From Eledone cirrhosa (lineage: Eukaryota): a stretch of DNA of 64,000 nucleotides. The first letter of the stretch is position 1, and each line of letters starts with the position of its first letter. Shown in pieces: positions 1 to 64,000 of the stretch. The position numbers and the translations under genes were made by a program. The notes below the pieces were generated by a model that worked only from the letters and a program-made list of their open reading frames with translations, was not told the origin of the DNA and did no database searches. The DNA lies in the NCBI GenBank assembly GCA_964016885.1, contig OZ024744.1, positions 49,662,001 to 49,726,000 on the forward strand, given 5' to 3'.

Positions 1-80
1 TTGGATCCATACATAATCCATATGTGTATATATATATATATACGCACGTAAAATGATGATGATGATGATGATGACACACA

Positions 81-137
<57 letters not shown>

Positions 138-159
138 GTGTATGTATGTATGTATGTAT

Positions 160-900
160 TTGTTTTGTAAGGTTCTTTATATGAAATCGTGTGTTGAAAC
201 AAATATTGTTATACTTGGGAAGAGTCATATTGTTATAATATTGCCAGAAATAATAATAAAACACACTGTTTGGTTTGGATTGGTTTTCACTTCTGTATGT
301 TTTATATCCCTATAGTTAATTTAGCTGGCAATCAATGTTTATCATTGATTGACCAACATTTAAAAATATGGATATAAATATATATATATAGTCTCTCAGA
401 TTTCTTTTGTCACACACCTGTGACATCATCAGTGATACTATTATGTTTCCTCCCCTTGTATTGTATTGTTTACTTATTCTATTATTTATTTATTTATTTA
501 TTTATTGTTGTCTCTGTTTGCACATGTGTTTGTGTGCGTGTTTACTATTTGGTGTGTGTTCATGTGTTCATGTCTAAGTCTGTGTGTGTTTGTATTCTAT
601 CTTTGGTCTCTACTGTGTGGTTGTTGTTATTGTACCTGTGTATATTTGTTTCTGTGTTTGTGTATGGTTCAGTACTATATGGACATGCCAGACTAAGACA
701 TGGTAATATAGACAACATAGAAAATAAAATAATATCTAAACATAGGAGTGACTCAACAGCCTCTTGGATTGTGTTTACCATTATTCCTTTATTATATAAC
801 TATTGTGCAATGTACATCTGATGATGTCACCAGGCCTATATAACCAGGCCACTGAAATCTACATAGTGTTTGTAGGAATAAATCTTTGAAGGAATTTCAC
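160..900. mobile_element. Non-coding PLE-type (pseudo-LTR-like) repeat; homologous copy inverted at ~54245-54965
   Basis: 202-450 matches the reverse complement of ~54720-54965 (atattgttatacttggg..gagtcatattg..atattgccagaaataataa). Flanked by (TA)n/(CA)n and carries hammerhead-like cores. PLE assignment is inference. Confidence 0.5.
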
Positions 901-940
901 CAGTCTGACCTTCTGTAATTTTACGCTATATATATATATA

Positions 941-1090
941 TCATCATCATCATCATTATCGTCATTTAAAATCCATTTTCCAAGGTAACATCGGTTAGAC
1001 GGGTTGTCCCATTGAGGCAAGTTGGGTCAGGTGACCGTGTCTTGCTCATATAGAACTGTTTTGGGCTATATTTCTACAGCTGGATGTTCT
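941..1090 (-). mobile_element. 3' end of RTE-tailed SINE/LINE with (GAT)n tail
   Basis: Reverse complement matches 39440-39547 (gacacggtcacctga...gtctaacc...ggaaaatggat..taaatga) and ends in (gat)n. Confidence 0.6.
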
Positions 1091-1125
1091 TCCTAACACA
1101 TATATATAATACATATATATATACA

Positions 1126-1173
<48 letters not shown>

Positions 1174-1247
1174 CATATGTATATCAAATTTAAACCGAAA
1201 TCTCACTTTATGGGGAGATATAAAAAGGCAATTTTTACTTAAATAAT

Positions 1248-1350
1248 ACTCCAACCATGGTTTCATAAACTCAAGATACACAGCACCTGGAATCCCAAGA
1301 CATTGGCATGATCAATACTGGAAGAATTGAAGTTTTATCATCAGGTGGTG
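1248..1350 (-). ncRNA. Degenerate type I hammerhead ribozyme-like motif
   Basis: Minus strand: CTGATGA, stem II aaact.caa/ttgagttt, GAAAC-CATG-GTT with palindromic stem III. Stem I pairs poorly. Confidence 0.4.
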
Positions 1351-1439
1351 AATTCCTCATAAGAATTTATTCATACAACAATTCAATTATACAACACTTT
1401 ATTCATACATTAGATCTAGCAGTGAATTGGTATGTATGA

Positions 1440-2030
1440 TGATTTTTCTATTTTGTTCCCATAGTCTGTATTACTGCATAATGCCAGAGATCACCATCCT
1501 GTGTCATTGCCTTTGAGAGATGCAGTTGTGCAAGGTCAGCATTTATCACCTCATCTAAAGTCTTACTAGGTCTTCCTACACCATAGCTTCCATCAACTTT
1601 GAGCCCCTCCACATTTTTTTATACAGTTGTTATCCTTCATAAGCATCACATGTCCATACCAACAAAATCTTCTCTCCTGCACACTATACCTGATGCCACA
1701 TTGATGTTCTTATACATGCCTCATACAATCTGCCCTTCATTTTGAAGAAAAAACCTTTTGTAGTTAGCAGCGGTAGTAGCTCGTTGAACTTTTTCCAACC
1801 CATTCTCATTCTGGTTACAGTGCTTTCGGAACACCTTCTTCCACTACTAATTTTGTCACTATCTACTACTTCTACAGAATCCTCTAGGCATTTGAAGGAG
1901 TTAGTATCCTGTGAGCTCTTACAACTTACTGTAGCTGAGCATTGGCCACATATAAAACATAGGTTCTTTGATAGCCTGCCTGAGATCCCACTACATCTTT
2001 TGTGTACCCATAGTTTGCATTAAGTTGTTT
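1440..2030 (-). pseudogene. Degenerate RTE-clade LINE, post-RT and 3' region
   Basis: Minus-strand fragments translate to CKLWVHKRCSGISGRL..FICGQC, RMRMGWKKFNELLPLLTTKGF and QERRFCWYGHVM, which are RTE-type motifs. Confidence 0.7.
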
Positions 2031-2804
2031 GTTTCTATCAAGATCCCAGAGGTATTTATTGTTTACATCCAACTTTTTACAAAAAAAGTGGTAAGTGCGC
2101 ACACAAATCCCACAACTGCCATCACCAAAACAAAATCTGGGATTTAAAACAGAATAATATGGTTTATGCACTCTCCTGGTGAGTGGTTCACCTACCACAC
2201 CAAAATGTAAGACACTTCTGTAATCTTTGTATGATGGAAGTATTAGAAATTATGACTGGATCAGACCTGTTGAACTCTCAACATGACAGAATCTTTAACT
2301 GCCAGCATAAGGCATTAAGGACTTTCACTAAATACTACACTGACTAGCATAGGATCTGTTCCTGTATCTCTGTATCCACTCAACTTGAAAACCTCACCCC
2401 TTACAACATCCTCCCTCCCCCCTCGATTCATCTTTGTGTCCACTGGTCCTTATAGCAAATCTCTGGTAGATAAAACTAATACTCTTCCCCCCATCCCCAG
2501 TTAATTTATTACCTTTCAACAATATCTTATCATTTCTTTCCTTCCTTTCTATTTTCCTACCCCTCCTCCCCTGTCAACAATACATAAATTAAGTAGGTTT
2601 TTGACCAGCACTAATCCTCACTCTTTCTAAACTCCTCTTACAACTATATTTTTCTCAGTAATCATTTAGATTGTGACACCCCACCACCCACACCCCACTT
2701 ACAAATATTGTATACTTACTGTAATTCCGGTTTTATTCTTTTCTTTATTTATTTACTATATTTATTTATTATTATTGTTTATTTTTGCTTATTATTATTA
2801 TTGG

Positions 2805-2868
2805 TCGATAAAATAAAGTACCAGTAATGCACTGGGTAATTGCTGGCCTTGGGCCAAAAGTAGAAATA
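2805..2868 (+). mobile_element. 5'-truncated SINE (family A) with TSD attattattgg
   Basis: tcgataaaataaagtaccagtaatgcactggg..ccaaaagtagaaa shared with 3579, 6654 and 39117 copies. TSD at 2794-2804 and 2869-2879. Confidence 0.75.
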
Positions 2869-3015
2869 ATTATTATTGGCTTACTATTTTCGCTATATTT
2901 TCTGTGCCAGTGTTTTGTACTCTGGATCTGTTAGCAGTAAGTAATGCTTGTTACGGAAATGCGGCGCCCTTGCCTTGGACTATTACAAAATGTTTTCTCT
3001 CTTCCTCTCTTAATT

Positions 3016-3128
3016 TCTTTCTGATGAAGTGCAATAATAATTATTAGATAATACATACGATTGAGATTGGACTATGCAGTCTGCACATGGAGACAGTTAT
3101 GTAATTGTACAGAAACATATGTTAAAGA
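3016..3128 (+). ncRNA. Type I hammerhead ribozyme-like motif with long stem II
   Basis: tcttt-CTGATGA-a-gtgcaat...attgtac-a-GAAAC-atat-GTT-aaaga. Stems I and II pair and stem III is palindromic. Confidence 0.6.
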
Positions 3129-3384
3129 TTGTACACTCAGTAAATTTGTCCTTCTGTCCTCTTCTTCCTGTTTTTCCTTGTTCCATACCTATAATTATAA
3201 ATACCTTGTGATCTCCTTGCAAATTGTACCATAACCCTTTTAACAGGATACATATCATATGCTTTGCAAGGAGCTCGTCGAGGAAAAAATATTTGGTAAG
3301 CAATCTTTCATTTATTTTGTTTGTGCATCTTATCCACACAAACGAAATTTAATTTAACTTATCTTCTTGTATACACACACACAT

Positions 3385-3415
<31 letters not shown>

Positions 3416-3489
3416 TACATACATACATATATATAGTGAAAGAATGAAGAGTAACATGGTTTGCTGTACTACAAGGGGCTTTATTTCAG

Positions 3490-3707
3490 GTATTGACAAT
3501 TGTTTCATTAATCAGGTGAGTCTAGAGGCCGCTAATCGCTCGAGTTGCGTCACTCAATCTCCATTACATTATTTACCTAATCCCGTTGAGGTTGACTTTG
3601 CCTTTCATCCTTACGGGGTCGATAAAATAAAGTACCAGTAATGTACTGGGTAATTGCTGGCCAAAAGTAGAAACAATTATTTACCTCTGATCAAATCCTC
3701 AGAATAC
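3490..3707 (-). ncRNA. Type I hammerhead ribozyme with SINE inserted in loop II
   Basis: Minus strand: gtatt-CTGAGGA-t-ttgatcag...ctgattaa-t-GAAAC-aatt-GTC-aatac. Confidence 0.6.
3579..3675 (+). mobile_element. SINE family A, 5'-truncated, 11-bp TSD attatttacct
   Basis: TSD at 3568-3578 and 3676-3686; absent from the sister repeat at 3783-3971. Body gaggttgactttgcctttcatccttacggggtcgataaa resembles the Meta/MESC SINE central domain (recalled, not searched). Confidence 0.85.
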
Positions 3708-3750
3708 AGATAATTCATACATGGCATGATATATATGTGTATATATATAT

Positions 3751-3783
<33 letters not shown>

Positions 3784-3837
3784 GTGAAAGAATGAAGAGT
3801 AACATGGTTGGCTGTACTACAAGGGGCTTTATTTCAG

Positions 3838-3948
3838 GTATTGACAATTGTTTCATTGATCAGGTGAGTCTGAAGACTGCTAATCACATGAAGTTGCGTC
3901 ACTCGATCTCCATTACATTATTTACCTCTGATTAAATCCTCAGAATAC
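3838..3948 (-). ncRNA. Type I hammerhead ribozyme with intact core
   Basis: Minus strand: gtatt-CTGAGGA-t-ttaatcag...ctgatcaa-t-GAAAC-aatt-GTC-aatac, followed by AATAAA. Confidence 0.7.
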
Positions 3949-4220
3949 ACTTAATTCATACATGGCATGATATATATAGAGAAATAGCGTAGAATCAAAA
4001 CAGCAATAATAAACGGCACAGAGTACTCACAACCTCTAACTGGATTACCTATAACGATAACTTGTTATCCCATATATATATATATAGTCGAAAAAAGGGT
4101 GTAAAGATCCATACAAAACAAAGGTTTAGTTAAAAAGTGAAGGTGAAAATGCACAGAAATATATTTAAAGATATTTTTTCTTTAATCTGACAGAATGGAT
4201 AATTTTATAATTGTTGCATT

Positions 4221-4265
4221 ATATATAACCAGTTTCGTTTGATATAACAATCTTATCAAATATTA
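4221..4265 (-). ncRNA. Highly degenerate minimal hammerhead-like motif
   Basis: Minus strand: atat-TTGATAA-gattg..caaac-GAAAC-tg-GTT-atat, with two core substitutions. Confidence 0.25.
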
Positions 4266-4479
4266 AGTACTAAATATTAAATATTTAAGATGTTTAAATG
4301 TATTCTGTGAGTAGTTTCAATATATGTGAATTTTCTGTCAAAATTCTTTTAATATTTATGTCCTTTATGAAGAGGTGAAAGCGGCGGAAGTGGTGTTTAT
4401 CAAGTGAAGATTCAATTGAATTCACCTGGTTTAAAATAGAAGATGCTCTTACCATTCATTGTAATGACCCAGTTGACAT

Positions 4480-4526
<47 letters not shown>

Positions 4527-4639
4527 CTTTTGTGTGGGTATTAAGGCAGGGTTCAATTGTGTCCAAAGGTCAGTTTTGGGTTTGTGAAGGGAACTGAAAA
4601 AAGTTAGTTGATAAAGAGTTTTCTTTTGTCTTGATTTTC

Positions 4640-4760
<121 letters not shown>

Positions 4761-4934
4761 TACTCCTTGTATCAAGAGAACAAAGTTATTTTTAGGGTTT
4801 GCAGATAAAAGCAAGAATAAAAATATGAATATAAATAAAAGTATAAACATGATTGAAAGGGGTCCTGAGGAGGGGGTGTTGCAGAGGCTGGGTTCCTGGA
4901 GGATTTACCAACACCACCACAATCCTAATATAGT

Positions 4935-4992
4935 AATAATAATAATATGGTTTCAAATTTTGGCACAAAGCCAGCAATTTCTTTGGGAGAGG
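4935..4992 (-). mobile_element. SINE family A 3' fragment with (ATT)n tail
   Basis: Minus strand ttgctggctttgtgccaaaatttgaaacc-atattattattatt. Confidence 0.55.
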
Positions 4993-5035
4993 AAGTTGAA
5001 GGTATAAAAAACACAACAGAGCAGGGTAAAGCTGA

Positions 5036-5778
5036 TGTAGCGACTAGCGCCACCTTGCCCGGGGAGAAAAAACTTTTTAAAGAAGGAACTGTCTTCGGGC
5101 GCAGCATCACTGAGGTCACGGATACGCCGTAAAAACTCTGTAGGAGTTCTGTCCCCTAGATTTTCAACCTCTAATAAGGAACGAAATTTACTCTCAGGCG
5201 ACCTACAGTTCCTACCTCTGCCTTCAGAGACTCGTAGGAAACGCCTTGGGGAGGGTTCGTGATTATGTATTTTACTGTAATTGCTAGTGAAGCTGGAATT
5301 CCGCTGATTAGCACGTTTAATTTTTGCTGTTTTTCCTGTACTCAATTGACCGCAAAATACGCATCAAACTGGGCGAACCACAATTTGGCATCGCCAGAAT
5401 ACGCTGGTAACGTTGTGTTGCTGATGATGAAATTTGGTCGAGAGAGATGATTTTCTTTTTCAAAAGGTCGGTAGAAATTATATGTTCAAACGTCGGTAGA
5501 AATTATATGTTCACTTTAGTGAATTAGTCACAGGGTTATTTACTTTGGTAAACGCCACTGCAGGCCAACCACTAATTTAATTCGATACAGATATAATAAG
5601 GTTAACAAACTCGCTCGTGAGTGAACTGGCCGAGAGCCGTCGCCAAATAAGCCAAGATGTCTCTTTTCTCCCTCCTTTATAATCCCTAAACCGGAAGTTC
5701 AAGGAATCCTCTAGAATTCAACGGGAAGTAATTCCAATTAGTTTTTTCTCCCCGGGCAAGGTGGCGCTAGTCGCTACA
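5036..5778 (-). mobile_element. Gypsy-derived LTR plus gag fragment bounded by 39-bp perfect TIRs and a 4-bp TSD (CTGA)
   Basis: TIRs at 5036-5074 and 5740-5778 (TGTAGCG...CGCTACA). ctga at 5032-5035 and 5779-5782. Putative LTR 5778-5546 with TATAAA. Gag-like WFAQFDAYF and LGDRTPTEFLRRIRDL. Confidence 0.8.
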
Positions 5779-6653
5779 CTGAGAAACAGATTGACAATAT
5801 GGATGAAGGTACTTCTACTCTTGAACATAAAGATCAGATAGAAAAGGCAAAACAAGAAATTCTCAATGAATTTGGAAAAATAAAAAGCATTAGAATGGGT
5901 GAAAGAGAGTCCTTGCAAAACTTAACAAGCATCAACCAGAACAAAACACATAAGAACTAAAAATCAGGTTATTAAAGCAATAATTGAAGGATGGAGCCTG
6001 ATATATCATAATTAAATGAGGTTGTTTATGCAGTAGCAACGGCAATAGAGAGGAAATGCGGGTTAAAGAAAAAGCAAAATAGACAAAACACTCACAAAAA
6101 ACCACCCTGGAAGGTAAAAATTGAGAAAGAAATTGAAATGATGAAGGGAGAAATATCAATCCTGGATGAAATATGTGCTGGGAAGTCTGTCAAGTCAAGA
6201 AAAGGAAGGAAAGTGATTAAGAAATACAATGTGACTTCAAAGCCTGTTATTCCATCAATCAAAGAAACCCCCGAAACAGAAAGTTCAGCTGAACGCTCAA
6301 AGAATCAGAAGATTTGAAAAACGAAATAGGTTTTACAGACAAAATAAGCTGTTTTTTGTCTGATACGAAAAGATTTTATAGAGAAATTGGGACACAAACA
6401 ATTCAAGTAAAGGAACATCCTTCGATCTGTGAAATTGAACAATTCTAGAAAACAGTATGGAGTACAGAAAAATCCCATAATGCAAATGGAGAATGGATAA
6501 AGAACATGGAAGAAACATACGATAATTTAGAAAGACAAACTGTGCAAGACATAACTTTGGAAGAACTGGAGTTTGCACTAAGGAAAGCAAATAACTGGAA
6601 ATCCCTGGCATTGATAAAGTGCCAAACTTCTGGTTATCTTCTCATTATTTGTT

Positions 6654-6759
6654 CAAATCCCGCCAAGGTTAACTTTGCCTTTCATCCTTACGGGGTCGAT
6701 AAAATAAAGTACCAGTAATGCACTGGGTAATTGCCAGCCTTGTACCAAAAGTAGAAACA
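6654..6759 (+). mobile_element. SINE family A, TSD attatttgtt
   Basis: TSD at 6644-6653 and 6760-6769; interrupts the Dong ORF. Confidence 0.85.
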
Positions 6760-6843
6760 ATTATTTGTTGGTAAAATATTATAACGAAATTATGCACAAC
6801 CCTGAAAAAATCTAATTGGTTTGCACAGGGTATAACATATCTC

Positions 6844-7893
6844 TTGCCAAAATCGACAGAAACAAATACTCCAGAAAATTATTGCCCTACAACTTGCCTT
6901 CCTACATCACACAAAATTGTCACATCAATCTTGACTGAGACAACCTACAAATTTATGGATGGAAATAATTTATTCCCTATTGAGCAGAAAGGTTGCCGCC
7001 GTGGGTCTTGCAGATGCAAAAACCAACTTCTCATTAACTGCATGATTCTGAAAAACTGTCATAAAAAGTATAGAAGTCTGAGTACTGCTTGGATTGACTA
7101 TAAGAAAGCATTTGATAGTGTTCCCTACACATGGATTTTGAAAATTTGCGATGTTCTGAAAATTTCCCCAGTAATAACAAACTTCCTGAAATACAAAATG
7201 TCTTTCACTGTCATAGAGTGTTGGAACAAAAGTATTAGCTGTGGTATTTTTCAAGGTGATTCGTTCTCTCCTCTGATATTTTGCATTACACTCACACCGT
7301 TGTCTTTAGTGCTCAACAAAACAAAATATGGCTACAAAATAAACAGTAAAACAATAAATCACCAGTTTTATATGGATGACTTGAACCTCTGTGCTAAAAA
7401 TGACAACGAATTGGAAGGACCGTTGAAAACAGTCATGGTGTTCAGTGATGATATGGGGGTAGCGTTTGGATTGGAAAAATGTGTCAAAGCAACGTTCAAG
7501 AAAGGCAGAATTACAAGCACAAACTCACTGGAAATAGATGTGAATACTTTAATTAGGAAACTAGAACAGGACCAAACCTACAGATATCTAGGGATCAATA
7601 ATTGCCAGGGTATTCACCACGCCAGCATGAAAAAGAGAATCAGAAAGGAATGCTACTGGAGAGTATGTGCTATCATGAAAACGGAATTTAACTCGAGAAA
7701 TAAATTATCTGCCATAAATGCGCTTGCAATCCCTGTTGTCACCTACAGTTCCAATATTATAAACTGGAACATTAACAAAATTAAGAGAATGGACACCAAA
7801 ATCAGGAAACTTTTGACTTGTAATAGAATTCATCTCACAAAAGTAGATATGGTTGCCTCTATCTCTCTAGACAAAATAGACGTAAAGGAATGA
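6844..7893 (+). pseudogene. Dong/R4 reverse transcriptase fragment
   Basis: RT motifs in the ORF track (DYKKAFDS, QGDSFSP, YMDD). Confidence 0.85.
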
Positions 7894-9091
7894 TCCAGCT
7901 TGATCTTTCATACAGGATATCGACCTTTGGACGCAATAGGTATCTTAAAACCACAGATAAGTGGATGATGAAAATGGTCGCAGTTCACAAAGGAAGGAAG
8001 AGGTTACATTAGGTCGCAAAGGAAAGTAGGAAGTTTGCGGAAGAACTGGGAATACAGTTTGAAAATAATAATGATGATTCTGCAATTCAAGCCGCAAAGA
8101 ATATCAAGATGTTGGCAAAACATGAAGGCCAACAGAGACTGTGCACTGCATGGGCAGTATCTTCTTCATAGCAAAGAACCCGATGTAGATCAAGCTGTCA
8201 CTCTGCAGAATTTTGGGCTAAAGGCAGAGTGAAGGCTTCATTTTGGCTGCCCAAGACCAATGTCTCCCAAGGTGCAACTTTCAAGCCAATGTGATCAGAA
8301 ATGGAACCGACGAAAAGTGTTGATTCTGTGATGATCTTGTTGAGACCATAGACCACCTGGTTTCAGGCTGCAAGGTATTAGCTCCCCAGGAATATAAAAC
8401 GAGGCATAATAGAGTGGGGAAATACATACACTGGGTGATGTGCAGGTTTTATGGTCTGAAAACGAAGGGAAAATGGTACAACCATTACCCAGATGCAGTA
8501 ACAGGAGGCGAGAACGCGACAATCCTCTGGGATTTCCTTGTGAATACTGACATAACAATTAAGGCCAACAGACCTGATAAAATTGTAAAGGACCATAAAG
8601 AGAAAACATGTTTCTTAATTGACATGAGCATTCCATCAGATCGTAACATCTCCTAGAAAGAGTTCAGAAAACTCAGTAAGTAAAAAGATCCACAATCTTA
8701 AGGCCAGTCCAATACCAGTGATAGTCGGCGCACTTGGAATGATAAAAAGGGTACTGAAAAATATTTGGACCGGATACTTGGAAAGCCATCACTACAAGAG
8801 ATACAGAAAATAGTGCTGACTGGTACTGCCCATGTACTAAGAAGGGCTAATAAATTTAAAAACTTTGCAAGGACATTTACTGTTGTTTGTGCCCTTGTGG
8901 CATCATTTGTGTGACCATAGATTGTAAGAGGTGTGTATTATCAAAAGTGCCAAAAGTAGAAACAATTATCAAATTTTACCTCAGGCGCCAGGATGACACT
9001 CAGCATGATTTGGAAAGAAGTAGAACTCAAAGGAAGATTTAAATAATAATAATAATAATGATTTCTTTATTTCTTTCTTTATTTATTTATT

Positions 9092-9155
<64 letters not shown>

Positions 9156-9391
9156 TTTCATTTATTGGCCACAAGGGCCGACATATAGGGGACAATACAA
9201 AAGACTGGGACAGTGGGGTTTTACAGAAAAATCGAGTAAACAATATGAATCACAATAACAAAGTAACAATAAAATTACAAGAAAAAATTCCCCAATAGGG
9301 GGGATGACCACCCAGGGTTCGCTCAGGTACCCCACCAATCCTGAACGACCCGACGCTTCGAGAGCACCCTGGAAGGGCACCCCCTCTCCTC

Positions 9392-12300
9392 CTACAGCCG
9401 CATGACCAGAGTAGGCCCACTCACACGGGCCATTCTCGCCATATTCACCCACCTTTCAGAAAATGTACTGGGAGGCAGCACTTCTCTCTTCACCCTCACC
9501 TTCCTTTCCAAGTGAAACTTGAAAAAGTTGATGAGGGATTGGCCGAATAGAAAAGTGTCTGTCTTCAGTCCTTTCAACCTCGTCCACCATACAACCTCTT
9601 TCGCTACTGCCACCAGATAGGAAAATTGCCTGCCCTTCCTGGTCAAAAGAAGGCGGCGGGTCGATCTTCATTATGGACTCGGCCGATAGCCGGATCCGTT
9701 CTACACGCGACAGTAGCTGTTCAACATAACTCCACAAGTCAGTAATGCACGGACACTGGACGAGTGCGTGCAGAACGGTTTCGTCGCTCTGCGCGCATCT
9801 CGGGCAGGTCCGTCTGACAGCACTTCCGTGCCTGTAGAGTTTATCTCGAACCGGCAGTGCCCCCCGGTAGCACTGCCAAGCGAGGGATTTTTGGAAATTA
9901 TCCATCGTCCCCGGCTCGAAAGTTCTCCGGTACAGACTGGTTAGTTCGATTTCGTTGACTCCCAGAGCCTCTCCGAGTGCATCGTCGCACTTTCCCACCA
10001 CTAATCCTCTATAGAACTCGAGAGTGGAAGTTCCACTAACCGCATTGCCCGCCTGTTAGAGGGCAGTGAGTGCCTAGCAACATTCCAGATGCCAATCACC
10101 CAGTCTCAGTCTCTTCTTGACCTAGGACTGCAGCTCAGTCAAAGAAACGAGCTGCGGAAAGGCCCGTCTGACAAACGGCGACCACACCTGTTCACCGTTT
10201 AGGCAGAATATCTGGAGATGCCGCAGCCTCAGCGCGTGCCTGCGCATCATTAGCCACGGCATGCCCAGCCCTCCACGTAGAGGGTGCTGGCAGCAGATGG
10301 ATCTCTTCACCAGCGGAACCTGACGCCTCCACAAGAATTTGAGAGGAGCCGCTCCAAGATGGCGAGGCGCGAACGGGGGCAAGGGACGACGGTCAGACGG
10401 TAGTAGATGACGGACGCGATGTACGCGTTCGCCACCTCCCCCCGACCTTTCAGTGATAGCTTCATCCCCGCCCATTTCTGGGTGAGACTGGCTACCCTGC
10501 CCGTCATCTCGTCCCAATTCTTATCCACCTGGAGGTCTGGCCCGAACGAAACCCCGAGCAACTTTACCGGTCCGTCCATCCAGCGCCTAACGACGCTGTT
10601 GGACGGCATGGCCTTGCCTCTCCAGGTGCCGAGTTGCAAGCCCACCGACTTTTCCGGGTTAAGTTTTGCTCCCGTCAACCTTTCATATTCCTCCAATAAG
10701 TTGCTGACCACCTCGATTTCTGAGGTGTCCGACACCATCACGGTGATGTCGTCCGCATAAGCCGACACAGCCTTTCCGCGTCCCGGTTCGAGCGGGATGC
10801 CCTGTAACAGCTCCAGCTTCCGCAGTAAAGGCTCGAGAGTCAATACGTACAGAAGGGAGGGGAGAGGGCACCCTTGACGGACCGATCGGGAGACCTGAAA
10901 CGGTTCCGAGAGGTGGCCATTAATTTTGACCATCGAGCAGGTGCCGCTGTGCATTGCAGCGATCCAGCTTCTGAAGACGGGGCCGAAGCCAGCCGCCTTG
11001 AGGACAGCCTCCAGGTACCGATGGTCGACCGTATCGAATGCTTTCGATTGATCTAAATTGATCAGAGCCCCACCGAAGCCAGGTTTACACCTTACCCTCT
11101 CTATGATGTATCGCATTAGGTGGAGGTTGTCGTGTATGGACCTGGTTGGGATTGCGCAAGTTTGCGCCTCCCCAACCAAATCCCTGACGACAAGCGCCAA
11201 CCTCTTCGCTAACACCCTGGCCAAAATCTTAAACTCTGTGTTGAGCAGAGTTATGGGCCTGAAATTGTCTAATGTGTCCCTCTTGTTCTCGCCTTTCCTT
11301 ATCAGCGTCACTACGCCCCGGCTCACAGAACTGGGAATACTCCCGTTTTGCTGCCAGTTGCAGTAGAGCGCTTCGAGGAGATTGGAGAACAAGTCTGGCA
11401 TATTTACGTAAAGCTCGTAGGGCAGACCATCCAAGCCGGGTGACTTGCGCCTCATGCAGCCGACAAGGGCATCCTGAATCTCGGCTGAAGTAACTGGCCT
11501 TTCGCAGCTCCCAGCGTCAGCCGTCGAGAGTTGCGGCAAGCCATCGAGGTAGGGACTGAAGTCCGCCACCATCTCTGACCCACCACTTCCCCCGAACAAC
11601 CAAGGAAAATGTTGGCGAAAGGCCTCACACATCCGCTTGGAATCGCTCAGCTCGTGTCCGTCTCGGTCCGTCAAAGACCGAATCGTGGTTTTATTACCAC
11701 GCTGCGCCTCTGCCACTCGGGCCCATCGAACAGCTTTGGTTCCCTCGTTTCTCAGAGCACGCGCCTTAGCTCTGACAATGCAACCTTCGTGTTTCGCATT
11801 GAAGAAATGGTCTAATGCCATTCTCGCCGCTAGCACGTCAGTTGCAATGCCACTACCAATAGCCTCGTCTAACTTATCTACCAACTTCCCCTCCTTTCTA
11901 TTTTTCTCTAATGCTACTTCTTTGCTAAACTCTATCGAGATTACTCTAATCTCTCTTTTGAGAACCCCCCCCCCCACCATCTATTGTTGACGACTCCCCC
12001 TGTCAACTTTTTCTTAACTAAATTGTTGACCTGGTCCCTGTAAGCCTTACGTGCCGCAAATGACATGTTTAGCTTCCAGTAACCAGGTCCTAACCTACGC
12101 GTCTTATCTAGGTCGACCATACAGATCACAAACTTGTGATCTGAATAGGCGACCGTTTCAAAACGTGGTCAGCTTACACTATTTCTATCTATTTTCCTAA
12201 TGAATATCCTGTCTATATACGATCTAGATGACCCTATGCGGTTAGCCCAAGTCCACACTTGCGCATTAGGGAAATCTAGTCGGTACCTGTCAGACAGTTG

Positions 12301-12816
12301 GAACTGGCTGATCAGGTTCTTGAGGCTTTTGCACCCCCCGTTCCTATCGGATACTCCCACACAGTCCCAGCATGCATCTAAGATGCCGTTCCAGTCTCCC
12401 GCTAACAGTAAAGAGCGAGACGTACCTAGAAAGGCTTCCAGGCGTCTAAAGAAGTCCGGCTGTCCTGCCCCAGTAGGAGCATAGACGGCCACCAGTCTAA
12501 AGGCACCACCTTCGTTATTGTTCACGTCCAGGACCACCAACATCCCGTCCGGGTCCCGGAATATCAACCTTACCTCGAGATCCAGGCCTTTCCTAAACAG
12601 CACTGCCACCCCGCCTCCCATTCCCGGCCGGCTAACAGATGCAAAGATCTGATAGTTGTCGAAAATGGGGGCTAGTGCGCGCGTGTCGGAAATCCTGATC
12701 TCGCTGACGGCAATTACATCTATTTCTAGAGACCTGAGGTCGTTGAGCAGGTGACGCTGCTTCCAGGACGATCCCAGGCCTCGAACATTTAAACATCCTA
12801 CTCTTAATACGGCCAT
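9392..12816 (-). pseudogene. Tx1 ORF2 (APE endonuclease, RT, C-terminal zinc finger), frameshifted
   Basis: LNVRGL, VYAPT, AGDWN, GPGYWKLN, KSPGLDGLP, RPITLLN, LDQSKAFD, RQGCPL, AYADD, CPRC..ETVLHALVQC. Confidence 0.92.
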
Positions 12817-12847
12817 GTTGGCAGGTTAAAAAGAGAGAGAGGAAAGG

Positions 12848-14830
12848 TTTACTTACCTTCCGGGCTCTTGTGAAGGTCGGGTTGTTCGACCTCTATAGTT
12901 GGTGGGGTTTCTTTTGGGAACCCCTTTAAAAGTCTTGAAGTGGGTTTTACGTTCGGGGTTCCCACGTCCCGAGGAAAGCTGTCTCATATTTCTTTGTATA
13001 AATCGATCGACATTCGCACCAGAACCAAATCTTCCGGCACGCGAAATGTGCTCGATTTAAAAATTTCCCCCTCTTTTTGTATATTTTCAGTTCGTGCTAC
13101 GAGGGCCATCAGTTCCTTGTTGGCTCTCCTGACGAGCACGAAGTTTTGTATGTTTTGTTGGTGTGAGTTTATTTGTTTGCGTGGCTGTGGTGGTGATGGT
13201 TTTGGTGGTGTCGTTTCGGTTGTGTCTGTGTTTGTTGTGAGTGCGGTGTCTGTGGTTTCAGATGTTTGTGTGTATATTTGTTCTTGCGTCTGTCTAGGTT
13301 GTTTGCGTTTGGGGGATTCTGGTGATGGTGATGGTGGTGTTGATGTTGGTGTTATTGGAGAGATGTTTGCGTGGGTGGTGTCTGCGTTTTTTATTGTGGG
13401 TGATTTTGTGCTTTGTTGAGTTTTTTTTTTCTTTTTGTGTTTCCTTTTTTGTATTTTGGGGGATTTTGATTTTCCCTCATCTTCACTACTGGTAGATGAG
13501 GGGTCTGTGTCTGTAAGTGTGTCTGTATGTATGTTTATGGTTTTATTGGGGTGTGTATTGGGGGGGGGGGGATTTGACAGCTTTCCTCGTTTCTCCTCTG
13601 GGTGGTCAATGTTGGTGGTGGTCTTTCTATTGGTGTTGTTGTTGGTGGTTTTGCCGGTGCTGGTGTTGGTTGTGGTCCTCGCCCCGGCGTCGGCAGCAGT
13701 GGAGCCTTTCGACCCCTTGCCTCTTTCAGCAGTTGAGGGCAGAAGGCTCGCAAATGGGTTTTTTCCCCACAAACAAAACACTGATGCCTTTTGCCTTCGG
13801 TCATAATGTGAATGACAGTCCCATTCTGAAGGCGTATGTGGTCCGGGATTGTATTCACATTCTCGGGCCTGATCTGGAGAAGGATCTCCAGGTCAACCCC
13901 GGACCAGTCCTCTCTGGCCGTTCTGGTCACTTCTATAGGGACGGTATCCGTCCCCTCCACAATCACACATCCCAGAAGCCACCACGTGTCAAGTCCTGGT
14001 GGGATTCTGGGAATGCGGAGACGGGCCGTTCTTTTTCCCATGTGAGAGGGGTACATTATGACCTTGCTGGTTTTGCAAGGAGTCATAGCGTGTTTCATAG
14101 CGAGGGCTTCTGACTTGAACAACACCGAAATGGTGCCGTACTGTCTGCCCCTCTCTATGTACTGGGTGTCTTCTCTGATGCATCTCAGCGCGACTTCGGC
14201 ATCTTCTTGTGGGATTAAAGCTGCCCTTTTGGTTTGTGCTGAGATGCATCTGTAATGCACCGTTCTGAGCTCCACTGCCTCAATAGCTTCTACCGGGACA
14301 GTTAAGTTGGCCCAGGTTTGCTCTTGTCTGATGAGCTTCCATGCCTGGGCCAACTTTTCATCTTTGTTTGAGAGGTCGATGTTGAAGCATGGCCTCTTTT
14401 TTGCTGCTGCCGCAGCGAAAGTTTTCTTCTTGTTTTCGTTGGGGGTGTTGTTGTCGTTGTCGTTGTTCTTGTTGGTGTTGTTTTATCACTGTCGCTGTTA
14501 TCATTGTTGTCTTTGTTGCCACCGTTGTTCTCGGTGCAGTTGGTATTGTTGCTGTTGGTGTTGTCGCTATTTGTTTTCATGTTAGTGTTGTTGATATTGT
14601 TGTTGCATTTGTCATTTTTCTTTTTGTGATCTGTATTTTCGTTGTCGCTGTTACTGTCATTTTTTTTTTAAATTAGAGTTCTCATTGGTATCATTGGTGT
14701 CTTTGTTTACATTGTTTGTGTTGGTGTTTGTGTTATCAATTTGTGTTAATTTCGCTGTAGCGCTCCTCTCAACTTCCATGTCGTTGTCGCACGACAGCCG
14801 ACATATCGCTGGGGGGCGTGGCTCAGCCAT
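12848..14830 (-). pseudogene. Tx1 ORF1 (single CCHC zinc knuckle, low-complexity termini), disrupted
   Basis: CFVCGEKTHLRAFC; Thr/Asn/Pro-rich flanks; ends ..KSPEGK*. Confidence 0.8.
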
Positions 14831-15053
14831 GGTTTTTTTTTTCGTAAATTTTTTAACATGTAAAAAAAGGTTCAAATATTTGGGCCAAAAGGCCCAAATA
14901 TTATACTTTCCCCTTCACGGGGCAAAGTCTAAGGGCTTATATCCCTTACACAACAAGAAATATTTAACAACAAATAATTTTAACAGTCAAATAAAGCGAC
15001 TTACTAGGAGCGAGGAAAGTACGTCCGATTAGACCAATAATAATAATAATAAT

Positions 15054-18000
15054 GATTTCTTTATTGGCCACACGGGCTGATATCAAGAAAAACATTACAG
15101 ACGGCACAGGACGGTACGATGTGGATTTTGTGCGTGTAAATATTTTTATTATTTATATAAGAAAAGAAAAAAAGGACATAGAAACATATATATATAAACA
15201 ATAAAAATGAAAATTGAAGCAATAAAAAATTCCCCAATAGGGGAGAAACCTCGTGGTGAAAACCACACAAAAAACAACGTCCACCCCGACCATCAGGGCA
15301 AGCGCCCTCTCTCAATTTTTCCATTTCTCAAACTACAGACGTATATTCAGAGCGGTCCCGTTCACTCGGACCATTCTCGCTACATTCACCCACCTTTCAA
15401 CAAACTTGCTAGAGGGCAGCACTTGCCTCTCCACCCTGATTTTCCTCTTCAAGTGAAACTTGAAAAAGTTAATTAGGGATTCGCCGAAGAGGAAAGTCTC
15501 TGTCTTTAACCCTTTCAACCTTGTCCACCACACAATCTCTTTCGCCATGGTCACCAGGCAGATGAAAACCGCCTGCCCTTCCTCCTCGAAGGAAGACGGC
15601 GAGACCATCTGCACAATGGACTCAGTCGACAACCGGATCAGTCCCACACGCGACAGCAACTGTTCGACATAGCTCCACAAGTCAGCAATGCTCGGGAACT
15701 GAACGACTGCGTGCACGACGGTTTCATCGCTCTGCGCGCATCTCGGACAGGCTCGGCTGACGGTACTTCCCTGCCTGTAGAGCTTATCTCGAACCGGCAG
15801 CGCTCCCAGGTAGCACCGCCAGGCCAGGGATTTTTGGAAGTTATCCATAGGCCCTGGGCTGAAAGTTATGGGGAATAGAGCAAACAGCTGATTTTCTTCG
15901 ACGTCCAGGATCTCTCCGAGAACGTCGTCGCTCTTCCCCTCCACTAGTCCTCTATAGAACGCCGAGGTGGATGTTCCACCGATACTGGTGCCCAGCTGGC
16001 AGAGGGCAGTGAGCACCTGGAGACATTCCAGTTTCCAAGCGCTATCCCTCGGTCTTTTTCTGACCCAGGACTGCAGCTCCGTCAATGAGACGAGCTGTGG
16101 GAAAACGTGCCTGGCGAACGGCGACCACACCTGTTCACCATCAAGGAAGCACCAGAGGTGTTGCAGCCTCAGCACATGTTTGCGCATCATCAGCCATGGC
16201 ATGCCCAGTCCTCCACGCAACGGGTGTTGACAGCAGATGGATCGTCTGACCATGGGAGCGCGTCCCTTCCACAAAAAGCGGAAGAGAAGGCGCTCCATTT
16301 TGATGAGAGTTGGGCCGGGGCAAGGGAAGACGGTGAGGCGGTAGCAGATGACGGATGCGATGTACGCATTCGCCACCTCCGCCCGGCCTTTCAGGGACAG
16401 CTTCCACTCGGCCCATTTCTGGGTGAGGGAGGCCACCTTGCTCGTCACCTCGTTCCAGTTTTTCTCCATCTGTAGGTCCGATCCGAACCAGGCCCCGAGC
16501 AATTTAACCGGTCCGTCCGTCCAACGCCCCACGACAATGTCGGACGGCATTGACTTGCCTCTCCAGGTGCCGATCTGCAAGCCCACCGACTTTTCCTGGT
16601 TCATCTTTGCTCCTGTCACTGCTTCGTATTCCTTGAGAGCAGTGCCGAGCATCTGGACGTATCTGGTGCTCGACACAAACACGGTGACGTCGTCGGCGCA
16701 AGCCGACTCGGTTTCCCCGCATCCTAGTTCGCGTGGGACGCCCCTCATCACCCCCATTTTGTGCAGTAACGGCCGCCAGAGCCAATACGTCAAGAGGGAC
16801 GAGAGGGGACAACTCTGGCGGACTGAGCGCTTGATGCTGAACGGCTGCGACAGGTGACCGTTCACCCTCACAACTGAGCAGATGTGGCTGTAAATCGCAG
16901 CGATCCAACCCCTGAAAACGGGCCCGAAACCGACTGCCTCGAGGACCGTCGCCAGGTACCGATGGTCGACCCTATCGAGTGCTTTGGATTGATCCAAGTT
17001 GATCAGGGCCCCACCCGTGCCAGGTTCCTTTACCGCCCTCTCTATGATGTATCGCATGAGGTGGAGGTTGTCGTGTATGGATCTGTCCGGAATGGCGCAT
17101 ATCTGCGCCTCTCCCACCAGACCCTTGACGACAAGCGCCAACCTCGTTGCTAACACCTTGGCCAAAATCTTGAACTCTGCGTTTAGCAGGGTTATGGGCC
17201 TGAAATTTTCGATAACATCCCCCCTTGTTCGAGTCTTTTCTCAGCAGCGCCACCGCTCCTCGGCTCACAAAACTGGGAATGCTCCCGTTCTGCTGCCAGT
17301 TGCAGTAGACGTCTGCCAAGAGGTCGCCGAACAAGTCTGGCATAAATGCATAAAGCTCGTAGGGCAGACCATCCAAACCTGGCGATTTACCCCTCGTGCA
17401 GTTAGCCATCGCTTCCCGTATTTCACCGGCTGTTATTGGATTTTCGCAACACTGTGCTGCGGTCGTAGAGAGCCGAGGCAGTCCGTCGAAGTATGCGCTG
17501 AAGTCCATACACCGATCCGGCCCGCCGCTGTTTCCGAACAGTTCAGCAAAGTGCTGCTGAAAAGCTTCACACATCTGCTCGGGTTCGAGCAACACGCGCC
17601 CGTTTTGGTCAGACAAAGACCGAATTGTTGCTTTGTTGCCACGTCACGCCTCTGCCACCCGGGCCCATTGGACGGCTTTCGTCCCCTCGTGTTTCAGAGC
17701 ACGCGCTCTAGCTCTTACAACACAGCCCTCGTGTTTTGCGCCGCAAGCACGTCGGTTGCGATGCCTGCCCTAAACGCCTCTTCTAGCTTTCTGACTAGTT
17801 CTCCCTCTACTCTATTTTCCTCTATCACTAGTCCTTTGCTAAACCTAATCGACTCTACTTTAATTGCCCTTTTCATGGCAAACTACCATCTGTTTTTGAC
17901 GACCGCTCCCGTCAACGCCCGCTTAACTAATACGCTAATCCGGTCTCTGTAGGCTTTGCGCGCCGGGAAAGACGCTTTCAGCGTCCAGTAACCGGGTCCT

Positions 18001-20390
18001 TGTCTATGAAGTCTGTCTACGTCAATCTCACAGATCACAAATTTGTGGTCTGTGTAGTCAACTATTTTAAATTGTGGACAACTTATACTAGCCTCATCTA
18101 GTTCCCTGCAGAATACCCTATCGAGATACGATCTGGATGACCCGATGCCGTTTATCCATGCCCACATTGGCACATTCGGGTGATCCAGTCGACACCTGTC
18201 AGACAGTTCAAAACGTCTGAGCAGGTTGGTGAGGCTCTTGCGCCCTCCTCCTCTATCCACTAGCCCCACACAATCCCAGCGTGCATCCAAGATACCGTTC
18301 CAGTCGCCCACTAACACTAAAGAGCGGGACGTTCCAAGAAAGGTCTCGAGACGTCTGAAGAAATCTGGCCGTCCTGCCCCAGTTGGAGCGTAGACGGCTA
18401 CTAGCCTGAAAGCATTGCCTTCGCTGCTGGTCACGTCCAGCATCACCGACTTACCTTCTGGGTCCAGGAAGATGGTCCGTATGGCGAGATCCAAGTCTCT
18501 CCAAAAAAGGACGGCAACCCCTGCCCCCGATCCTGGACGGCTGGGAGATGCGTATACATCGTAGCCGCCGAAAACTGGTGCGAAGGCCCGTGCTTCGGAG
18601 ATTCTGGTCTCGCTGATTGCCACCACATCTATGTTTAGTGACCTGAGGTCGTTGAGCAGGTGACCCTGCTTCCAAGATGACCCCAGGCCACGTGCATTTA
18701 TACTGCCTATTCTAAGCAGGGCCATGTTGGATGAGAAATGGGGCAAGTTAGAAAGGGTCACTTACCTTGATCGTGTGGTGAAGGGACAGTAGAACCGTCC
18801 CTTTGGCTGGTCATGGGTATTTCCAAGAGGATGTCAGTGTATATCCTCTTGGTAACCGACCCTCTGAAGTCTCCAACTGCGTTGGGAAATTTTTGTTTTA
18901 AAAGTTTGTACTGTTCTATTTTGATATCAATGTTGCTTATGTTTGTCGGGACAGTTCTTGGTGTAGTAGGTTTTTTTCTGTGATATCTGTGTGCTGCTTT
19001 ATATGTTGTATGAGTTCTTTATTTGCCATGTTTATGGCTGTGTACCTTTTGGAAGAAGGGGTGATTTTGTTGCTGTTTTCCTCTTGTTGCTGGAGGTGGT
19101 GTGGTTGTTGTTGGCGGTGGTGCTTGTGGTGGTGATGGCGATGGTGGTGGTGTTGCTGCAAGTCTCCTTGCAGCCTTTACCACTCTTTCTATGCCTTCGC
19201 TTTGGAGGGTGAAGCTAAGGTTTTTTTTCTTTTTTCTTTTTTGTGGCAGACCGTTTGCTACTTCCCTCCCGCCTCAAACTCCATGTCGGATTCCGTGGCG
19301 TCTGGGAGGGGTATGTGCTCCACGGCTGTTGGTGGTGGTAGTGGAGTCCTCTCCGGCGATTGTGTTGCTGGTGCAGCTACTGCAAATGTAGCTATTGGTG
19401 TTGCCGCCACTGATGCTGCTGCTTTAGTTGTCCGTGGCCTTGGTACGAGTGCCACGGACGGTGCCCTCCTACTCACCGTAGAAGGGGCTTTGGCGTTTGT
19501 TGCCTGCCCTGCTCTTGGTAGCAGCGGACCAGGTATTGGAAGGAGAGGGGCCTTCTTCTTCGCTGTCTTCTGCGGGCAAAAGGCCCTGAGGTGACCCTTT
19601 GACCCACAGAGATAACATTTTGGCCGTCTTCCTTCCACGCTTATAGGGAGTTGGAGTCCTTCCTCGAAGTCTATAATATTGGGGATAGCCTCGATACACT
19701 CTTGGTCAGTCTGTATTAGCATTTTCATGCCTACACCTGACCAGTTCTCTCTCCCTATTTTCTCTACTTACAGCATGGTCGTCCTGTCCTCGATTCCAGC
19801 AAGGACAGACGCGGCCAGCCAAGGTATGGGCACGTCGAGTGGGCCCTAGGTAACTTTGACCCTCACAATTTTCTTCCCGCAGTAGGAGAGCACCAAGACT
19901 ATCTCCTCACTCTTTAGGGTTTCCAAAGAGTGAGACTTCACTTCCTGGGAGCGGGGGTGGGTGGGTGGGTGTGTGTGTGAAAAGTATGCCTACTGTGGCG
20001 TACTTTCTGCCTCGGGTGATGTGGGTTTTGCGCGCCAAGACGCACCCCTAGGCCTTTTGGATTTGAGCCTCCGTGGCTCTCTCCACCCGATGTGACATTT
20101 TTCTTACTGTGCGGTAAATCACCGTCCATAGCTGCTGGTCCTTGAAACAATCGGGTGGAGGTTTCAGGGAAACTCTATTGACGTTTCTTGTCACCGTGGC
20201 CCTTGCGACTGCCATCTCCTCGTCTGTGACTAACACTGTTTCGATATTTCGGGCAACACCTGCAAAAGAAGTGGTCCCTTTTTCAGCGGCACCACAATTG
20301 CTGCCGCTGCTGTCTTGCTGGTGGTGCTGAGATCGCTGTTACAGGTATCGATATCATTGTTGATGTTTTCGTTGGTACCGTTGTTGCTGT
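15054..20390 (-). mobile_element. Tx1 copy 2 (ORF2 18725-15333; ORF1 ~20390-18758), 5'-truncated
   Basis: Same motifs as copy 1; CYLCGSKGHLRAFC; 3' end ggccaataaagaaatc-(att)6. Confidence 0.92.
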
Positions 20391-21033
20391 TGTTTCTTTA
20401 TTAATCACAATGGTTGACACAGTATAACATTAAGAACAACTCAGGACAATACAAATGGGCATTTCTGCGTGTAAAAAAAAACAAAAACAGAGGGTGACAA
20501 AAGGAAACAATGAAAAATTTCCAATAGGGGTAGACCTCCGAGGGTTGCTCGTAGAGAAAGCTCACAAGAAAAGCCACGGTTACCCTGATCGCTAGGGCAA
20601 ATGCCCTCTTCCAGTTTTCCTCCTACAATGCTACAGGCACACGCTCAGGGTAGACCCATTCACACGGGCCATTCTTGCCTCTCTCACCCACCTTTTAACA
20701 AACTGGCTGGCGGTCAGCACTTCCCTCTCTACCCTGATTTTCCTCTTCAGGTGAAACCTGAAAAAGTTAATGAGGGTGTCACCGAAGAGGAAAGTACCGG
20801 TCTTCAACCCTTTTAGACGTGTCCACCATACTATCTCTTTTACCATGTCCACCAGGCAGATAAAAACTGAATTGCCCTTCTCGGCTAAAGGAAGGCGGCG
20901 GGGCAATCTTCACAATGGACTCAGCTGATAGCCGGGTCCGTTCTACACGTGACAGCAGGTGTTCGACATAAACCCACAAATCAGCAATGCTCGGACACTG
21001 GACGAGTGCGTGCAGGACGGTTTCATCGCCCTG
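20391..21033 (-). mobile_element. Tx1 copy 3, 3' fragment
   Basis: ORF2 C-terminus KEIVWWTRLKGLK..LINFFRFHLKRK and a 3' UTR resembling copy 4. Confidence 0.85.
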
Positions 21034-21368
21034 TATATGTAGCCTGCCCGAGAGTGCAAAAAAAGGAGATGGAGAAAATTAACCGATACCAGGACTTAAT
21101 GTGGGAGTTAAAAAGATTTGGAACTGCCATGAAATCTAGGTCGTCCCGATTGTCATAGGCGCACTAGGTACTATCTCAAAGAGTTTCCAAGGATGGTTAA
21201 AGAAGATTAGTCCAGCCTCGCTTTTTGGAACACTTCAAAAGCATGTTTGCTGGGAACAGCAAGAACCCTCCGATACGTCCTGAATGTCTGAGGCTGCAGG
21301 CAGCGGCTTGATATTCATTTCAACAAACTTTCTAGTTAAATAATATCAATGACTGAGACTCAAAGAAC

Positions 21369-21419
<51 letters not shown>
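21034..21419 (+). mobile_element. R4/Dong-type LINE 3' fragment with (AAT)n tail
   Basis: VACP..KEMEKINRYQDLMWELK..VVPIVIGALGT..LLGTARTLRYVL*, then (aat)n. Confidence 0.8.
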
Positions 21420-21421
<2 letters not shown>

Positions 21422-24400
21422 TTTCTTTATTAATCACAAGGGTTTACATAAAGTAGACATTAAGGACAGTGCAGGACAATACAGGACGGTACAAATGGGC
21501 ATTTCTGCGTGTAAAAAACAAAAACAGAGGATGTAACAAAAAATAACAATGAAAAATTCCCCAATAGGGGGGAGACTTCCGAGGGACATTTGTGGAGAAA
21601 GCCCATTAAAAGACCACAGTGACCCTGACCACCAGGGCAAGTGCCCTCTCCCAGTTTTCCACCTTTAATTTACAGACACATACTCAGAGTATGCCCATTC
21701 ACTCGGGCCATACTTGCTTCTCTCACCCATCTTTCAACAAAATGCTGGGAAGAGAGCACTTCCCTCTCTACTCTGATTTTCCTTTTCAAATGAAATTTGA
21801 AAAAGTTAATCAGGGCATCACCGAAGAGGTAAGTGCTCGTCTTCAGCCCTTTCAAACATGTCCACCATACTATCTCTTTCGCCATGGTCACCAGACAGAT
21901 AAAAACTGTCTGCCCTTCCCGGCTAAAGGAAGAGGGCGGGGCAATCCTCACGATGGACTCAGCTGATAGCTGGATCCGTCCTACACGTGACAGCAGGTGT
22001 TCGACATAAACCCACAAGTCAGCAATGCTCGGACACTGGACGTGTGCGTGCAGGACGGTTTCGTCGCCCTACGCGCATCTCGGACATGCCCGGCTGACGG
22101 CACCTCCATGCCTGTAGAGTTTATCCCGAACTGGCAAAGCTCCTCGGTAGCACTGCCAGGCCAGGGATTTCTGGAAGTTGTCCATAGGCTCCGGCCCGAA
22201 AGTTCTTCCGAAGAGATTGATTTTCGTCGACGCCTAGAGTTTCTCCAAGTACGTCGTCGCTCTTCCCCTCCATTAATCCTCTATAGAACGCCAAGGTGGA
22301 GTTTCCACCGATCACATTGCCCGATTGGTCGAGGGCTGTGAGCTCCTGAAGACATTCCAGTCTCCAAGCGCTCCCTCTCGATCTTCGCTGGACCCAGGAC
22401 TGCAGCTCCGTCAAGGAGACAAGCTGGGGAAAGACGCGTCTAGCAAACGGCGACCACACCTGATCACCGTCGAGGAAGAGGTGGAGATGTCGTAGACTGA
22501 GCGCGTGTCTGCACATCATCAGCCACGGCATGCCCAGCCCTCCACGTAGCGGGTGTTGACAGCAGATGGACCGCCTGACCATCGGAGCGCGTCCCTTCCA
22601 CAAAAAGCGAAAGAGCAAACGCTCCAGCGCAGTCAGGCGGGGCTTAGGGCAAGGTACGACGGTCAGGCGGTAGTAGATGACGGACGCGATGTACGCGTTA
22701 GCCACCTCCGCTCGACCTTTCAAGGATAGCTTCCTCTCCGCCCATTTCTGGGTGAGAGAAGCCACCCTGCTCGTCACGTCGTCCCAGTTTTTGTCCGTCT
22801 GGAGGTCCAGACCGAACCAGACCCCTAGCAATTTAACCGGTCCGTCCGTCCAGCGCCCGATGACGCTGTTGGACGGCATGGACCTGCCTCTCCAGGTGCC
22901 GAGCTGCAGGCCCACTGACTTTTCCTGGTTCATCATTGCTGCTGTCACCGCTTCGTATTCTCTTAGTGTAGTGCCGACCGCCTCGATGTGTTTGGCGTTC
23001 GACACCACTATGGTGACATCGTCTGCATATGCTTACACGTGTCTTCCGCATCCTAGTTCGCGCGGGTCTCCCCCTCAACGTCTACAGTTTGTGCAGTAAT
23101 GACTCGAGAGTCAATACGTACAAGAGGGACGAGAGGGGACATCCTTGGGAGACCGAGCGCATGATGTTGAACGGTTCCGAAAGGTGACCGTTCACTCTCA
23201 CCACAGAGCAGAAGTCGCTGTGCATGGCAGCGATTCAGCCTCTGAAGACGGGCCCAAAGCCAGCCGCCCTCAAGACTGCCGCTAGGTAACGATGGTCGAT
23301 CCTATCGAAAGCTTTCGACTGATCTAAATTGATCAAGGACCCACCCGTGCCAAGTTCCCTAGCTACCCTCTCTACGATGTATCGCATGAGGTGGAGCTTG
23401 TCGTGGATGGATCTGTCGGGAATGGCGCATGTCTGCGCCTCTCCCACCACACCGCCAACGACAAGCGCCAACCTCTTTGCTAGCACCTTGGCCAACATCT
23501 TGAACTCTGTATTTAGCAGAGTTATGGGCCTGAAATTATCTATGTTATCTCCCTTGTTTGGATCCTTTCTCAGCAGCGCCACCGCTCCTCGGCTCACAGA
23601 GCTGGGAGTTCTCCCGTTTTGTTGCCAGTTGCAGTAGACGTCCGCCAAGAGGCCTCCGAACAAGTCTGGCGTCTGTACGTAAAGTTCATAGGGCAGACCA
23701 TCCAAACCAGGCGATTTAGCCCTTGTGCAGCCAGTCATTGCTTCCCGTACTTCAGCGGCTGTTATCGGCTTTTCGCAACACTCCGCCTCTGTGGCCGGGA
23801 GCCGCGGCAGTCCGTCGATGTAGACACTAAAGTCCATACCTCGACCCGGCCCCCGAACAGCTGAGCGAAGTGTCGCTGAAAAGCTTCACACATTTGCCCG
23901 GGATCGAGTAGCATGCGCTCGTCGTGGTCCACCAAAGACCGGATCGTGGCTTTGTTGCCACGACGCGCCTCCGCCACTCGGGCCCACTGAACGGCTTTCG
24001 TCCCCTCGTATCTGAGAGCACGCACCCTAGCTCTGACAACGCAGCCTTCGTGCTTTGCATTGAAGAATTTGTCAAGGGCCAATTTCGCCTCAAGTACGTC
24101 GGTCGCGATGCCTTTGCTAAGCGCCTCGTCTAATTTTCTAACTAATTCTCATTCTGCTCTATTTTTCTGTATTGCTAAAGCTTTACTAAACCTAATGGAC
24201 TCTATTCTAATCGCTCTTTTCAGAGAAAACCACCACTTGTTGTTGACGATGGCCCCCATCAACGCCCGTTTAACTAGTTCGCTAATCCGGTCTCTGTAGG
24301 CCTTGCGCGCTGGTAAGGACGCGTTTAGCTTCCAGTAGCCGGGTCCTCGTCTATGAAGCCTATCTAAGTCAAGCACACAGATCACGAATTTGTGGGCCGT

Positions 24401-27137
24401 GTAGCTGACTATCTTGAATTGTGGACAGCCTATGCTAGACCTATCTATTTCCCTACAAAATACTCTATCTAGATATGATCTGGATGACCCTATGCGGTTT
24501 GTCCAAGTCCACATTGGCACATTCGGGAAATCCAATCGGTACCTGTCAGACAGTTCAAAATGCCTGAGCAGGTTGGTGAAACTCTTGCACCCTCCACCCC
24601 TATCCGCTAATCCCACACAGTCCCAGCGTGCATCTAAGATACCGTTCCAGTCGCCCACTAACACTAAAGAGCGGGACGTTCCAAGAAAGGTCTCCAGACG
24701 CCGGAAGAAATCAGGCCGCCCTGCTCCGGTCGGGGCATAGACGGCTACTAGCCTGAAAGCTTGCCCGTCTCCGCAGGTCACGTCCAGCACCACCAACTTA
24801 CCTTCTGGGTCCAGGAAGATGGCCCGTATGGCGAGATCCAAACCTCTCCGAAAAAGCACAGCAACTCCACCCCCGATCCAGGACGGCTGGGAGATGCGTA
24901 CACATCGTAGCCGCCGAAGATCGGTGCGAAGGCCTGTGCTTCGGAGATTCTGGTCTCGCTGATGGCCACTACATCTATGTTTAATGACCTGAGGTCGTTG
25001 AGCAGGTGGCCCTGCTTCTATGACGACCCCAAGCCACGCGCATTTATGCTGCCTATTCTGAGTGAGGTCATGTTGAAATGGAGTGGAAAGGTGGGAAGAC
25101 CACTTACCTTACTTCTCGTAGAGGAAGGATGGTTTCTCCATCCTTTTCACTGCTTGTGGACTCCTCCGGAAGGATGTCCTTATAAATCCTCCTGGAGAGT
25201 GTTTGTCGGAAGTCTCCGATGTATTTGGGGAATATTTGTTTTAGTGTCGTGTACGTTTTCTGTGTGATGCGAGTGATTTGTATGTCTGGAGGCGGTGTGA
25301 ACTTTTGGGTTGTTGTGTAGTCTTTTTCTGTGATGTTGGTGTTGTGTTGGATGTAGTGTAATAATTGGTTGTTGTTCAAATTTAATGCTGTGTAGTGTGT
25401 ATTGTTTTGGTTGTTTTGTTTTGTTTGCGTTTGTTGTGGGTTTCTTTCTGTTTCGCTTTTTGGTGACTTTTGTGGTGTTGGTGATGGTGGTGTTGCGGTT
25501 AATGAGGGTTATGGTGTTGGTGTTTGTGGTGATGGGGTTAGTGATGCTGGTGCGGATGGTGGCATAGCTGTCCTAACTTTCTTGTTTGATAGTTTATTTG
25601 TTTCCCTCTGTATTTTGTTTTTGGAGGGGGAAGGAAGAGGATTTTTTTCTTTTTTGGTTTCTTTTTCTTTTCTTTTTTTTTTCCTGATACCGTTTCCCAC
25701 TCCTCGTCGTCACAATCTGTTTCCAGTTACGATAGGTCGGGTTTTGGTTGTGGCGTGGTGGATGGTGTAGGCGCCGGTGCTAGTTCTGGCGCGTTGGGTG
25801 GTGGTGGTGTTGGTTTTGCTACTGTTGCTGGGGTTGTTGCTGTTACAGTTGCTTCTGTTGTTGCTGCCATCTCTGCTACTGGTGGTGTTGATCGTTGAGT
25901 CACTGGGGTGGGTAGGAGAGGTGGCCTCATCCTTTTAGCCTGAGGGCAGAAAGCCCTTAGGTGGGTTCCTTCACCACAAACGACACACCTAGGCCTTCTG
26001 CCCTCGACAATTACGGTGAGGTGGCTGCCGTCAGTGAGGTCTATTACCTCTGGGATCTCCTCAATGCTTTTTTGGTCCGCTTGGATCAGGAGCTCCATCC
26101 CAGATCCGGACCAGTTCTCCTGCTTTTCTTTCGCTATTTCGATTATCTTGGTGTTGGCCTCGATGCCGGTAAGGACGGCAGATATTAGCCAGGGAATTTC
26201 GATGGCCGGTGGAACGTGGGTCACCCTGATCTTCACGAGTCTCTGGTCACAATAGCTTGGGCCGAGTGTGAAGTCGTCACTTCTTAATGGGGCCAAGGAG
26301 TGTTCTCTGGCCTCCTGTGGTGTTCCAAAGAACACGTCCACGGTTCCATATTTATGCCCACATCTGATGTGGGTTTTTTTTGCCCACACATGTCCCAAAG
26401 CTTTTTGTATTTGGGACTCGGATGCCCGTTCCACTCGGCGCGATTTTATGTTAATCGTCCGATAAAACACGGGGCATAGGCGCCGATGCTCCATTTTATT
26501 AGGTGGGGCGTGAGGCTGACTCTGTACCCATCTTTCTTTACCATTCTCTTGGCTTCATCTAATTTCTCCTGAGTTACCTGGATTGCTTCGCACTTTTTTA
26601 CTACTCTGGCAAAAGACAGGGTGGTTTTCTTATTCTCATTGTTGTTGTTGCTGTTGTTGTTATCGTTATTTTTGTTATTGTTATTTTTAGTTTCAGTTGT
26701 GGTGGTGGTGGTGGCGTCAGTGGTGTTCGGTGTGGAAGAGTCCATTCTAGGTGAATCCATTTCGATGTCACGATATAATTTATTTTTTTCTTTTGTTTCT
26801 GTTGTCGCTGTGGTGAGGGTGGGGGTGTCGGCTTCAACACCTGCAGTCATTGGTAATGGCGGGAAATGAATGTCTGCATGAGACAAATTTAAATTATTGC
26901 TACTGTTTATATTTTTAGTGTTGGCAAACGTAGTAATATTTACAATGGTGGTGTCGGTGTGAGGTGTTAGTTTGTGAGGAAGGTGTGACTGTGAGTCGTC
27001 CATGATTTTTTTCAAAGAAATATTTTTTTGTTTGATAATTATAAAAGTTTAATTTTGGTCTCAAGCCCCAATCTTTTTGAGTGTCCTTTTCCGAAAGCAA
27101 ATTTTGTGACCTTATAAATAGTTAACAACAAAAATTT
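21420..27137 (-). mobile_element. Tx1 copy 4 (ORF2 25071-21670; ORF1 ~27003-25104); 5' end continues at 28185-28476
   Basis: APE and RT motifs; CVVCGEGTHLRAFC; (att)n tail. Confidence 0.92.
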
Positions 27138-27344
27138 GTGGTGGTGGTGGCGTCAGATGGCCTTGAGAAAAAGCACCCACACTGTAAATGTGGTTGGGTT
27201 TCTGTATGAGCAAGACATGATCACTTGACCTGACTTGTCTCATAATGTGACCTGACAAACCCATGCAAACATGAAAAATATGTGTTAAATGGTGATAATG
27301 ATGTTAATATAGCCAAGTCATTCCAATTATGTTTTTACATTCAG

Positions 27345-27442
27345 GTTCTATAACTGCGTTTGGAGAGAATAAAGAAGCAATATGGCATGCATTTGTCGAC
27401 TATAACATTGAAGCCAAGGTTATTGATTGTAATGAATTATAT
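27345..27442 (+). CDS. Candidate host-gene exon, product unknown
   Basis: tttttacattcag| acceptor and |gtaagt donor. 98 nt open as (G)SITAFGENKEAIWHAFVDYNIEAKVIDCNELY. Confidence 0.45.
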
Positions 27443-27747
27443 GTAAGTCATTGTAAACCCTTTTGATATTAACCCCCTGAAATCTCTTCTGGTTCTGTCA
27501 GTTTTCAAATATTTAAATTTTAATTAAAACCTTGTTTATAATTTCATGTTAAAACCAAATGTTATGTTCTAAATGCCAGCTTTAGCATGAAAAAGGTATT
27601 TTTCAAAATCCTTCCAAATTCTTGATTATTTAAAAGGTTAATTGAAACATTTCGGCAGTGTATATCATTAGAAATACAGTTATTAAAAGATTAACGTTTT
27701 TCTTGAATTAGTAACATTTTCACTGAAACATTATCCATTATTGACAG

Positions 27748-27793
27748 GTCTCCTGGCACCTTATGGCACAGTTTCTTCCTTCAGACCTAACCA
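27748..27793 (+). CDS. Possible following exon (VSWHLMAQFLPSDLT)
   Basis: ttattgacag| acceptor in phase with the previous exon; weak donor. Confidence 0.2.
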
Positions 27794-27899
27794 GTAAAAA
27801 AAAAAAGAATTCACTTATCTATTTTAGTCTTTTTACCATTGGCAAATACACAAAATAAAAATTTAGGTCCAGAGATCTAAGACTATGACCAGGTGTGAA

Positions 27900-28184
27900 T
27901 TCCTGGTGTCTGTTGGTTCATTTTATATAAGAAGAGTTGGGTCAGGGCAAGTACTCAGTTGATGGGCAGAAGAAACGTTTCAAAGACAGTCTAAAAGTGT
28001 TCCTCTAAGTCTTCAACATTAATCCCAGTAGCTGGGAATAACTTCTCTAGATCACCCAACTTGGCAGTAGCATGTACAGCAGAAACTAAATGCATCGCAG
28101 AGGCTCAGAGGAAGTGCTCCACTGTAACACTTACCTACATGTGGACGTGGCCCAGATTGGTCTTACCTGTCACCTCTGGACCCA
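27900..28184 (+). pseudogene. Degenerate RTE/BovB-like 3' fragment
   Basis: GQKKRFKDSLKV..NINPSSWE..TCGR..IGL. Confidence 0.6.
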
Positions 28185-28476
28185 GTTGGCAAACGTAGTA
28201 ATATTTACAATGGTGGTGTCGGTGGGAGGTGTTAGTTTGTGAGGAAGGTGTGACTGTGAGTCGTCCATGATTTTTTTCAAAGAAATATTTTTTTGTTTGA
28301 TAATTATAAAAGTTTAAATTTTGGGCTCAAGGCCCCAATCTTTTTGAGTGTCCTATTTTGTGACCTTATAAATAGTTAACAACAAAAATTTTCCATAAAT
28401 GGCAATTTTAAACAAACGAAAACAACAAACCTTTGCGGAGCTCACGATGATACGATTTCCTACGTAGGTCGCCAAA
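28185..28476 (-). mobile_element. Tx1 5' end, partly duplicating 26920-27137
   Basis: ~210 bp near-identical to 26920-27137, then extends to (att)n. Confidence 0.8.
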
Positions 28477-28521
<45 letters not shown>

Positions 28522-28523
<2 letters not shown>

Positions 28524-31500
28524 TTTCTTTATTTGCCACAAGGACTGACATCAAGAAAAACATTACAGACGGCACGGGACGCTACAGGACGGTATGATGT
28601 GTGTTTTGTGCGTGTAAATATTTTTATTATTTATATAAAAAAAAAGAAAAAAAACACATAGAAACATATATATATATAAACAATAAGAATGAAAATTGAA
28701 ACAATGAAAAATTCTCCACTTGGGGGAAACCACCGAGGGTTACTCGTGGCGAAAACCACCCAAAAGACCACGGCCACCCTGACCACCAGGGCAAGCGCCC
28801 TCTCTCAATTTTTCCATTTCTCAAACTACAGACGTATATTCAGAGTGGTCCCGTTCACTCGGACCATTCTCGCTACATTCACCCACCTTTCAACAAACTT
28901 GCTAGAAGGCAGCACTTGCCTCTTTCACCCTGATTTTCCTCTTCAAGTGAAACTTGAAAAGGTTAATTAGGGATTCGCCGAAGAGGTAAGTGTCTGTCTT
29001 TAACCCTTTCAACCTTGTCCACTACACAATCTCTTTCGGCATGGCCACCAGGCAGATGAAAACCGCCTGCCCTTCCTCCTCAAAGGAAGACGGCGAGATC
29101 ATCTGCACAATGGACTCAGTCGACAACCGGATCAGTCCTACACGTGATAGCAACTGTTCGACATAGATCCACAAGTCAGCAATGCTCGGGCACTGAACGA
29201 GTGCGTGCACGACGGTTTCGTCGCTCTGCACGCATCTCGGACAGGCTCGGCTGACGGCACTTCCGTGCCTGTAGAGCTTATCTCGAAGCGTCAGCGCTCC
29301 CAGGTAGCACCGCCAGGCCAGGGATCTTTGGAAGTTATCCATAGGCCCTGGGCTGAAAGTTATGGGGAAGAGAGCAAACAGCTGATCTTCTTCGACGCCC
29401 AGGATCTCTCCGAGAACGTCGTCGCTCTTCCCCTCCATTAGTCCTCTATAGAAAGCCGAGGTGGATGTTCCACCGATACTGGTGCCCAGCTGGCAGAGGG
29501 CAGAGGGCGCCTGGAGACATTCCAGTTTCCAAGCGCTATCCCTCGGTCTTTTTCTGACCCAGGACTGTAGCTCCGTCAAGGAGACGAGCTGTGGGAAAAT
29601 GTGCCTGGAGAACGGCGACCACACCTGTTCACCGTCAAGGAAGCACCAGATATGTCGCAGCCTCAGCACATGTTTGCGCATCATCAGCCATGGCATGCCC
29701 AGTCCTCCACACAACGGGTGTTGACAGCAGATGGATCGTCTGACCATGGGAGCGCGTCCCTTCCACAAAAAGCGGAAGAGAAGGTGCTCCATTTTGATGA
29801 GAGTTGGGCCGGGGCAAGGGACGACGGTGAGGCGGTAGCAGATGACGGATGCGATGTACGCATTCGCCACCTCCGCCCGGCCTTTCAGGGACAGCTTCCT
29901 CTCGGCCCATTTCTGGGTGAGGGAGGCCACCTTGCTCGTCACCGCGTTCCAGTTTTTCTCCATCTGTAGGTCCGGTCCGAACCAGATCCCGAGCAATTTA
30001 ACCGGTCCGTCCAACGCCCCACGACGTTGTTGGACGGCATGGACTTGCCTCTCCAGGTGCCGAGCTGCAAGCCCACCGACTTTTCCTGGTTCATCTTTGC
30101 TCCTGTCACCGCTTCGTATTCCTTGAGAGCGGTGCCGAGCATCTGGACGTGTCTGGTGCTCGACACCACCACGGTGACGTCGACGATGTAAGCCGACTCG
30201 GATTTCCCGTATCCTAGTTCGCGTGGGACGCCCCCCATCACCCCCATTTTGTGCAGTAACTGCTCGAGAGCCAATACGTACAAGAGGGACGAGAGGGGAC
30301 AACCCTGGCGGACTGGGCGCATGATGCTGAACGGCTACGACAGGTGACCGTTCACCCTCACAATTGAGCAGATGTCGCTGTACATCGCAGCGATCCAACC
30401 CCTGAAAACGGGCCCGAAACCGGCTGCCTCGCGGACCGTCGACAGGTACCGATGGTCGACCCTATCGAATGCTTCTGTTGATCCAAGTTGATCAGGGCCC
30501 CACCCGTGCCAGGTTCCTTTACCACCCTCTCTACGATGTATCTGTCCGGAATGGCGCATGTCTGCGCCTCTCCCACCAGACCCTTGACGACAAGCGCCAA
30601 CCTCGTTGCTAACACCTTGGCCAAAATCTTGAACTCTGCGTTTAGCAGGGTTATGGGCCTGAAATTATCGATAACATCCCCCTTGTACGGGTCTTTTCTC
30701 AGCAGCGGCACCGCTCCCCGGCTCACAAAACTGGGAATGCTCCCGTTCTGCAGCCAGTTGCAGTAGACGTCTGCCAAGAGGTCACCGAACAAGTCTGGCA
30801 TAAATGCATAAAGCTCGTAGGGCAGACCATCTAAACCTGGCGATTTACCCCTCATGCAGTTAGTCATCGCTTCCCATATTTCACCGGCTGTTATTGGCTT
30901 TTCGCAACACTGTGCTTCGGTCGTCGAGAGCCGAGGCAGTCCGTCGAGGTGTGCACTGAAGTCCATACCCCAATCCGGCCCGCCGCTGCTCCCGAACAGT
31001 TCAGCGAAGTGCTGCTCGGGATCGAGCAACACGCGCCCGTTTTGGTCAGATAAAGACCGAATTGTGGCTTTGTTTCCATGTCGCGCCTCTACCACCCGGG
31101 CCCATTGGACGGCTTTTGTCCCCTCGTATTTCAGAGCACGCGCTCTAGCTCTGACAACGCTGCCTTCGTGTTTTGCGTTAAAGAATTGGTCGAGTGCCAA
31201 TCTCGCAGCAAGCACGTCGGTTGCGATGCCTGTCCTAAACACCTCTTCTAGCTTTCTGACTAGCTCTCCCTCTACTCTATTTTCCTCTATCACTAGTCCT
31301 TTGCTAAACCTAATCAACTCTACTTTAATTGCCCTTTTCAGGGCGAACTACCACCTGTTGTTGACGACCGCTGCCGTCAACGCCCGCTTAACTAATACGC
31401 TAATCCGGTCTCTGTAGGCTTTGCGCGTGGGGAAAGATGCGTTCAGCTTCCAGTAACCGGGTCCTTGTCTATGAAGTCTGTCTATGTCGATCTCACAGAT

Positions 31501-33521
31501 CACAAATTTGTGGTCTGTGTAGTGGACTATTTTAAATTGTAGACAACTTATACTAGCCTTATTTAGTTCTCTGCAGAATACCCTATCGAGATACGATCTG
31601 GATGATCCGATGCGGTTTGTCCATGTCCACATTGGCACATTCGGGTGATCCAGTCGATACCTGTCAGACAGTTCAAAACGTCTGACCAGGTTGGTGAGGC
31701 TCTTGCACCCTCCTCCCTATCCACTAGCCCCACACAATCCCAGCGTGCATCCAAGATACCGTTCCAGTCGTCCACTACCACTAAAGAGTGGGACGTTCCA
31801 AGAAAGGTCTCTAGACGTCTGAAGAAATCTGGCCGTCCTGTTCCTGTCGGGGCACAGACGGCTACTAGCCTGAAAGCATTGCCTTCGGTGCCGCTTACGT
31901 CCAACACCACCGACTTACCTTCTGGGTCCAGGAAGATGGTCTGTATGGCGAGACCCAAGGTTTTTCCGAAACAACACAGTCACTCCTCCCCCCCGCTCCC
32001 GGACGGCTCGGAGATGCGTACACCTAGTAACCGTCGAAGATCGGTGCGAAAGCTTGCGTTTCGGAGATTCTCGCTGATGGCCACCAGCGTTGAATCGTCC
32101 CTTCGGCTGGCCGTCGGCTCTTCTGTAAGTATATCCGAGTATACTCTCCGGTTAAGTGTCCCTCCTAGGTCTCTGAAATCACCAATTGCGTTGGGGAATT
32201 TCATTTTAATGTTTGTGTATTATTTCTGAGATATTCTTACCAGTCTTATGTTCGTTGGTATTTTGATTGGTGCTGGTATTATGTAGTCGTGCTGTGAAAT
32301 GTCTGTGTGTTCAGTTATGTAAGTCATTAGTTTCTTCTTGTGTGTATTTATTGCTGTGCATTTCTTTTTCTGGGGGTGGGGTGTGATTCTGCTATTTTCT
32401 TGTCGTTGTTGCTGGGTGAGTGTGTTTTGTTGTTGTGTTTGCGATGTTGGTGCTTGTGGTGGTGTTGTTGTTGTTGGCGGTGGGGTTGTCGCCGATGGTG
32501 ATGGTGTTGGGGGTGTTGCTGCTGTAAGTCTCTTTGCAGTAGCCTTCACCTTTTTTTTCCATTTCTTCCCTCCCTTTTCGAAGGCGACGATGTGCTGCTT
32601 CTGCGTTTGTGCCTTCTTGCGACCTTTTGCCATCCCTCCCCCACCTCACACTCCATGTCCGATTATGTGAAGACGGGGAGGGACACCAGCTCCACTCTTT
32701 TAGTTATTCTTGTTGGTGATGGTTGCAGTGGAGTCTCTGTTGCAGCTGCAGTTGGTATTACTGTTGTTGTTATTAATACCAACTGCTGCTGCTGTTCTTG
32801 ATTTCCGTGGCTTGGGTATGGGTGCCACGGACCTATCCTTCCTGCTTGCCGCCTGTCCTGTTGCTGGTAGTAGTGGAGCCGGTTTCGGAAGGAGGGGGGT
32901 TTTCTCCTTTCTCAGGGTCTTCTCATTGCAGAAGACCCTGAGGTGAGTCTTCGACTCACAGCGAAAGTATTTCGGCCGTTTGCTCTCAACATTTACGGGA
33001 AGTTGAGTGCCGTTATCGAAGTCTATCACATCCGGGATAGCTTCGATGCACTCCTGGTTGGTTTGACCGAATCTTCTCGTACTTTTTTCTGTACTTGCAG
33101 TACGGTTGTGTTGTTTTGTCCTCGATTCCGACGAGGACAGACGCGGCCAGCCAAGAAGGAGCCATCCCGGGGGGGGGGGGGGGGCTTGGGTCAGTTTGAC
33201 TCTCACAAATTTTTGCCCGCAGTAGGGGGGCACCAACACCATTTCCTCGCTCCTTAGAGTTACTAAGGATTGAGCCTTTGCTTCATGGGGTGTGGCAAAA
33301 AGCACGTCCACTATTTCTTACCTAAGGTGATATGCGTTTTCCGCTGCCACACAGAACCTAATCGACTCTACTTTAATTGCCCCTTTCAGGGCAAACCACG
33401 GCCTGTTGTTGACGACCGCTCCCGTCAACGCCCGCTTAACTGATACGCTAATCCGGTCTATGTAGGCTTTGCGCGCCGGGAAAGACGCGCTTAGCTTCCA
33501 GTAACCGGGTCCTTGTCTATG
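28522..33521 (-). mobile_element. Tx1 copy 5, with an ORF1/ORF2 junction deletion and an extra ORF2 fragment at 33354-33521
   Basis: ORF2 and 3' UTR very close to copy 2. GPGYWKL segment repeated at 33354-33521. Confidence 0.9.
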
Positions 33522-33529
33522 AATAATAA

Positions 33530-33577
<48 letters not shown>

Positions 33578-33839
33578 GAAAATAAGAATAGATATGGGAG
33601 GGGGCAAAGGGAAAAGGGAAAAGGGAAAGTGAGAAATGAAGCAGGAAAGAAAGAGATAAAGGATGAGAGAAAGGGAAGGAAAAGGTCTTTAGTAGAGGTT
33701 TCCTTGGAGTTATAGTTTTTTCTTTTATCTTGTGATGTGATATCTGTGCGCGTGCGCGCGCGCGTGTGTGTGGTTGTAAGTGTTTGCATACAGGTGTGTG
33801 TAAATTGGTTATTCCCATCCATAGATCACTATATGGGGG

Positions 33840-35650
33840 AATAATTACATATTTAATGGTGGTTTTTCTTTGTTAATGAATTGTTTGTATTTATTTATTC
33901 TTTGTTGTTGAGTGAGAACATTGTACTGTAGCTGTTTAAAGGGATTTGTTTCATGTTTTCATCACGGATTTTTGGCAGTGTATGGACATTCTTTTGTAAT
34001 GAAATTCCTGTCTGTCCTATATAATTTTGCAGACATCCACAGCATGTAATCAGATAGTTTAGGTTTTTCAAATTGCAGGTGAAATTTTCCTTGATTCTGA
34101 AGGTTTGTCTATCCTTGAATTTGAATTCTTGTCCTTCAAATAGGTATAAACAGGAACCACAATTTGTGCTTCACATTTTATAACAGTGAGATTGGAGATT
34201 TGTTTGTGTTTTCCTCCCATTAAGGATGGGTTGTCTTTTACTGTGTTTCTAGAATTCTTTTCAGTTTTTCATCTTTATATAAGATAGGAAGGTTTTTAGT
34301 GGAGGTGATCAAACATGTCGATATTTTGAGGGTTGAAAGTTGATACATATTGTAAGACGTTTTCCATGGTTTAGTATTCTGTTATTCTTAGCTCTTGGAT
34401 AGCTATAGGTTTAGCCCTTTTTATTCTGTTGGTGATCACACTAGTGGGAATGCCCTTTGGGTTCATCCAGTCTTTGCTCATGTATGATCAGGTCCGATAT
34501 TACTGTGCAAATCTTTTTTTTAGCTAGGTTAAATGGAATGTTCAGTTGTGTGTGTTTTGAGAGACTTGATGTAAAAAGGTGTTGTTTGGAGTCTGTGGGT
34601 TTATAGAAAATGTCTGTTTCTATTTTTTCGTCTGTTTTTGAAATTATGATATCTCACCTGGTTAGTTCCTTGGTATTAAACTCAATTGTGAAGTGGATGT
34701 TGCTGTTAAGGTTATTTATCACATTTTTTAGTTCTGTGTGTGTATCAAGGTTTTCCTGTCATAAGATAAAGCACTCGTCCAGGTACTTTTTCCAGTTGTT
34801 TTTCAGTTGTGTGTGAAATGAGTCTCCCAATAATAATACAGATTGATTAAACATCTTTTGTCCATTGAATCCCATAATTAAATTTGTGTATATAGAGACT
34901 ACTTCCATGTCCATTGCAGGTCTTGATATTTGTCAGTACACAGATCCGTTGAACAAAAAGTAATTGTTATGTAGAATTAATTTGAGTCCATGAAGGATGA
35001 AGTCTTGTTTAGTGCGTATCGGTAATTCGGATTGGTATGTGTCTAGCCAACATTCAATCGTAGTTATTTCATGGTCATGGGGTATATTCGTGTACATGTT
35101 TACAATATCAAAGGAAAGAGAAATTGTGTACTCACTTACTGTTTTAGGGAGATAATCCAGCATGTCTAGGTATGTAGCTCTGCAAATGTTTTATGTAGGG
35201 CCTTAAAAGGATGTCCAGAAAGTTAATCAATCTGTGTTTTACATGCGGAGCCTGCTATAATTGACCTAAGCTTTAAATCGTCAGGGCATGTTAACTGGAT
35301 GTATTTGGTTTGTCAAGGTTTTCCAAGCATAATTTATTTGTTTGGATTTGTGCAGTTTTGGTAGGCCGTAGAATATACTAGTTTTTCATTTGAAGTGGCT
35401 TATGTAATCAATTTCTTTCGCGGTGAGGCCTTTTCTGTTATTTTTTATTGTTTGTAACAGTAATTTTTCATAGTAACTGTTATCCTCTAACATTTTACAT
35501 GCCAAATCTTTATAGTAGTCTGTATTCATGATGACAACAGTGCTACCTTTATTAGCTTCTTTAATGGTGATTTCGGTTTGTTTTTTAAAGCAATTAAGCT
35601 CTTCCGAGCATGTTCCGAAAATTTTTATTTGGTGTTTGATGTTTGGAGAT
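33840..35650 (-). mobile_element. Penelope-like element (RT plus GIY-YIG), degenerate, possibly Neptune type
   Basis: TIKEANKGSTVVIM, SFDIVNMYTNIP, LILHNNYFLFNG, NFTCNLKNLNYLITCCGCLQNYIGQTG. Confidence 0.8.
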
Positions 35651-35689
35651 GGTTGACTTTCTGTAGATAGCAAAGGAGGTATTAATATA

Positions 35690-36310
35690 TGTCCCAAAGG
35701 CACGATGGTGGAATCCTTAATCAATCTCATAGAAAAAGTGTTCCCTAATCTTGAATATCAGTTCGCAAGTCACAAGTGACTCAGTGAAAGGGCTATGTTG
35801 GCCCCCAAAAATGTGACCGTGGAATTGGTAAATCAAGAGCTGTTAAAAAAAAATTCCAATGGTTTCGAAGCTCTATAAGTCTGTCAGCACTGTGGTGGAA
35901 CAGTTGGAAGCTGTCAAATACCCGACAGAGTTTCTCAACTCATTAGACCCACCAGGAATGCCTCCACGTGTCCTTCACCTTAAAGAAGTAGCACCCATCA
36001 TGTTATTGAGGAATTTGGACTTACCAGGGCTATGCAACGGCACTTGATTGTTTGTGAAAAATATGCATCTACACGTGATTCAAGCCAACATTTCAACAGG
36101 ATGTGGCAGGGGGGAGGATGTGTTCTTTCCAAGAATTTCTCTTATCAACACTAAATGTCCCATTTCAATTCAAATGACTTCCATTTCCAGTGAGTTTAAT
36201 TTTGCCATGGCCCTCAACTAATCACAAGGACAAACATTTTTGGTTGCCGGTTTACACCTTTTAAGAGCCCTGCTTCACACGTGGCCAGCTTTTCGTTGGG
36301 TGTCCTCATC
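35690..36310 (+). pseudogene. Helitron RepHel PIF1-like helicase fragment
   Basis: [43 protein letters not shown]. Confidence 0.85.
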
Positions 36311-36419
36311 AAGGGGTCTATCATTCAGGGAATACATGGTCTAACATGGAATTTGAAAACATTGAAATAAAGGTCTACTATTGTGATTATTGCCCGGAAA
36401 CGAGGGTGACAAGCAAAGG

Positions 36420-37112
36420 AAATATAGAAAACATTGAAAAAGAAGGCGGACAAGGAGAAACATGCTGGTACACAGAAGTAACCAGAAGAGGAAATAAAGA
36501 AAGGCGATGTACAAAGCAAGTTTACACACACACACATCTTCACCATCATCAGCTGTCAAAACACCTTGTGGATTGTCTCTCTGTTGACCACTGGCCGCTG
36601 GTCTCTGTCCTCTGAGGCTTCTTTGCCTATCGCTGTCTTTGACAGCATTTGGCTGTTTTAAAAGCTGTTCTAGAGATGAGTTTTCTCATTTTTATACGTA
36701 TTTAAATACACTCTTGCTTCGTCTCGATTAGAGACGACATTGTTTTTTCGTTTAACATTATCATAGTTATGATTAGCTTTCTATTTAGGACAGACACCAC
36801 AGCTTGAGGTCCACTATCCCATTGTTTTCTTTCTTTTCTTTTCTTTCGTCCTTCTATCTGTGCCGTTTGTTTTATCACACATCATTCCAGCCGAAAATTT
36901 TATTTTTCTGTTGCATGATCTAGCATTTTAAAATGGTATTCTTAATTAAATCGTGCGAAACCATTTTGCTGGTTTGAGAGCTGATGAGGGTGAAGATGGG
37001 TGTGTGTAAACTTGTCTTGTACATCACCTTTCTTTGTTTCCTTCTTCCAGTTACTTCTGAGTGCCAGCGCACTTCTCATTGTCCTCCCCCTCTTTCAGTC
37101 TTTTCTATATTT
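36420..37112. repeat. Diverged ~140 bp inverted repeat pair
   Basis: 36420-36560 versus the reverse complement of 36973-37112. Confidence 0.7.
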
Positions 37113-37133
37113 GAGTTTTCTAATTTTTATATG

Positions 37134-37205
<72 letters not shown>

Positions 37206-37539
37206 CACGCACATAAACACATATACACACGCATATGTATACACACATGGGTCTACATGTGTTTTTATGGATGTTTACAACATTTTTCTGGTTTTTACAC
37301 TAAAATTAATTAATTAGATTATTTTAACAACAAACTTAACCGAATTTATATCAATTCTCTACGAATATTTATGTTTACTTGCACACGCACACACACACAC
37401 ACACACACCTATATACATACACACACACATATATATTTATATTTATATATATACAGACACACATTCATTACTATTTCCAAATTTAATAATTTATATAATT
37501 ATATAATGACTCATTAAACTAATTAGCCTTTTTAAACAT

Positions 37540-37623
37540 TCTTTTACTGGTTTCAGTCATTAGGCAGCAGCCATGCTGGGGCAATGTCTTGATTTAGTCA
37601 ATCATATCGACCTTAGTACTTAT
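37540..37623 (-). mobile_element. SINE 3' fragment (cttttactggtttcagtcatt..gccatgctgg type)
   Basis: Motif recalled as an abundant cephalopod SINE tail; not database-verified. Confidence 0.5.
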
Positions 37624-37825
37624 CTGTCTGTCTCTATGAATGTATGCATGCATGTATGTACGTGTATTATATGTATCACTCTCTCTATATATATACACAT
37701 ATAGTATATATATATGTGTAGTTATATAGTAAGGTGTATTATTGGTTGTGCAATTGGTTGTGCCTTCGGATTTTCATTGATATATTTATTGGCAACATGA
37801 CCCTCCCAAAGCATAACAATATATA

Positions 37826-37901
<76 letters not shown>

Positions 37902-37931
37902 CGCGCGTATGTATATCTACATGTGTGTGTA

Positions 37932-37997
<66 letters not shown>

Positions 37998-38159
37998 TGT
38001 GTGTGTGTGTAGTTGATTTACGAAGCATTTGGGAATTTGAAATTCGAAAGTATAGTCACCATAATGCAGGTAACCATATGTAATTGTTGTTAACTATAGA
38101 TAATAGTTTTAAAAATCATGTAAAGTACCCCACCACAAGAGACAGACGAAATATTGAAA

Positions 38160-38330
38160 GGGATGCATGCAAGGAATCGGGAATCGAACCACACATCATT
38201 CATATACCCTGCATGCGTGTTAGACCATTACGTAATGGTTAAACTCACAACCCAACCCAGCGCAGTTTGAGAAGCAAACTCACAACCTTACAAACGTGAG
38301 ATTAACAAACTACCCACTAAGCCACTGTTT
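38160..38330 (-). mobile_element. Two degenerate tRNA-derived SINE heads
   Basis: Minus-strand B-box ggttcgattccc and A-box-like gtggcttagtgg; no full cloverleaf. Confidence 0.35.
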
Positions 38331-39116
38331 ATAAATTATACGATTGTGAGCAATGCATGTTATTGATTTTTAAATACAAACATTTGATGACCTGATTTTC
38401 GTTTCGAAATTAATTTTATCTCGAATTTCTGTCGAATTTAACGAGAGCAATCGTTAAATTCGTTAATGAGCAAGTTTTATAGCACACTATATATTTCGTT
38501 TTATCTTTTAAACGCATCATATTAGTATATTAACCCTTTTGTTAGCATACATCTAATGAAAGACTGCCTATTATTAAGCTGATGTTGGGAACGTAACTTA
38601 ACTATTATCGAATTCAGTGACCGTGGAAGAAAAAATTTGGATAAAAGATGGAGAGAAATATTGCTCTAATAATTCTATGGGTGTTTTAACACTTTGTTAC
38701 CAATATTTCTTTTGAAATACTCTGCCAAGTGTTCATTACCATATTTCTAATGAAAGACACTAGCTACGTTTTTTTTTTCTTAATAATTCTGAAAATTATT
38801 TTAGAAATTAAAAGGATTTAGTCATATTAGTAATATAACTAACCTCCTTTTTATTAAGGTGTTGTTTAAAACTTAATAAAGATTTTTATGTATTGAGTGT
38901 TATTTAACAAGTGATGTGTAATTGTTTAACGACAGCCAATCGTATCACAATCACGTGTTTCAAGTGTGCTCGTGTTTTTTTGCCTATATATTATGCTTCA
39001 GTTAAACTGGGGTACACAATTCTATCCAACAGGTTCGCAGTACAGTCTGACAGTTTATGGTGTACACAATTCTTTCTGTCGCCAACGGAATTACGTTCAG
39101 TCTTATAATTATTATT

Positions 39117-39247
39117 CTCGCCGAGGTTAACTTTGCTTTTCATCCTTACGGGGTCGATAAAATAAAGTACCAATAATGGACGGGGGTCGATTTAATCGAC
39201 TTTTCCCTCCCCAAAAAGTTGTTAGCCGTGTGCCTAAATCAGAAACC
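39117..39247 (+). mobile_element. SINE family A variant in (ATT)n
   Basis: Same central body, ends cagaaacc-attattatt, with attattatt also on the left. Confidence 0.75.
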
Positions 39248-39419
39248 ATTATTATTATATGCTCGCTTCAGTTCAACAGTTCTACAGTTTATTGTGTTCC
39301 ATTGTGTCGAAATATAAATTCGTAAATTACTGTTCCTTGTTGAATTACCTACATACATAAGGAAATAAACAAGACACCACGGTTCTTACACATAATTTTG
39401 ATGAAAGGTGTATATATGT

Positions 39420-39544
39420 GTTGTATCTATGCATTTGTGGGTGTAGAAACAGTTCTGTGTAAGACACGGTCACCTGATCTGATTTGTTTCACAACGGGAC
39501 AACTCGTCTAACCCATGCTAGCGTGGAAAATGGATGTTAAATGA

Positions 39545-39547
<3 letters not shown>
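39420..39547 (+). mobile_element. RTE-tailed SINE 3' end
   Basis: gtctaacccatgctagcgtggaaaatggatgttaaatgatgat; related copies at 941-1090, ~27200-27303 and ~40600-40780. Confidence 0.6.
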
Positions 39548-39643
<96 letters not shown>

Positions 39644-39820
39644 AGCGTGCGTGCGTGTGCGTGCGTGCGTGTGCGTGCGTGCGTGTGCGTGCATGTTCCG
39701 AAGAGATTGTTTTGGCAAAAACAGGAGGAAGCAGAAGAAAGCTCTCAACATTCATAATTTGTAGTTACGATGGAGATTCAGTATAAAAATAACATTAATA
39801 AAGATGGTGATGTTACATGA

Positions 39821-39869
<49 letters not shown>

Positions 39870-39923
39870 CATTTCTGAATTTGTTTAGCAAGATTCTTTA
39901 TCTGAAAACGTGTGTTGAAACCG

Positions 39924-40013
39924 ATATTGTTATACTTTGGGAGGGTCATGTTGCCAATAACTGGTGCGTGTGTTTCTTATTGGCAACATGACCCTCCCAA
40001 ACTATAACAATAT
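39924..40013. repeat. 37-bp inverted repeat (1 mismatch), 16-nt spacer
   Basis: 39924-39960 and 39977-40013. Confidence 0.9.
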
Positions 40014-40014
40014 A

Positions 40015-40048
<34 letters not shown>

Positions 40049-40049
40049 C

Positions 40050-40100
<51 letters not shown>

Positions 40101-41190
40101 CATATATATATATATATATGACCATTGCTTCCCCTAACCCATAAAAAACACTAGAGAATATTGCAAACTAAGCGCTGACAGGCAGCCATAATTTCCATTA
40201 AACCAGCCCTCGACTCATATCCCTATAATCGGTACACCAACCACAAACCCCACCAGCCACCGGAATGGGAAAGACCGGCATTATCAAGCTGCAGTTGTCA
40301 TATTACGTAGTTTCTGCATAATAAAACTATTGTCATCTGCAGTGACTACAACCCAATTATGTTATATAGATGGTACTCCACTATTTCCTTGTTATCGTTA
40401 ACTACAAACTCCCCTAATCTCTTACTCCTAATCTGTTGCCACAATAGAAAGCTTTAAGTTCACTCGGTATGCTAATCCGGTGCCATAACAAAAACACCCA
40501 GTCCATCCTGCAAGGTGTCGTGTTGGTGACACGACAAAGAGCTCCAAATCCTCTATGTAAAGCAGTCGCGCTGGTGACATGTAAAAAAAAAAAACACCCA
40601 ATTTACACTGGAATGTGGTTGGCATTAGGAAAGGCATCCAGTCGTAGAAACCAAGCCAGAATACAGATCCGTATGAGCATGACATGGTCGCTGGGCCTAA
40701 TTTGTTTCATAACGTGAAAACGTGTCTAACCAATGAAAGCGTAGAAAAATGGACGTTAAATGATGTTGATGGTGATGAACAACCGAGACAAAACAAGACA
40801 TATAAAAAAACTTTTAATCTAATGGCACGATGTCGTGTGCCAGGAAACTTGTATCAAAAAGCTCATAAACCACAACATGAAAATAACTAAACTATTATTG
40901 AAATAAACGAAATGATCAGTTAGATGAATATTACATAAATACAATATCCAAAAATAATAGTAAAAATGCACCACATACTTCAAACTACAATATATATATT
41001 TACATATATACACACACACACGCCCACACATACACACACACATATATATATATATACATGTGCCTCGCACACATACATTACATACATACATATGTAAGTA
41101 CATACATATATACATACGTACGTACGTACATACATACATACATACATACATACATACATACATACATACATACATACATACATACATACA

Positions 41191-43343
41191 TGGTGGCTGC
41201 CAACTCGTTTACGAGTACGGCCACTACTCTATATCCATGTAGGAGAACCCCTACCGATGCGCTGAACGCGTGTGACATTTTAGTCCAGCCAGCGACTTGA
41301 ATACTCTGGTACAAACACTACACTTGTGACAATTATTGACACAGAGTGGTGGGCCCATGGTACCATGTGATGACAAGTGCAGAGAGATCTCCAGATATAA
41401 AGCAATGCCTGTGCTGTGAACCTTTTATAGTGAGCAAAGGCACTGCACAAAGCCAGTCCCACTCTCTTAACCAAGATGATATTTACCAAAAAGAAGAACA
41501 AGTCAACATCATTGGATACCATCAGGGTTGCAGGTGTTATATCAGAGTTTTCCTTCTCCTAGAATTCTGCCTTGACAAAGGCTAAGGGGTCATCTCTCCC
41601 GGTGATTTTGGATGGCTATCGACTCTTAAGAGCTCCCTTGCCCTTTGACAGGTTTTGTTTTTAGTCCTGCAGGATGTCCAAAGTCACCGTCCTCACCAAG
41701 AAACCTTGGTGGGGTTGCCAGTTTAGTCGCCAACGACCCGACCATGAGACAGGTTGTACTGGGATACATGTTACCAGTAGCACCAACTGGTGACCTGACA
41801 TACATACATACATACATACATACATACATACATACATACATACATACATACATACATACATACATACATACATACATACATACATACATACATACATACA
41901 TGGTGGCTGCCAACTCGCTTACGAGTACGGCCACTACTCTATATCCATGTAGGAGAACCCCTACCGATGCGCTGAACGCGTGTGACATTTTAGTCCAGCC
42001 AGCGACTTGAATACTCTGGTACAAACACTACACTTGTGACAATTATTGACACATAGTGCAGGGCCCATGGTACCATGTGATGACAAGTGCAGAGAGATCT
42101 CCAGATATAAAGCAATGCCTGTGCTGTGAAGCTTTTATAGTGAGCAAAGGCACTGCACAAAGCCAGTCCCACTCTCTTAACCAAGATGATATTTACCAAA
42201 AAGAAGAACAAGTCAACATCATTGGATACCATCAGGGTTGCAGGTGTTATATCAGAGTTTTCCTTCTCCTAGAATTCTGCCTTGACAAAGGCTAAGGGGT
42301 CATCTCTCCCGGTGATTTTGGATGGCTATCGACTCTTAAGAGCTCCCTTGCCCTTTGACAGGTTTTGTTTTTAGTCCTGCAGGATGTCCAAAGTCACCGT
42401 CCTTACCAAGAAATCTAGGTGGGGTTGCCAGTTTAGTCGCCAACGACCCGACCATGAGACAGGTTGTACTGGGATACATGTTACCAGTAGCACCAACTGG
42501 TGACCTGACATACATACATACATACATACATACATACATACATACATACATACATACATACATACATACATACATAGATACATGGTGGCTGCCAACTCGT
42601 TTACGAGTACGGCCACTACTCTATATCCATGTAGGAGAACCCCTACCGATGCGCTGAACGCGTGTGACATTTTAGTCCAGCCAGCGACTTGAATACTCTG
42701 GTACAAACACTACACTTGTGACAATTATTGACACATAGTGCTGGGCCCATGGTACCATGTGACGACAAGTGCAGAGAGATCTCCAGATATAAAGCAATGC
42801 CTGTGCCGTGAAGCTTTTATAGTGAGCAAAGGCACTGCACAAAGCCAGTCCCACTCTCTTAACCAAGATGATATTTACCAAAAAGAACAAGTCAACATCA
42901 TTGGATACCATCAGGGTTGCAGGTGTTATATCAGAGTTTTCCTTCTCATAGAATTCTGCCTTGACAAAGGCTAAGGGGTCATCTCTCCCGGTGATTTTGG
43001 ATGGCCATTGACTCTTAAGAGCTCCTTTGCCCTTTGACAGGTTTTGTTTTTAGTTCTGCAGGATGTCCAAACTCACCCTCCTCTGGTGGGGTTGCCAGTT
43101 TAGTCGCCAACGACCCGACCATGAGACAGGTTGTACTGGGATACATGTTACCAGTAGCACCAACTGGTGACCTGACATATATACATACGTACATACACAC
43201 ATACATTCATACATACATACACACACACATACATACATACATGCATACATACATACATACATGGTGGCTGCCAACTCGTTTTCGAGTACGGCCACTACCT
43301 TATATCCATGTAGGAGAACCCCTACCGATGCGCTGAACGAGTG
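41191..43343 (-). mobile_element. Tandem array of a ~610 bp non-coding retroposon separated by (CATA)n
   Basis: Units at 41191-41799, 41901-42509, 42583-43176 and a truncated one at 43262-43343. Minus strand carries the RTE-5'UTR-like motif ctaggagaaggaaaactctga and ends in (tgta)n. Confidence 0.8.
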
Positions 43344-43503
43344 CATACATACATACATACATACATACATACATACATACATACATACATACATACATAC
43401 ATACATACGTACGTACGTACGTACGTACATACATACATACATACATACATACATACATACATACATACATACATACATACATACATACATACATACATAC
43501 ATA

Positions 43504-46500
43504 CTACAAATACAGCCCTTGTAGACAACCACCCCACCTCCGCTGACAGACAAAGAGAATGGCCAGCTAAATCTAACAGTGAACAGCTCACCAACAATTT
43601 TGCTGAAATCCATCCCACTTCCACTGAAGAACAGCAAGAAAGGTCAGCTAACTCTAGTAGTAATTGTCACCACATCAACAACGAGGCTGAAATTCATGAC
43701 TCTACTGAACAAACAGAACACCAAAAACTTGTGGACACCTTACAAGTGATATGGAACGATATGTTTCAAGAGATACACAGCCTTAATGTGAGTGACAGAC
43801 CATACAACACCAGAATCAGTAAAGAATCCACTAAATTGGAATTGGAAGCGGTGAACGAAATAGCTGGCAATTATCTGAAGGCTATACGATCTAAAGGTGT
43901 AGAAACGACATTTGAAACGCTTAATATTTTGTTATATATTTCAGCTGTCACATTGCTATCATATAACACACATCTAAAACCACGCAATCAAGATACAAAC
44001 AGAAAGCCTGAACCAGCGTGGATGCGAAATTTAAAAACCCAAATTTTGTCCCTAAGACGAAGTATCTCACACATCGCAGTCGTTATGAAATGCAACATAG
44101 AGAGCAACTTCACACGACACCAGGAAGACCTAAAGAAAAAAGTTAGAGAGACGATTTGGAGATACAAAATTTAAAACTTTGAACTCCAAATTACACCAGT
44201 TGAAACAACAACTCACAGCTACAACAGAAAGACTAAAATATAAGTCAACAGCACATAAACGACAAGTGCTAAATAGATTGTTTGCCAGAGATCCTTAATC
44301 AGTTTATCGCAGCTTCGGTGGCAAAAGCTCAATCCCTGTAAATGACACCCCTTCAAAAGAACAGGTTGAGAGCTACTGGAGATCTGTATGGGAAACGGAT
44401 GACGGATTCAACAAACAAACTAATTGGCTAAAAGAACTGGAACAGGACTACTGCCAACATGTCCAGACAAAACAATATGACATAGATGGGTCAATACTGG
44501 AAACAGCTCTACAGAAATGTCGAATAGGAAATCGCCAGGCCCAGACCTCATTACAGGATACTGGTTGAAGAATTTCACTTTCTATCGGCAAGATCTCATA
44601 CGGCTGTTTACAGAAACCATTAAAGGCACACAAGAACTTCCCAGATGGTTATCAACTGCCACTACTCTCCTCATTCCCCAAAATAGCCAAACCACCCTTG
44701 CTAAAAATTACCGCCCAATAGCCTGCCAAAACATCATGTATAAATTATATACTGGGAGCCTTAACCTGTTCTTACAGGATCACTGTGCTACCAACAACAT
44801 CATAACACCTGAGCAAGCTGGTGGAAAGGGGGAGGTGTGGGGTTGCATAGATCACCTACTAACTAATAAAATGATTCAGGAAAAACAACAAAGAATAGCA
44901 GAAACATGACTGTGGTATGGCTGGACTATCAAAAAGCATTTGATATTGTACCTCATGGGTGGATTGTTAAGGCGTTACAGTTAGCCAAAGTCCCACAACC
45001 ATTGGTAGCTGCTGTTGAACGCCTGACCAAGAACTGGTACACCAATTTGATCCTTAGAGGTGAGAAGGAGCAAGTTAAGACTGATAAGATACATTACCAG
45101 AAGGGCATCTTTCAGGGTGATAGCTTCTCGGTGCTACTCTTCGTTCTCTCACTGAATCCACTATCTTACCTACTCTGGAAACACGGTGGACAAAGAAGTG
45201 GGTCCAGAAGTAACTCCCATCTTTTCTTTGTTGATGACCTGAAATTGTATGGGCCAAATATCAATGACATCAAGAAACAATTGGACCTCATTACACAATT
45301 TTCAACCGACATCAAAATGAAATTTGGTGAGTCCAAGTGTGCATATTTGGCAGTAAAACGTGGAAGAGCTGTGCCCTCCTCTAGAAATCTAGAGATGAAC
45401 GGCCTGACAATACAACCTCTACAGTCAGGTGACAACTACAGATATCTTGGACAGGATGAGAATATCAGATATGATGGACCCTTAAATAAGGAGAGAACCA
45501 GAACTGAATACCTCAGAAGAGTAAAGAAAATATGGTCATCAGAACTGTCAGCGTACAACAAATACATTGCCCACAATACTTATGCTGTGCCAATTCTAAC
45601 ACCAACATTTGGCCTGCTGAACTGGTCATTGCAGGAACTAAGTGAGATGGATGTTAGAACTCGCAAACTTCTCAGTGTTACTGGGAACTTTAACATCAAT
45701 GGTGATGTGGATAGGCTATACTTCTCACGCAAGGAAGGTGGCCGGGGTCTAAAATCAATATTAACAACATATGAGACCCGGATAGTAACACTGAAGCAAC
45801 ACCTTCAACAGAGGAAAAAGGTTGGCAACCATCTTGCCCAGGTTTAAGAGCATGAAAAAAAAAAATCATTAGAATAGCGACTGATCTGGAGGAGAGATAT
45901 GGAATAAAGCCTGATATACATCTCTCACCCAGAAAAATCGGAAGATCCTATTTAATGTTCAAACAAGATAAAAAAAATTGACCAATTTACAGAAAAAGTT
46001 GTGCATGGTTACTTGAGACGTAAAACACAGACCATAGAGGGCATAAACCACTCAAAAAGCCTGGCATGGAGTTCCTACAAGTTTATGACATCACAAGAAC
46101 TCCCTACCAAATATCTGCTGCACAAAAGAGGAGGGCCAGCAGCTGACAATAAATGTAGGCTATGTAAAACAAAGATCGAGGATGTAAGCCACATTGTTGC
46201 CAGCTGCGAAATAATGTCATCTCGCTGCTACCTCCCCATGAGACACGATGGGATAGTTAGAACCATCTGGAACGCACTTCGGAAAACAAAATTAACAACA
46301 AACGAGGAAGAATATATTGAGACAGATGGCACTAAGGAATACTGGTGGAACCTGAAAATAAAAACTGCCACCAAATTAAAGCACAACCGGCCTGATATTG
46401 TTGTTTGGGACCACACATTGAAAACGTGTTCTGTTGTGGAGATCAGCTGCCCACTTGATGTAAACCTTGTCAGAAAAATACAGGAGAAAGAAGGAGGACA

Positions 46501-46807
46501 TCTACGGACCATTGATGAGGAGTTTACAAATTCAGTATCCAAGATACACCTTTAGCTTCATACCCATCATTATTGGAGCTACGGGTTATATACCAACCCG
46601 CTTGGACCAAAGTATGACTGAACTTGGATTTGCGGACAAAAAGCGCAGCTCCCTAATTCATAGTCTACAAATGGCTGCGATAGCTGGCACCTTCAAAATT
46701 TGCAAAACATTCTTCCGATTCAAGGGATGACAATTTCTTTTACAACCTTGCCACCAGGAAGGTGGCCGGTCAAAAAAAATATACTCGAAATTAAGAGAAA
46801 GAGATAA
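43504..46807 (+). mobile_element. R4/Dong-clade LINE embedded in (CATA)n
   Basis: EPAWMRNL, KSPGPDLITGYWLK, WLDYQKAFD, GIFQGDS, FFVDDLKLY, CRLC..HIVASC, RHD, NRPDIVVWD..VEISCP. (CATA)n on both sides. Confidence 0.9.
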
Positions 46808-46867
46808 CATACATACACATACATACATACATACATACATACATACATACATACATACATACATACA

Positions 46868-46899
<32 letters not shown>

Positions 46900-47370
46900 A
46901 TTGCTATATCAAAGATTTTCTGTAGTATCTTTGTCCTAACATGTGTCTTAATATTTTTTTAACTTCTTCCGTAAAAACATTTATCTTACTACCTATCCTA
47001 CCATATCATGTAATTTGATTGAAAAATAAACATTGTATCCCACCAAACTAGGATATACAACTTGATGCAAAGGGCATCCTTGCTACCTTAAAACCCAAAT
47101 CCCTAATCATATTATCATTGTTGACTCATCGATCCTTTCGATATTGACGTCTTAGTAATAGACTTCGTTAATGTCATTGGTGAGTGTATATAAAATGATG
47201 ATATATATATATATCATCATTTTACATATATATATATGTGTGTGTGTGTAGTAATGTTGCTTGGATGCGTCCAAGGCGGTATGCCAGTTGAGCACTCTAT
47301 GCTCCTTCGGAGCAGAGTATAAAAATATGGAAAACGAAGAATCAGTGATGCATCGGAACACAATTTATTA

Positions 47371-47463
47371 ACGTATTACAATTGTTTCTCCCGCGAACAG
47401 CTCGAGGTGCGATGTGTGTGTGGATCGAACCTGACTCTGGATTCTGAAGTTCCTCAGATACGT
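47371..47463 (-). ncRNA. Type I hammerhead ribozyme
   Basis: acgtat-CTGAGGA-...-GAAAC-aatt-GTA-atacgt. Confidence 0.7.
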
Positions 47464-48377
47464 CTAGTGACTTCGAAGCAAATCCTCTTTCTGTTAGACT
47501 CCGACCCTTAGAATTGCTACCATCTGCCATCATCTTGTTTGCGTGGCCCCTCGATTGGTCAAGATTTCGAGACGTCATCTGTATGTTTGACCATTCAAAT
47601 CTGCCCACTGACCATTTCCATTCAGGCGTGACTGTCACTTGCCTTAATTCTGTCGCCAGAATTACTGCTACATGGGCGAGGGGTTATGAACTGCCTTTCC
47701 AGTCACTATCTTGCCCACAGCCCGACACCTATACACCCACACACACGTGTGGTCACACATAGACAGACATTCCGAGCTCCTGATCGCACACTTATCTGTG
47801 CGGACATACACACACACACATATAGCTCGCGCGTTTGCGTACACACGCACACATGCATATATTCACCCCTCATATGTAGGTACATGCATACACAGACATA
47901 CTCACACACGTACACATACACGGACTCACAGATATACGTATATCTATCCACACACACACACACACACACACACACTCATACACGCGCACACATATATATA
48001 TATATATGCACACCTATATATACACACACATACATATACCCGCGCGTACATATGCACGCAACGAAGCCTACTCACATACACACACCACATATATACACAC
48101 ACACCGACACACACACGTGCGTATGCACACATATGAAAAGAAACTGTACAAAAGTACTTGGAAAGTACATAGAAACATGCATATGATGCTCTACATCAGG
48201 GAGTACGCAAAGAAAATTTATGGAAATGGTCAGTGGGCAGATTTGAATGGTCAAACATTCAGATGACGCCTCGAACTCTTGACCATTCGACGCGCCGCGC
48301 AAACAGGATGATGTCAGATGGTAGAAATTCTAAGGGTCGGAGTCTAACACAGAGAGGATTTGCTTTGAAGTCACTAG

Positions 48378-48470
48378 ACGTATCTGAGGAACTTGCGAAT
48401 CCAGAGTCAGGTTCGACCCACAAACAGATCGCACCTCGAGCTGTTCGCCAGAGAAACGATTGTAATGCGT
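48378..48470 (+). ncRNA. Type I hammerhead ribozyme
   Basis: acgtat-CTGAGGA-a-cttgcgaat...gttcgccag-a-GAAAC-gatt-GTA-atgcgt, then AATAAA. Confidence 0.7.
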
Positions 48471-48615
48471 AATAAATTGTGTTCCGATGCATCACTGATT
48501 TTTCATTTTCCATATTATATATACATATATATATATATATATAATCCTTATCGAGCCCTCTTCGGATTTTAGTCTTCACATTTGTTTTTATTATTACTTA
48601 TATATATTTATAATT

Positions 48616-48744
<129 letters not shown>

Positions 48745-48768
48745 AGGGGGGCGAGTGTACATGTTAAA

Positions 48769-48860
48769 ACATATCTGAGGAGCTTCCAATTCCAGAGTCA
48801 GGTTTGATCATTAATAGATCGTTCCTCGGGCTGATCGACAATGAAACATATGTAATATGT
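48769..48860 (+). ncRNA. Type I hammerhead ribozyme, diverged copy
   Basis: acatat-CTGAGGA-...-GAAAC-atat-GTA-atatgt. Confidence 0.6.
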
Positions 48861-49039
48861 AATTAAATATGAATATGATGCAACACTGATTCTTTGTCAC
48901 CTTATATATTAATATTATATATATATTTTTTTACCTGTTCCAGCCTATAGGCCAGGGCTATGTTGGGCCAACGCCATTGTTGTTACATTTTCTATAGCTG
49001 TCTTTCCTTGGTTGGCGATTAAGTCATGAGAACAATATT

Positions 49040-49255
49040 TTGGTATGGCACAAAACCGGTTCAAACAATAATACTACTCACATACCATATCATTCAAACC
49101 GGCCACGGTACCGGCAAGACGAGTGTGGAACCTTAACAATAAAGGGATCCCATACATTATTAGCTGGAATATTCTGGATTGTTCACGCCCTTATATGAAA
49201 GGAATAAAGAGGTGTTCACTCTGCTTAACCTAAAAATTTAGAATACTGCAAGGCT
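49040..49255 (+). pseudogene. PLE (Naiad-like) GIY-YIG C-terminal fragment
   Basis: VWNLNNKGIPYIISWNILDCSRPYMKGIKRCSLCLT*K. Confidence 0.6.
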
Positions 49256-50579
49256 TGAAGATCTCTGTGAAAAAATGTATTTTTCAGAGGATGCCTCCAT
49301 ATGCGATCCTACCTCCTCTCGGTATGGGAGAATACAAGCCCGGACATACAAAATACCACTATCTAATGACCACCTTAGTCCACAAACCGGTCTTAGGAAT
49401 ATATATGTACACATCAAACTACACCCAAATACAATTAAATGCAGTAACCTACATAAATAATATACACATAAATAATGCATACACCATTAACAATACTGCA
49501 CCCCACCTCTATATAGAATAAACACAAAATCTATAAACGTACGGATATATATATATATACAAACATTTTCCACTTGAACAATGCATATAGTTTCCCCACA
49601 GAAAGTATATGAACATAAACATAGAGAGAATATTTACATTTTAACAATTAGATTTCTTATTACAAAATTTTAATTATAAAATATGTATGTGTGTGTGTGT
49701 GCGTGTGCGTGTGCGTGTGTGTGTGTGTGTGTGGTGAGGTGTATATTGGCAGTCATATGAGTTACTTCCCTGTACAAGGAAAATGCCAAATAGATAACCA
49801 CATTATTAACCCCTTTCATTTGACGAAATCTCATTGGTTTTTCCCGATAATACCTAAACTAGTAGACAGACTATCTATGTCCCATGCTGGTTAAGGTTTG
49901 AAACCTTAGGTAGCATGCATTTGTGTTGAGATCTTATTCACGCGTGTGTGTGTGTTTCATTTACCTGTTCCTGGGGATGGGCTGAGACCATGCACTGCCA
50001 ATAATATTACATCCTCTATAACCACCCCCATTACTGCTTCTTGTCCTGTTGTAGGTTTATCTATGATCTTATATAGCAGAATTTCAAATTTTTTCTAGAA
50101 AACATTTACATCTGCTCTATGTAGTTCTCTCAGGTATTTTTGGCAGCTTATTAAAGAGCTATTCAAGTAACTGGACCTTTCTCTAGATATGGAGGATGGG
50201 AACTTCGGCGCTACACAATGATGTCCTCTTTGGTGGGTAGTCCAGTTCTCAATGCCAAAATTTGGTGCTAATCCTTCCAGTATATTCTATATGTATATCT
50301 TTGCGTACCTCTCCCGTCTTCCCTCCAGAGAGTAGAGCTTTAGTTATTAGTTATTTCGGCCTCTCCCAGTTGCTCATCTTCATTGAGGCAATCTTCTTTG
50401 TTTAGCTCCGTTGGATTGTTGAAAATTCTGTTGTGATTTTGACACTTTGGGGTGACCACAGCTAAGAGCAATAGTCTAGTAAGCAGAGAACAATTGTCAC
50501 CCAGAATCCATCCGATCAGTCGTCTGCACATGGTCGTTATCTTAGTGATGTATGCATGAAACAACATATCATAGCTCAT

Positions 50580-53549
50580 GTCGGATAGGAGATGGCAACC
50601 TTCACGTAGTCCACTCTATAGAATTCATTGCAATTAATGCCATTGCTCGATATATGCACACCTTGTACAATCAACTTGTTTGTTATCAAAATCCTTTTGG
50701 TCATGACTGTTATGAATCATGACACCAACGGCCCTTCTAAGGGCCAATCTTCCCGACAAATCCGGAAAACACTACATATCCTATAGATCAATGCAGAAAA
50801 TATGTCGAGAGCGAAAAGCAGCTACCTCGCGAAATTGATGTCATTAATACAGAAAATTAATACTGGTGATGTCAAGAACTGCTCTAAGCTTCGCGTCTAT
50901 GGGTACAAGCTCATTGCTACAGTACCCCACTCGAAAAACTGTTGCCACTTACAGCAGGCATGCTATTACAGAATTTTCTAATCTTGAGCAATCCTGCAGG
51001 GATGACATATCACTACTGTGAGAGTTGGGGCACCTCAACATTACTAACGTGTACTTGGCCTTCCGGAGTTGCACGCCAGTGACTTCAACAGGCACCACTC
51101 TCCATGGGGCTATGTCACAAAACAATGAGACTGGGGACTAATTGGAGGTATGGACTTCAGCCAGTGGCCGCTATCTTCTCCATGATGCCAAACAGCCTGA
51201 CACGTTCTATTCTAGTCGCTGGAAGGAGAATTACAACACAGATCTCTGCTACTTTTCTAATCAATCAATGGACGTCCTGTTCAGGCTGCTCACAAGATAC
51301 TCCCTCACTTTCTCTCCAACCAACTTAGACCAGCTATGATACACATCAGCATAGAGATTCCTGTTATATAATCCAAGCCACTACCACGTGGAACTTCAGA
51401 AAGGCTGATTGGGAATATTTCAGTTCAGATGTAGAGGAACAGATCATCAGCTAGGAATTATACTTCATTTTGTAAGATTCTGAAGGATGTTGCCAAGAAA
51501 CATCCCACGAGGTTTCTGTTAATCTTACACCCCGTGTTGGCTTCCAGTGTCTGAAGAGCTTCTCAAGAGCTATGAGACCTCAAGTGATCCACATATTGCT
51601 ACGGAACTCTTAGACCCTCTTGACTCAGCCAGACACGTTTGCAGGGAATGGTGGAAGATATGGATTTCATTCACCCTAGGAGGAAAGTATGGAATCTCCT
51701 TAGGCGACTTGGTGTAGCATCTCCCATTCAGCAACAGTCACAGAAAGTAACTGCTAATGCAGTTGCAACACGCCTACTTCTCAACTCCAAGGTACCTTCA
51801 GCCAAGGAGGCATGCCAAGAAGTCCATAAGAATCTCTCAGCAGCCTACGTATCCTCACCGAAGGGTACCTCACTTGCTAGACCTTACACCTTAAGTGAGA
51901 TAGATACTGGCCTTTCATCCACCAAAGTAGACGAGGCATCTATCATAAATTCCTTAAGGATCTCAGGCCAATTGCCCGAGACTGGCTGGTTTCTCTCTAC
52001 ACAGTCATCCACTCAACTGGAGTTATCCCGAAGATCTGGAGAGAAGCTAAGGTCATCGCCATCCTGAGACCCGGGAAACCTGGGGATAACCCTGCAAGCT
52101 ACCGACCAATCTCTCTCCTCTGTAGCTTTTACAAGATATTTGAACAGTTCCTTTTGGTTAGGGTTGGCCCTTTAGTAGAACTCTTCCTAAGGAGCAAGCA
52201 GGCTTCAGACCACAAAGAAGTTTCACTGATCAAGTTTTCACCCTCACTACCTTCATTGAGGTTGGCTACCAACAAGGTCTTAAGACAGAGGCTTCTCTGG
52301 TCAACTTCTCTTCTGCATACGACACTCTATGGAGAAGCAGCCTCCTTCTGAAGACCTGTATACCATCAAGTACCAGCCAACTGTGAACATACTTGCCTCC
52401 ATACTCAGTAACCTAAGATTCAGAGTGTCGCTAGGAGGTCAAACAGGTTCAACCAAAACCCTGAATGATAGCCTTCCCCAAGTTTCGCCCAGCTTTAATG
52501 CTCTTTAAATGAGTGATATACCCAGGACAACTTCAAGGAAATTTGCATACACAGATGACCTTGCCTTGGCTATCCAATCTACTGACTTTGACAAACTCAA
52601 TTTTACACTCAATTTCACACTCACAGGAGACCTGAAGAAGATGGGGGACTATTACAGCTACTGGCACCTTCAGTCCAACCCAAGCAAAACCACTGTGACA
52701 GCATTCCATATCAGCACCAGACAAGTTGGATGGAACTCAGGGTCTCCTTCTGTCGTGCACCTGTCAAGAATGAACCACACCCCAAATATATTGGTATAAC
52801 ATTGGGTGGCAGCCTGACCTAGTGAGAGCATCTAAAAAGGGTTGTCGGAAAGCTGAAGACCAGGATTAATATCATCCACAAGTTAGTAGGAAACTGTGTT
52901 TAGCACTTGCATACCCAGTTGCAGAGTATTGTTCACTGGTCTGGGTAGGGATATGCCATGCCAAGCAAGTTGATACCACCCTCAACTTAACAATAAGTAT
53001 AGTATCTGGCACACTGAAATCTACACCTATTCATTGGCTGCCTACCCTTTTTCATATAGCATCTTCTCACATGTGGCATCAGGAGATGATCCGCAAAACA
53101 ACACCGCTTACCAAGTCCAAGACAGACCTTCCCATTCATGAAGATTTGCAAAACGTTCCCAGCATGTGCTTGAAATCACGGAAACCATTCTGGGAATCAA
53201 TGACGACCCTCCATGACAATAACTTTGATCTGAAGGAAGAGTAGCAAAGATCATGGAATGAGTCCAAATTTGCCAACTAAGACCACGTCCAGGACCCCAC
53301 ATCTAAATCAACCGGCTTTGACCTTCCCAGAAAGCAATGGGTGTCCCTTAATCAGATCCACACAACACATACCAGGACAGCCATCATCTCCACCAATGGA
53401 AAATGAAAGACAGCCCAGCACGTGATTGTGGGGACCCTGACCAAACAGTACTACATGTTGTTTGATATTGCCCCCTCAGATGTTTTCCCGGTGGCCTGGA
53501 GACAATCCCTAATCCTGTAAATGACGTGTTGGTCTGGCTCGACAAGAAG
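50580..53549 (+). mobile_element. Ingi/Vingi-like LINE (APE plus RT), degenerate, 9-bp TSD atagctcat
   Basis: TSD at 50571-50579 and 53550-53558. DFNRHHSPWG, HDAKQPDTFYSSRW..DLC, WNFRKADW, YRPISLL, FAYTDDLA, GFDLPRKQWVSLN. Confidence 0.8.
50583..50643 (+). ncRNA. Degenerate HDV-like ribozyme at the Vingi 5' end
   Basis: P1 ggatagg/ccactct, P2 atggca/tgccat, P3-L3 acc-ttcacgt-agt, J4/2 ttaa (CTAA expected). Confidence 0.45.
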
Positions 53550-54025
53550 ATAGCTCATATAACTTCCCCGGTCCCGTATTCAGGGATTTCAATCTCTCCT
53601 GGTCCAGAATAATTTTGTTGTAGTAGACTTGTGTTATGTGGTTGATAATGGAGGGCTTGACATTTCCTGGCATTAAGCTGCATATAGTTGCCCTCAGCTT
53701 ATTCATATATGGAAAGTAAATCTCAATGATTCCTGATTGTCTGTGCTACTTTTGTGTTATCAGCATACCAAGTGAGAATGGGTACCTATAACTAAGGGCG
53801 TGTATGAGGGAGCCTCCACAAACAGTTGAGGTTCCAAGACAGTTATTTGAAGTTTCTCTCTAAAGAAGTCATGCAGCCGTTCTCTTATTTTTTCCATTTA
53901 TGCAGAGATTATGGAGTTTGTGACATAACGTTCCATCATTCCATAATCAACCTTATCAAAGACCTTTGAAAAGCCAAGATATATCACATCCACATTTCAG
54001 CAGTTTAGCAGCTGTTTCAGTATGA

Positions 54026-54082
<57 letters not shown>

Positions 54083-54109
54083 GTGTGTGTGTGTGCGTAT
54101 ATATATATA

Positions 54110-54157
<48 letters not shown>

Positions 54158-54187
54158 TATATATATATACATACATATATATATATT

Positions 54188-54244
<57 letters not shown>

Positions 54245-54250
<6 letters not shown>

Positions 54251-54614
54251 TCGCAAGATTTTTTTATATGAAATCGTGTGTCGAAACAAATATATCATAA
54301 CAAATATCTAAACATATAAATGACTCAAGAGGTAGGCAAATCAGAGAAGCAAGTGAAATAGAGCTTAGAAAACCAAACGTAAACAGAAAGAACGAATGGA
54401 ATAACAACAACAACCATACCCAAACAAACAATACTGACTTAAGGGAAATATAAATAAATAAATATATATATACACAAGTACAATAACAACAAACACATAT
54501 AAACACACACTAGTAAACAAAGATAGAATACAAAAACCAAAACACACACTCAAACGCAAACACACATCAAACATTATACACACACCCAAACGCATGCGCA
54601 GAGAGAGACAAAAA

Positions 54615-54665
<51 letters not shown>

Positions 54666-54965
54666 AATAAAAATGGCGTAAACATTACAATACAATACAA
54701 TACGATACAATAGGAGGGAACATGTTAATAGTACCACTGATGATGTTGCAGATGTGCAACGAAAGAAGTTTGTTAGACTATCTATATATATATTTATATC
54801 TGTATTTTTAACCGCTGGTCAATCACTGATAGAACGTTGATTGCCAAATGAATTAACTGTGGAGATATAAAAGATACAGAAGCGAAAACCAACCAAACAG
54901 TGAGTGGGTTCTGTTATTATTTCTGGCAATATTATTACAATATGACTCTCCCCAAGTATAACAAT
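54245..54965. mobile_element. PLE-type repeat homologous to 160-700, inverted
   Basis: See first feature; flanked by (TA)n. Confidence 0.55.
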
Positions 54966-54966
54966 G

Positions 54967-54997
<31 letters not shown>

Positions 54998-55066
54998 AGT
55001 AATAATAATAAATTTGAAGACTAAAATCCAAAGAGGGCTCGATAAGGATAAATATATATCAAATAT

Positions 55067-55251
55067 ATAAGAACCCTAGAGCAAATATTCATTAAAATAA
55101 CATTAAAGTTTAAGCAAAGAATCGCTGCTTACACTCTTAACGGGATCTTCTGAAACTAAAAAAATCAATCTGTGAATGCAGAAGTAAATATTTCGAAAAA
55201 CGTTGCAGCCGAAGGAAAACAGGAAGACGATACTTTGGTTCGTGAAGACGT
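55067..55251 (+). repeat. Interspersed repeat, also at 57441-57604 (inverted) and 60075-60242
   Basis: taaagtttaagcaaagaatcg..tatttcgaaaaacgttgca.ccgaa..aaaacaggaaga shared by all three. Confidence 0.85.
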
Positions 55252-55614
55252 TCTCTGGCAATGAACGGGAAAAAGCGAAGATAATACGTCGTTATGTGGT
55301 GCGATGAGAACAAGCAAGACAATACCATGTTTATGGTATAAATGAAGTCGTAGAATAATATTCTATTTAGGAAACCGAATAACTTCAGAGTTAAGAATAA
55401 TGGAAATAAATTAGTAGAAGGAAAATGACAGAGGTTATTGAAATCAACAATAATTAACCGCCATGCATGCAAATACAAGCACGTACACATAAACACACGC
55501 ACACATACATAAACCCGCACGAAAACTATACCCGCACACAAACGAACGTATGCGCCAAATACACATAAAATTAAAAATATATATATATAAATAAATAAAA
55601 AAAGTAATAAAAAA

Positions 55615-56708
55615 AATCCTGATGCTGAGGAGGATATTAGAGGGACCTAGAGCAAAGTGCCTTCCTGCGGTCATGGTTTTGATTGACTTTAGGAAGGCCT
55701 TTAATTCTGTAGACCGTCACTGATCTTACAGGCTTATGGAATCCCCAAGAAGATAGTGGACCTGATATCACTGCTCTACACCAACACCAAAGCCCAAGTC
55801 ATTACACCTGATGGGATGACAGAGTTCTTTGAGATACTGGCTGGAGTGCTCCAGGGAGATACATTGGCTTCCTACCTTTTTATCATCGTAGTGGACTATT
55901 GTATGCGCCTTGCACTGGAGAAACACCAGGACTCTGGCTTTACTATAGCACCGGCTCAGAGCAGGAGAGTTAAGGCGAAAAAGATATCAGATGCTGAATT
56001 TGCCGACGTCATAGTTTTGGTGACAAATACAGTGAAGGAGGCAGAGGATTTGATGCGGGAGGTTTAGACTGTGTCGATGAGTGTGGGGCTGAGAACGAAT
56101 GGGACTAAAACAAAATATCTGGTAGAGAATGTTGAGAAGCCAGGGGGGATCACTAATGTAGACGGGAAGCCGCTAGAATTGGTTGAGGACTTCCTGTATT
56201 TGGGAGCAAAGATTGGGAATACGGAAGATGATGTGGTTGAGAGGAAGAGCAAAGCCTGGGCGGCGTGCCACAGCTTGAGATCGGTGTGGAAGTCGGACCT
56301 TCGTAAAGACCTGAAAATCCGCCTCTTCATTGCTGTATTGCAGTCTGTGCTGCTGTACGGGTCTGAGACTTGAACACTGACCAAGAAACTCACTCAGATG
56401 GTGGATGGATGCTACACGAGAATGCTGTGGGTGGCTCTAAACATTAATCAGTATACACTGAGGATGAAAAACTCAGCTGTATGGGAGCCTCCCAAAAGTC
56501 AGCTCAAAAGTGACACAGAGGAGACTGAGGTTAGCTGGACATGTTCACTGACATCCAGAGTTGACATTGCACTCAGTGCTCCTGTGGGAGCCCCTACATG
56601 GACACACTGGAAGAGGAATACCAAGGTTAACGTATGTTGATGCCCTAAGGACAGACACTGGTCTGTTGAAGACGCAGGACATGGCAGCGATAGTGAGGGA
56701 CAGAGAAG
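55615..56708 (+). pseudogene. 5'-truncated RTE-clade LINE (RT and 3' region)
   Basis: IDFRKAFNSV, GVLQGDTLA, EFADVIVL, VEDFLYLG, SVLLYGSET. Confidence 0.85.
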
Positions 56709-56911
56709 AGGTCCAGCGATCTGTGTTTACGCATCAATTTCAAATCAGCGACTGGCCAGTAACACGTGCTGTATCCACTAAAAATACACACATCACACCA
56801 GCTTCGTCCCAGTGGCGTGAATAGGGTTATCGACAACTAGAAACAGTAGTCAAGTCCTTTCAGTCAAGTCGCTGATTTGAACTTGATGCGTAAGCACAGA
56901 TCGCTGGACCT
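56709..56911. mobile_element. MITE-like element with 45-bp TIRs (2 mismatches)
   Basis: 56709-56753 and 56867-56911. Confidence 0.7.
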
Positions 56912-57150
56912 AAGCCTTGTTGAACATCCAGGACCTGGCAACTGTCGTTTACCAATCGATTAATTGGTGAAATATATTTCTTTAATGGAATATATACGAG
57001 GAAGATTAATCAAATTATAAGGTATCTATTTTTGAAGTTCTAGTTAAACTTTATTTAGTTACCTACCTAGCTATGTGTGCTTACACACTTTTACAAATGA
57101 TCCCTTGTGATTGTTTCATATGTTTAATTATATGCCAATCAATTTCTAGT

Positions 57151-57223
<73 letters not shown>

Positions 57224-57228
<5 letters not shown>

Positions 57229-57598
57229 TATAAAGCTGACGGCCGTATGTAAGTAACACACTTTCCGCCAAACGGCTGGACCAAACGGCACGAAATTTGC
57301 ACCTTAGATGTAACTTTTTCCAAGTAAGAAAGTGAGGATATTTTTGTCTACTGAATTTTGTTAAAAGATTAAAGACATTATTTAAATATTCACTTCTTTA
57401 ACATTTTCAAATGTCAACACTTCCGGTTATACGACATTACTAACGTCTTCACGAACCAAAGTATCATCTTCCTGTTTTCTTTCGGTTGCAACGTTTTTCG
57501 AAATATTTACTTCTGCGTTCACAGATTAATTTTTTTAGTTTCAGAAGATCCCGTTAAGGGTGAAAGTACCGATTCTTTGCTTAAACTTTAATCTGTTA

Positions 57599-57662
<64 letters not shown>

Positions 57663-58040
57663 TAATTATATATTTGTGTACAGATATTTTTGCATACACA
57701 AAAAAAACAAAATATAAACAAACATATTTATTTCACGAAAGCACAGACGGCATATCATCAATGTTACTGCCGATATACCCCCGAAAAAGTCCTAGCCAGG
57801 CCGCAAGATCAGATTTTCCAGAAGAAAAATTTTTACTAGAGCAACAGAGAGACTAAGCTTCGCGATTACCATCAACAAAGCTCAGGGTCAAACCTTAAAA
57901 GTGGCTGGCCTTCATCTGGAAAAACCATAGTCAATTGTATGTAGGATGCTCTAGAGTGAGCTCGCCAAACAATCTCTTCCCCTTTGCTCCTGAGGGCCGA
58001 ACAAAAAATATTGTTTGCTCTGAGGCTCTAACAATGTAAT
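57224..58040 (+). mobile_element. Helitron-derived relic: 5'-end-like sequence and helicase C-terminus (57850-58040)
   Basis: tatactataaagctgac..aacggctggacc; RLSFAITINKAQGQTLKVAGLHL..QLYVGCSRV..TKNIV. Confidence 0.6.
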
Positions 58041-58454
58041 TTATGCATTTTCTGTTACTTGAAATTTCTATTATGGTTGTACAAATTATTGTAATGTTTG
58101 TTAAAAAATGTGTTCTCTGTTCAACCTTTATTGTTGTAACTATCAATTTTCTTTAACTTTTGTTTCTACAGTTACAACCATTCGTGAATATTATATCAGG
58201 GGAGTTAGTCAAATTTGGTATGGAATTTACTGGACTTGTTATATGTGAAGGAGATGGTGGTTTGTTGCAGTTTATTTTAGTATTATGGTTGGTTTGATGT
58301 GTTGGTGGTATATTCGTGGTTATTTTACATTTATATGCGTTGTACGCACTTATATTTTGTTGTATATTTTTGGTAGTGGAGTAGGAAAATTTGACAGTTG
58401 ATCTATTTAAAATTTGATGGTATTTATGGTAAATACCTAAAAGAATACATATAA

Positions 58455-58772
58455 ATTAATTTAATTTCCTGTTATGAATCTAGATTCCTTGTAGTATATA
58501 TAAGATTGGTATTTCTCACTACTACACTTATCCCAAAATTTTATTTTCCTTCGTTTTTAACAACATTCTTTAATAACATCTAATTCTTATTTATCACATC
58601 CATATGAATTAATATAAATTTACCCCTATAAGTATACCTATCGATTAATTTAATTTCTTGTTATAGATCTAAATTCCCTGTGTTTTAAATAAGATTGGTA
58701 TTTCTCACTACAACCCTTGCCCTAAAATTTTACTCTCCTTCGTTTTTAACATTATTCTTTAATAACATCGAA
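58455..58772. repeat. Diverged direct duplication, ~190 bp period
   Basis: taagattggtatttctcactac..ccttcgtttttaaca..ttctttaataacatc occurs twice. Confidence 0.75.
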
Positions 58773-59194
58773 TTTTCGTGTACCTTTCACCGGCTTGACC
58801 TCTTTTTATCCCCAAAATATTCTTTTCATTCAAAGTATTCTTTCCATTCAAAACATAAGTCTGCATTCCTCTACCCCTAAATTAAATTTCTACCACTATA
58901 TTCTATCAACTTTACCTCTTACTACTTTTCTATTGGTCAATACAAAACCTGTTCCCAAACAGACCTATTATATTAAATCTTTGTTGGTTTTTTTCAATAA
59001 ACAAATCTCATTATTTCTAAAGACAGCATATATATGTGAAGCTATGTATATTTCATCTGATAGTTTGTAATATTTTTACATAGATCTATATGATATACAT
59101 ACCAACACACATATATATCCTAGAAACGATCGTAAAATGATGAATTTTTTAATATAAGGAACTTGTTCTTTGTTTTTATTCATTGTTTTTATTA

Positions 59195-59255
<61 letters not shown>

Positions 59256-59261
<6 letters not shown>

Positions 59262-59690
59262 AAGCCCGAAGCTTGTCCCCTTCAACAGCAATGCAACACA
59301 CCCGCTGTAGTTTATGAAGCTGTGGTCACTTCCAACCGACCAAATCAACCACAGGAGGTTAAACCCTATGTGGATATGGCGGACGGCCAATTTAAGGAAC
59401 GATTCCTGACCACCAGTCGACCTTTAGGTACCCGGACAAACATTCATCCACGAAACTCGTGAGCCACGTATGGTCCCTCAAGGACTCAAGTATAGACTAC
59501 TCCATTCAATGGAAAGCCATCACTAAGTCCAAGCCATACGCAAGGAGCAATCCGTCGGGTGGACTATGTATTGATGAACGAATAAATATTCTAAAGAGAT
59601 TACGCAATAGTGATTGCCTAAACTGAAGGTTGAATTCGTCACACGTTGTCCAAACGTCTGGAAACACCTCTTACATAACTACAAAGCTCC
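59256..59690 (+). pseudogene. PLE (Naiad-like) GIY-YIG 3' fragment starting at (TA)n
   Basis: CRKPEACPLQQQC..VVYEAVV..YVDMADGQFKERF..HVWSLKD..YSIQW. Confidence 0.7.
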
Positions 59691-59862
59691 GGATTGAATT
59701 ACAACATCCTAATTTTCTTATCAACTAGAAATTTTCGGACTTTCACAGTTATTTCCCTTACACCTCTCGCACGCAATTTAGTATTGCCTGTGTGAAGTGA
59801 TCGATTCTGCGCATGCGCGTTCGTACGGTTGTCCTTCCTGTTCCGTATAACCATGTCCATTG

Positions 59863-59900
59863 CGAGCTGAGGATCCGCTAAGGTGAAACAATTGTTCTCG
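59863..59900 (+). ncRNA. Minimal type I hammerhead in PLE 3' region
   Basis: cgag-CTGAGGA-tcc.gctaa.ggt-GAAAC-aatt-GTT-ctcg. Confidence 0.6.
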
Positions 59901-60339
59901 GTATGGTGAACTAACTGTTGTGTAACCACTTCTACCTAACTCGTCCCATGGACTGAGTGTATACCACTACGGATATTACCTTCCAGTGCTCTACCACGAT
60001 ATATATATATATATAGAGAGAGAGGGGGTTAGAACACTGGAAGGTAATACCCGTAGTGGTAGAGCACTCAGTCCATAAGAACCCTAGAGCAAATATTTAT
60101 TAAAATAACAGATTAAAGTTTAAGCAAAGAATCGCTGCTTTCATCCTTAACGGCATCTTCTGAAGCTAAAAAAAATCAATCTGTGAACGCAGAAATAAAT
60201 ATTTCGAAAAACGTTGCAACCGAAAGAAAACAGGAAGACGATTAAATATGTCTTTCTGCTAGGTACAGGTATGTTCTTTGTAGAAATATTCGGGTGTTGT
60301 TTCAGCATGTTGAATATAAGGCAACAGAGTGCTCAACCT

Positions 60340-60434
60340 CGTTTTTTTCACTTTCTCTCTTCTTCCGTGTTGCGTTTGTCTATAATGTATGTAATGATTT
60401 TCTTGATGTCAGCCCTTGTGGCCAATAAAGAAAT
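60340..60434 (+). mobile_element. Tx1 3' terminal fragment with (ATT)n
   Basis: ttttcttgatgtcagcccttgtggccaataaagaaatc matches the ends of copies 2 and 5. Confidence 0.75.
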
Positions 60435-60436
60435 CA

Positions 60437-60471
<35 letters not shown>

Positions 60472-60596
60472 GTTGCATTTATCTTGCTTTATGTTCATAC
60501 GAGTTATCACCAAGTCACAACCAGTGACCTCAAGAGACAACAAGGTCCGCCATGTTCAAGAAAGAACATACATACTCACACATGCATCTTTAGTGT

Positions 60597-63236
60597 TTAG
60601 ACTTGTGATGACAGAATCTTCCTTAGTATATGGGCAGTTCCCATTAGTACTATCTTTTGTATTTCTCCTATACGCGGGTTTCCTGGGATTTGCGATATGT
60701 AATCATTAGACCCCTTAGGTATCATTCCCAGAGCGCCTACAACCACTGGTATTGTTTTAGTTCTCAATTTCCACATTTTTCCAATTTCTATCTCCAGGTC
60801 CTTATACTTGCTCAATTTTTCAAATGTTTTTATAGATACATTCTTGTCTATTGGAACAGACATATCAATTAGCAGGCATACCCTCTTTTGAAAGTCTTTC
60901 AATATTATATCAGGTCTGTTTGCATCTATTTTTCGGTCTGTTTGGATGCTAAAGTTCCACAAGATTGAGATGTGATCTTTTTCAAGTATGGGAGGTGGTT
61001 GATGCTCCCACCAATTCTTTTGATGGGGCAGGTCAAAATGCTTACACATTATCCAATGTATGTATTGTGCAGCTCTGTCATGCCTGTTTAGGTATTCGGT
61101 TGGAGCTATAGGACTGCACATTGAAATTATATGGTCAATGGTCTCTGGTTGTTTTTTGCATACACGGCATAATGGGCTGCACCCATTTTTTATGATGTTG
61201 GCTTGGTAATTTTTTGTTGGCAGACACTGATCTTGTGCTGATATAATCAGTCCTTCAGTCTCCGATTTCAGTCCAGAGGATGCCAACCACTGATGGGTTA
61301 AAGTTTTGTTAACATCAGGATTGTTAGTTCGCTCTGGGTATTTTCCATACAGAGGCTTTTCTTGCCATTTCTTAGCCAGTTTCTGTAGCAGTTCTTTCTT
61401 TGCAGTTACTTTTACCTGCTTTGCTTTTTCTGTGTTTTCCATTTCAGCAGTAAATGGGACTTCTGAAATTTGTAGTCCGTTACTGTATCTTTGTGCATCT
61501 TTTGTAATGGAATATGATCTTTTGATGCTTTCGTGTTTCAAAACGAGTTTGATCATCCAATCATGTGATTCCCTTAGATATGTAGATAATCCAATTGTTG
61601 CAGTTTTCAACGCAATGTCTAACTGGATTAACCCACGTCCTCCTTCTTTCCTAGGGAGATATATTCTATCTATATCTGCCTTAGGGTGATGCATTCTGTG
61701 CATGGTTAAGAATTTTCGAATTTTTGTATCGAGCCTACGGATCTCTGTGCTTGACCAGTTGACATTGTAACTGTAGGTTACTACTGGTATGGTAAGCGTG
61801 TTTATGGCATCGATCCTATTCCTTGCATTCAATTCCGTTCTTAAGATTGCTCTTACTCTGCGGTAACATTCCTTCCTTATCCTTTCCCTCATTGTCGAGT
61901 GCTTGATTCCGTCTCCTTCACAAACACCTAGATATTTGTAAGTTTTTTCTTGATCAAGTTCTCTTATCACGTTCCCCCGATCAAGATTAATGTCTGAACT
62001 CTTCAGCAGCTTTCCTCTGGTGAACGTTGCTTTGGCGCATTTATCTAGTCCAAACTCCATTTTAATGTCATCACTGAACTGCTTCACAGTGGATAATAGC
62101 CCTTGCAATTGTTCATCACTTTTTGCAAATAGTTTCAGGTCATCCATGTAGAACAGGTGATTAATGGTTTTGTCATAGACTTTATATCCATGTTTTGTTT
62201 CATTGAGCATTTTACTTAATGGTATAAGTGCGATGCAGAATAAAAGCGGTGATAAAGAGTCACCCTGAAAAATTCCACAATTAATATTAACTTCTCCAGC
62301 TTCCAGTGATTTTGTTTCACTATTCAAAAGGAGTGTCGTTTTCCATGTCTTCATACTGAATGACAAAAACCTCCTGACAGCGGGGGATACTTTGAAAATC
62401 TCTAAACATTTTTCAATCCAACTGTGTGGCAAACTATCAAATGCTTTTTTATAATCTATCCAAGCAATCGATAGATTTTTGTGTCTATTATGACAATCTT
62501 CCAGTATCATTTTGTTAACCAGAAGCTGATCCTTACAGCCATATGAGCCTCGTTTACACCCTTTCTGCTCAATGGGAAATAGGTCATTTGTTATCAGGTG
62601 GTCATATGTGTATTCAGTTAGGACTGATGTTAAAATTTTATACATTGTGGTCAAGCAAGTTATCGGTCTGTAATTTTTGGGATTGTTTGTCTCATCATTC
62701 TTCGGAAGCAGGAATGTAATGCCGTTAACTAGCCATGAAGGTATCTTTTCTGGCTCCTTAACTATTTCATTGTAAAGTTGGGCTAACAGCTCATGAGACT
62801 CTGTGAAGGCATTTATCCAAAAGTTTTGTATTTTGTCTTTTCCTGGGGATTTCCATTTGCTGGTTTTTCTTAGAGCCAAGTGTAATTGTTCAACTGTTAT
62901 ATTTTCCCATGTTTGTTCCTCAAGGTGAGCTGTATCTTTCATTTGTCTGTCTATCCATGGGGCATGTATGTTATGAACTTTTTCTTCGGCCCAGATCTTT
63001 TCCCAGAATTCTTGCACTTCCTCCTTGGGTGGTATTGATTTAGCAGTTATTGTTGACTTACTAATTTTTCTGTAGAAGTTTCTTTGGTTGTTTTTGAACA
63101 TATTATTGTCCTTATAGAATCTAGATCGTTTTTCAAAGCGCCTTATACGAGCAGCTTTGGCCGACACTTTTTGCTTGATTATTTCTATCAGCATGTCTAT
63201 GTCACATGTTGATTTTATACTGTACTTTTTTTTCAA
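60597..63236 (-). CDS. Dong/R4 RT, CCHC and restriction-like endonuclease (879 aa open)
   Basis: KSPGKDKI, YRPITCL, HLFYMDDLKLF, CRVC..HIISMC, RHD, NRPDII..LIDMSVP..EKLSKY. Confidence 0.9.
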   Translation of the reverse strand: MKKKYSIKSTCDIDMLIEIIKQKVSAKAARIRRFEKRSRFYKDNNMFKNNQRNFYRKISKSTITAKSIPPKEEVQEFWEKIWAEEKVHNIHAPWIDRQMKDTAHLEEQTWENITVEQLHLALRKTSKWKSPGKDKIQNFWINAFTESHELLAQLYNEIVKEPEKIPSWLVNGITFLLPKNDETNNPKNYRPITCLTTMYKILTSVLTEYTYDHLITNDLFPIEQKGCKRGSYGCKDQLLVNKMILEDCHNRHKNLSIAWIDYKKAFDSLPHSWIEKCLEIFKVSPAVRRFLSFSMKTWKTTLLLNSETKSLEAGEVNINCGIFQGDSLSPLLFCIALIPLSKMLNETKHGYKVYDKTINHLFYMDDLKLFAKSDEQLQGLLSTVKQFSDDIKMEFGLDKCAKATFTRGKLLKSSDINLDRGNVIRELDQEKTYKYLGVCEGDGIKHSTMRERIRKECYRRVRAILRTELNARNRIDAINTLTIPVVTYSYNVNWSSTEIRRLDTKIRKFLTMHRMHHPKADIDRIYLPRKEGGRGLIQLDIALKTATIGLSTYLRESHDWMIKLVLKHESIKRSYSITKDAQRYSNGLQISEVPFTAEMENTEKAKQVKVTAKKELLQKLAKKWQEKPLYGKYPERTNNPDVNKTLTHQWLASSGLKSETEGLIISAQDQCLPTKNYQANIIKNGCSPLCRVCKKQPETIDHIISMCSPIAPTEYLNRHDRAAQYIHWIMCKHFDLPHQKNWWEHQPPPILEKDHISILWNFSIQTDRKIDANRPDIILKDFQKRVCLLIDMSVPIDKNVSIKTFEKLSKYKDLEIEIGKMWKLRTKTIPVVVGALGMIPKGSNDYISQIPGNPRIGEIQKIVLMGTAHILRKILSSQV

Positions 63237-63909
63237 TTTTCATCATAATTTCATCCTTCAAGTTGGCAAGTTCGTTCTCATTCATTTCTTTATCATTTAC
63301 GATCTCATTATTTTCATTTGGAGTTTCATCCTGAGCATGCACTCCCTCCACTTTTTCGATCCTTTCTTTAATTTGTTCTGATGCCAGTGATTCCGCCCCA
63401 ACCCTGGGATTCGAAGTGTTACAGTTTACCTCGTTTTCACTGACACATGTTTCATTTTCCCTTCGCTGACTTTGTGCTAATAGCTTGATCTGATCAATTT
63501 CTATATCAGTTAGTAACTTTTTTCTTACAATATTTCTTCGTATATTGGCTAGTTTGTTACTGTCAATATAGCCTCTGTTTTCGGGATGTTTCTTTTTCCA
63601 GTTGATATATGTCTGTTCTGTATTCGATGTATTTGATGGGTAGTACATGGCAGTGTAGAAAGCCTCAAGGACTTCTTTATTATCTTCCCTTGACCATTTT
63701 TCTCTCTTTTTCTTTTGATTTCTTGGTGGTGAGCATGAAGGGCCAACAGTAGGAGTATTCCGGTTATGGGAGGTCTCCAGCTCCGAAGTGATGGGAAGGT
63801 TTGAACCATTAGCTGATTTTTCGACCCCAGTCTGGTTCCTCTCTGAGGGACGCGGCCCTTTTTTACCCGGGTGACGGCCGATCCGGTATGAGATTTTATC
63901 ATTAGACAT
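63202..63909 (-). pseudogene. Dong/R4 N-terminal region, out of frame with the RT
   Basis: REKWSREDNKEVLEAFY..KLANIRRNI..LTDIEI. Confidence 0.75.
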
Positions 63910-64000
63910 TTACTTTATTTTGTCGCGTTTTATCCTTATCCGCCAAGGGGTAATCATTTCGTGTTACCACTTCTAGAACGAGTGTCAACCAAGACTAGAG

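What the first reader, a model, noticed from the sequence alone, without database searches (positions are those of the whole stretch)
5032..5782. LTR-retrotransposon fragment converted into a TIR element with TSD
Seen: a 743 bp unit with perfect 39-bp inverted ends TGT..ACA and a 4-bp TSD CTGA. Removing it restores the host Dong frame (..EQGKA|EKQIDN..). The interior is one LTR, a PBS-like site and Gypsy gag, but the far end is an inverted copy of the LTR start instead of a direct 3' LTR. The join falls at agttttttctc, which also reads as gag-like KFFL, suggesting microhomology fold-back. Established: Ginger DNA transposons use a Gypsy-like integrase, TGT ends and 4-bp TSDs. Inference: integrase accepted two identical LTR ends, giving either a one-off aberrant cDNA or a MITE-like family bridging LTR elements and Ginger.
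Basis: partly seen in the sequence, partly recalled or inferred. Interest (0 to 1): 0.72.

Follow-up and report, generated by a model that had tools for sequence, protein, structure and literature searches.

The report
Retrotransposon misfire with two left ends
This 743-base insert is a single broken copy of a common retrotransposon that carries the element's left end at both termini, likely joined by a copying error and then inserted by the normal enzyme; nine other mirror-ended inserts of the same family, each joined differently, point to a recurring accident rather than a spreading new element.

Summary
5036-5778 has perfect 39-bp inverted ends and a true 4-bp duplication (CTGA occurs once in 12 of 14 empty LINE paralogs). 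The parent is a CsRn1-like Gypsy family (264-bp LTRs ending TG..AA, tRNA-Trp primer site, CHCC Gag, 4-bp TSDs). The unit is LTR bases 1-39 joined to an inverted LTR plus gag start; its real primer site is deleted. The junction is single-copy, so this is not a MITE or Ginger family. It is not a lone oddity either: 10 of 119 family loci examined have mirror ends (7 left-left, 3 right-right) with exact 4-bp duplications, all with different joints. Four carry copies of the primer tRNA; in three these run past position 58 with a wrong base there, which ties them to reverse transcription. A pairing test favours the short arm priming on gag over simple fold-back. Best reading: stray plus strands primed each other in the particle, and integrase accepted two identical ends. 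This scan noted the same phenomenon before, in this and other genomes; my paper searches found no description. It offers a one-step route from LTR to terminal inverted repeats, but no mirror-ended copy carries integrase.

The parts
5032..5035 (+). Left copy of the 4-bp target-site duplication (CTGA)
   Evidence: single CTGA in 12 of 14 empty LINE paralogs
5036..5074 (+). Short arm: bases 1-39 of the family LTR (U3 start), forming the left inverted end
   Evidence: 39/39 complementary to 5740-5778; equals the LTR start of full-length copies
5062..5074 (+). Joint zone: 13-nt gapped match between the short arm's 3' end and the gag template, with 4-nt perfect overlap at 5071-5074
   Evidence: best-pairing site of 64-69 candidates in 4 of 5 parent copies
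5075..5425 (-). 5' fragment of gag, broken
   Evidence: matches internal positions 16-466 of a full-length copy at 90%; the matching parent ORF hits DUF7041, E 1e-16; the window's own ORF piece had no Pfam hit
5463..5512 (-). Two copies of a 25-nt leader repeat that follows the primer site in the family
   Evidence: variable copy number in other copies
5512..5514 (-). Remnant of the tRNA-Trp primer-binding site; 13 nt are missing compared with intact copies
5515..5778 (-). One complete 264-bp LTR (TG...AA); its first 39 bases form the right inverted end
   Evidence: 2.0% from the nearest and 4.6% (median) from other LTR copies
5779..5782 (+). Right copy of the target-site duplication (CTGA)
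4990..5031 (+). Host non-LTR retrotransposon, upstream of the insertion
   Evidence: 82-95% to paralogs where the left flank aligned next to the right flank
5783..7893 (+). Host non-LTR retrotransposon, downstream, decayed, with RT domain at 6775-7893

Best explanation
The unit is a single dead copy of a CsRn1-like Gypsy retrotransposon in which the first 39 bases of the LTR are joined to an inverted LTR-plus-gag piece, likely because two unfinished plus-strand DNAs primed on each other during reverse transcription, giving a DNA with two left ends that the element's integrase likely inserted. Shown: structure, exact ends, TSD, parent family, single-copy joint, nine sibling mirror-ended inserts with other joints, primer-tRNA copies in four of them. 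Inferred steps: (1) the polypurine tract primed plus strands repeatedly, as described for Ty1/Ty3, leaving displaced plus strands that all begin at the same U3 base; (2) one plus strand (Y) transferred, skipping the primer site, and ran about 0.7 kb into gag; (3) a 39-nt plus strand (X) annealed by its 3' end to Y in gag and copied Y back to its first base, while Y was trimmed and filled in over X; (4) the blunt duplex, U3 at both ends, was integrated in one concerted step with the family's 4-bp stagger; (5) with no polypurine tract, second direct LTR or primer site it cannot be copied again by the retro route, and no excision enzyme has spread it.
For: Exact LTR terminus at both ends plus 4-bp TSD, the family's normal TSD length. 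10 of 119 family loci are mirror-ended with an exact 4-bp duplication, chance 0.0064 per pair; of 8 left-left candidates with both termini intact, 7 have it. Intact copies carry an 11-nt primer site followed by element sequence (18 loci), while an 18-nt or longer tRNA-Trp copy follows the LTR in 17 other loci, none of them a full-length collinear copy; the copies include the CCA end that the tRNA genes lack, and all 7 read-through matches that the script found (6 loci) have C or T at position 58 where the gene has A. Mirror units break where the Ty3 model puts dead-end strands: at the LTR end (L077, L066, L219) or in the tRNA (L052, L053, L116) (PMC5371799 passages). Arms share family polymorphisms: 0 differences in L053 and L077 against a mean of 11.6 between loci. 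At the window joint the short arm as primer ranks 1 of 64-69 sites in 4 of 5 parent copies; the fold-back polarity ranks 26-28 of 81-84.
Against: The window unit itself holds no tRNA sequence, so its RT origin is argued from siblings. Its 39-bp arm spans no polymorphic column, so the same-template test cannot be applied to it; for short-LTR units that test is weak (5 columns; 303 of 773 unrelated pairs also differ at 0-1). The polarity test is post hoc, uses other copies as stand-ins for the true donor, and missed the site in 1 of 5 copies. L131 looks like a true fold-back hairpin, so fold-back also happens in this family. Some sibling-family read-throughs keep the gene's base at position 58. 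One left-left candidate (L079) and one clipped unit (L122) have no TSD. No read set confirms the inner joint.
Confidence: 0.72

Rival explanations
1. Same origin in reverse transcription, but by intramolecular fold-back: the long plus strand looped onto its own base 36-39, copied to its 5' end, and the panhandle was later opened into a duplex by another nascent strand or by host repair before or during integration.
For: 4-nt perfect overlap at the joint; arms 39/39 identical; L131 has a 72/72 hairpin whose two arms share a chimeric joint and the position-58 error, and L077 turns on 6 nt at the very LTR end.
Against: As a fold-back primer the joint ranks only 26-28 of 81-84 sites; the longer match lies on the short-arm side. 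A panhandle offers one double-stranded end and needs an extra step.
Confidence: 0.14
2. A normal full-length element inserted first; later a chromosomal template switch or repair event replaced everything past gag with an inverted copy of the first 39 bases, keeping the old TSD.
For: Microhomology joints are common in repair; the two LTR termini resemble each other in their last five bases; the family has many deleted copies.
Against: Needs a second joint exactly at the terminus with no loss; must happen 7 times (10 with right-right units); cannot supply CCA-ended tRNA copies with position-58 errors.
Confidence: 0.06
3. Two separate elements inserted in opposite orientation and the DNA between them was deleted (the route suggested for Ginger1 in PMC2836005), or one end was joined by host repair as in aberrant HIV proviruses (PMC5041404).
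For: 165 LTR starts in the genome; nested and adjacent copies occur.
Against: One matching TSD with a contiguous empty site; two insertions would give unmatched flanks. Arms of L053 and L077 come from one template lineage. Host-joined ends in the HIV work usually give truncated ends and long duplications or deletions.
Confidence: 0.03
4. The unit is a non-autonomous TIR element (MITE) moved as DNA by a Ginger-like transposase or by the Gypsy integrase.
For: TGT termini, 39-bp inverted ends and 4-bp TSD resemble Ginger (PMC2836005).
Against: Joint found once; joints of L116 and L066 also found once; all 10 mirror units differ; every listed 24-mer terminus that I fetched mapped to the LTR family; 0 of 10 TSDs are CCGG/CCGT/ACGG.
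Confidence: 0.03
5. Assembly artefact (inverted chimeric read).
For: No contig crosses the inner joint.
Against: Ends stop exactly at the LTR terminus with a TSD confirmed by paralogs; arms of sibling units differ by 1-5%, so they have aged; one contig crosses the left host joint without differences.
Confidence: 0.02

Closest known systems
CsRn1 clade of Ty3/Gypsy LTR retrotransposons (PwRn1, AgCR1-14; PMC2582038, passages read)
   Same: Parent family has a tRNA-Trp primer site, CX2HX9CX3C Gag motif, 4-bp TSD without target preference, LTR ends TGT...AAA, order gag-RT-RNase H-integrase.
   Different: The unit has U3 at both ends in inverted orientation, no second direct LTR, no pol, no primer site. 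Clade placement by tree was not done.
Dead-end plus-strand strong-stop DNA of yeast Ty1/Ty3 (PMC5371799, passages of section 2.2 read)
   Same: Repeated priming at the polypurine tract yields displaced plus strands ending in the tRNA or at the U5 end; the primer sequence is not inherited by normal copies. The family here shows the same pattern: 11-nt site in intact copies, 18+ nt only in aberrant ones.
   Different: In yeast these are described as unintegrated dead ends; here they are joined into two-ended DNAs and fixed in the genome with TSDs.
Ginger1/Ginger2 DNA transposons (PMC2836005, first fifth of the text and passages read)
   Same: TGT termini, inverted terminal repeats near 40 bp, 4-bp TSD, Gypsy-type integrase chemistry (inferred).
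   Different: No transposase, no amplification, no CCGG/CCGT target, interior is gag; formed anew each time instead of by cut and paste.
Aberrant HIV/ASLV proviruses (PMC5041404, passages read)
   Same: Integrated viral DNA with rearranged or inverted pieces.
   Different: Those have one integrase-joined end and one host-joined end with long duplications or deletions; here both ends are exact and the duplication has the normal length.

Membership tests
CsRn1-clade Gypsy (parent family) | tRNA-Trp primer-binding site | tested here: met
   11-nt site in 18 loci, complementary to ARAGORN-called tRNA-Trp genes of this genome; deleted in the window unit
CsRn1-clade Gypsy (parent family) | CHCC (CX2HX9CX3C) Gag motif | tested here: met
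   found in natural translations of 10 of 13 full-length copies; lies beyond the part kept in the window unit
CsRn1-clade Gypsy (parent family) | 4-bp TSD and TGT...AAA LTR ends | tested here: met
CsRn1-clade Gypsy (parent family) | RT, RNase H, integrase in Gypsy order | tested here: met
   RVT_1, RT_RNaseH, Integrase_H2C2, rve (below cut-off, split ORF) in L034
CsRn1-clade Gypsy (parent family) | RT phylogeny groups with CsRn1 | not tested
   no named reference sequences were fetched
Intact LTR retrotransposon / TRIM (the unit) | two direct LTRs with primer site and polypurine tract | tested here: not met
   one LTR plus inverted 39 nt; primer site deleted; no tract
Ginger DNA transposons | TGT termini, TIR of about 40-270 bp, 4-bp TSD | tested here: met
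   39-bp TIR, TGT ends, CTGA
Ginger DNA transposons | integrase-like transposase inside the TIRs, or an autonomous partner with these TIRs | tested here: not met
   interior is gag; none of 10 mirror units holds the integrase region; fetched terminus hits all map to the LTR family. 65 of 165 terminus hits were not listed
Ginger1 | CCGG/CCGT target specificity | tested here: not met
   0 of 10 mirror-unit TSDs
MITE | many copies with the same structure at different sites | tested here: not met
   joint found once; two sibling joints found once each
R4/Dong non-LTR clade (host) | clade-level RT and endonuclease placement | not tested

The most novel reading that the evidence does not exclude
Mirror-ended products of reverse transcription are the missing first step from LTR retrotransposon to DNA transposon: Gypsy particles routinely make TIR-bounded DNAs with integrase-competent ends in one step, and a long one that keeps the integrase gene would be a newborn Ginger-like element; this unit is a small fossil of that step.
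Probability: 0.15. Interest if true: 0.8.

Novelty: new variant of a known kind. Interest (0 to 1): 0.5.

Why it matters
PMC2836005 calls the chain of events from an LTR element to a TIR-bounded DNA transposon unclear and suggests two chance insertions in opposite orientation. Here one family made TIR-bounded, TSD-flanked inserts at least 10 times in single events, which gives a simpler route and a test (look for one with integrase inside). The inserts also record reverse-transcription intermediates of an animal Gypsy: repeated plus-strand priming, a primer sequence that is not inherited, a stop and misreading at tRNA position 58, and an integrase that takes left-left or right-right end pairs. 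In practice such units will be mis-annotated as MITEs. The limit: nothing here shows spread, and no mirror unit codes for integrase.

Tried and rejected
MITE family: rejected, joint single-copy. Internal deletion of a longer TIR element: rejected, other copies continue into gag-pol and end in a direct LTR. Self-priming (Tf1-like, recalled) was considered because the unit lacks a primer site; dropped when intact copies showed a tRNA-Trp site. A one-step genome search for mirror pairs did not run, so the survey rests on fetched flanks. ARAGORN found no whole tRNA gene at 7 junction loci: the captures are partial. Public runs: 3 contig sets of one sample and 2 RAD-seq read sets gave no verdict on the inner joint or on empty alleles. 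Twelve sibling-family stretches were screened for an integrase-bearing mirror element; none was established, L233 stays unresolved. Paper searches for a prior description: searches returned 0 papers; one search listed 25 of 88, none containing 'inverted LTRs'; some searches returned 1, 3 and 4 papers, listings only except PMC5041404. Lauermann and Boeke 1997 was not held. The library lacks most subscription papers and bioRxiv supplements, so absence from print is not shown.

Full report
1. The observation. The unit runs from 5036 to 5778 (743 bp). Its arms, 5036-5074 and 5740-5778, are 39 nt and fully complementary, and CTGA flanks both sides. I searched the genome with the right-hand host flank (41 matches, 15 loci including the window's own) and laid both flanks separately on the 14 paralogs. 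The flanks are contiguous, and 12 of 14 read CTGA once at the site. The duplication is therefore a real target-site duplication. The host is a decayed non-LTR element (RVT_1 at 6775-7893); its clade was not tested.

2. The parent. A genome search with the unit gave 636 candidates, 40 scored. No other copy matches bases 1-26 in line; all continue into more gag and pol. Full-length copies are about 4.7 kb with direct LTRs (264-bp and 446-bp subfamilies), ends TG...AA and 4-bp TSDs. Natural ORFs of one copy hit DUF7041, RVT_1, RT_RNaseH, Integrase_H2C2 and, below cut-off, rve. The CX2HX9CX3C motif occurs in 10 of 13 copies. The primer site matches tRNA-Trp genes called in this genome. These are the features given for the CsRn1 clade in PMC2582038 (passages read). 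Read on the minus strand, the unit is a whole LTR (5778-5515), a primer site with 13 nt missing, two leader repeats, about 350 nt of broken gag, then the inverted LTR start. Its LTR is 2.0% from the nearest copy and 4.6% from the median; direct LTR pairs in the family differ by 0.7-7.7%. A perfect 39-bp arm is unremarkable at that age (about 0.17 by simple arithmetic).

3. Not a mobile family. The joint occurs once with a gapped exact pattern and once with up to 3 mismatches.

4. A recurring class. The LTR-start 24-mer has 165 hits, of which 100 were listed; the short-LTR end motif has 93; LTR plus tRNA patterns gave 12 and 155 hits (100 listed). I fetched flanks and mapped them. After leaving out 16 duplicate loci and 31 loci of sibling families, and not mapping 8 further duplicates, 119 loci remain. 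Seven have the left end at both termini with an exact 4-bp duplication: the window (CTGA), L052 (TATC), L066 (CATC), L077 (CCTC), L219 (GACC), L116 (AGTC, found by a second pass) and L053 (TATA, in a TA array and so uninformative). Three have the right end at both termini: L131 (AACT), L193 (AAGG), L206 (CTAG). A chance match has probability 0.0064 per pair. Against this: L079 has left-left geometry without a TSD, L122 has a clipped end and no TSD, and a number of loci have no resolvable second end. All ten joints differ; those of L116 and L066 were searched and found once each. The sample is not random (L131 came in through a tRNA pattern), so 10 of 119 is a rough rate. None of the ten contains the integrase region.

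5. Tie to reverse transcription. In 18 loci the primer site is 11 nt followed by element sequence. In 17 others the LTR is followed by 18 nt or more of tRNA-Trp complement, then a jump, often to the opposite strand; the script flagged 20, and I dropped 3 that I could not tie to this family's LTR; L116 and L122 add two by eye. The captures include the CCA end, absent from the four tRNA genes printed, and all 7 read-through matches that the script found (6 loci) have C or T at position 58, where the gene has A; L116 shows the same by eye. That position 58 is usually methylated and stops or misleads RT is recalled knowledge. Several sibling-family read-throughs keep the gene's base there. Four mirror units (L052, L053, L116, L131) carry such captures; three others (L066, L077, L219) turn at or within a few bases of the LTR end. 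PMC5371799 (passages of section 2.2; the lead came from earlier notes) describes for Ty1/Ty3 repeated priming at the polypurine tract, a first plus strand that ends in the tRNA, a second that ends at U5, displacement of both, and non-inheritance of the primer sequence. The pattern here fits that scheme.

6. One event, not two insertions. At sites polymorphic in the family, the arms of L053 and L077 differ at 0, against a mean of 11.6 between loci (3 of 85 pairs at 0). For short-LTR units the counts are 0 (L052), 1 (L066) and 1 (L122) against a mean of 1.9, a weak test. The window's arm is too short to test.

7. Polarity of the window joint. Taking the 39-nt arm as primer, the observed gag site is the best-pairing of 64-69 candidate sites in 4 of 5 parent copies (-9.3 kcal/mol); in the fifth the site fails the 3-nt filter. 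Taking the long strand as a fold-back primer, the site ranks 26-28 of 81-84 (-3.5). The template had to include U3 to its first base, so it was plus-strand DNA rather than genomic RNA (inference from the standard LTR cycle). I infer that two plus strands primed on each other, which gives a blunt duplex with two left ends and needs no hairpin opening. Fold-back remains the main rival; L131 has the look of one (72/72 hairpin, both arms sharing a chimeric joint and the position-58 change).

8. Reads. Three contig sets of one sample and two RAD-seq sets were laid on the region. One contig at depth 2 crosses the left host joint without differences but with only about 20 letters inside; none crosses the inner joint; unique flank is barely covered. 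No verdict.

9. Comparison with what is known. It looks like a Ginger end (TGT, about 40-bp TIR, 4-bp TSD) but fails membership: no transposase, no copies, no CCGG/CCGT targets (PMC2836005, first fifth and passages read). That paper calls the path from LTR element to DNA transposon unclear and proposes two opposed insertions; the units here were made in single events. Aberrant HIV proviruses (PMC5041404, passages) differ in having a host-joined end. My searches found no description of integrated two-left-end products, within a library that lacks most subscription papers. This scan's earlier notes report the same phenomenon in this genome and in others (none for this sequence). My reading was written before I opened them (notes); they are unchecked and I do not count them as support.

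10. Verdict. Real, single-copy, dead; one member of a recurring class of mirror-ended reverse-transcription products of a CsRn1-like family. New variant of a known kind; interest 0.5. The bold reading, that such products are the first step to Ginger-like transposons, is not excluded but lacks an integrase-bearing example (probability 0.15).

Noticed in passing
L233 2550-3032 and 6610-7400 (G000:C2:283227550-283232400): Sibling tRNA-Trp family: a 483-bp self-palindromic right-end unit with a tRNA hairpin occurs twice (99.8% alike) around a long pol frame, the second copy inside a larger palindrome that runs into the flank; fold-back propagated as a terminal repeat, or an assembly duplication.
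   Followed up: partly
L065 4717-5200: Left end present at one side only; the other side starts in the leader repeat, yet AGGT appears on both sides: possibly a one-ended integration with a normal-length duplication.
   Followed up: partly
L054, L057, L064, L086, L093, L094, L098, L111, L133, L196, L198: Copies with normal left-right ends and TSDs but one or more internal inversions, many starting right after an 18-nt tRNA copy.
   Followed up: partly
L229 4388-5191: Left-left unit of a sibling subfamily (LTR, 18-nt tRNA copy, about 280 unrelated bases, inverted LTR) in an AAT array.
   Followed up: partly
L235-L237, L240-L244: Several other LTR families also show read-through far into tRNA-Trp; some keep the gene's base at position 58, others do not.
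   Followed up: no
G000:C4:353394000-353490000 and C4:277407000-277444000: Tandem clusters of tRNA-Trp-like sequences (dozens of copies, two T-loop variants).
   Followed up: no
window 4935-4995: The host LINE copy lacks roughly 0.9-1.5 kb just upstream of the insertion site compared with paralogs.
   Followed up: no
window 3580-3680 and 6620-6760: A short repeat occurs twice and interrupts the host LINE at the second place; SINE- or MITE-like.
   Followed up: no
window 10307-11980 (-): A second non-LTR retrotransposon with a 557-aa RT-bearing frame (RVT_1, E 2e-27).
   Followed up: no
window 5463-5512; L030, L042, L045, L048: The 25-nt leader repeat behind the primer site varies from one to at least six copies among family members.
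   Followed up: no
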